DNA of 59,434 nt, filler included, from Basidiobolus ranarum (GCA_040143965.1; 3 parts of 3 records of this genome joined end to end with filler, not necessarily neighbours in it), one strand, 5' to 3'; positions 1 to 59,434 are shown, counted from the first letter of the whole stretch. Numbers and translations are program-made. Notes: generated by a model from the sequence alone, not told the origin.

Positions 1-505
1 GACAAAACTATAAATGTCAACTTTCTACTCAATAAATCAATAAGTGAAAACCACCAATTCCTCTAATTCTCCAAACCACTTCCAACAGGCTCCCAAATAC
101 TTTAACACTTATTCTTCAGCTTTTTTTGTTTACCTCCTGACAAAACTAGTAATGTCAACTTTCAACTGAATTAAACAACAAGTGAAAATCACCAAATATT
201 CTAGTTCTCTAAACCACCTTGTATAAACTCCCAAGATGCTCTAATAACAAAAGATATTGTAGACAGCTGACACCAGAGATACATGTGAAAACCAATCATA
301 TGCTAATATTGCAATGACTTTAGTATCTTCATATTTTTGTATATTTTCAAAATATGTGTTAAGGAACATATTCTACACATTTGTTTGTTTACATCTTGAC
401 AAAAGTATAAATGTCAACTTTCTACTCAATAAGTCAAGAAGTGAAAACTACCAATTTCTCTATTTCTCCAAACCACTTCCAATGGGCTCCCAAAATACTT
501 TAATA
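1..505. repeat. Dispersed repeat family A, three diverged copies at the contig start
   Basis: The core GACAAAACTATAAATGTCAACTTTCTACTCAAT...AAGTGAAAA...AAACCAC recurs at 1, 139 and 398, and again at 19727 and 24248. There is no CpG in 1-793. Confidence 0.9.
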
Positions 506-1425
506 GTGTATAGGAACTGGAAAAACTGTTTACCATAAGAGGAATGAAAGAGGGAATCATATATGCAATAAAAGTTATAAGTTCACTGAGGAATGTAGTA
601 ACTTTACATATTAGTATATTATTGGGAGCTGATGAAATATGGAATGGAATGCTCTCCACATATTCATGATAGATCAACTAGCAAGAGAAGTACTCAGTTG
701 AAGCATAAGAATTTTTGTTTACAGGTCTGGCAAGACAAACCCTTGTATTCAACATGAGGGAGGTATTTCATCATATGCAAGTTGTTTTCTGCTCGTTATA
801 ACCAAGAGTACACTATATCCAATTCTAATCCATTTTATCACTGAAGACTATGTTCACATTAAGATATGGATTTGATGCGGTTGATCATTATATAACTTTT
901 GAATGGTAATTTGCTATTCTCAACACTTTCTTTACAGTTATAGTGTAGAAGGCAGGATCTCTTATGGATTCGCTTGTAACAATTTGACCAATTTAAGATT
1001 GGGTCCACACCTGTTCCATAGAACTAGATTGAAGTAGTTGAGCAAGATTTAAATGCGAAGGAATTTTGAAACATTATGTATATCAATTAAAGAAAATGTC
1101 ATCATATTCGCGAAAAATGAAGAACCATTTGACAATATACATATAAGAATATTCACGTATATATGGTAATAATATCCCGATTTGTATATGCTAGAATGAA
1201 TAATTCTATGATTGACCAGTATAGAGTATATGTGGTGAATATATTAATGAAATTCATTACCTTGTAGATAATCCCATTTCATCCACTTTCTTTACTAGAG
1301 TGCCAGTAATGGAGCACTCTAAAGGTAGTCCTCAAGAGGACTCAATAATTTCCGTAGCTAATAAACCTCGAGGTTCCATCCCAAGTATAATTTTTTTTAC
1401 TGGTTAAATTCAAACGGAATAAACC

Positions 1426-2691
1426 ATGACTTCTAACTCAATAAGGAATATTTTAGGTTCATATGATAAGAAATACCACAAGCTCAGTTTAACTTCAGGT
1501 AAATGTACATAAAAGACTTATACTTCTATAAAGAACCCCATATTTATCATCAAATTTACTTTATAGAAAGTTCCATGAAAAAACCTGGACGTAAGCCAGT
1601 TGCTACTGTACCTAAATCGGTATTTAAACCAACCATTAGTATAGTGAAGAAGAGGGATAAAGTGAACCACTTTAACGGTCTATCTATGAATCTAGAAACG
1701 ACAAATGCAAAACCGTGAAGCTCAAAGAATCTATCGTGAACGAAAAATACTGGAACAACAAAATTTACTGGATAGAATCGACGAGTTAGAATCCATTGAA
1801 ACTAGCAGTCAACAAGAGAATAGACAATTAAAAATTTATGCTAAAGAACTTAAAGCACAAAACGATCGATTACAAATCACTTTAAATACTTTATATGAGA
1901 AGAAGCGAAAGTCTCTTCCATTGGAGAAGGTAAAGTTGAAGAATAAAGAGACTAGATTCTATTCACCAGAAACTTTTCGATATACGACCCTTAAAATACC
2001 CCCTTTGAATTCACGAGTGATTAGTTTGAAACCCGGTACGGTTGTTTGAGTGTTCATGATCATATCGATGGATGAATTAACCCTTTTCTTTTTCGTATTA
2101 GCGGAAGTTCGAAGTACTGCACCTAAACTTTCAACCATCGAATTTCAATCTCTTATGCATATGACAGAATCATCTAAATTCAAGATAGAGGCTGAGCCGA
2201 GTACACCCTCAACCTTAATATCCCTAGAAACAACCTCACCAAACCCAACTGTATCCATATCACAAACTCACAGTGAAGCTAGCATCACTCCAAGAAAATT
2301 GACACCTTTGTCTTCTCTTAATGTATCTACTAATGATACTGCTACAAGCATTGATAGAGGTGATATTGATACAGCACATACGATGTCTCCATATGAATCA
2401 ATATCTCCAATGACATCCCTGGACATTGTTCAGTCACCCCCCTCTATTAGTACAAGCATGATGTCAGCGACACCCATTGCAAGTGTACCAAATCCCTCGG
2501 CACTAACGGACTTGACTGAATTGAATTTGGAGGATAGTGCATCAGTCGAGTATTTGGATCAATTAATACTATCATTACATGAATTATGTAAAGAGATGAA
2601 AGAGAAAGCCAGCACATCTTCGGAAGCATTTGAATTTGAATGGCCATGTTCAGAGATAAATGATAAACTAGAAAAGCTCAATAAATTTTGA
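1426..2691 (+). CDS. Yap/AP-1-like bZIP transcription factor (4 exons: 1426-1498, 1567-1619, 1696-2035, 2102-2691)
   Basis: GT-AG splicing joins the ORF fragments in frame and gives KKPGRKP...SKRQMQNREAQRIYRERK followed by a leucine zipper. The C-terminal LCKEMKEKA...CSE resembles the Yap1 c-CRD. Confidence 0.85.
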
Positions 2692-2962
2692 AAGAATTTT
2701 AATTCCCAAGTGATAAAGGTGGTTCCTTTCGGAGTAAATTTTGGATTTTTTAATGCTTTACATGTTTTGGGAGGAATCGACTAGAGGAGATCCCTCAATA
2801 CCTACTCTATAGAATGTTATTTGGTAGAAGTGTTATGGAAATGGTGGTGATGGTGGATATTTTTGGGTTGGGCATCATGAAGTTTAACACAAATTTAATT
2901 TCTTTTGGATTATATATTCAGTGTTGCTCATAAAATTGGTGGGGGGGGAGAGGAGATTCTGT

Positions 2963-4587
2963 TTAGTTGGTGATTTCTACTTGGGCAATTTTACCGGATT
3001 TCTTTTCACGGAGAGTGGCTTGAGTCTTACCAGCCTCATCAACTTGAATCATGAGTTCAACCTTGGTCTCTCCAGCCTTGGTGGCAGGAAGTTCAGATAA
3101 CACAAGTTCAGCTAAAAGAGTGGGTTCAGCATCTTGGGATTGTTCCTTCTCGTAGATGGCTACGTATACTTCAGTTTGATCATCAACGGAGGTAGGAAGC
3201 TCAACGGATCTGTGAAGGGGAAGGGGGGTGGCGGCACTAACAATGGGGAAGAATTCCTTCTCATGAACAAGACCGATGGCCTTGGAGATGTGAAGAACAT
3301 TGGTGACTTCAGGAGTAAGATAAGTCTGGTAGTGGGACTCATCATCACCCAAGCTGGAAATCAATTGTGCTTGAAGAGCACATCCAACAGCAATGGCTTC
3401 ATCGCATTCAACATCAGTACGAATAACAGTGGATTCAGGGAAGACATCACGAAGTTTGAGTTGTAATTTAGGAACACGAGTGGAACCACCGACCAAAAGA
3501 ACTTCATCAATTTGGCTAGCTTGGAGACCATTATCTTCCAAAATCTTCTCGACGTCATTCAAGAATTGGCTGAAGATCTTTCCGGACAACATCTCGAATC
3601 TCATTCTGTTGAGGTTGGAGTGGAAATCAAGTCCCTCAGCCAAAGATTCGACTGAGCAAGGAGCAGAGGGGGAGCTTGACAAGGTACGCTTGGTGATCTC
3701 ACAGGCGGCTCTGAGCTTGTTCAAGGCACGCTTGTTGTTGGAGATATCAATGTTGTTCTTGCGCTTGAATTCACCAGCGAAATGGTTGACCAAAGTTTCA
3801 TCAAAGTTCTTACCACCCAACTCGTGGTTTTGAGCAGATCCAAGGATGGTGTAAACACCACCTCTGGCAGCGAGAATGGTAAGATCAAGGTTATGACCAC
3901 CCAAATCAGCGACGAGGACAGTTTTATCATCAGCATCCTTTCTGGAAGCCTTTTGACCAAGGTTGAAGGCAAGGGCAGCGGCAGAAGGCTCGTGAATCAA
4001 TTGCAACATATGAAGACCAGCAGCCTCAGTGGCTTCCTTGAGCTCATCTCTTTGCTTTTCGCTGTAGTAAGAAGGAACAGCCATGACAACACCGTCAACG
4101 GTCTTACCAATGTAATTTTCAGCAGTTTGTTTCAAAGTGATGAAGAATTTAGAAGTGATCTCCTTAACGGTGAATTTGGTTTCAGCATCCTTGAAGTTAA
4201 CTTCAAAGGCGGGGTGACCTTCCTTTTCGGTGACGTTAGTAGTGGTTTGAGCATAAAGCTTTTGAACTTGTTCAAGTTCTTGTCCTAAGGCATTTCTGAA
4301 TTCCGAAATGGTATTTTGGGAGTTTCTAAGTTCTTGGTGCTTGGCAGGAGTACCGCAGAACTCTTCATCACCAGAGAAAGCAACAATGGATGGGATCATA
4401 CGATCACCATCTTCATTAGCAATGACCTCAGCACGACCCTCCTGAAGGAAGCCAAGTCAGATTAGTTCATGTTAAAGGATTACTACGAAATATAACATAT
4501 TCAAACCTTGTTCAAGATAGAGATACAAGAGTAGTAGGTACCAAAGTTGATACCAATGACAGTGGGGGTGTTCTCAACGTCAGACAT
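2963..4587 (-). CDS. SSZ1: Atypical Hsp70, ribosome-associated complex subunit Ssz1/HSPA14-like (intron 4442-4506)
   Basis: Spliced N-terminus MSDVENTPTVIGINFGT...EGRAEVIANEDGDRMIPS, with Hsp70 NBD motifs (IHEPSAAALA, DLGG, VLLVGGSTRVPK). The substrate domain is short, with no helical lid or EEVD. Confidence 0.85.
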
Positions 4588-5906
4588 CTTGAATATATAT
4601 TATGGGGTTGGAAACTGAGCTGGTGGCAAAGTAACGGATTGACGAAGTGGCGATATAATATGAGATTGCACCACTTTTTTTTCATGTTTTTTTTTCCCTA
4701 TTAAAAGTTTTTTTCTTTCCCAAATTCGGGTCCCTCCGGTGATTTGGGTAAAAGGTAGCATAAAGTAAAGCCACTTTCCTACCAATGATTCGATACCAAG
4801 TTGGCAACGGAATCTCGCTTATATTTAATCATCAATAAGTTAGTTTAAACAACATTCAACCCGTGATGCCGCTCTAAAAATGCATTCGAACCAAAGATCT
4901 AAAATCTCCGAAACATACAGTACTTATGGATAAATAAGCTGAATGGAGTGTGTACGCAACCCAACGTTAGAATATTCCATTGTAACTTTACGAGTTTAAT
5001 GGGCAGCCTAACCTAATCGACAGGTACCAATTTAAATCTCAACATCAACCAGCTCTAGACCAATAGTACATATTTGTGTATGATGCCATCAATATGCGAT
5101 TAAGCAATAGAAATTCCCATGAAAGTTAACCGCAATGATGGTATATGACGAGCTCATAATCCCACTGAGGCTAGAATGGAAAGGCGTGTACCAATATAGC
5201 CCTCCATGTACGCTTTCATCTCTAACTTGTCCTATGGTTTGGCTATCTAGATCTAGAGTATTATGTATGGAATTTCATCCATCGATTTTGTTTTGATGGT
5301 ATAGGTCAGTGGCAAGTGCAGATGCAGGAAATTACTCTGAACTGCAAATGTCCCATTTCTATTGGTGAACCCTTAAATCAACTATGAACTTAGTCTTGTA
5401 CCACCTCCATAGCCTATTTCTCCGAACAAGATTCGGAACTTCATTCGGCAAAGGGTCCCGCCTCACCAATCTGCATGGGTTGAAAGTTAGGTAAGACGGC
5501 ACTCTGCTTCTACTAAGGGACAGTGGAAGTTTGTGATCATTAGTAAGAATTTTTGTATTCATAATTCAACCAGTTTTCCCGAAGACCGATCGGTGGCTGT
5601 GAGAAATTGTGGCTTTTTACACTAATGATTGGCGTGTGGAAGACAGCTAGTACTGAGACACTGGTAATAGATTTCAATCGGGAACATTTCCACTGGCAGA
5701 TCTCAACATTCATCATTCTTACAATGGACTAGTATGATGACTTTAACCTTAATAGCGAGATTTCTTCGGCATGAAGGTGATACACTCTATGATTGGGTAG
5801 AAGTTGGAATTCCCAATGAATATAAAAGACGCCTCGATGGTGTTGAAAGGAGAATCAACAACGAAATTCATAATCACTAGTTGAAAGTCAACCTAGATTT
5901 TCATTC

Positions 5907-6749
5907 ATGCTACTACAACAATTTGACAACCAACCATTTCCCCTAAGTACGACTATGAACATTCCGGGAATGAAGACATCATTTGAGCCACCCACCATTC
6001 TCTTCGATGGTAAGATACCTTTCTCTTGATTTAATGATGACTTAACTAACCACTTTAACCCCAACCTCTTCCATAGAGACTACCAATCTCACTTATGACA
6101 ACATCGCCACTTTACTTGGCTCACCTAATCTAAACTGTCCCAATCTTCTATCCTCTATCACTAACGAACCTACTACCACCGAGTCATTCCCGATAGAATT
6201 TCAAGAGTATAATCGGGAGTCTTATGAACAAGCATCAGTTTCACCCAATCGAAAGCGCTCTAGACAGAGTCAATCGGAAGAAAGTGAGAGCAGTTCAGAA
6301 GTTGGTGATGATGGTACCAGGTAAATATCAAGAGAGATCGACCCACGTTAAATAAGCCACTAATGAACCCATTCTATCCAACAGTTCCAATGTATCCAAT
6401 GCAGAAATTCGTCGACAAATACACATTCAATCTGAACAAAAACGACGTGCACAAATCAAGGATGGTTTTGAAGAATTAAAACGACACATACCCAACTGTA
6501 GTAATAAAAAGATCAGTAAAGCCACCATTTTAAAGAAAAGTAAGTGTAATTTCCATTCCCCTTTATTCTATTCAAGGACAGTATAACTTATACGATTACT
6601 TCAATTTAGCTGTTCAACATTTGGAACAAGTGAAAGAAGTGGAACTTGCCTTGACTACACAACTTCAACAGATGAAAGCTGAAAATGAAAAATTACGTAG
6701 ATTTTACGAAATGGTAGCCCATGAGAAGGCCTATAACATTGGCCTGTAG
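5907..6749 (+). CDS. bHLH-leucine zipper transcription factor, Mlx/Max/Ino4-like (exons 5907-6009, 6077-6320, 6385-6539, 6610-6749); absent from the ORF track
   Basis: Manual splicing gives RRQIHIQSEQKRRAQIKDGFEELKRHIP...KKISKATILKKTVQHL...LQQMKAENEKLR. All three GT-AG introns keep the frame. Confidence 0.9.
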
Positions 6750-7057
6750 CTCCATTCATTCATATCTTTGTACATTCTTTTCACCTTCAACTTGTTCAAT
6801 ACTATTTTGTTGTTTGTACACACTTCATCTGCATACACTTCCCTACCCTTTTGTACACCACCAATATTGTACTATAAAATGAACTTAGCTACGACTGGAT
6901 AAGGGAGGTTTAACCTAATCCTAAATAAATACTTCACTAAAACTGACTGCGGTAAGAGAAGCCAAGAATAGAACTACGGAGTAAAACACGGTCAACGTTC
7001 ATTTTATTGTCAAGTCTAAAGGTACATACAATGAATGGTGGATATCCTGGTTCTATA

Positions 7058-7732
7058 CTATAATTCATAATTCTCGTCTTCACGAGGTGTCGCATGTATC
7101 TTTCTATTTTGATAAGCTTGGCCCAAAGAATAGGCCAAATTACCAAGCAGAGTGATTCCGAATACATCTTTAAAGGAAGGGATCTCCTCACACGGGTCTT
7201 CTCGAGTCACTAGGGAATCAGTATTCAGTGAGGAATTGGTAAAGAAACGGAGTTCATTTGGAGAAACGATAGTGATAGACACCAGAGGAAGCTTAGGAGG
7301 GAGTGAATGTTCCCAAGTAGAATCAGTAGAGATACTAGAAGTATCATCGCAGAGCTCCGGAGAATGATCTCTTGAATTCACTTTTAATTTACAATAAACC
7401 TGTTGATAATGAACCAACTCCAATGGTATATAAAGGAATTTTCTAAAATGAATGCTATCCGTGGACCACAATCGATTAAGTTTCTTAATTTGTTCTATTG
7501 GAACGTTGTAAAGTAATGAGATACCAGCAAATGTGTCCCCTTTTTTTATCCGGTGTACGATCACTTTTTTCTCTTGTTCACTCGAAGTGGAATATTGCAT
7601 GGTGGTGGTTAGGGCTTCTTGAATCTCTCGGGTAATCTCTTCGTCTCGTTTCTTTTCTTCAGTGTCTGGTAGATTCATAGGGCACAGAGGATCCACAAAA
7701 GCCGATGAAAAGTGATGATTTGTAAGGAGCAT
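7058..7732 (-). CDS. Single-LysM-domain protein (LysMD-like, no signal peptide)
   Basis: HRIKKGDTFAGISLLYNVPIEQIKKLNRLW...FLYIP matches the LysM pattern. Confidence 0.85.
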   Translation of the reverse strand: MLLTNHHFSSAFVDPLCPMNLPDTEEKKRDEEITREIQEALTTTMQYSTSSEQEKKVIVHRIKKGDTFAGISLLYNVPIEQIKKLNRLWSTDSIHFRKFLYIPLELVHYQQVYCKLKVNSRDHSPELCDDTSSISTDSTWEHSLPPKLPLVSITIVSPNELRFFTNSSLNTDSLVTREDPCEEIPSFKDVFGITLLGNLAYSLGQAYQNRKIHATPREDENYEL

Positions 7733-8605
7733 CTTGATGAGTGGTGAACGGTAAGTAATGAGTGTTCAAATACCTCCCATTATTTATATGTATCCCCAAT
7801 CTGGCCGTTCTAACCATATTTGGTGGAGTCAGGGATATGGTGAGCGTTATGGTGGATGGTGGATGATGTTAGTGATGAGTTATGGGTAAGGAGATTTGAT
7901 TTCGCGGGGTTAATGATAGCAAACTTTACATGTACTTAATCTGGTATAGTAACCCTATTAGATGTACATATACGTAAGTCAAATAAGCTTGCTTAAAGTT
8001 TGTTGTTCCTTTATGTATTCTGCATCCTGTGCTCTGTGTTCTATGTTCTGATTATTATTCCATGAGATCATCTTATTTTATCACTGGCCCTAACCGTCTT
8101 TACTCTCGCCTTCACTTTCACTCTCACCCTCACCTAATCATAATACACATAACTCGTATTGTTAGGTTTCAAATGAGAAAGTTTTGTGTTATGATGATCC
8201 GGTGCCCAGTACTGACCCTGCATTAAGAATAGAATGCATGATTTGTATAAGATGAAAATCGATAACGGAATCGGTAGAAAATCCATTCATGTCATGTCAT
8301 TTTAACAACCCATGCATGGTTGTAAAAGGAATAGATTTCTAACTGTAAATGAAGATATTCCATGAGATTTATCCAATTCATTTCCTCCCTACATAGTATA
8401 GCATATCCCCAGTTCAAAGTCTACCATTAAACGAAAATATTCAGGAGAGACGTGTAAACACTGCTTCGAAGTATTCTTAGAAAAGAGGATTCGGGGTGGA
8501 GTGGGGAATTTATTCTGGTTTTATATTTATATTTACAGTTACAGTTGCAGATAGATGAACACTATTCACATCCCAGCAGATTGAATTAAATGTACAAAAT
8601 GAAGA

Positions 8606-11600
8606 TTAGCTATCTTTCATTTGATGTGGTCGCTTATTTTGAAATAATAACATTTGATTAGGACGTTGAGTGATTCTTGTACCATCCAAACGAATATTTA
8701 ATTTGGTTTCTCCAACAATCCCTTTCACTAGTTCAATAATCACCTCTTCTTCAATCGAGAATTCCAATAATGCCCACGAGTAGGTGTAGTATGTAGTTTG
8801 CATAAAGCTATTTCTTGACTCGGCTGGTAGTTCTTGAAGAACAAAGTCACATAACAATTGACGTATCCCAGTAACTGAAGGGAGGTACCTAGGCATGGGT
8901 GATTTGGTGCGTAGTGCTCCAGAGACATTGTATAGATTGAGGATGAGAATGCTCACCTAAAACAACCAATATCAGTTAAGGTTCAAGAACGTAGAGATAT
9001 TTTTATCCTAAACATGAAACTTACCAACTCTCGGCGATACTCATTAATAGGCATCATGTATTTCTCGTGATATTCTTGAGGTAACTTGTTGAGTGTACTC
9101 CGGATAACCAAAGTGAGATCAAGCATATGCTTTAGTCGGATTAGAATCTCTTCGTATACTTCTCTTTGGAATGGACCTCGAAGTCTCGGTTCAGCGGCTG
9201 ATTTATCGAGAAGTGCTTGAGCTTTCACTAAACTATGGAATACCTTGGTAAAACTATATCGAAGTTCCTTTTGAATACAACGATCTTCATCTTCCGTATT
9301 GTGAAGATTGAATAGAGAGGAAAGAACATGCGTATTCAGATTAAATATATGGGAAAGCTCCAAGCGAAGCTCTACACGTGCAATGTAAGGCGAGATGAGT
9401 GAATGAACAAGGAATGTCATCAATATGCCGGTATCAACTGCTGCTATTCTCGTGAGTGCAATGATCGAGACGTTCGTTTCTGTCCTTCGATACACCCATT
9501 CATTGAATATAATCACGACATAGGCAGCTAATGACACTGATCCCACTTTGTTCAAAGGGTTATGAACAAAGAGGTACCACAGAGGGAGACTGAAGAGTGT
9601 GAAGCACACAGGAAGTGCGTACTGAATACCACGGCTTATCTCCCAAACGGCAAGTCCCCAAAAACCTCCAAGAATGGTCCCAATAAACCGCTGGACCCCA
9701 ATGGTAAGTACAGCACCGATAGCCACGTTGGACACGATGTTGGCAGTAATGAGAGACCATTGTCCATGGTTTGACGAGTACCACGACATCGAGCTGTCGA
9801 AATACGCAGGAAGTGATAAACAACCAAAAATGACAGTGAATTTGAATGCGTAAACGACGTGATTTGTCCCAGACCATCGTAAAAATTCCCATATCAAGCG
9901 CCTAAAGGTTCGTTTGTTCTCTTTTTCCTTTTGTATTTCGTACAAATATGTTCCGATGGACTGTCGGCGTACCGGGACTGATTGTATTTGAACTGATCGT
10001 GTACGATTACGCAAGCCAGACCTTTCTGATTCTAATACTGGATTCTTCTCGCAGACTACTTCAAGTCTCTGCGTACGATTTTCAACGCGATCCTCTCGGG
10101 TAGCACTTAATAACATTTCATCTTGATCGTCTTCATTCATCGTACCTTCGCTCCCATAAATATCTAATCAAAATCCATCCGTTTAGTAACAAATTAGAAA
10201 GAAGATGTCAATATTTACTCTACCTTTATGTGCACGAATTTCTTTCTCTTTTCGTGAATCGTTATGCAACCACTTGGAGAAAGAGACCTTGGGCCACCAG
10301 AGTCGCTTCCGCTTACATATATTTGGTCGAAATTCCTCTTTAGATTCCACAATCTGTTGCACCGAAACAATCACTTGTTTGAGTGAATACATATAGGCAG
10401 AAGCGATCAGAATGGAGTCGTTGGAATCATCACCATTTGCCGCTGCATGAAGTTCCTCACTAACTGTGGTATGAATGAGTTCAAATTTATTCAAGGCATC
10501 CGCTAGTAGTTGACTGGTAGTCACGCTCTCATCCACTTGTTGGGGAAGTTTTTCTTGTGGTAAAGCCATGGAAGGTTGGTGCTGATCACTCAAAAGTTCA
10601 AAAGTTACAATGAGTCTATTGATAGCTACGACGACACTAAGTATCAACTCAGGAGTATGTTTGATCAATATATCCAAGTGCAAGCGTATGAGTTTTTCAT
10701 TGTTTCTTGATACTTCCAAATCATGCATATTCACACCATATAGATCAATATTGGTACTTCTATGTATTTCACTATCGTTTCGCATCTTCTGACCATCTAG
10801 AACACTCTTCAGTAACATTCGTAAGTGATGTTGAAGCTTCACCAAAGTACCCACTGATCGAACTATTTGTCGAGGATCGATTTTGCCGTAGGTAATTTCG
10901 TATCTAGCTTGACGAAACATATCTGTCAATTTATACATAGTGGCTTGGATATTCCGGATTTTGTACTCTAACTGGTAGGATTGTACCACATCGTAGTCCG
11001 TAGTTTTTAGGGCTTCTGGGAGTTTGGAAAGAACCTCACGAGATTGTGTAAGAGCAGAGACCATAGTATTGCTATATAAAATTCACAAAGGATGAAGTTA
11101 GCCATCACTCAATCGAACGAAAAATCTCCATGAAATTCAAGCAATAATTACCAAACCAGAGCGGTAGAACTTACAGGCCAGAAGATGAAATTCACCAGGA
11201 GTGTAATTAAACAACCGATTAACTGCAAGATAATAAATTTGCATGGGAAGATAAAGCTAAAGTGGGATTCGTCTATGTGTAAGGTAAATAGATATAGTGG
11301 TGGGATGAATCCAACCGTCCAAAATACCGCTAATTTGGGGAACTTGGCTTTGCCATAACCAAATAAAAACGCTATGGTTAATATGAATACGAAGGCTATC
11401 CATCTTCCACTTGGTACACCAATAGTTCGATTAGCCGTCGTGAAACAAGCCATTCCAATGGCAGAGAACCCAAGTCCGGTAATCATTCCAAATGTCGCCA
11501 GAGCAAAACTCTCAATATGAGAGCCCAAGGGAAGGAACGGAGGAGTAAATATAGCCATCAAGATACCCAGGTATCCTAACGAGCCGAAGTAATCAGTGAC

Positions 11601-11720
11601 CGGAGTTAACATGTAAAGGTAAGAGGTAATGAGATACGAAAGCATCCCTTTGAAAATGGCATGCCATTGCCGTTTAGTGGGCCTCCAAAAAAAGACTGAC
11701 GGCAGTCTCCAATAATTCAT
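8606..11720 (-). CDS. FUSC/aromatic acid exporter (ArAE)-like multipass membrane protein, paralog 1 (4 exons)
   Basis: Two hydrophobic blocks (..LLVNFIFWPVSS; YAFKF..HGQWSLIT..QRFIGTILGG), EPRLRGPF and GALRTKSPMPRYLPS motifs. The four ORF pieces are joined by short GT-AG introns. Confidence 0.85.
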
Positions 11721-11752
11721 TTTTTCATCTGACTCTAAACTGGAAACCAGAG

Positions 11753-11812
11753 CTAGTACATTGTATTTATAGTAAATATCTACTAGTACATTGTATTTAT
11801 AGTAAATATCTA
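11753..11812. repeat. Perfect 30-bp tandem duplication just upstream of transporter paralog 1
   Basis: CTAGTACATTGTATTTATAGTAAATATCTA occurs twice. Each unit contains TATAAA on the minus strand. Confidence 0.9.
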
Positions 11813-12653
11813 CCGAGAGTGTGTATATAATTTAACAGACTGTCCAATCAAATGCTTGAGAACCATATCGCATGTCCCGATAACTATACTGTGGATTTCT
11901 ACGATTGTCATGAAAGTCCAATTTACCCAGAATAGAAAATGAGAATGGAACACAAGTGCTCGATAGAGCTAGTGCTACTTTCGTATTTTCATTGGCAGAA
12001 TTTGTTTGTTATGCACTTGGTGCTAGGAAAAGAATATTCCCTTGGATGATGGCCAATGAGATCTCACCTAGCTACCCAGCTTTATCTTGTCACATTCCTC
12101 AGAAAGGATTTACAGTATGTGACAAGTAATTATACCAATCCAAATCTAAATTCACTTGGGGATTATTAATAGGTATCCAGTTCAAATCCAGTACATATCC
12201 AATACATATCTGAATCCACTTTCAGAATTCGGGAGTTTAAATTCTACCCAGAAAGCAATGATAAGTGTTCCCGAATACTAGTTTGGTTAGCCCTCGTGCT
12301 GAACTTACATCCGGGAAATATGGCTTCCATCGAATATTCTTCACGGAATCCCTAAATGCTTCATGTCTTACGGGTGCTTGGTTCAGGGAGTATACGGGCC
12401 TCTTAGCGAGTAGTAGAGTCAATAAACAAGCCATCCGATGAAAGTGTTGATCTATTGGGGCGTTGCGTTGACTTTTTTGTGCACTAACTTCAAACACTAG
12501 CATGAAAGTCACCATGGAAAAGAAAAACAACATCCACTATTTCCGACAAAAAAATTGGAATTTTATTCAGGTTTATGGTTTATGTAAGTCAAACATCTAA
12601 TTGTTGAATATCTATGTTTCTAAATTGGTAAATGTACAAAATCGAATCTTCTT

Positions 12654-15600
12654 TTAAACATGCTTCATTTGATGTGGTTGCTTATCTTGAAACATGAATC
12701 TCTGGTTAGGAAGTCCAACACTTCTCGATGGATCTAGTCGGATATTCAGTTCAGTCTCTCCAACAATTCCTTTCACCAGTTCAATAATGATCTCTTCTTC
12801 TATCGAAAATTCTAGCAATGCCCACGCATACGTGTAATATGTAGTCAGCGTACAGTTGCTTCTTAATTCAACCGGTAGCTTCTGAAATGCAAATTCGCAA
12901 AGCAGTTGCCGTATTCCGGAAACTGAAGGAAGGTACCTAGGCATTGGTGATTTGGTACGTAGCGCTCCAGAGACATTGTATAGATTGAGAACTAGGATGC
13001 TCATCTGAGACAACAATTAGTAATCAAGAACGTAGAGTATTTTTATGGAGTCTAATTGTCCTAAATATGCAACTTACAAATTCTCGGCGATACTCGTTGA
13101 TAGGCATCATGTATTTCTCATAACACTCTTGAGGTAGCTGATTGAGTGTACTCCGGATAACAAGAGTGAGATCAAGCATATGCTTTAACCGAGTTAAAAT
13201 CTCTCTGTACACATCGCTTTGGAATGGGCCTCGAAGTCTCGGCTCAGTCATTGACTGAGCGAAAAGTGCTTGCGATTTCATCAAACTATTCAAGACCTTA
13301 GTAAAGTCACAACTGAGCTGCTTTTGAATACGACGGTCTTCTTCTCCGTCTTTCTCCACATTATGAATATTGAATAGAGAGGAGAAAATATTTAGATCTA
13401 GATTAAATATATGGGAAAGTTCCAAACGAAGTTCTACACGCGCAATATAAGGTGCGATGAACGAATGAACAAGAAATGTCATCAATATGCCTGCGTCAAC
13501 CGAAGCGATCCTCTCAATGGCCACAAGATAGGGCCTTTTCTCCAACTTGCGATATACCCACTCGTTAAATATAACCGCGACATAGGCAGTTAGTGACACT
13601 GATCCCACTTTGTTCAAAGGGTTATGAATAAAGAGATACCACAAAGGGAAACTGAATACCGTGAAGCATACAGGAAGTGCGTACTGATTACTACGGCTTA
13701 TCTCCCAAACGGCAAGTCCCCAAAAACCTCCAAGAATGGTCCCAATAAACCGCTGAACCCCAATGGTGAATACAGCACCGATAGCCACGTTAGACACGAT
13801 GTTGGCAGTAATGAGAGACCATTGTCCATGGTTTGAGGAGTACCATGCCATTGAGCTGTCGAAATACGCAGGAAGCGCCAAACAACCAAAAATGATAGTG
13901 AATTTGAACGCGTAAACGATGCGCTCAGACCGGCACCATCGTAAAAATTCCCATAGCAAGCGCCTAAAGGTTCGTTTGTTCTCTTTTTCCTTTTGTATTT
14001 CGTACAAATATGTTCCAATAGACTCTTTCCGTGCCGGAGCTGGTTGTGTTTGGACTAATCTTGAACGCTCTCTCAAGTCAACTTGCATTGGTTCACTTGC
14101 AGATTCTTTTTCTTCAGTCACTCCGAGTCTTCGGACACGGCTTTCAGCATGGTCCTCCTGAGCACCAGCAGAAAGTACCTCGTCGTCATCATCTTCAATA
14201 CTATCACTTTCATCTTCAGAGGTATCTAATCAAAATAAATTAAATTAATTGCGATTTAGAAGGAAGATGTTAAAGTCAATATTTACTCTACCTTTATGTG
14301 CACGAATTTCTTTTTCCTTCTGTGAATCGCTATGTAACCACTTGGAGAAAGAGACCTTGGGCCACCAGAGTCGCTTCCGCTTACATACTTTAGGCCTTAG
14401 TTCCTCTTTAGATTCCACAATCTGTTGCACCGAAACAATCACTTGTTTGATTGAATACATATACGCAGAAGCGATCAGAATAGAGTCGTTGGCGTCATCA
14501 CCATTTGACACTGCATGCAGTTCCTCACTAACTGTGGCATGGACGAGTTCAAATTTGGTCAAGGCATCCGCTAAGAGTTGTCCCGTAGTCACACTCTCGT
14601 CAACCTGATAAGGAAGCTGTTCCTGTGGCAAAGACATGATCGGTTGGCTTTGGTCGCTAATAAACTCGAAACCTTCAATGAGTCTGTTGATAGCTACGAC
14701 AACACTATATATCAACTCTGGAGTATGTTTGATCAATATATCCAAGTATAAGTGGATGAGTCTTTCGTTGTTTCTCGGTATCTCCAAATTATGCCTATTT
14801 ACTTCATAAATATCGATATTCACACTTTGATGCGATTCACTATCATTTCGCATCTTCTGACCATCTAGAACACTCTTCAGTAACATCCGCAAGTGGTGCT
14901 GAAGTTTCACCAAATTACCAACCGAGTGAACTATTTGCCGAGGATCGATTTTGCCGTAGGTAATTTCGTATCTAGCTTGACGAAACATATCTGTCAATTT
15001 GAACATAGTCATCTGGATATTTGTGGCCTTGACCTCTAGCTGGTAAGATTGTACCGCATCGTAGTCAGTGGTTTTTAGAGCTTCTGGAAGTTTGGAAAGA
15101 ATCTCTCGAGTCTGTGTAAGAGCTGAGATTATATTATTACTAGATATATTTGTCAAATCAATAGGTTAGCTATCACTCAAGCGAACGAATAGACATGGTA
15201 AAATAAAGTAAATGATTACCAAACAAGAGCCGTGGAACTGACGGGCCAGAAGACAAAGTTCACTATGAGTGTAATGAGACAACCAGCTACTTGCAAAATC
15301 AAGATTTTGCAAGGAAAGAGAAAACTAAAATGCGGATTATCAACCTCTACAGTAAATATATAGAGAGGTGGAATAAAGCCGATTATCCATAACATAGCTA
15401 GTTTCGGGTATTTTGCTTTCCCGTAACCAAACAAAAACGCAGTCGTCAATAAAAATGCGAAAGCAATCCATCTTCCACTTGGTGCACCAATATTCTTGTT
15501 GGCTGTTGTAAAACACACCATTCCAAGGGCAGAGATACCTAGTCCGATGGCAATACCGATTGTAGCAACAATAAAGCTCTCAATATGAGATCCAAGAGGA

Positions 15601-15812
15601 AGAAACGGTGGTGTGATCATGACCATAGCGATGATTAGGTACCCTAACGCTCCAAAGTACTGTGTAACTGGTGTTGCCATGAAAATACCTGAAGTAATTA
15701 GACAAGCAACCATTCCTTTGAATATGGCCTGCCATTGTCGCTTAGCTGGTCTCCAGAAGAAAACTGATGGTAATCTAAAATATTTGGTTTTACTAAAAGG
15801 ATCGGACTTCAT
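12654..15812 (-). CDS. FUSC/ArAE-like multipass membrane protein, paralog 2 (4 exons)
   Basis: Colinear with paralog 1, with the same three intron positions and long identical peptide stretches. Confidence 0.85.
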
Positions 15813-16927
15813 TTTACGAGTCCAAACCGATGGTACACCTACTTATATAAATTTCGCATTGTTATTGCGCATATGACATTTCTTCATAAGAATTGCCTTT
15901 TTCAATTTACGAAGATGAATGATTGGAATTCTAAATCTTTGTACCAGTGAGAAAATTTCCAATGTGGTTGGATAGAATTCCAATTTAGTAGCTAGGATTA
16001 GCCTTACCTTCGAAACTGAACACATCAATATCCTGCTCATTGGGTAAGGCTTTAGTATGGCTGAAGTTTCCCAGTTTGTATCTCTCAACTAGGTCGGTAT
16101 TACTACAAATATTATACCGTATTCTCTCAAATTGTATTTTGGGAATGAAATTGAATGTTTCTATTAGATAAACCTAAGGAAGAGCAATAGATAGTAAAGA
16201 TATTCGATTACCATACAGTGCCTATCTTCAGAATATGCTGTTAAAGTTCAAAAGAAAATAAGATCGTTCAGTCTACCCAGATTGTTGGGGCTCCTTGTGG
16301 ATTTCGAACTTGATAGCATAGACACAATATGCAAAGGATCTTGTGGAACGAACATCTTATCTATAAATAAGTAGAGTATGAGCATTTATCCTATATGCAC
16401 TTTGCCTAATCGAGTGTACGCAGTATACTCGTAAAAGCTAAGAGCAATATCGAGTTCCTAAGACTAGAGTTGGTTTATAGAGATTCCTACCGTACCAATT
16501 ATAGCACTGCTTCTATCTATGCTGGTCGTTTTCTATTACGAACGAAATAAGAAGGGTAATTTCTTTTTTGCCAAAACTGGAGTTTTAAGACATATTAGCC
16601 TTCGGTCCATAATACTAGTAAATTTACCCTTGAGCAATAATCGGCCCGCACTCGACTTAAGATCCTCCACTACCCGGATGAAAATAACGTTTATGCAACC
16701 TTTACTGCATAGTTAGAAGACAAATAAATGATTTAGGTTTGCTAACAAAGCATCAATATGACTCTTTGTCTAACCAGGTTTTTAACCAGTTCAAATCCCG
16801 GAACTCAGATTGCGGATATTGCATGAAAGGCGGAAATTCTGAAGTTTGATTATTGAATTTACACTATTGGAAGATTTTGCACAATAAAAAAAAATTGATA
16901 AGTGAGTGAGCTTCAAACAAAGAGGTA

Positions 16928-19384
16928 ATGATGAATCGGGTTATATATCATTGCCTACCACGTAGTCCCCGACAACTTCATACTTTATACTCTTCTACAA
17001 CTCGGTCAGTATCATCCCATTTGCGATTAAACTTTCAGTTTTTCAAGATGAGTACCACAACATCTACTGGTAGACCACTCCCAAAATGGCATGTTCCTAA
17101 AAAACCTGAACAACCAACTTTATCTTTGTACAACTCGTTGACAAAGAATAAAGTTGAACTCGTTCCCCAAGCAGGAAAAACTTTAACTTGGTACAACTGT
17201 GGACCCACCGTCTATGACGCTTCTCATATGGGTCATGCTAGAACTTACCTAACCATTGACATCCTTCGCAGAATTTTAGAAGACTATTTCAATTTTGACG
17301 TTTTGTTTGTTATGAATATTACTGATATCGACGATAAAATCATCCTTCGTGCTAGACAAAACCATTTGTTTAATAGCTACAAAACTTCCACCCAAAGTTT
17401 AGACCAACAAGTTATTGATCAAGTTCAAAGTGCTTGGGAAACTTATACCACCTCAAAGCTTGGTCATCTCGACGCTGAAGTTACCAAACACTGGACAGAA
17501 TTTGAAAGTAAGGTTGCCGCTGGAGAAATAACTGATGACGATCCAAAGTTCCCCATGAACTTTACCTCCATCAAAGGTGCTTATCACGCGATCCAAAAAG
17601 CCAGAGAACTTTTGAGTGCTGGTAACGGAAATAAAGAATCCGTGGATGAACTCCTAGAAGCTTCACAAGATGTTGTCTCCGCCTGGTTGGATAAAGAAAA
17701 GGGTGATTCCGTTACAGATCCCAAAGTGTTCCGCGACTTGGCTGCTCACTGGGAAGCCGAATACATGAAGGACATGGAAGATTTGAACGTAAAGCCTTGC
17801 GATGTTCTAACTCGCGTTAGTGAGTATGTTCCAGAAATTGTTCAATACGTTGAGAAGATCATTGATAACGGTTATGGCTATGAGGCTGATGGCTCCGTTT
17901 ATTTCGATACTGCTGCTTTCGATGGGCATGACGATCACTATTATGCCAAGCTTCAACCTTGGTCTGCTGGTAATACTGCTTTGACCGAAGAAGGTGAAGG
18001 TTCATTGGGAGCCAAACTTACTGGCAAGAAGAGTCCATCCGATTTTGCTCTCTGGAAGAAGTCCAAGCGCGGTGAGCCTGCATGGGACTCCCCTTGGGGT
18101 GAAGGCCGTCCTGGTTGGCATATTGAGTGCTCAGTAATGGCCAGTGAGGTTCTAGGTCAATGCATGGACATCCACTCTGGCGGAATTGATCTTGCTTTCC
18201 CTCATCACGATAATGAGCTGGCTCAGTCTGAAGCTTATCATGGATGCCAACAGTGGGTAAACTACTTCCTTCATCCTGGCCATTTGCATATTGAAGGACA
18301 AAAGATGTCCAAGTCCTTGAAGAACTTCATCACTATTCGCGAGGCTTTGGATAAATACACCTCCAGACAACTTCGTCTATTCTTCTTGCTTCACCAATGG
18401 GATAGCAAGATCGATTATAAAATCAGTTCAATGAATGAGGCCGTCAGCATTGAATCCGGATTTAACAACTTCTTTGCCAACGTCAAAGCATTGAGCCAAG
18501 AATACCGTCTTCACGCCAGCGAATCTGACGGTACCCATCGATTCCGTGATGCCGAAAGAGATATGCTCGCATACCTTAATGAGAAGCAGAGCAAGGTCCA
18601 TGCCGCTCTCTGCGACTCTATCAACACTCCTGATGCCATCCAAGAGTTACTTGATCTTATCAACAAGACCAACATTTACATTTCCGGTGGACGTACCAAG
18701 ATCAATGTGCCTGTTGTGGAGAAGATTGCCAAGTACATCTCTCGTATCATGAAGACCTTTGGACTTGCCGACGATGGCCAATTGATTGGATTTGGCACCT
18801 CTGGTCAAGGCGTTGCCAATGCCGAAGACATGATCATGCCTTATCTCAGATCATTGTCTCAATTCCGTGATAATGTCCGTGAAATGGCTAGAAACCAAAA
18901 GCCCCATTCCGAGTTTTTGGTTCTAAGTGACAAACTTCGTGATGACGATATGGTTGAATTGGGTGTTGCTCTTGACGATCAAGAGGATGGTAAAGCCTTG
19001 GTGAAGTTTGTTGACCGTGAAGAATTAATCCGTGCTAGAGAGTTCAAGAAGCAGAAAGAACAGGAGAGAGTTGCTAAGAAAGCCGCTCTACTAAAGGCCC
19101 AGGAGCTTAAACGTCAAGAGAAACTTGCCAAGGGTAAGGTCGCTCCACAGGTGATGTTCAAGGAGGGAGAATACCAAGATATGTTCAGTAAATATGATGA
19201 AGAGGTAATTCCATTGTTTGACATTGCTTATTGATACATTCTAAATATTTGCCTTCTTATCTAGGGTTTCCCCACTCACGACAAAGCCGGTGAAGAATTG
19301 CCAAAGAGTCGTCGCAAGAAATTGACCAAGGAGTTTGAAAGTCAAAAGAAACTGCATCAAGAATATCTAGCATCATTGAATTAA
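16928..19384 (+). CDS. CRS1: Cysteinyl-tRNA synthetase (intron 19205-19264), with an N-terminal presequence-like extension
   Basis: WYNCGPTVYDASHMGHAR (HIGH-type), GRPGWHIECS, DLAFPHHDNE and KMSKS motifs. The last exon reads GFPTHDKAGEELPKSRRKKL. Confidence 0.97.
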
Positions 19385-19520
19385 TCAGTGATTTATAACG
19401 TATAAATATTAATTCATAACTAATTCAATTAAAGTGCTTATGATTTACTCGCGCTGCTCAATACATTATTATTTATGCTACCGTAGTATTAATTTTTGTT
19501 ATATGTTGAAATTAGCATTA

Positions 19521-19784
19521 CCTAAACACCAATGTAGTCATATGTAGCTTAGTATTTAATTATCCTATATTGAACTAATATATCACCCATTATTCTCATG
19601 AGGAATTTACTTGCAAGTTCACCAATATATGAGTTTTTTCAAACTTGTGCTAGAGGCCCCAAACTTTGCGCACATGTTCCTGGGATCTTCCTTAACACAT
19701 TCTACATGTTAGTTTGTTTACATCTTGACAAAACTATAAATGTCAACTTTCTACTCAATAAATCAATAAGTGAAAACCACCCAT
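19521..19784. repeat. Dispersed repeat family A copy, truncated by the contig end
   Basis: Aligns by eye over about 260 bp with about 24052-24300. Positions 19727-19781 are identical to 1-55. Confidence 0.9.
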
Positions 19785-19884
19785 NNNNNNNNNNNNNNNN
19801 NNNNNNNNNNNNNNNNNNNNNNNNNNNNTTAATTAATTAANNNNNNNNNNNNNNNNNNNNNNNNNNNNNNNNNNNNNNNNNNNN
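19785..19884. other. Artificial contig linker
   Basis: 44 N + TTAATTAATTAA (stops in all six frames) + 44 N, exactly 100 nt. Confidence 0.98.
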
Positions 19885-19892
19885 TGAGTACC

Positions 19893-20325
19893 TTCCTTTC
19901 TGCTTACCACCTTTGCCCCTTAACACTATATTTACATCCTCTGAGCTTGATTACATTGGTCATCAGGTTAAGTATGGATATGATCCAGTATTGTCTCAAT
20001 ATCTTAAAAGATTGATGTCTTGATTGTCACTTTGCTTATTTTAGTATTTAAGCTAAATAAAGTCCACACCATCTGGTGCTTTTCATCCCCCCTAACCCTG
20101 ATTTTATTTTTGTTAGGGAATATTTTCCTTTCTGCTTACCACCTTTACCCCTTAACACTGTATTTACATCCTCAGAACTGGATTATATTGGACCTCAAGT
20201 TAAGTATGGATATCATGCAGCTTTGTCACTAAATCTTAAAAGATTGATGTCGTGATTGTCACTTTGTTTAGATTAGTATAGAAGCAATATAAAGTCCACA
20301 CCACCTGGTGCTTTTTATCCCCCTA
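19893..20325. repeat. Tandem repeat B, two diverged copies with a 232-bp period
   Basis: TTCCTTTCTGCTTACCACCTTT.CCCCTTAACACT starts at 19893 and 20125. Similarity continues through AAAGTCCACACCA.CTGGTGCTTTT.ATCCCCC. Confidence 0.9.
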
Positions 20326-20789
20326 GGCTCAATAAAGAATATAAAAACCTAACCCTAATCCTTAAATAAAAATCACGCTGCATGGTTGGTTTTCATCTCC
20401 TAAGGAGAACAACTTTATTACGTAAAAGTTCTCAGGAAGTTTTAACTGTAACTTGATTTAGGCAATTGTGTGCGACCAAGAAAAAATAGAATTACTTTAT
20501 GCTTGATGTCCCCTTTAATACAAGTGACCCCTGATAACTAAAGCTCATTAGATATTGATGGGAACATACTTTCGGTATTACCCTTTGTCTTTCTTAATTT
20601 GTCTACCTGCTGTTGACAGGATCATTGTCATTAGAGTCTCTCGTATCTCAGCAATTCCATGTTTGTAATATTTTGCCCTAAAATCAACTGCTAGTATGAT
20701 ATTTACAAAATAAGCAAAATATAACGCAAGCCCATATTTTTATTTCCATGCAAACCAATAAGAACTTCATTTGAATCTGACTATATCAT

Positions 20790-23165
20790 TCAAATGACTT
20801 CCCGAATAAGCTTCCAAACACCTTTTAGTTTTTGTTCTTTTTGCTGCAAACATGTTCTTCGCTCAGCCAGCCCCCCAGGCTCATCAAAAAGCTCCTCAAG
20901 ATACTTTGCAGGTTTATTGAAGACATTCATTTTGTCGCAGAGCTCCCGATCTAAGGCAATGACCGGTCGAATATAAGCGTCATCCACAAACAGGGGAATA
21001 TAGTCGCCAAATCTTTTACGCGCAACTTTGAAGTAGGCTTCACAGCAAGCCATCACATGAAGCACTTCATTGTCAATTTCGGGAATAGGGGGCACGCTCG
21101 TTTTAGACTTATCCCAATACATCTGTTCTCTTTTTTCCGTGGATTCTTTTTCCAAGTTTACACGATACTCTTTGGCTTCTTTCTGTAGTCTATTTAAAAT
21201 GGCTTCTCTTGTAGTGTCAAAGTAATGACGATTACTTGTATATGGAAAGTAAAGCTCTATTGCTAATAAATTTGAAAGCTTTGCGGATGTCGCCTCTGAT
21301 AATACGGCAAGATAGGTATTTACGATAGGTCTTGACGAGGAGACTACAATTAATAATGGAATAGTAATATTTACTGTCTAACTACATTTTACCTTGACAG
21401 CTCAAGAAACCTGTGAAATCTTCCGATTTGCCCCTGCAAAACGTGTTTAACATAGGCTTCCATCGTAGCTTCAATTGTTTTAAAATATGTTTTTGTTATC
21501 TCCGGCCATTGCCTTTGAAGGATCTTGAAGACGAATCAGAAGGAAAATTAGTATATCGGTCATGAAATATTTAGGTCTAATTACTTTTATAATTTCAGCG
21601 GTGACTTCGGGTGAGGTGTGTCCGGGGAGTTCACGACCTTTGCGCTCTCTGATCAGTTTCTGCACATCAGTATATGTTAGCTTGTCTTTGTCGTTAGGTG
21701 CTTTGTCGCCGAAGACAAATTTCGGTCGCGTTTGTCTTATCCTCTCAAAAAACTCTTCACTTTCCTTCATGATAGCTTGATATAAATCTTTGTTTTTCTT
21801 GGCCGATACTACATCGTCCAAATGTTCCCTTAAGCTTTGTAAAGCATCCAGATATTCTCGTTGTAGATTGCTTGCAAGTGGCCTTGGAAGTTTGCTAAGT
21901 TGCTCATCTACAGACTCCATTGAATTCTGCAACGTTTCACGCATGATTGGGAGGTTAATTTCAATAAGTCGCACAAGCAGGTCAGAGAGCTCACTACTAA
22001 GATTGGCTACTCCTAGTTGGCACTTATGATCTCTTTCAAGCGACCTCCAAGGCTCAGTAGATTCAAAAAATTGATTCTCCAAGTTACGAGCCTCTGTACG
22101 AGTTAACCCATCTAGTAACTCTTTTTTAGATGGATTTCGAACCATTGTATATCCTAACGCTAGTTTATACTTTAATCCTTTGAGCAACTCAAGCCATACT
22201 GCTTCGCAATGTAGCTCAATAGTATCAGGTTTGGTTAGTACTCCCAAAGTGCGCAAGCCCTCGGGATCTGCACTTTTTGCCATCTGAATAACTTCTTGGT
22301 TGTCAATATCATCTTTGCAGGATATTGTAGCAACAATGATTGTTTTCGGTTTTTCTATATACACTTGTACCAAACTACGCACCAGAGGAATAAGGTGATT
22401 ATCATTCGGGTCATCAACACTTCGAATGATCCCAGGCAAATCGATGAGTGATAAATCAATGTCTGTAGAAAAGTTAGGATCGGAAAGAGCACTGTAATAT
22501 CGGATTTATACGTGCCTGCTCCTTTTATATGCAGAACAACAACATTCTTGGTAAACTGTAAGTCATCTGGTGAATCATCAAGGTTTACACAAGCAAAGAA
22601 ATCCGTAGCCCTTTCTGGGTTAAGAAGAGCGCGTTGAGCTCTATTAAAGGGAGAAAAGCATTGAGTTGCGGGAAAAATTGTATGTCATCGTTAACTATTA
22701 ATACCTAATTACTAACAATCCAACATCCTTCTTAGCCTTTACAGATCCAAAATACTTTTCCTGTGGCCGATCTAAAATTTTGCCGTTGGTATCGTACTCT
22801 TTTCTTAGCGACACTACACACTCCCAACTCGATGAAGATGTAGAAAGACGTACTTCCATGGGGCAGCGAGTGCATGTTCCATCGGATCTGGGTAATTCAA
22901 TCTCTATGCGATATTAAAATACTAGTGAGTAACCACAGACCTGGCATAATGGTCTTTTACAAGATAAATGCTTACCCGATATTGCTTCAATCAAGCTAGA
23001 TTTTCCAGCTGATTGATTGCCACAGAAAACAATAGTTGGAATATCCAGGTCCAAATTGGCACCACAGTCACGCATTGCGTCCACAAGTTTAATGAGCACG
23101 GAATGTCTTTTTTTAAATTTGGAGCTTTCCAAAAACGAACTAGTAAGAGCGGATTTCATTGGCAT
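20790..23165 (-). CDS. Mx-like dynamin-family GTPase (6 exons; GTPase, middle and GED regions, no PH domain)
   Basis: G1 GNQSAGKSS, LPRSDGTCTRCP, G3 IDLPG, G4 LTKPD, RGRELPG-like KGRELPG, PYTSNRHYF and GED-like AYFKVARKRFGDYIP. The frame is intact after five introns. Confidence 0.9.
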
Positions 23166-24051
23166 CTTGTTAACTTGTAAATCGAGGTCGTTGAGATAGT
23201 CGATGATATGAATAACCCAGAGCAAACCAGTATATATAGATAAATCACATAAATGTTAGACTAAGAAGCGTTGGAATCTTTATCGAAACTAGGATGCGAC
23301 GTTGATGAGGTCAGTTCTCGTATCTTCTTACTCGAGAGCAATCGGTAGTCAGCATGGCTTTGAAGTAGACACGAAAATGCATAGTTATTATTGAAAGATA
23401 GAAAATCCAAGTATATAAACCACAAGCGGAGTGTTGTAAATCCAGCTTGCTGAGCGGTGAAATCGGAGTAAAACCTCTCCACTCTGCTTAACTAAAGAAC
23501 TTTATTTAATTACCCAAAAAAGCTCGATCGAAGTTATGGCATACTTTCACCATTGTTGGTATCAGCATGCTGTAAGCAAGATTACTCTGGATAGCCCAGT
23601 TCCAAGTCTTATGCATTTATTGTACTAATAGTATTATTAGCAGTGGTATTATTCAGATCTATTTAGTAGGCTAATTTCGATGAAACGGAATCAGTTGCAA
23701 TTATCTATCGTGTTTCATGCTAATCATAATCAAAGCCCAACGGAATCATAAAACTATTGTCATTAATCCCGCTCGCTATCAACCGATACGCGTAATACAC
23801 GGCGGTATAAGAGATAAAGTTATGAATGTAAACTGTCTCATGAGAAGGTTTATTTCAAGCATCGTTTTTATTATCCACTTATTTTACAAATTCCAAAATG
23901 TTTATCAAATACTGTTTAGGATACGAAGTACCTTTATGAATATTTACATTTCTTCTTGGTTGAAGCAGCATATACATATTGCAATAAGTATGTACTACAC
24001 TTTATCCCTTGAATTGTTCATGTAGCCTTGAGAACTGCTGAAATTCGCATT

Positions 24052-24356
24052 GCCTAAACACCTATATAGTCATATATAGCTTAGTTATCCCATATTCCAC
24101 CAAGATATCACCCATTATTCTCATGAGGAATTTACTTTGTTCTTAGATATATAGATTTTTCCAACTTTTGATAGAAGCCCCAAACTTTGCACACATGTTC
24201 TTGGGGCCTTCCTTAAAATATTCTAAATGTTTGTTTGCTTACATCTTGACAGAACTATAAATGTGAACTTCCAACTCAATAACTCAATAAGTGAAAACCA
24301 TCAATTTCCCTTTTCTCCAAACTACTTCCAACGGGCTCCCGCAATGCTTTAACAAA
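24052..24356. repeat. Dispersed repeat family A copy (longest visible)
   Basis: Shares CCTAAACACC...ATATCACCCATTATTCTCATGAGGAATTTACTT...CCCCAAACTTTGC.CACATGTTC...CATCTTGACA.AACTATAAATGT with the 19521 copy, and its 3' part with 1-105 and 398-505. Confidence 0.9.
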
Positions 24357-27300
24357 AACTCACAGCTAATTTTACAACTGAAGAAGGTACTCCACTATAT
24401 TGCATCATTTTCTTTATTTTGAACATCCAATGTTCATGGGTGAGACAAGTGTGGATTTTACTCTGGAGAAAGCAGTTGCAGCTAAAAAGCGATTAGAATC
24501 AAACACTAAACCTTGCCAGTTCAAAATGGCAGATTTTGCTGTATCGATCATTGATGCATCCACCTTAGATATGTAAGATTGTAAATGAAGTCTATAAAGA
24601 TCCAGATTCATAGATATCCTGATATTCCTCAGTTCTAGTGTAAAAAAACCAACACAGATTGGCATGATAATGGATAAGGTTGACACTAGAAATGTAAGTT
24701 TCAAAGAAGTTAAATAAATTTTCAAAGAATGGCATGATTAATGAAAGATATAGTTGACATTGTAAATACACCATTGAAAATATTGCATTGAATGGTGATA
24801 CAAGACAATTGTAGGCATACACTTCGGGTTATTCTCTAAACCTGGGTTCTCACGATTAAACATTACTAAATGATAGTGCTGATAGAATAACTGGTCCTGT
24901 TTCAGCCTACTAACGGCTTTAATATAGTGGTCTCATCGTGTCCGAATTATACTTCATCAAGTCTTCTCTCTAAGGTTCACCATAGTCTCTAGTTCCTGGC
25001 TTTTTACAAATGATTCCCAAATTATCACTTTCTCTTTGATGTGAATTTGATAAATTTAACTTACGTTCCACAGCGCCATAGCTCATGCCTTGAGAATTGT
25101 AATGATATTCATTTTTCAAAAGTGTTGATCGTTTGGGAGGGATTGAATCTTTAGAGTACTAGCAATCTTAAATCAAGAAGTACCAAGTGAGTATATGTCA
25201 GATATAGAGAGTTACTTTTTTAGATGGTGCTGGTCTGGAAGTTTGAAATCTTGCCAATGAGGACTATATATAAGAAACTCTGCCTATCATTGTCAGTCGG
25301 ACTTATCCCAGTGTTTGATGAAAGATTAGATGGAAAAATCAATCAAGAGAGAGGAGTAATAAAGTGGTGTTGGGTATACTGATGTGTATGCTAGTAGTGT
25401 CAGCGATACAAAAGATACTAATAGGCCAATAGTTGGGAGGGAAATATGGCAAGCAGACAGTGCGGAAAGCATCACTCCAACCCATATCAAGTATTCCAAA
25501 TTGAATCGAGTTCTGAGTCGCCGCTTTGATAAACTAACACAATTAGCAAGATTGCAAATCTCCCTACCAATTCCACCTATGGTGCCAATTTACTTGCACC
25601 GAACTATAAGCCTAGACCACTGATAAGAAGATAAACAATATGTTGGTCTTAAGTACTAGCACAGGTGAAGATCGAGAGTAAGACTTAGTGATTTCTGAAA
25701 TGATATGCTATACCAATATAGAGAAGGATAGATAACTGTGTTTAGCGATGTAATTTACAAATAGGGATGTTACGCAAACATCAAACATGGATGGGGAAAA
25801 ACTACTGGGAACGATAGCTGAAGACTGATGAAAGGATAGTACGTTGATAAGTTGTGGTAATCAATGATAAATCTGAAGGTATTCAATTAACCGAGATCAC
25901 TCTTCTGATAATTTGGTGACATGGCAATCTATAGGTCGGCTACCCTGGTAATCAAGACCAAAATAATATCATGCAAAGGACTATTGCAAATTCCATGTAT
26001 TAATCAACTACACTGTTGCTCCACTAAAAATTACACTTCTATCCCAATTTACAGTTAACCTTACCTATCATGATTGTAGTGTGGAGTTGGAATATACAGT
26101 CATCATATTTTTGTAGTCCAATATTGAGAAATGTGGTATCTTACGACATTAGAAATAGGAAAATGTAATCATTCTGCTGTTTTGAACATCAGAGATGATG
26201 AAAGATATGATATAAGTCGAAGTAAATCTAAATCTCTCTCAGAAAACCTTGGCACTTAAAGAATCTTTTCACACTCCATATGTAACATTCTGACTTAATT
26301 CAAGATATTGCGCAAAACAATTATTCCCGTATTTCCCGATTATTTGCTCCAAGGACAAAAAAGAGAAATTCAGTAGTGGTAAAGTTTTATGGTCCATGTT
26401 CTAATTTGACTTTATTATAGCACTGAACAGGCTTAACATACTACACCATACCAAATAGATATGGAACTTGCAATATCAAATGAAATATTGCAGCTGGAGT
26501 AGCCCTACAGTGTTTAGTGTATGTACACGGATCAGATTGATTCCCAAATAAAAATCGATCAATTCATCCGTTCACGATTGGTCATCCTTAAGTGGTGTTT
26601 TCCGAGCATTGCCAATACGATGAAAATCGAGACGAGTGCAAAAGTTGGGTTACCATTCAATATAGTGTCAACCAATACTTCTTTACTTGAGCTTCAACAG
26701 ATCGTAAACCACGTGAGCGCAACAGGTTCTTTTCTTCATTCTAGAGCATACAAAGAACCAAACTAGGATGCGCATTATTTGCTTTATTTTCGCTCAGTTC
26801 GCCTTTAGTTGGACCGGAAGTAACTATAATCTTTGGATTAAATGGCCTATAGCATGATTTTAAGCGGTAATAAATGAGAGCTAATCTAGCCATTCAAAAG
26901 TAACGCCTTAACTCAATATACAGGCGCCTCTGGTCATATCAAGTCCTAAAGTATCTATTATTTTCGCACAAGCTCTTCGGATCATGCATAGCCATATCCC
27001 ATAGTTTATTGATTGCTATTGAGTGATGTGTTATGCACATTTATAAATTAAATAATCTAATAACGATTTTGTAAATTATTCCATTATTCACAGCAGATAA
27101 AAGTGGACATAGTGAAGCACATTCGTTCTATCATTACCACCAAATGACTGTGATTTGTAACGGCACATTGACCATGACAGATGGTGTTTCGAGGCAACCC
27201 TTCCGGCTCTCTGTATTCTATTTGGATTTCTTATTTAGGGATCTATATAGTGACAAACTGATATCGTCAATTTTGAATTTTCCTCCCACTGACCGAAAAA

Positions 27301-28989
27301 AGTATTACTCTAAAAAGCCATCACATGTCTTGGAGAGTATCGTACATTGGGATTCATGCTTCAACCAGATATGTACCCGGATAAGATAACGACACGTATT
27401 CCCTATTTAACAATCTTCAGTAGTGAAAACGTGAGCTAAGTTTCAGTAATGAGTAAATTCTGGGAACTAGGAGATAGTTATTGATTCGGTAATCATTTTA
27501 TGAATTATAAGTTGCTTCATTTCAAATTCAGTCTAGATAGCAAATAGATAGTGTGTGCTACCAAAGATGGTTAAATTGTTGTACTCTGTTCACCAAATAG
27601 ATTTGGTTGTTTCACTTTCGTGTTTCAAATACTAGTGAGAATAACAATTGGGTGCCGACCAGCTGGTTTGTGTTCAAACAACTCCCTAAATGCTACACTA
27701 AATGCTGTTGCATGAAGGGCTTTGTAAAATCTGCGAATGCGTATCAATCACATTTGTTTTTTTTATCTGGTTACATCGGGTAAATTCCAAAATCCAAATA
27801 TCCCTCCTAGAATGAAATCCCTGCTGTCATTCACATAATTGCATCCCTTGTACTAGGGTAAAATCAAGCCATCACACGATTTACAGAAGGTGTTGTTGAG
27901 CAAGTATGGTGGCTCTAAATGGAGCCACATGATTGAGCATAAGTGAGGTTCAGCATCGTAAGTGGAGCTACTTAATATGGGTTGTAACACTTCATTTTTC
28001 TTTCCGTTAAGTTCCTTTCCCAGAAAGCGGAACGTAAGGTGGTCAGTGTCTCTTTACATAGCATAAAATACAATACGTTGATCCGTAACTATATTTGGGA
28101 TATCTACAAAATATATTTATTTTAGAAAGATATCAAGGCACGTAATTATAAATTTAATTCTTGAGACTCTTAGAACATTCTTAAGTTGAGTTGAAAATGT
28201 GGACTGTTAAAATTTAGCCATAATGAAAAAATCCATACACCAGTATTAGAGTTTGGACAGATATCGCTTAAAGCCATTCTTAACACGGCATTCACTGTTA
28301 CTGACAGTCAGGTGCTTAGATATACTAAAATCGGTCTTTACACTTGGATTCAAACTATTATAAATACCGACATTAATGGATTTTTTAAACTTACAATTTT
28401 AAATGCCATGCGTCTAGTGACCAATATTTTATTAGACATTAAGGCTAGTGCATTAATTAATGCATTTCCACAGCAGCACTCCGAGTCAAAAGAAGCAATA
28501 GAATCCGCTAAACATGATGATGCAAACATAAGTACCCAAGTGGAGTACTTCACTGACGTCTGGAGTTGTCTGGATTCAAACCAATCTCCAAAATATGCCG
28601 ATTGTGAGAACGGGAAGATCACCTCCGTTGAGTGTTTGGCTGTTACCGTCTGTAGAGAATCGGAAAGAAGAATCGTTTGCGTATCCCCGGAGGGTACTGA
28701 GACATCGATGTCTAACATCACTAAAAGAGATGTTAGTCCCGAGATTAATACCGTTGAACCATACGAGGATGATGACTATGTGAAAGGAGAAAGGGTATAT
28801 ACACATTACGGCAACAAAGTCACCGAAAGGATTACGAGAGAACAGAAATATACGGAAAAATTTACAGGAACGCTAACTCAAAGATCCATGGCTACCCATG
28901 TTGTTTTAGAGACCATCGTTCATAAAGAAACTCACGAAGGTATAGTAGTCGAAAGGACGGAAGTAGTTCGCAGAATTCTAGAGCCTATC

Positions 28990-29770
28990 GAACCACATAG
29001 GTCAATTGAAACTCCCAAGCCTACTCGTAAACGAGTAGAGCCTCACAAGCCAATCAAACCTCATCAGCCTACAGAGCCACGTTGCAGGCCTTCGGAATCT
29101 CATACGCCCGTCGAGTCCCACAAGCCAGTTGACTCTCATAAGCCTACAGAGCCGCATAAGCCAGTTGAGACTCTTAAGCCTACTGAATCCCATAATTCCG
29201 TAGAGTCCCAAAAGCCAACTGAGCCCCATAAACCAGTTGACTCTCATAAGCCTACAGAACCTCACAAGTCAATTGAAATTCCCAAGACTACTCATAAACC
29301 AGTAGAGCCTCACAAGCCTATCGAATCTCATAGTCCTACAGAGCCACATAAACCTCAAGAATCTCACAAATACACTCAGACTACTAAACCAGTCCAGCCA
29401 CACAAGTCTAATGAACCACATAAGCCTGCTGAGTCCCATAAGCCGGCGGAATCCCACGGGCCTACCGAGTCCCACCAGCCAGTTGACTCTCATAAGCCTA
29501 CCGAACCTCACAAGTCGATTGAAACTCCCAAGTATACTCATAAACCAGTAGAGCCTCAAAAGCCAATCGAATCTCATAAGTCGGTTGAGTCTCACAAACT
29601 TACAGAACCACATAAATCCGTAGATTCCCACATGCCAACAGAACCTCACAAGTCTACTGAAACTCTCAAGCCTATAGAGTCGCACAAATCCGTAGAATCG
29701 CGCACATCAGCAGAGTTCACTAAAGCAAGAGAATCCAATCAATCTTCTGAGAATTTACATAAACCTAACC
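28990..29770 (+). repeat. Coding 18-bp minisatellite encoding HKP(T/V/I)E(P/S)-type hexapeptides
   Basis: Dozens of degenerate CA(C/T)AAGCC.... units. The translation reads HKPVDSHKPTEPHKPVE... Confidence 0.9.
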
Positions 29771-29808
29771 AGTCAACAGAATCACGAAAAGCCAGTAAAA
29801 CGCCAGAT

Positions 29809-30050
29809 TCTGGTAAGACAGGTGGTTCATCGGGCTCTGACCACGACTCTGGTAAATCGAGGGGTTCATCAGGCTCTGGTCATGACTCTGGAAAATCGAG
29901 TGGTTCATCAAGCTCTGGTCATGGCTCTGGTAAATCTAGCGGTTCTTCAGGCTCTGGTCATGATTCTGGTAAGTCAAGTGGTTCATCAAGCTCTGGTCAT
30001 GACTCTGGAAAATCTAGCGGCTCTCCAGGCTCGGTTCATAATTCTGGAGA
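29809..30050 (+). repeat. Coding 39-bp repeat, six copies of an SGKSSGSSGSGHD-like unit
   Basis: Direct translation: SGKTGGSSGSDHD / SGKSRGSSGSGHD / SGKSSGSSSSGHG / SGKSSGSSGSGHD / SGKSSGSSSSGHD / SGKSSGSPGSVHN. Confidence 0.9.
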
Positions 30051-30799
30051 ATCCAGCACCTCCTCAGGAGCCCAAGAGACTTACAGCAATTCTGATCATA
30101 TCTCAAGCTCTGTCACGGGAAGGACTTCCCAAACCCCAACTACTGATACACCGAAGATTAAATCCAAAGCCGAATCAGGTGAAAAAATCGATTCATCGAC
30201 CGTACCTGACACTACTATGACTGCCTTACACAGTGATACTAAATTGGCTCACTCCACTAATGTATCTAGTTCCAGTGAATCGCATGAAGTAATCAAATCA
30301 TCGGATTTGCGCAAATTTACTGTAACTAGTACGTCCAAGGGGGAAAAACCTACTCATTCTTACAATACTTCTGGTACAGTGCCATCATCGAGAGGAAACA
30401 GTTCTCTTAATGTGCACAAATCTACTGCAACTTCCAGAGAGACTGTTGCTAAGTCTGTGAAATCCAGTAGTATTTCTAGCTCGAGTGACTCTTATGTTCA
30501 AACTGACTTCACCCATGTGAAGAAATCTGCTGAAACAGACAAACCCGAGGGGACTGAAACGATACACCCAGGCAATACCTCTAATGCTGCCGCTTCACAT
30601 GAAGATACCAACTCACAGAAAGTACAAAAATCTTCAGTGATTGCCCACCACAGTGACAGTATATCTGTACAGACCAGTAGTGAATTCAGCTCCACAGACT
30701 CAAATATAGAAACTAGTCCAACTCAAGGGCACGGACCTTCAGAAACTAAAAAAACTACAGAAACAGCATCTACTCACTCTAAAACCTCCAGTGAAGCCT

Positions 30800-33700
30800 G
30801 AACCTGAGCATACACATGTTGAGTCGACTCAATGGCACAGCTCTGCAGAAGTTGAGAAATCAATGGCAACCCCATCTGTGCATTCTGACGGATCCATTAG
30901 AACTGATAGACACAATAGTTCCTCGAAATCACATGAGATAATTCAGTCGCAAAAGATTCACAAGACTACCGTAACTGCTAGACATAATGAAACTAAGCCT
31001 AATCATTCTGATACTAAAGCTCATAAGGAAACTGAATCTATGCAAGAACACAGATCTTTGAAAACTGGAAAGAATGTTCGTACACCATCTACTCACACAG
31101 GCAAATCCATCGAAACTGAGTCTGTACATTCAATTATTGCTTCTAGCTTCTCGCAATCGCATAAAGCAACTGAATCACAGAGACTACGCAATAGAACTAA
31201 GCCTGATCATTCTGTCAAAATCACTAGCTCCACCAAATATCACGTGGAAACTGATTCTACGCCAGAGCACAAGTCTGCCGAAACTGAGAAGACACAAGTG
31301 ACCCTATCATCTAAACCTCTGCACTCAGATATAACTTCTAGGTCTTCGAAATCACACGAAACTACTGATTCTCAAAAGGTGCACGAAACTACTGTAACTG
31401 TTAGACACAATGATACTAAATCCACTCCTTCAGACCGCACCGATAACTCCTCTCAATCCCATTTGAAAACTGGGTCCACGCAAGTGCAGGGTTTTTTAGA
31501 AGCTGGGAAGACCATGGCTACTCCATCTTCTCATTCTGACGACTCCGTTAAAGCTGGTAGACACAATGATACCAAGTCTACTCCTTCTTACCGTACCAGT
31601 AGCCCCTCTCAAGCTCATATGGGAACTGAGTCCACACATGTACACAGCTCTTCAGAAACTGAGAAGACCATGGCTACTCCATATTCTCATTCCGTCCAAT
31701 CTATTGAAACTGGTAGACATAACGATACCAAGCCTGCACATTCAGGAAGTCGCCCCAGTTCCTCGCACTCACATGAAACAACTGGGTCACAAAAAGTGCA
31801 TAAAACTACTGTAACCGTCAGACACAATGGAACTAAACCGGCACATTCCGACGTCGTTGATAGTTCCGCTAAATCTCACGGGGAAATTGTTTCCACACCA
31901 GTGCACAGATCTTCAGAAACTCATAACACAACGAGCGCAACATCTATTAATTCCGATACATTTACTGAAACTAATAGACCCAAAGGAACTAAACTCTCAC
32001 ACTCAGAAGTTGCCTCTGGCACCTCGGAAGCACATGCAAGAACTGAGTCACAAAAAGTGCTCAGAACTACTGTGATTGTTAGACTCAATAGCACCAAATC
32101 TACACTTTCTGAACATTTTACACAAGGGGATCAAATTTCAGCAACTGAGAATTCCATGGCCACCTCATCTTCTTACTACCGCAAATCTGCCGAAACTGAT
32201 GAACATAATGGTACCAAGCTTGCACATTCGGATATTGCCTCTGGTTTCTCGCAATCACATAAAACAACTGAGTCACCAAAAGTACACCAGACTACTGTAA
32301 CTGTTAGGCCTAATGATGCTAAGTCCACTTCTTCTGACCATACAGATAATTCCTCACAAGCCCATACCGAAACTGGGTCCACACATGTACACAGCTCTTC
32401 AGAAACTGGAAAGACTATGGCTACTCTATCTTCTCATTCCGAACAATCTATCGAAACTGGTAGACACAACGGTAATAAGCCTGCATATTCTGGAGGTGAT
32501 TCTGGTTCCTCAAAAGCACATGAGACAACTGAGTCCCAAAAAGTACACAAAACCACTGTAACTGTTCGACACAGCGGTACTAAGTCTACTCCTTCTGACC
32601 ATACAGGTAGCTCCACTCATGTTCATGTGGAAACTTGGTCCACACAGCTGCACAGCTCCTCAGAAAATGAGAAGACCATGGTTACCCCATCTTCCCATTC
32701 TGATCGCTCCATTAAAACAAGTACACACAACGGTAGTAAGTCTGTACATTTAGGAAGTAGCTTCAGTTCCTCACAATCATATGAAGCAACTGAGTCACAA
32801 AAAGTGCATAAAACTACTGTAACTGTTACACACAATGGAACTAAGTCTACTCCATCTGACAATACACATAGCTCCACTCAGGCCCATACCGAAACTGGGT
32901 TTACACAATTACATTGCTCTTCAGAAACTGAGAAGACCATAGCTACTCCATCGTCTCACTCTGACCAATCCATTGAAACTGGTATACACAACGGTACTAA
33001 GTCTGCACATTTTGGAGGTGATTCTGGTTCCTCGAAAGCACATGAGACAACTGAGTCGCAAAATGTCCATAAAACTACTGTAACTGTTAGACACAATGGT
33101 ACTAAGTCTACTCCTGATCATACTGAGAGCTCTACTCAAGCTCATATGGAAACTGAATCCACGAAAGTACAGAGTTCCCCCAGAAACCGAGAAGACCATG
33201 GCTACTCCATATTCTCATTCCGACAAATCCATTGAAACTGGTAGACAAAACAGTGTGAAGCCTGCACATTTTGTAGGAGCCTCTAGTTCCTCGAAAACAC
33301 ATGAGATCACTGAATCTCAGAACGTACACAAAACTACTGCGATTGTTACACCTAGCGGTACCAAACCCGCTCATCCCGGCAATGATGTCAGCTCTACTCA
33401 TGCTCATGCGGAGTCCTGGACCACTCAAGCATACCAATCTTCAGAGATTGAGAAATCAATAGCTGTTCCATCTTCACATTCCGATCAATCCTCTGAAAAG
33501 GATAGATACCACAGTACTAAATCTGCACACTCAGAAAGTGACTCCAGTTCTTCACAATCATATGAGGCAACTGGGTCCCAAAAAGTGCTCAAAACTACTG
33601 TGGCTGTTCAACACAACGGTACTAAGTCTACTTCTTCAGACCATACTGATAACTCCTCCCAAGTGCAGAGTTCCTCAGAAACTGAGAAGACTATGGCCAC

Positions 33701-34300
33701 TCCATCTTCTCATTCTTACCATTCCATTGAAACTGTTAAATACAATGGTACGAAGTCTACTCCCTCTGATCATACCGGTAGCTCCTCTCAAGTGGATATG
33801 GAAACTGAGTCCACATATGTACACAGCTCTTCAGAAACTGAGAAGACTATGGCTACTTCATCATCTCATTCCGAACAATCCATGGAAACTGGTAGACATA
33901 ACGGTACTAAGTCTGCACATTCTGGAGGTAATTATGGTTCCTCAAAAGCACATGAGACAACTGTAACTGTTGGACACTATAGAATTAAGTCAGCTCATTC
34001 TGTCAACAACACTAACTCCACTCAGTATCACGTCAAAACTGATTCTACGCCAGTGCAGAAGTCTTCAGAAACTGAGAAGACCGTAGGGATCCCATCCTCT
34101 CACTCTGACAAATCTACTGAAACTAGTGGACACCATGATGCTAGACCACTGCACTCAGATGTAACTTTTAGGCCTTTGGAATCACACAAAACTACTGAGT
34201 CTCAAAAGGTTTACGAAGCTACTGTAACTGTTAGACACAATGAGACTAAGTCTACTCATTCTGGTGATGCCACTAGCTCAGGTCAAGGTCGTGTGGAGGT
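30800..34300 (+). repeat. Coding long repeat, about 261 bp (87 aa) per unit
   Basis: The ETTESQKVHKTTVTVRH anchor recurs at 32521, 32782 and 33043 (261-bp spacing), with more degenerate units on both sides. Confidence 0.85.
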
Positions 34301-37300
34301 CAGGTCGACGCAAGCGCCCAAATTTTCAGAAATCGAGAAAGTAATAAGTACTCCATCAGCACGTGTAACTCCAGGAATTAAGAAAGCCATGACCGCACTA
34401 ACTACTAGTGAAGCGAAAAATCAAGGAACCACTGTCATTATTAGACCTAAAGTACATACTGTTGAGAATAATGGGTCAAAAATAAGCGAGACTAGTGAAA
34501 CTGTGAAAGCAAGAGTACCTTCGGTCAGTCATTTCGATGATACTTTCAGTTCCACAAGATCTTATGTGGAAACTAAAGCAACCTAAGTATCCAAGTCTTC
34601 TGTTACAGATAGACCTGTTCACTCAGAAAAAATATCCAATTCTCTAAGTTTCCATAAGGAAACTACTAATTCTTCACACGAGACTACTGAGTCTAAGAAC
34701 GTATTCAAAAATACTATAACTGTAACTGCTCAGCATAGTGAAACTGAGTCTGCGAAATCTGACAGAAATTCTAGCTCTTCAAGAATTCATGTAGAAGTCG
34801 GATCGACACAGACGCATACATCCACGGAAACTGAAAGAGCCATTAGTATAACATCTGCTGACGCAGATATTTCTGGCTCCGCTGGATCTCATGAAGCTTC
34901 TAAGTTATCCGAAGCTACTATTACTACCCAACATAACGCTCTCATACACACCATTACTACAGTTCAGTATGTTTCTCAGACCGTCTCTGTTACTCTAGCA
35001 CCTAAGAAGCCTACAACCGTAACTGTTTACGTATCAGGAGAAGGTTCTGACGTCAAGCCTACTTTTAAGACGATTTTGAATGATAGAGAATCCGATATTT
35101 CTACCGTATCCTCTCAGACATCTTATTACCATGAAACATATAAGTCGACCAAAACTCATATGATTTTAGAAACTGTTAAGCCCACTGAATTACCTATAAC
35201 TGTTACTGTGTATGAGACTGGAGAATCCGATGAATCAATTGCGTCTAAGGCGACAATCGAAAAATACGAAACAATTGTGGTGGATAGAGATTCCTATGTA
35301 TCGGTCATGGCTGGAGCCCCTCAGACATCCGTTCGGGAACAAATATATACTATTAGTTCAGTAGATGACATTTCGAAAACGGTCATTTGTACTGAATCTC
35401 TTATGACGCCTACAACTGTAACCATATATCAATCAGGCGAGGTTGTACAAGCAACTGAGACTCAAGTTCCTAGTATTGAAAACTACGAAACAGTTACTGT
35501 ATACGAGACTGATGAAGTTGTTTACAGTGATAAACCAACTATGATTTTTGAGACTAGTATTGTGGAGACTGCTCGACCCACCATGCTCCCCGAAATTGTT
35601 ACAATAACCCAAGTAATACCATTTGAGGAATCAGTAACATATGTTCCTACAGCCTCTGGTATTTACTACACTGTTGAGACAGCAGTAACTGAGATACAAG
35701 GTGTAACATCAAGTATCGTAGTTCCTGAGGCGCAAATGAGTACTATTACTGTTGCAGTATCACCTACTACTGTTGCTTGTGTTCCTAGCACTGTTATTTT
35801 ACCTATTACTGTTACTGCTGCCCCCATTACCGTTACAGTCACCCCTGTAACGGTTACGATTACCCCTGCGACGGTCACTGTCACAAGTAAACCCAGAGTC
35901 GTTACTATTACCTCTGCTGTTTCATGTACTTCGGAATATGAGCATCCTAAGCCTACTGATGCAGAGTCGGTAGATAAGACTGTATATAGTTCATTTGCGA
36001 ATAATGCGATAAATGGCCTAAGCCATTTAGAGTAAGCGCTGTTTTACGGAAATTAAGTTGAGTCGGATAGGGTTTAGCCACGTAGTAGCACCACTTATCC
36101 ACGAATCAGGCAATGACTGAAAATATCAACTGGGGTTGCCATAAATGGTTAGTCTCATCGCACTTGAATATAGTTTAAATTTAGTAAGCTCAGAATAGGT
36201 GTGCCATCTTTTCTGGTCTGACTACTTACAGAAAATCCCAAACCATATGATCAGAATAATCTGCAACTCCATTTCTGGACTGGGCTACATAAATAGAAGA
36301 GGTATGGACTAAATAAACAATGGCATATCTGCTTTTTACCGTGTCTCTGGGCCCTTACCTGGATTTTACCCTTGACTTGACAATCTTCCTTATTTGGAAG
36401 ACCAGCTGATCGTGAGAAACCACATCGGATGCATTAGAATTGGGGTGTTTATCGGTTTGGAATGACCTTGAGCAAGAGTCATAAATGTGGAGAATGATTG
36501 AATGGTCCGAATTTTCTTTTTATGGGCCTCAAATAAACATGTTTAACAATAACCATGGACAATCACTCGTAGCATGAGAGGAAAGTAGCATATCGTGCGA
36601 TCTACATGAACGCGTTTCGATTGGAGCGAGAATATACAAGAAACCACACCTTAGTCATTCTCCGCCAAACAAGTAATGCTGGGGATTCAGGAAGCGAATC
36701 AACTAATCTTGGATAACGTTGGTTAATGAGCGCATTTACTTGGCTAACTTCTCTATGCGAAGTAAGGGCCATGCAAAGAGAAGAACGCTGCTTCGGGTGC
36801 GATCCAGACCTACATGTAATCCGTAGATTCTTCATAGAGCTGATGGAAATCCGCCTTAGGCTGTTTTCTCGACGAATGAGCCAACATTTCACTATGATTT
36901 GATCGTAACTTTTCATCCTCTTAATAACAGTTCTGTCAACTATTCATGTCACACTGCTATTTTACTGAATCACTACTGAGGAATTTGTTTTCTAACAAGC
37001 CGATTGATCAAATTTAGCACTGATAAGGTGTAGGAGGCTAAGTCTAATATTACTGCTTAAAATCTATGTTTCAACCTAAACATAGCTTCAAATTAGAATT
37101 CTTCTTGTATCCATCAAAATCCTTAATGGATTTTTTTTCAAGTATGAGCCGTTATACTGTTGATCTTGGAGCTTCTGCATGAAGTACTGGAGTCATTAGT
37201 CAATGTCTTAGTTGAATGAAATTTCTTGTTATCAAATCAGTTCGATCCATTTGCTGAATACTCCAAAAAATGAAATTTTAAACATATCACGCATTCTCAA

Positions 37301-38272
37301 TTTTGCGGCTATGGAATTCAAAGTAACTACGTGGGTATAAGTTAATTTCTGCTTGCCAAAATGGGTACATTTCGTAAGGCATATTGTTTCGCAGTATTGA
37401 TAAGCGCATAAATGAATATGGTCTGTACTGCACTAGTGCTCAATATTCGAACAAGAATCATGCCCTGGGTATACAGAGCACAGTCTAGCCTGGAAACTAG
37501 TGTTACCTAATTCACATATAACTAAAGATTTCAATCCAGGAATAATCCTACGCTCAAGTACAACACGCACAAATGTAGCATTGGTTTCTGAGCTAACATA
37601 TATTGGCTACATGGTGGCTATCACTTTTTAAATGATTGGGCTAAAATATGCATACCTTGATCTAGGATCGGAGGCGATATAGCATCGTTTTTGGTTTATC
37701 TTTTAAACTCTCGTTATAATTATACCGTCACCAATCTAACACAACATACAAGAAATGTTTTTGTTCAGCCTTGATTATTAATGGAACTGCTGTGAAGGTA
37801 GTTGTTTTAGTTATGAGACTAATCTCTAGTTAGATCATGGAGTCAATACAAGGGTGGCGTTCCTAGAATATCTAGTCCACCACATCTTAAGTAATCGTTA
37901 CGGGCTGACGGAGAGGTAGTGGAAGTGATTTCCGTTAATTTGGGAATAAATATCAGATATACTACGATGGGAGGCGAAACTAGGCTTAATTTAGCAATAA
38001 AGCATTTTGTAACTGATTGCCATCATATCCATATTTAGACTTTTTGGAACAATCCTATGTTTGATTGGATATTGACTCCGAAAACTTAGCCACTATTGAC
38101 GAATTCACAAGTGATAATCTGTATCTGTATGTTTATCTTTTTGAATTTCCAATATGGAATGCGTTACTGTTAGCAGTTAGAGAAGAATATCATACATATG
38201 TGGGTAAACACTAGGGTGCATAATCATATAAGTACTGGCTATTCATCAGTGTCAAACACAACTAACTCAACA

Positions 38273-39350
38273 ATGCGTTTAGTTTTCAATATTACTTTAG
38301 GTATTTTTGCTGTTGCAGTGATATCCGCATATCCACAGGCCCAAGATGAATTGGAGTCGTTGAGAGCCGATGAAGAACACCCATATCCTGGTGATTGGTT
38401 TTCGTCGACCACTACTGATGAGCCCCTGGAGGCTATAGATGACACTGCATCTACTTTGAACACTACGGCTTCACATATTTTGGCAAGGAGAAATAGTAAC
38501 AGTGATCCAGCAATAGCTGGAATTATAATTTACTGTAAAACCGGTACTTGGGGCTGTGATAACGAAAGTGTTCCATCAAGGTCATATTTTTGTATGATGA
38601 ATAAACCTCAGTATTCAGCTTGTACGATGGATCAAATTTGTGGAGAAAAGGCACGCGGTATATACGGTTGCATAAAAAAACCACCATGTATCGACAATTC
38701 CATGGCCTGTACTGCTCATAATGTTTCACCAGACTATACTGCCTGCGTAAACGGCCAATCTGTCAAACAAGTATGTCAAGCTGGAGTTTGTATACAAGAC
38801 GGTACCAAGATTAAATGTGAGCCAAGAAAAACCACCAAAAAGGATACGCCTACATATAGTGTCAAGACTGGTGCATTTATCACACGTTTTGGTCAACCTG
38901 TGACAAAAACACTTTCTGAGACAGTCGAGACTGTTGCAGTTGTGGAGACATATGACTATACTGCTGTTTACGAAACTGCTGTAACTTACGAAGCAATTGA
39001 GACTTGGGAAGCAATTGAAACAGAGGAATTGGTTATGACAAATGTGTATACCAATGTCGTCTTAAATACGGATATCCCAACCCCTACAGAGTCCACTGAA
39101 ACTCGCAAGTCTATTGTGACTGAGAGCTATAATGCCACACATTTACACACCGGACAGCATATTACTACAAAGCAAGAGGTGCAACTAGCGTATTTGATAC
39201 TGTTGGCACATACACAACAACTGTCAAGACCGCTAAAAAAACTACTATATACAAACCTACCGAGACTCACAAGCCTACTAACTTACATAAATACACCGAA
39301 TCTCACAAGTCGACTGATTCTCATAAGCCAACTGACACTCATAAAAACAC
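38273..39350 (+). pseudogene. Second, frameshifted and truncated paralog of the secreted Cys-module/His-repeat family
   Basis: Signal peptide MRLVFNITLGIFAVAVISAYPQ (compare MRLVTNILLDIKASALINAFPQ) and two Cys modules. After a +2 shift at about 39139 the frame reads KPTETHKPTNLHKYTESHKSTDSHKPTDTHK. Confidence 0.75.
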
Positions 39351-39640
39351 CAGAGTCAGCTATTTGCTAAGTGTCAGTGCTTTTCAAAATTTAACATGTT
39401 TAGCAATTTTTCAATCGTTAGTTTGCTGGTAAAGCATATTGATGTTTGATATTTATATGCCAAGAATTGTTAACCTTCAATATATTTCTAGAAATCTATT
39501 AGAAGTTATACTTGACAAGAATATTGCTGATCTTTTCATAGAAGAAGTCAAGGAACATCTTGAATGGGAGCTCTTTGATCATACTTTCAGACAGCATATT
39601 GCCAGCCCTCTTTTTGCGCCTTTCTCTTTGGAAAGGGAAC

Positions 39641-39740
39641 NNNNNNNNNNNNNNNNNNNNNNNNNNNNNNNNNNNNNNNNNNNNTTAATTAATTAANNNN
39701 NNNNNNNNNNNNNNNNNNNNNNNNNNNNNNNNNNNNNNNN
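39641..39740. other. Artificial contig linker
   Basis: 44 N + TTAATTAATTAA + 44 N, identical to the first linker. Confidence 0.98.
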
Positions 39741-40345
39741 AGCTCAATTGCTTAAACATGTTCCATCCACCAGATTTGCTATCCATTCTGTATGAATTCA
39801 CCATAATGACCAGGTCAGGTGCCCGATAGTCAGTTGCCTATCTTAGATCAGAGGACTGTGAACAGCTCAATCATAGTGCCATAGTCAGTTTAAGCAAGAG
39901 CCTACAGGCTTAGCGTGCCATTAACCAACCCAAGGCCCGGGGAATTTTGGGCTTCACTCTATATAGGCGCTGGCTCAAGCTGCTAATCATGCCGTGTGCC
40001 TAGTGGATTGTATACTAGTGATCTAGTAACGAATCAACCTCCGCTCCATTTGACACTCAACACATCATTCTATGGCGACATGCAACAGGCAATAAATAGG
40101 GGATATCCAATCCAAATGAATAGCATGCGAGCCAATGGCCTTGCACCATTGTGGTGAAATCAAGCGCCGTGGCTCGCAAGGTCCAAGTTTAATTCTACCA
40201 CTTTTGACTAATTCATGAATGCGATATTCTGCATGGAGCCAGCTCTTTCCAGATTGTAATTAAGGAAATCATGCTGAAACAGTAAGTGAGACCAAATGAC
40301 CTCTCAATTAGCAAAAGTTCATTGTCACTCCAGTCACCCCTTAAC

Positions 40346-40355
40346 TATATATAAA
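40346..40355 (+). promoter_or_regulatory. TATA-like element upstream of microprotein ORF 1
   Basis: TATATATAAA lies about 80 nt before the ATG at 40434. Confidence 0.4.
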
Positions 40356-40433
40356 CTACGTGGATTGTATAAAGTCGGGAGGTCCGGTTGGACTGTTAAT
40401 AGAGAACGAATCTAAATCCCAACCGCCAAAAAT

Positions 40434-40592
40434 ATGCTCAGCTGGATATCTCAAGCACTCCGCCGTACTGCAACCAACACGGCTCCCAAAAATAAAAGCG
40501 CTACCACAACCGTCCTTGCACCGAAATCAACACCCACTTTTGCCTCTGTCAGTGAAAAACAAGAGGTGGTCGATACACTCCTTATTTTGTAA
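40434..40592 (+). CDS. Putative 52-aa microprotein MLSWISQALRRTATNTAPKNKSATTTVLAPKSTPTFASVSEKQEVVDTLLIL (below the ORF-track cutoff)
   Basis: ATG in an A-rich context (AAAAATATG) with an upstream TATA. It has the same length and terminal motifs as the ORF at 41373. Confidence 0.65.
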   Translation: MLSWISQALRRTATNTAPKNKSATTTVLAPKSTPTFASVSEKQEVVDTLLIL

Positions 40593-41372
40593 TATTCCAC
40601 CTTAACCATATATTCTCAATCGTGTATTATGATCCTTGTGCACCATGGTGTTACCTTACGCTTAATCATCCCTTTGCATGCTAGTACAGATATTACTAGC
40701 AAGAATGCTGATTCAACCTCAGGCGTTTCTTGAGATACCGGTCTCCTCACTTGCCACTCTAACTCGCCTGTTCCATACGTAGACCTTAGCCCTTGCACAA
40801 ATACCAACTAGGACCAGTGTTGCTATATATATTCACAATAAATGAAAGCTAAACGTATCATCCCAAATCCAAGCCAATCGTAGGCGATTTCAAATTAACT
40901 CCACCAATACCAAGTGGTAAATGGATAAGGATTCAATTATTTATTAACAATTATTTAGTACCAACATTATGTACGTGGAGATTGGAGTAATCGATGAAAC
41001 TCTAAAAAAGGATTTAAATACAAAAAGAATTCATGGGGAATTCTTGGTTTTCTGTAGATTTCTTACCAACACACTAATAACTTGGCTACTGTATGTAATG
41101 AAGTTTAATTGCCTTAAACTGAAAACGACAGCTACTACAGCAAGTTCCATTGGCCAAGTGAATGAAGTGGGGCTAACTACATGGTCTAGCCAGAGAATCG
41201 ATAAGAACAAAGTTCTGTCTAGATTCGATGGTACATTGCTGGGTAATTACTACAAGAAGCCGTTTTGGATCGGCTAGAAGCATCTTTACACTTGACAACT
41301 AGCTTGATCTAACTCCAGTTGGTATTTAAAGAGCTTATGCGACTTGAGTCTTTCTCCAACAAACCATAAAGT

Positions 41373-41537
41373 ATGAATTCCTGGACCACAAATGTGTTTC
41401 GTCGCGTCTTTGCCTCTACCCGAGGAAGTATCTCTAACACAAAGCCAAGCCCTCCTACAACCTCCAAACCTCACACTAACGCAGTAGACTCTGAGGAGAA
41501 ACGTGAAATGGTTGTGTTGTTACTGTCCACATTTTGA
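41373..41537 (+). CDS. Putative 54-aa microprotein MNSWTTNVFRRVFASTRGSISNTKPSPPTTSKPHTNAVDSEEKREMVVLLLSTF (below the ORF-track cutoff)
   Basis: ATG with A at -3 (AAAGTATG) and TATTTAAA at 41323-41330. It shares MxSWxxxxΦRR and SE.K.E.V..LL with the ORF at 40434. Confidence 0.65.
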   Translation: MNSWTTNVFRRVFASTRGSISNTKPSPPTTSKPHTNAVDSEEKREMVVLLLSTF

Positions 41538-41780
41538 TCCCTACCATTGGGGATTCCATGAGCAGTCGACAAAGCCCTATTACCGCTTTACTGTTGTAAA
41601 AAATCAATAATTTAGATGGCATTTATGTATATTTATTCAACGAAAAGTTTATTACTTCGATTGTATTTCTCGCAATAATAAACGTAAATCAAATGGTTCG
41701 TAAATTGCTACTTCCGAGATAAATCTTAGCTATCGAAAATTTCGATTGAATAAGACTGCACTTGACTCGGTTTACTGGGT

Positions 41781-44584
41781 TCAGATACTCGCTTCTTCAT
41801 CATCATCCTCTACTTCGATATCCCAATCTGCTAACTCGCTCTCTGCGTGGAGCTGTGCAAGACCGGTGATTTCCTCAAGATACTTGGACGAATCGAAGGC
41901 CTGTTTTAAAAAATCAAATCCCTGGTCGGCATAGGCATTGAGCACCTAGATATGAAAAGGAAAAATGAGCTTATAAGCCAAGAAGAACCTTTTCATTTTA
42001 CTTACGATGTTTGAGCACGCAGTACACTTATCGTAAGCGCGCCCAACTACAAGCATATTGCTAAAATGAGACAGAAATCCTCGAATTTGGTGAGGAATGA
42101 GCCCTAGAGGGGTAGTTGTAGACTCTGATATAGATCTAGAGCTATCTGCAGGTGCTAAGGGGCTTTTTCATGATAGCAGTCAGAAAGCGTTGTGATATTG
42201 ATTAGCGATTATGGAAGTTATGTTACCCTTTTTCATGCTGAAGTACAGATACCATCAGCTCTACTGCAGTTGCGCTAGCTATAGCAGAAAGCCCAGGCCT
42301 AGTTACGGTACATTGCTGATCGAGTGTACGATTACTTAGGGACTAAAAACGAGAATGTAAATGCGAAGAATTCAAGGCATTATCCTGAAAGAAAACCACC
42401 AACATCAGTAGGCGCAACGACATCATTACAGAAATAACAACCAAGTTGTGGCTCTTTGCGTTCAGCTTCCATTTCGACGGTTTCGTCATTAACTGATACC
42501 CCATGACGCATAACTACATACGTATCAAAGCCCAGCGCGGCATTAATTACCAACTGATGAGTAAATTTCGATTTAGCCGATTGTTGATATCAATTTGATA
42601 TGATAATCTTTACTTTCTTGTAATGGGCACTTAACATAGTGGGAAGCCATCTGCTCTCTCGACTATCCATTAGAAGGAAGATCACGTCGTGTGAGTTAAT
42701 GAGATTAGCTATCTTATCGACATCGGATTTGGTTTTCTCGACGTCAATAACTGGATGGCCTGGCATAGGTATAGAGATTGTGTGTCCTTCGGATATCTTT
42801 GAGCAGCGTTAATAGGATTGTATAGGCTTGAATAGATTACGTTAACATAATACTAACAACTCCGGGGAAAACCTTTTTAAGGTTATCAGCGGCACAACTG
42901 GCCTTTTCCTTGCCTCCATCAAGACTATCCTCGAAATTGAACAAAGGCTGACGTGCCGGATTGGAGAACGAAACACGGGAATTATCTACAAATGTAATAT
43001 GTCGAACTCCCCAGCCCTATCAAGGATATGAAAGTAAATAGGTTAGACCTGATAAGTTAGCTGATCCAAGTGAATGAACGATATTACTAGAAGACTCCGA
43101 GCAACATAGCATCCTAACGTTCCAGATCCAAGTAGAAGACATTTTTGAGAGGATATTTTCTCCAGATTTAGGCTTGGAAGTAACCGCCATCGCATGAGCT
43201 TCAGATTCAAGTCTACCGCTGTGTTGGCTAGTCTTGTAATCAAAAAGTGAGTTAACGAAGTAGCGACTGGTAATAAATTATCCAACTCACTTCTGAGGAT
43301 CCATCAATGGTGCAAGATCTGCCACTCGGGGTCCTAACTTTCCGTGAGCATTACGTTCCCATCCAACAGCTTTGGGAAGACCACCCTCTACATCATCGAC
43401 ATCGAAAAGTTAGTAAAATCAACCCATGATCGTCTAATAAATCGCCGACTTCCTTACCACCAACATGAAGTTGAGCATGCATGCTTATATGAAGAACTTT
43501 GCTATGCAGAATATCTCTTTTCCCAATAATCTCACGGTAGCATACAACCTTGACTTCCTTCAACTTGAATGTATGTTGTATCAAAGCCAAGTAGTTTCTT
43601 AACGGCCATCCGGGATTCGAAGGAAGGCTACTAGGGTCAGCAAACCCAAAGAAAAGCTAATAAAATACTCTCATTAAAAATCGATGTGCTGGATAATCAA
43701 GGTTAATAAGAACGTTGAACCAACCTTGGAGGCATCGTAATTTATGGAATCTTGGAGTGTCAAAATTTTAACCTCTGCTCCTTCCTGACTGAGAGCAAAA
43801 AACCCATGTTGTTCTTGGGGATGGTTCTCTCGGTATTCCTGGTATTTACTTTGTATCTCGTGGATCTAATGATTGACGAATTAATGAAATATCGGGCTGT
43901 AAGAATCTATCCGACATTTACCATGGTTACATCAAAGACCGAGGCTATGTCTTCTATATCCTTCAACGAATATGGAGGTTCTGTAGTTAAAGCAGGAAAT
44001 CCGAACCAATAGTAGTATTTGTAACTTTTGAGATTAGCAAAAGTAAGAAGTAAAAAACGAGCTAGCAAGTGAGGAGTATTCAACGCAGCACCCGACTCAA
44101 TATCCAACCACACCTATTAGCAAGTATTACTAACTATCAAATATATCCATAAGTACCAAAATAAGAGATTTATGGTACCTGTTTACTACATTCTGTGAAT
44201 AACTGGTTTTTGTCGAGCTTTTTAAATTCCTCAATGGTATTGGTATTTTTGATAAAACCTGGTGCACGGAGGGAATAAGGCGGGAGACTATGAAGGAAAC
44301 ATGTTAAGTTTGAAGTAGATTTAGACGGGGAAAGACAGTAAAGTGTTTGACCTGCTAGATTCCTCATCATAGGAGAAACTTCCTAAACATAATCGAGAAG
44401 GGATGGCTCCTTCCTTGCCTATGGTAGATATACCACCAAGCATCAAGTAATAACCCACTATAGGCTTAATTTCGTCATCTAGCTTGAACTGTTCGATCTT
44501 GAGTTGCGTCAGTGTATGCCAAAAGGGCGCCTCGACAGCACTACAGAAAGGTTCGAATTGTAAGATTGTTTGTTTTTCGCTCAT
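41781..44584 (-). CDS. ATG7: Autophagy E1-like enzyme Atg7 (many short introns)
   Basis: [68 protein letters not shown] and the catalytic [13 protein letters not shown]. The gene ends with the acidic tail ..EDDDEEASI*. Confidence 0.95.
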
Positions 44585-45857
44585 TCAAACAGTTACAGGT
44601 CTCAAAGTGATATCCTAGCACGGACTTCACACAACAGTCCCTTATTCATAGTGCTATACCAGCCATCTAAATCCAGCATTCGTATTAATTAATCATTTAT
44701 CCCCTGATATTCGACAAGTTAAGCATGAATCTAAATTGTATACCACCAGATTAATTTCTGTCAAGCTCACAGATTACAAGCTGGGTAAAGTTAACTCTGA
44801 TATGAGACATAGACATGTAGAACATCATTCTAATTATACAATATCAAGTGGCATTAAATCAAACGTTTAGGGAGCGCAAATTGCCTTAGTGTTGTACCGC
44901 CGTGTGAAATTATTCAATGCCCAGAATTAGTGAGATCAAGTTTCTAGTGAAATGCAATTTACCGTTGTGATATGGAGAAACAAACATTCAACCCCTACCC
45001 TCAACCAACATGATTACTGAATCCGATATGGGAAGATTTGATAGCCACAAACACCCAAAATATATGAAGAGGCACGTATATGCAAACTGAATGCCTTCAA
45101 TCGAAGTGTAATTGCGAATATACATGTACAGTCCGTATGCAGATATGACTCAGATACGTATCCGTGGTTCGTTCTAAGATCCGGTTGCAGTTAGATTGTG
45201 GCCTATTTGACTGGTGGAAATTTCTAGTGAGCGTATGCTATTGATCCGTGCTAGCTAGTAGGCGTACTTCGGCTTAAACGTACTGTCCTGGTTTGAAGTA
45301 GATACTTAATATGACTACTTGCATCGCCTGAAGCACCAGCAGTTGGGTTCAATTCCGGTTTGAAAGGCAAATTGCGATTTCAAAATAAGAAGCTGTACTC
45401 ACCGCCTCCTGTTTACCGAGCGGCTATCCTATCAACACTATTACTTCACTTCTCCACAGCTTCAGAGCAGATTCATTTGCGCATAGCTTGTGATTACGGA
45501 TCAAAAGAACTATACAGAGGCTTAATTTCTACAACAGAGTCGTGGAGAGATCATGGAGCTATCATTCCTGCTAATTTAGATTCAGTTTTTGATCTGGGTG
45601 GCTTATCCCTATACATTGGTTGGCCTGTTAAGAAAGTCATTTAAGTCTTGGAAAAGATTCAGATACAGTGACCGGCTTGATTCTAGCATGATCAACAGAC
45701 AAAGGATTCCTTGCTCAAATCTTCCGTTCTCTCGTGTAGATCGAAGGTCGATCATTTTCATTTGGATATGTAATAAGAGCACTGCAGTACTGAGCAAATC
45801 GTTGTGTTTTAGAGAACCTCTCAAACTACTCACTTGAAGTCAGCAAGATTCCTACCG

Positions 45858-47039
45858 ATGGGTGATAATCTCTCCTTGGATCCTCAGCAGGGAACCTCCA
45901 CACCGGATGTTTCGCTATTCGTACTGAAGCTTTACAGGTAAGTTCGCCCGAATATTGACAGCAGAGTTTAGTCGATGCTTATCCTCAATATCTAGAATAC
46001 TTGAGAGCGACAAATATACTCGCTTCATTCGTTGGAGTGCATCTGGCGATAGTTTTATTATTCAGGATAGTTCGCTCTTCGCTACAGTTGTTCTTCCTAT
46101 ATTTTTCAAGACCTCGGTGTTCACTTCTTTTGTACGTCAGCTCAATGTAAGTAGATCACTACTTCATGTTTTTGGCCAGTAGAAGAGTACTTGCTCAAGC
46201 GTCTAAACATTGTTTGACTACAGAAATATGACTTTCGAAGAATATCTGACGCTAGACGGGGAAAAGGATCGATGCATCACTCCGCCTCAGCCTTCACACA
46301 TCCGAACTTCCGCCAAAACCGATTAGATTTACTTCACTTGATAACTACACAAATAGGAAAATCCACTGGAGCCGACTCAACCGTTGTCTCTCGCAATACT
46401 CTCCTCTTTGACTCTGTCAATGAAGCACTCTTCTCCGAGTTTTATGTCGAGGATTTTTCAAGTGATAATAGTAGCCTAAATGAACATATTGAGGACTCTC
46501 CTGCCCAGAGTAAGCTTTCTTTACAATATAAATTATGTTACGCAGGTATGGATGGCGACACCCAGATCAAATATCCGGAGGAGTGCTTGCAATGTAAGAA
46601 ACTCATGTCCGAGCGTGCTCTGTTAGAGCAACTTGCACAGCGTTTACAAACTAATGTGCTAGCCAAGACGGGAAACCATTCAGCCTTATTACTGCCCAAT
46701 ATCAGATCTAATTGCTTACCAACTTCGACTACTAGATTTCAAAACAGCGAAATCCTGAATTCGTACCCGCTGTATCCATCTTCTAATGAAAATACCGCCT
46801 GGTTTATGAACACATCGCTACAGCCCACAGAATGCCCATACTCTCTACCGTATCAATCTACGAATTCACAGTCTCTGGTCGAACCTGACTCCTCAGCCTC
46901 ACCTTGGTTGCTATCAGAACCCTTGATGCAAGAATCCTGCGAGCTTTCGCCCCAATCACTGCCTCTTGTAGGAGAAAGCTCCCCAGAAGTCTTCTATGAC
47001 TGGCACATGCAGCATGATGTTTGCACAAACATGCTTTAG
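45858..47039 (+). CDS. HSF-type DNA-binding domain transcription factor (exons 45858-45937, 45996-46146, 46224-47039)
   Basis: Spliced product FVLKLYRILES...[12 protein letters not shown]...[25 protein letters not shown]...FTHPNF. Confidence 0.9.
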
Positions 47040-48605
47040 AAACAGAGGTTGATGAAGGTCAAGCCCCAGTTAAGAGCACTAATGATGGATAGCAACTCGT
47101 CTTTTGAAACCATGGCAATAACGGTTTCATAAATTATTCCTGGAGATTTCCCTATCCGTTAGTTGTTCGGAGGGACCCGTTGTTTGGCTCATCACTTCCC
47201 CATCTTTGATGAGGAATCATTGTAACACTAGTACTTGCACAGCCGTGAAATGAATTTATTTTCGTAATTTTGTCAAGAAACACTCAGTAATCAAAACACT
47301 AATCAACAAGAGATCAATTTTGTGATCAGCGGTGAATTGCCTCCTCCGCAGGTGAGACTCAATTAAAGTAACATATTTAACTTCATGCGATAGTCTTCGT
47401 TTACCTGAATTCAATTGTGCGAGATAGAAGACAGTTTAAGGTCATTCATTTCTCATTACAGTAAAGGATCGTCAATGGAATGTCTTGTTAATAGCAGATT
47501 TTGAATTCCTTTATTAGTACAGAGTGAACATATTAGATGTGTACCTCCATCTCTTTGCTTGACTTATGCTGATCTATAAAGTAATACTGGAATCCAGTGC
47601 CGAATGCCTGCAATCCAAACGGGTTGAGAATATTAGTTTGGGCAGAATCACAGGCTAGCACTAAAGTAGTTATAGTAATATCCTTTGAGCGTTGACAACT
47701 GCCGCCATTAGTAGTATCGATGCAACCCTGGCAAGGATTACGGTGTAGAAGAACCATTAGTGATCTATCGAGCCGTTGGGGCCAGAAATATGCATGCTTT
47801 TAGAGAGCCCGTAGAAAGGAGATTAACATTCTAATATTCAATGTATAGTGATTACGTGATAAATGTCTATACAAAATCCACCCAGGGATGCTTGAGATAT
47901 GTCAAAACAGTCTATATAACAATAACCTCATATATATCTATAGACTGTCTCAATTACAGGATACTTCACACAAAGCTCTAACTTTGCACTTCGAACCATG
48001 TCTATCGTATGAGTAACCAGGAGTCTGAAACTACGTACTTTAGTTGAAACATCAATAATTCCTTCCAGAGAATATCGTCCGTTGCAAACCTGAATATATC
48101 TTATCAAATTTGGCCTTTTCCATCCCGGATTATAGAGTGGTTCTTCTTAGAAATACCACCTTCTCAGTGATTAAGAATAAGAAAATAATATAACAGCTCC
48201 TTGGCAGTGCTCTCCCCATTTGAGACTCGGATACCTCCATAATCACCTATTCTTACGGGTGGTTCACTCCAGTGAGCAACAAATGCTTTGTGAGTCCATG
48301 TTTTTATTTGTCTGGTGCTGTGTTGAATGCCCCCTAACTCAAGTACATGCCCGCACCAACATCCAACAAAATAAGTAATGCTCTACTCCATTCAAATACT
48401 AGCGATATCTCATCAAACAGGGCCAGAGATTATGATCACCAAAACTGTATGACATCAAAATATTCACCTCTTTTGCCAGTCACAATAAATTTCAGTTATA
48501 TAGCTGGGGTTATAAAAAAATTTATTTCGATTTCTCCAAGCTGCATAAAATAGCAATCCTGTTGTTCGTTAACTGACCGTTATTCAACTGAATATTCTCC
48601 TTCAA

Positions 48606-49330
48606 ATGTTTGGTCTACGTGCAATTTCGAAACCTGTTGGAAGACTTGTTGCCTTTCGTGCTGCTCGTTTGGCTGCACCACAAGTAGCCTCCGCTGCCAA
48701 GATTCTTCGTATTCAAGCTCCAAAGGCCATTACCGCACTTACTGTAAGTGATTTTCAATGATATCGCACACTCCATTGCTGAATTAAACTTTTTGGTAAA
48801 ATTTCCAATATTAGATTCAAGAGCGTGGTTATGCTGCTCGCTTCCGCCCTGGAGACTGGAATTGCCCAAAGTGTAACACTCATAATTTTTCTTCTCGCGA
48901 CTCATGTTTCCGTTGTGGTGAAGGTGTCGGTAGTAATCGTGAGGTAAATCCTGGAGATTGGTTGTGCCCCAGTTGCTCTTTCTACAACTTTTCTTTCCGC
49001 GAGAGTTGTAACAGTTGTGGGGTATCTGCTCCTGAAGGCCACGTTGTGGTCCCATTTGAACCTAAACCTGTAGAGCCTAGACCTGGTGATTGGGAGTGTC
49101 CCAGTTGTAGTTTCCAAAACTTCGCTTCTCGTAAAACTTGTAAGAAATGTTCAGCTCCTTCCCCAATTGAACTCTTCATAGACGAAGAAAACCAATCCAA
49201 GTCTTGTGTACTTCCCGGTGACTGGATGTGCCCTTCTTGCTCCTTCCATAACTTCAAGTCAAGAACCTCTTGCTTCAAATGTGATACCCCTGCTCCAGTC
49301 AATCCTTCGGAAGATAGTGAGCACTTTTAA
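48606..49330 (+). CDS. 217-aa protein: mitochondrial presequence plus four RanBP2-type zinc fingers (intron 48744-48814)
   Basis: Exon 1 reads MFGLRAISKPVGRLVAFRAARLAAPQVASAAKILRIQAPKAITALT, followed by a GTAAGT..TTAG intron, then IQERGYAAR and four PGDWxCPxCxxxNFxxRxxCxxC units. Confidence 0.88.
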
Positions 49331-49989
49331 TAATCAGGTGATGATAGAGTTTCGTGAACATTTTGCTCCAACTTTATTGCAAGCCGACATAGTCATTGAC
49401 TAGTATTTTGATTACTGTATATTAAATTTCATCCCTCATCTCATCTTCCTTTCCATCTCTGCTTCAGCCGTTGAATATCCCTCATGTTAAAACCCGAGAT
49501 ATTTTCAATGAATGATGATGAGAGTATTTTGCTTCCAAATGTTTCTCAAATAAATGGTCAATAGTTCTCAGAAACTGGATCTATCTGTAAATACATTATA
49601 TTTTCAGCAATGATAATTTAACCGATATAATGATTAAGCAAGTGATATTCTTGTGATGGGTACTAAAGATAGAAGTCCTAAATATTAATGTTTCTCAGGG
49701 AAATCATTTCCTAATATTGGTGGAGTGATAGAAGACGATCTGATATTTCAGAGCAAATTGCTATACTGAAAATAAATGAATTGTGAATTCAAAATGATAT
49801 AAACGAAAAGAAAAGAATAAGGTACAGGATTCGTGAGTGTAAGAGAAATATATGCTTCAAATAAGTTGAAAATATTTGAAATAATAAGATAATGGAGGGG
49901 GCTATTGCTTCGAGCTAAAGTAGCGTGTTGTGGGTAATATCGTGGGGTAGTCTGCGGACCATAAAAAAACATTAAAGGCTTGCTACAAC

Positions 49990-52900
49990 TTATTCCAACA
50001 CATTCAATTCTGCTCCTTTGGTTTCCTTCCAAACTCCTCGTAGATTCTCAATAAACTCTTCAGCACTCGCCTGGGTAGTGTACAGAAGGTTCCACGAGAT
50101 ATGTTTGCTAGATTTCTCATTGTGATTAGGAGGTTTTACTTCATCGTTTGGACTATCCTCTGGTTTCTTTTCGGAAACTTCAACTACGTTACCATCACTG
50201 GAAATTACATTCTGCTCGTCGTTGGCTCTGTTCTCCTCCTTCGTAGTTTCAGAGTTTGGTTCATTTTGGGAGATTTGCTCGTCACTATGTTCTGATTCCT
50301 GATTAGTATTTGGCACTTCAATTTCTGGCTTTTCCTCAGCAGTGGCTTTCTCAGGTGTACTATCAGCCACCAAGTTGGTGTCTTGATTTGTATCCAGCTC
50401 GGTAGCTTTAGCAATGGTATCAACTCCGCTGTGATTCTCATCGGATACTGGTTGGCCTTCTTTCTCTTCTAACGTGGGAGGTGGGTTTTGGAGAGTGATC
50501 GTTGATTGAACGGACCTATTTGATCTGGAATCAAGTTCTTCAATCTCTTCACTAAAGGTTATTCTGATCAGCACTTCCCAGCCAGTAGCTGCACATCCAA
50601 CATTAGGTCCCTCCTTCTCTTTTCCAATGATCATACTCGTTCCCTTCTTGATTTTTTCGACTTCAGTAATCCATGAAATCGGGATCACTTCTACCCGTTT
50701 ATATTGTTCTATCAAGGTGGCCATTAGTGGGTGATTCTTCTTTCTTCCCCACCTTCCTTCGGCTTTTTGGATAGTTGGAGAGTTTTGAGTTGTATCCATT
50801 ATCTCACTAATATTGGTGATAGCTGGAGGCCAAACATCGTGTCGTTCTTGACAAAGATAAAGGTACTTCTCAGTACCTACAAGGGTAAATGCCTCCGTAT
50901 AATACTGGGGAGAGTCAGCGACTGGGGGGGAAGAGACTGGTTGTTTGAGAAGGCGAGTGACTAAATGATAGATCTTGAAAAAGTCGAAAGTAACTTTATC
51001 TACAACTACCGCTTCGCTACTGGCTGGATCCACCCCAGTTAGGTAATGATTGGGTATTGCTTCCAACCTGGAATCCATCTCATTGATTAACACCTGTTTA
51101 CGAATATTTTTAACTGCCCATTCGATATCGTGATTTACTACTTTGACCTTGCCCTCTTCCATGTGAATGTCGTAGTCGTAGCATATTTCTACCAACGAAT
51201 TTAAGAAGGCCGAGCATATCAATCGATCTCTAATCAGGAACGTGATCGAATGAGGCGGTAAAGTCAATGATACAGTTGCTGGCACAGAGGTGGCACCATT
51301 ATAAGAAGCGAGGTTCAAATGCACAGTCAACGTCTGACGATTAGGGCCAACATCGATCCTAGAAACCAGTGAGATCGGAATAGCGTAGAGCAACTTCAAA
51401 TGTTTCGCTGGGTTATTCTCAGTAGCAGAGGTGGATGCGGGTAGAGGTATAGTTTGAGGAGAGAACAGATACAATGTCTTATTTGTTAATCCAATATATA
51501 TGGGCTTCTCAACTGGGGCAACCTTTGGTATATTCTCAATATTCGAGGACATAATGGACCACATAGAAGGAAGCGTAACTGATGTGGGTGCGTGTGGAAT
51601 GAAGGAAGAAGATACCCAGGTGACTAATCTTTCGTCGTCATCTTCAATAATGGTCAATTGAAAATGTAAACGAATCGCATTTGTAAGACTGCGAAAAGGT
51701 GGCAAAGAAGCTGAGTATCCAGCCACTTGCTCCATTTTCTTTAAGATCTCTGTCTCATTGATCTCTGATTTCTTTTTCTTTAATTCTTTCGCATCTTGGT
51801 TAGGCATTGGTGAGAGCGCGCGAGCTTTGACGGGTGATTTCGTGTCGTTGCGATTGGTGAGTCCGACAAGTGGGTTAGCAAGCCACGAATCGAAAAATCC
51901 AAATTTATTATTAACAGGGGAATCGGAATCGGTAACATGAGAGGAGGAGGTGAATGCCCAGGCGGGTGGTTCGTTAGTTTGGGTCACTCCACTTTCTTCA
52001 CGACCGAAAAACTCTACCAAGAAAGTTCCCGAACAGACGGGGCATTTTCTCTCTTTCTCCTTGGCATCACTTTCGGATTCAGAGGTTACTGGAGAAAGGC
52101 TGTTATTTAGTTTCTTAACTCTGAGCCAATCTCCGTTATCCTTTTCGTCTTCCAGATTTAAGAATCCAATCCACGAACAATTCAAGCATTTCCCTTGTTT
52201 GTAGACTTCGTGACCTTTGCCCTCCTCCCAATTCTTTCTAACTATTGTCTCTAGCTCAGTTTGAAGCTCTTCAGAAATCTTGGGATCCTCAGCAGTTCTA
52301 GTGATTCGATAGTCACAATACGTAGGATTATCATAACGGCGGTATTTAAATTCTAAACGAAAGACTGCATGCTGTTCCGGTGTTTCTACCCGTTTGGTCT
52401 CGATACGTAAAAGACCTTGGAAACCACGCTGGCATACAATATCCCAAGTTTCAGGATTAGCTTCCACAAACGTAGTATCAGTAATAACTAAAATACGATC
52501 CCTGATAGGAACCCGAACGCAACGTTTGGACCTAGTACGACTAGAATACTCAGTGACTTGTATTCTGTACTGCTTTCCATCAGGCAAACTTTTGAGTTCG
52601 CTCTCAGGCTCCGTCACCTCTTCAGATTCCACCAATTCTGTCTGGGATTCGGCAAGAACCGGAGTTGTACTCTCAACCATATTGTTGCTTTTCTTCGAAT
52701 CTGTGGAAGATGGACTGTCTACACTTCGAAGGTCATCTTCTACGACTTCACTGTCGCCAGTAGGTTCATTGGCCTTTGATTTACGCAATGACACCAATGT
52801 TAACTTTGAAGGCAATGAGCCAACCACAAATTTATCGTCTTCCGGATCCTGACTATCGGCAATGCTTCGTCTTCTCGCAACATTTGTCGGGTGCTGAATT

Positions 52901-54847
52901 TCACTATAAATCTTCAACCACGTGGAGCCCGCTTCGTTACGAAGGGCTTCAATCTTTTTACGAAAGTCCTCACTGTTATTTGTTGCTGTCAATGCAGACA
53001 TGGAAGAGCGAATAGACGCTGGGGAACGACTACGCGGGGAAGAAGGTTGAGAATCTCTTTGAATGGATCTTCCTCTAATTGGGATTCGAAATTCATGACG
53101 ACCTGTTTGAATAACTCCTTCAAGTTCAGCCAGACGATGAACAAACGGTTTTCCTTGTCGATTGGGGGAGGTAGATCGATGTAGAAAAGGTTTATCAGTA
53201 CGATGAGAGGTGATTTCACCAGTGGATAAGATTTGAGAGGCTGACCGAGGTGATGAACGGGGAATATTTTCATTGCTCATACCCTCTGGTTCTTCCGTCA
53301 TAATTGACTCGGAAAGCTTTCCAGAAAGTGAAGACTCCAATAATTTCGGGGATTCAGCAATACTATCCAGTGGGTCTTGATCGGAACTAATATCGACCAC
53401 TCGTTTACTTCTACGTTTATTTTTATTGAAAGCAGGGCGATTACGTCGAGATTTTAATGCTGGAATGTCACTAGACTCCTTGGTTTCCGGAGGGGTAGAA
53501 CTATTCGATATTGGTGTGTATGTCGCGACAGGGCGTATAGCAATAATCGGCTCCTCCCCCGGTCCGGCTTTTGGCTCAGTAATAATACTTCGCTTTTCCA
53601 GGAATGAAGGGCCAGTACCATCCAGAAGTATGTCTAGTTCATGAGAGAAGAAGATGGAGAAAATCTGGGTTCTGTAATCAGCCTAATATAAAGAGACTTA
53701 GTATGGATTGCTTTTCTATGGGAGACAAGATCACGTAGTTCTGTACCTTTTGTGTCAAAGGATTTCCTTCAACAAGAACCTCTTGAAGAGAAGGTAACTC
53801 TGCTAGACGGCCCACTTCACCAACATCCGAAATTTCATTACCTCGAACGTTAATCAACACCAATGCCCATAGCTTATGCAATCCGCATAAACTCACCAGT
53901 CTATTATAACTGAGGTCAAGCACAGTTATATTTCCGAGGATTTGATCAATTCCCGTAACATTGGAAATCATGTTGTGACTAAGGTTGAGATTCCTCAGAC
54001 GAAATAGCTCCGTTAGTGCTGGCGGCACGGATAGAAGCAAGTTGTGGGATATATTCAGTGTCTCACACGCAGTGATCCTCAAGGCAGGCTCAACTGCCAG
54101 ACCTGCCAAATCGTTATGAGAAAGATCGATAGAATGGAGCTTAGGCCAGGTGGCATCTAACTCCAGACTGGCATCTTTACCAATCGTATCAATGAACAGA
54201 TCATGCAAGTCGACAATACCACCTTGGCATACGATCGACTCTAAATTCAGATGAAGGATATTCCAAGCTGAGAAATACCTTGGTGGTAACTTTTGAAGAT
54301 CTAAATGCACCAGACCAATGAATGGTCCCAGAGATATAGGTACTGGCAAATTATCATGTTGAGTGATTTGGTTTGCATCAAGCCAACTAATCCTAAGCTT
54401 CCGAATATGTTGGAAAAACCGGCAAATGTACTCCAGCTCGTTCTGAAAATGTATCTTGGCATCTATGCCAGAGTTTTCATTTCTTTTCCAACCTAGGAAG
54501 GATAGGCTTGAGAAAGAAGAAGTGATAGAAGCGAGTGAAGTGACTGATTTGACTGAGCGTGCAGGTGACATTGGAGCAACCTGCGGCACGCCATCTACTA
54601 ATAAATTGTACTCCTCAAGTTTGGTAATGACGATGGAAAGTTTGACTGGATCGACAGTGAATGTACGTTCGCTGGGAGTACTTACCGGACGCACATATCC
54701 AAGTGTCAAAACTGAAGTAAGTGAAGATGTCAAAGATGGGTCGTTGTCATGGTTAATAGGGGGTTTTCCCTTATGATTCCGAAAACGACTCTCGTTAGCT
54801 CGTAGATATTTTGCGCAGGCAAGGATGGTTTCTTCAGGAGAATTCAT
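49990..54847 (-). CDS. STK11IP/nischarin-like leucine-rich repeat protein (intron 53683-53746)
   Basis: The LRR array (LxLSxNxL) ends GNPLTQK|ADYRTQIF...LDG. A CLNC...CPVC zinc ribbon and a PH-like C-terminal region follow. Confidence 0.75.
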
Positions 54848-55822
54848 TTTACGAAGAACCTTGGACTTGCTTGTTCTGGAAAAAACAACCAGAACAAATT
54901 AGACAGAGCAATATATATATGTATAAATATATATTATTAAAGGAGTAAAATACCAACAAGTATGTAATTATTTTACACACTAGCTAACGTTCAGCAAAAT
55001 GCGCGTACGAAACGATAGAATGAAAAAAGACTCACAATTCGGAAAGTCAACCTTTAGTACAATAGTTGAAAAGGCTATATATTATGTACAAGGGCTTTCG
55101 TTTGCGGTATGTATATTACCAGCAAGAAAAGTAACAATATCAATGAAAAGGTGCAGTAATTACAAGCTAAGACCAGTCTTGTGTACAGTGGGAAAACCAC
55201 TAACAATTAGGGTGAATATGATTTTAGGATATTTTATCCAGATTCAACTTGGCCAATTGACTGTATATTAATTGAATTGAATTGAATTATCGAAATTCTC
55301 CAGATCTGCCATCTTAGGACACGACATAGGATGAAAATCGGTTAAAACCCTGAGAGCATAAAGGAGTTGATATCGTCAGCAATATGATAAAAAGTCTTAC
55401 GTTTTGATGAGAAATTAGTAAGTCGATCAATTTCATATCATCTCCGTATTTATCTAAACCTTGCTTACGGCCAGTTTTTTATCTCATCCCTTAACCGTGT
55501 ATAACTGACTCATAACTAGAGTTGGAATAATTATGAAAGCGTTGTAGATTTTAGAACTACACTATTTAGTGATTGATTCAGCACATACAGTATATATGCA
55601 TCTTGGCGATGGAGAACTCGAGCACCCCAAAGCGAATGAAGAGACAAGAATTTACATAAACAAATGTTTATTGATTATTCAAAAATAACGAAGTAAAACT
55701 ACAGGTACATGAAGGCGATCGTTACATCAAAACTCGACAGAGTACAACTATGAGCGAATATTAGGGTGATGTGCATCGTTAGTTATGAGTGGAGAGTAAA
55801 AGCCAAAGAAGATATATCCAGA

Positions 55823-56980
<1,158 letters not shown>

Positions 56981-58621
56981 TCATCCCGTCCAAAATCCTA
57001 TGTTTTTCCTTTTTTGTTAGTTCAGGCTGTCGTACAGATCACAAGAAAATCGAGATGTTACAATTGCGGTTACTACCAAATGTAGCCATATTTCCCCGGT
57101 ATTAATATCGGAGAAACAAACATATAGAAGGATATTGAGGATGCCCTCTTGATCTCTTTCTGACCGACCAGCAGGAGTAAGAATGGTCTGGAGAAAGCCG
57201 TACCCATTTTACCTTGCGGTTTTGCTTGGTAGAATAACTGAATGTATGTTAGGCTCTAATAAGATTTGTGAGCAAATAATAACCACCAAAGGCCGAAAAC
57301 AAGTTAGCGAACCGGATGAAGTTGCACCGTGTAAAAAGGAAATTTTCTCTCTTCCTTAGCAGCCTCACCCCGCCTTAAAGTTGACATTCCCAAGGAGCTC
57401 TAGTTAATTCAATAAGGTATTTTTGAGTTGGAGATATTTCCAATAGAATATGTTGGAATTACGATTCTCGGATGATGAATTCTATATCATACAAAGCATT
57501 TGTAATCCAAATATATTTGAACAAAAAGGTAACAAGGATTACAATTCGGAAACACATTTTGACCGAGTTCGCTACGATTACTCATACGTGTTATACAGTC
57601 ATTGTGTTTAACAAGTAAGCCTCGAATGTTGGACGATTTTACTCGAAACAAGATGTTACATTATACAAAGTATTACCTACAATACCTAACTGGGATATCC
57701 TCTCGCTTGTGATATGCTTAACAGTAATCATATTTTAGCACAATTGCAACCACATGAACTTGTGAAAGTACCAATATTGAAATTGAACCATATACTGGCC
57801 GTCATAAGTGGTTCATGCTTGATTGATAGTTGACATTGGTTACATTGAATACATTTTTAGTCTTCATTTGCTTTGAATCCTTTTACAGGGATCTGAGGAG
57901 ATTATGCTGTATCTCATGATATTCTGTAAAAAGTACGGATGTTTGCAAGCCTCTATTATCTAGAAGTGTTTGAATGTACGTTTTACAAGCTTGATTTGAT
58001 AACGAGACAAGAACTTCTTATTTTTATACCGCAAGTGGTCGTCTGTACCTCTGGTTTTATTACTGAACAATAATCTCTGAGCATTGATCTTGAAGATCCA
58101 AGGGTAATATTCTTTATCAAAAGACACCTTTGTTAGACTTTAAGTACTGAGATCTCGCTCTTCAACATTCGTTGAAGCTCAATGATACAACACCGCGAAG
58201 AAATCGGTTCTTGGTGTCGTTAAGTGCATAAATAGTTGTAGAACAAGATGCACCAATTAAATATAATTTATTCACTATCATCACAAGCAGAGAACTAGAG
58301 AAGAGTATATATCTAGTCCTTGCAGTTTTTCATTTCCAAAACTGTATAACGAAAGGTATACTTTTCTAAATAGATGATAACTAAGCTAAAGCAACTTCAC
58401 CTACATATATGTTACAAATTAAACGAATCTAGACATGTTTGCGCTCATAATAGGAATCAAATAGCATGAATGAGAAAGTTGGGTCATAATGAGAATGAAA
58501 AAAAGCGATCTACCAATTGTGTTCAAATACATGAATCAATTCAAATTGAAAGCCAAGTCCAAATTAAACAAAATTGAATTTATCTCAACTACCATTTAGT
58601 TGGAATAAAGGTATTATCAAA

Positions 58622-59434
58622 ATGAAGAAAGCCATTGACATTAGTTCGTCTTCGGTTAGTTGCTAGTTTAAAGACGCACCTCATGAAACTTCATTTTTAC
58701 ACTATTATGTTACTAGGTGTTAGATTTAAAGGTGGAACTTCTGAAACAAGAAGAGAGTTTCCGTAAAGAGCGAGCACAGGGTAAAAATGCACCCGCATCA
58801 ACTAGAATTCAAAGCAAGGTACTTAGTTAAGTGTGAAATTATCAGCAACAAGTAGTTCAGGTATTTACAATATTTTAAATGATAGAAATTGCCTGCATGG
58901 GCTATGCCAAATAAAGGAGTAGAACAAAGATCTGCCAGAGACAAACTGGAGCAGGAAGCTGAAAAACCAAGTTTAGATGCGAGTAGAAAGGCTCTAGAGC
59001 GAAAAGCGAAGCTTTATGAAAAGTTGAAACGTGCCAACTTAGGTATAGCACTTGTGGTATATTAATCTGCTGTGATGCTGTCTAAAGATAATTAATCTAG
59101 ATGATATGAACGAGAAAGATATCGAAGAAATGTTGGTAGATTTTGAGCGGAAAAAATGGGAGCAACCCGACGTTAGTTGAATAATTTTTTATGATACGAA
59201 AGTAGGTTAATTGACTATACTACAACTACATATAGGACAGCGATCTTTCTGAAAGTGAGAAGGAAGCAGAAGATCCGTGGGTAGAACATATCGATGAATT
59301 TGGGAGAACGCGTCTAATCAGACAAAGTGAGGTTCCTAAAGAAAGATCGCCATCTCCTGGATACGGGTTAGTGCTTTCTGCCACCAACACAGCGCTTGAA
59401 GAGATACTAATTTTTAGAAATTTAGAGCCGATAC
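58622..59434 (+). CDS. CCDC174-like coiled-coil protein, 5' part only (multi-exon, runs off the window); absent from the ORF track
   Basis: Splicing gives MKKAIDISSSS|VLDLKVELLK...NKGVEQRSARD...SRKALERKAKLYEKL...LVDFERK...WVEHIDEFGRTR. Confidence 0.8.

Follow-up and report, generated by a model that had tools for sequence, protein, structure and literature searches.

PKI, the inhibitor of cAMP-dependent protein kinase, combines an N-terminal amphipathic helix, an R-R-x-A-hydrophobic pseudosubstrate and a later leucine-rich helix. A second group of small proteins with a basic amphipathic N-terminus is directed to mitochondria. The relevant passages of PMC7723863 describe the presequences of such proteins as 20–60 residues long, Arg-rich and acid-poor, forming a positively charged amphiphilic helix, with Arg in position −2, −3 or −10 relative to the site of cleavage. 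In primary structure, presequences differ greatly from one another (PMC12306757).

We analysed a stretch of Basidiobolus ranarum DNA (GCA_040143965.1; 59,434 nucleotides, comprising three parts joined with filler, hereafter the window) that contains two short ORFs, ORF1 (type A) and ORF2 (type B), each with one counterpart elsewhere in the genus. These counterparts, KAK9765795.1 and ORX94051.1, are direct family members of the same length class, with conserved termini and a variable linker, and both are uncharacterised. The two ORFs resemble fungal orphan small-ORF genes in encoding fewer than 60 amino acids, in being intronless and genus-restricted, and in being partly missed by annotation. 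They depart from most candidate orphan sORFs, however, in forming a tandem pair that has diverged, in having each type conserved in one further genome, and in showing clear constraint by blocks.

As in small mitochondrial presequence proteins, by the criteria of PMC7723863, the N-terminus of both peptides is acid-poor, basic and hydroxyl-rich with a predicted amphipathic helix, and type B carries Arg patterns of the kind found at cleavage sites. The peptides differ from that group in that the N-terminus is their most conserved part, type A has neither an R-3 nor an R-10 pattern, and no solved mitochondrial subunit is related, the single match of a profile search against PDB sequences having an E-value of 6.2. 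The likeness to PKI, which consists of small size, an N-terminal amphipathic helix, RRTA in type A and a later helix, is a weak lead. Type B reads RRVF(A) rather than R-R-x-A, and in type A the Ala is followed by T or N and not by a hydrophobic residue. We rejected PKI membership, given that the motif fails in both types and that no Pfam match appeared at E-values up to 1.

Architecture of the locus

Both ORFs lie on the plus strand, 939 nt apart from start to start with 780 nt in between, in agreement with a first-pass annotation that had described two same-strand ORFs of 52 and 54 amino acids about 0.9 kb apart. The features of the locus, numbered from the first base of the window, are as follows.

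40346, plus strand: TATATA, putative core promoter element of ORF1, 88 nt 5′ of the ATG (pattern scan)
40368, plus strand: TATAAA, putative core promoter element of ORF1, 66 nt 5′ of the ATG (pattern scan; the two boxes span 40346..40373)
40434..40592, plus strand: ORF1, type A, 52 aa, stop codon included (ORF listing)
40837..40842, plus strand: AATAAA, possible poly(A) signal of ORF1, 245 nt past its stop codon (pattern scan)
41323..41329, plus strand: TATTTAA, TATA-like, putative core promoter element of ORF2, 50 nt 5′ of the ATG (pattern scan)
41373..41537, plus strand: ORF2, type B, 54 aa, stop codon included (ORF listing)
41677..41682, plus strand: AATAAA, possible poly(A) signal of ORF2, 140 nt past its stop codon (pattern scan)
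about 41775-44584, minus strand: ATG7 gene split into several exons (matches to ATG7_N and ThiF), convergent with ORF2

The TATA-like boxes and the good ATG context reported at first pass are also present, the boxes lying 50–88 nt upstream and both start codons having an A at −3. The pattern scan found no ATG between the boxes of ORF1 and its start codon, and one upstream ATG, at 41337, between the box of ORF2 and its start codon. Judged from pattern and position, the boxes may serve as promoter elements of the two ORFs. The AATAAA downstream of ORF2 falls in the space that it shares with the convergent ATG7 gene; the 3′ ends of the two genes are only about 240 nt apart and their 3′ UTRs may therefore overlap.

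An Rfam scan of positions 39700-42000 returned no family covering ORF1 or ORF2. Its sole match was a sub-threshold one between the two ORFs (40989-41057, plus strand) that resembles the C/D-box snoRNA SNORD65 and is probably due to chance (19.8 bits against a gathering score of 41, E-value 0.4). Repeats in 39741-41800 are limited to trivial short matches. Four runs of exactly 44 N occur in the window as two pairs (19785-19884 and 39641-39740), with 12 bases between the members of a pair; the second of these pairs is found some 700 nt 5′ of ORF1, and the sequence there is unreadable.

The genes of the window are eukaryotic and contain introns, its GC content is about 40%, and it also carries genes for HSP70, cysteinyl-tRNA synthetase and ALAD, along with an HSF-type gene. 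On the minus strand, a block of genes is duplicated in tandem (8983-11720 and 13024-15812); FUSC_2 / ALMT / BRE4-like transporter ORFs occur in both copies, and out-of-frame sORFs within the two copies match each other at scores of 80-331. Between 28408 and 36035 on the plus strand runs a series of very large S/T-rich ORFs (797, 790, 496 and 291 aa) without a Pfam match, in a region of strong strand composition skew (GC skew down to −0.21); these look like repetitive cell-wall or adhesin-like proteins. A 390-aa ORF at 38198-39370 is T-rich and likewise has no Pfam match.

Likeness of ORF1 and ORF2 against a chance background

Alignment of the two peptides bears out the shared terminal motifs to which the first-pass annotation had drawn attention: both peptides open with M-x-[ST]-W (residues 1-4), carry RR at residues 10 and 11, and share a C-terminal motif, E-[VML]-V-x-x-L-L, with L or F as the last residue. 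Neither has an acidic residue within its first 38, as had been claimed; the first one occurs at residue 41 of ORF1 and residue 39 of ORF2. As a background we used the 133 ATG-initiated sORFs of 40-70 aa in the window, which form 8732 non-overlapping pairs. An acid-free start is frequent in this set, with the first D or E at position 39 or later in 26 of the 133.

The coding sequences are otherwise dissimilar, again as described. The best blastn match between them is 11 nt long (E-value 0.25), identity extends to 57 of 147 aligned nucleotides, and the same codon is used at 3 of the 18 residues that the peptides have in common, two of these being Met and Trp. No trace of a duplication was detected at the DNA level, either in the coding regions or in 300 nt of flanking sequence.

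At the protein level, BLASTP aligns ORF1 with ORF2 at an E-value of 2.4. Their Smith-Waterman score of 40 was reached by 21 of 2000 composition-preserving shuffles and their global alignment score by 9 of 2000. Among the background pairs, 17 of 8732 score at least 40; seven of these lie in duplicated DNA, nine are other unrelated pairs, and the remaining one is ORF1/ORF2. The pairwise similarity of the two peptides, taken alone, is not above chance. The first-pass annotation had reasoned that protein likeness combined with DNA divergence suggests selection, and it had named a pairwise score no better than that of shuffled sORFs of the same composition among the points that would count against the pair. 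The likeness indeed falls within the chance range of the window, and the argument for selection consequently has to rest on comparison with other genomes.

Counterparts in Basidiobolus

The exact ORF2 protein is present in public protein collections (P0001), where an independent annotation had already called it. The exact ORF1 sequence is absent from these collections, and ORF1 is uncalled in every public protein set. The description of the pair as hidden is thus correct for ORF1 but not for ORF2.

The type B counterpart of ORF2 is P0002 (ORX94051.1), a 57-aa protein of Basidiobolus meristosporus CBS 931.73, which matches at an E-value of 3.1e-12 over 100% of the length with 65% identity by BLASTP and 69% by MAFFT; the first 18 residues of the two are identical. 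The type A counterpart of ORF1 is P0003 (KAK9765795.1), 53 aa, from B. ranarum. Its E-value of 1.1e-7 comes from a HMMER profile built from ORF1, ORF2 and P0002, and thus with ORF1 included. ORF1 and P0003 are 65% identical by MAFFT and 57% by BLASTP, their last 11 residues are identical and their N-termini nearly so. P0003 and P0002 appear to be counterparts of the window's genes, either as orthologs or as out-paralogs.

These relatives emerged from the kind of profile search that had been proposed at first pass, which gave one counterpart per ORF. The HMMER search covered 1.84 billion representative proteins of all lengths exhaustively, and at E-values up to 0.001 it returned four proteins, P0001, P0003, P0004 and P0005. 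We rejected P0004 and P0005 as family members: each is a long tandem DNA repeat in translation, along which one short chance match is repeated, 11 times in P0004 and 8 times in P0005. Both proteins exceed 1000 aa, and with a 57-column profile the repeated matches add up to E-values of 2e-6 and 1e-5; such translations are a trap for profile searches with short peptides.

Other searches added no members. A word-indexed protein search with ORF1 alone as query yielded no candidate, and with all four members as queries against 5.8 billion proteins only P0001-P0003 were accepted among 30 candidates. A scan of metagenome contigs with the family alignment gave three pattern matches, none of which was confirmed by tblastn. 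No Pfam family matches ORF1, ORF2 or P0002; a DUF6798 hit to ORF1 was discarded at 13.1 bits against a cut-off of 26.9 (E-value 0.08), and ORF2 and P0002 did not match that family. A search of the ESM Atlas gave no usable look-alike. Within the window there is no third copy, the best of 2428 other six-frame segments having an E-value of 1.2. Judged by called proteins, the family appears to be restricted to Basidiobolus.

All of the database relatives bear only the name 'hypothetical protein'. In the main texts searched, we found no paper that mentions the accession or locus tag of ORX94051.1 or KAK9765795.1, and none that combines 'Basidiobolus' with 'microprotein'. The gene models of CBS 931.73 are JGI annotations, and RNA-seq exists for this strain, according to the relevant passages of a Basidiobolus genome paper (PMC7466969), which are silent on the ORX94051.1 gene.

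Evidence that the ORFs are coding

Within each pair of counterparts, conservation is concentrated at the two ends of the peptide. The numbers of identical over aligned residues are as follows.

Type A (ORF1 vs P0003): N-terminus 14/18; linker 8/22; C-terminus 11/14; Fisher p 0.0024
Type B (ORF2 vs P0002): N-terminus 18/18; linker 9/24; C-terminus 10/15; Fisher p 0.00028

In both pairs it is the linker that has diverged and the termini that are conserved, and the conserved blocks coincide with the start and the end of the ORF. The members are 52 and 53 aa long in type A and 54 and 57 aa in type B. Each pair retains its start, stop and frame through two indels and about 31-35% residue change, in a comparison whose counterparts, being drawn from protein databases, comprise intact called ORFs only. 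When we simulated neutral evolution at matched divergence, with substitutions and no indels, the ATG, an open frame and the same stop were kept in 0.19 and 0.18 of copies for the two ORFs. Evidence for selection on ORF1 and ORF2 seems to come from this comparison with other genomes.

Codon usage points in the same direction. The in-frame codon score is well above that of the other five frames for both ORFs, which rank 3 and 4 of the 133 sORFs. With Pfam-confirmed genes alone as the codon training set, the two ORFs drop to ranks 11 and 14, and by synonymous choice alone the ranks are 28 for ORF1 and 13 for ORF2. We regard this evidence as supportive but modest. The highest codon-usage score of the 133 (0.417 with the strict training set), and the highest synonymous score too, belongs to an sORF at 48606-48761 on the plus strand, which may be an exon of an uncalled gene.

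These observations bear on a different explanation of the locus, namely that the ORFs are untranslated, that the conserved blocks are DNA or RNA elements (promoter, UTR or lncRNA) and that the database 'proteins' are artefacts of gene calling. The unremarkable synonymous codon usage of ORF1, the uninformative name of all database relatives and the failure of every annotation to call ORF1 are points in its favour. However, the conserved blocks match ORF start and ORF end exactly in both pairs, and frame, ATG and stop persist through the observed residue change and two indels per pair; neutral copies keep an intact ORF in only about 19% of cases even with indels left aside. The in-frame codon score and the lack of any Rfam family over either ORF also speak against it, and we consider this explanation very improbable. 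A longer spliced gene was set aside as well: the counterparts share the start and the stop, and no longer relatives appeared in the HMMER search. On the comparative evidence, ORF1 and ORF2 are very probably real small-protein genes, and both would be translated.

Relationship between type A and type B

We also compared the two types as profiles. Using hhalign, type A and type B align end to end over 51 collinear columns with a P value of 0.001 and a probability of 21%. The score was reached by 2 of 400 global column shuffles and by 8 of 400 shuffles kept within the N-terminal, linker and C-terminal regions, which indicates that part of the A/B signal is shared regional composition. A profile of ORF2 and P0002 alone placed ORF1 first, though weakly, of 408 other ATG-ORFs in the window (7.2 bits, E-value 0.18). 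Identities between the types fall preferentially in columns conserved within both (9 of 22, against 4 of 29 elsewhere; p 0.03), whereas conservation compared column by column is uncorrelated between type A and type B (p 0.48). Once the counterparts are added, the A/B signal is stronger from profile to profile than from sequence to sequence. The two types also have the same architecture, the same layout of conservation and the same length class (52-57 aa).

It is conceivable that ORF1 and ORF2 are both real conserved microprotein genes and nonetheless not homologous, their likeness having arisen by convergence or chance and their adjacency being coincidental. The nine unrelated pairs in the window that score at least 40, the BLASTP E-value of 2.4, the absence of DNA similarity in coding regions and flanks, the hhalign probability of 21% and the 8 of 400 layout-keeping shuffles that equal the profile-profile score can all be read in this way. 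Homology, on the other hand, predicts that a profile-profile signal should exceed that of single sequences, as it does here, and the alignment is collinear from Met1 through the C-terminus, with cross-type identities concentrated in the doubly conserved columns. It would also be an odd coincidence for two peptides of the same rare size and layout to lie 780 nt apart on one strand of a window that has no third look-alike. We therefore think independent origins improbable.

The link between type A and type B is, in our estimation, a moderate one. The best reading of the pair is that ORF1 and ORF2 descend from an old tandem duplication, which we consider likely because the profile signal is accompanied by the same size and architecture and by tandem placement on the same strand. 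The first-pass proposal of a small peptide family without known relatives stands to the extent that one family is probable, no Pfam family matches and each ORF has a counterpart of the same length class.

Predicted structure and possible targeting

AlphaFold2 models were built on the four-sequence alignment and are of low confidence because only four sequences exist, with a mean pLDDT of 60 for ORF1 and 65 for ORF2. The model of ORF1 has a helix at residues 2-16, a disordered stretch and a second helix at 37-51; that of ORF2 has helices at 3-17 and 37-53 separated by a disordered stretch, and its C-terminal helix reaches a pLDDT of 78-85. The predicted N-terminal helix (about residues 2-17) is basic, amphipathic and conserved. 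Its hydrophobic moment over residues 2-12 is 0.56-0.65, compared with 0.30 +/- 0.15 in the background, where 13 of 133 sORFs reach 0.5. The amphipathic N-terminal helix suggested at first pass is thus supported by both the prediction and the moment. The linker, rich in S, T, P, K and A and free of acidic residues, is fast-evolving and predicted to be disordered. The C-terminal helix is conserved, has an acidic start and displays a hydrophobic stripe, E-[VML]-V-x-x-L-L-x-[LF]; it might, as proposed at first pass, act as a short interaction helix or a degron. A signal peptide or pheromone precursor was set aside: the peptides lack a hydrophobic core at the N-terminus as well as a CaaX end, and a dibasic site is found in type B only.

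An acid-free, basic N-terminus of 38-41 residues with a predicted helix could act as a cleavable matrix-targeting presequence, in which case the C-terminal helix would work inside mitochondria, for example on a respiratory or import complex. All four members lack D or E before position 39-42 and carry 4-6 K+R (2-3 R and 2-3 K) in the acid-free stretch, and the predicted amphipathic helix agrees with the presequence properties listed in the passages of PMC7723863 cited above. Type B, moreover, fits both the R-3 pattern (R-x-[FYL]-[AS]) and the R-10 pattern (R-x-[FLI]-x-x-[TSG]) at R11; in the background, either pattern is found in no more than 4 of 133 sORFs. Composition of this sort is nevertheless unspecific in the window, where 19 of 133 background sORFs are just as basic and free of acidic residues and 85 of 133 contain a TOM20-like pattern, and type A has neither Arg pattern. 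The cleavage implied by the patterns of type B would fall at residues 12-21, short for a presequence; cleavage directed by R11 would leave one of 12-13 residues, below the 20-60 given in the same passages of PMC7723863. The N-terminal 18 residues are also the best-conserved part of the peptides (18/18 and 14/18), an uncommon trait in a sequence that is nothing but an address tag. The mitochondrial assignment made at first pass is consequently compatible with composition and helix but unspecific, and its Arg patterns are confined to type B; we consider a presequence possible but rather unlikely.

Discussion

We favour, with moderate confidence, an interpretation in which ORF1 and ORF2 are two real intronless microprotein genes of a family encountered to date in Basidiobolus alone, old tandem duplicates now saturated at the DNA level, whose products would be helix-linker-helix adaptors or regulators. 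The two conserved helices would be the working parts of each peptide; we take them as working surfaces because they are the parts under constraint. The basic amphipathic N-terminal helix might attach to a membrane, to the surface of an organelle or to an acidic partner, and the C-terminal helix might bind a partner protein, with the flexible linker allowing one small peptide to bridge or clamp two sites. Such a peptide would act as a small bivalent adaptor or regulator and not as an enzyme, and the two paralogs could carry different specificities. The binding roles, the paralogy and every function suggested here for the two peptides are offered as proposals.

A more ambitious version can be envisaged for a Basidiobolus-specific bipartite family, in which the strictly conserved N-terminal helix would be a mitochondrial address and a binding element at once, the acidic-hydrophobic C-terminal helix would engage a second partner, and the anciently duplicated paralogs would regulate a conserved machine as a pair, by forming a heterodimer or by dividing specificities between them. 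We attach little expectation to this version. If it were true, the locus would represent a lineage-born regulatory module half missed by current annotation.

Returning to the interpretation that we favour, the two ORFs would belong to a new, small and apparently lineage-restricted microprotein family with one unannotated member and two relatives that sit in databases without description. The locus illustrates that a weak likeness between paralogs, even one without significance by itself, may lead to real genes when counterparts from another genome are added. Its present practical value lies in better annotation and in a candidate for study. Basidiobolus is an early-diverging fungal genus that inhabits animal guts and occasionally infects people; if the two genes are real, it has a small family without described relatives, one of whose two genes in the window was missed by annotation. 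Two short helices and a linker would then offer a compact system for examining how microproteins arise, duplicate and gain function.
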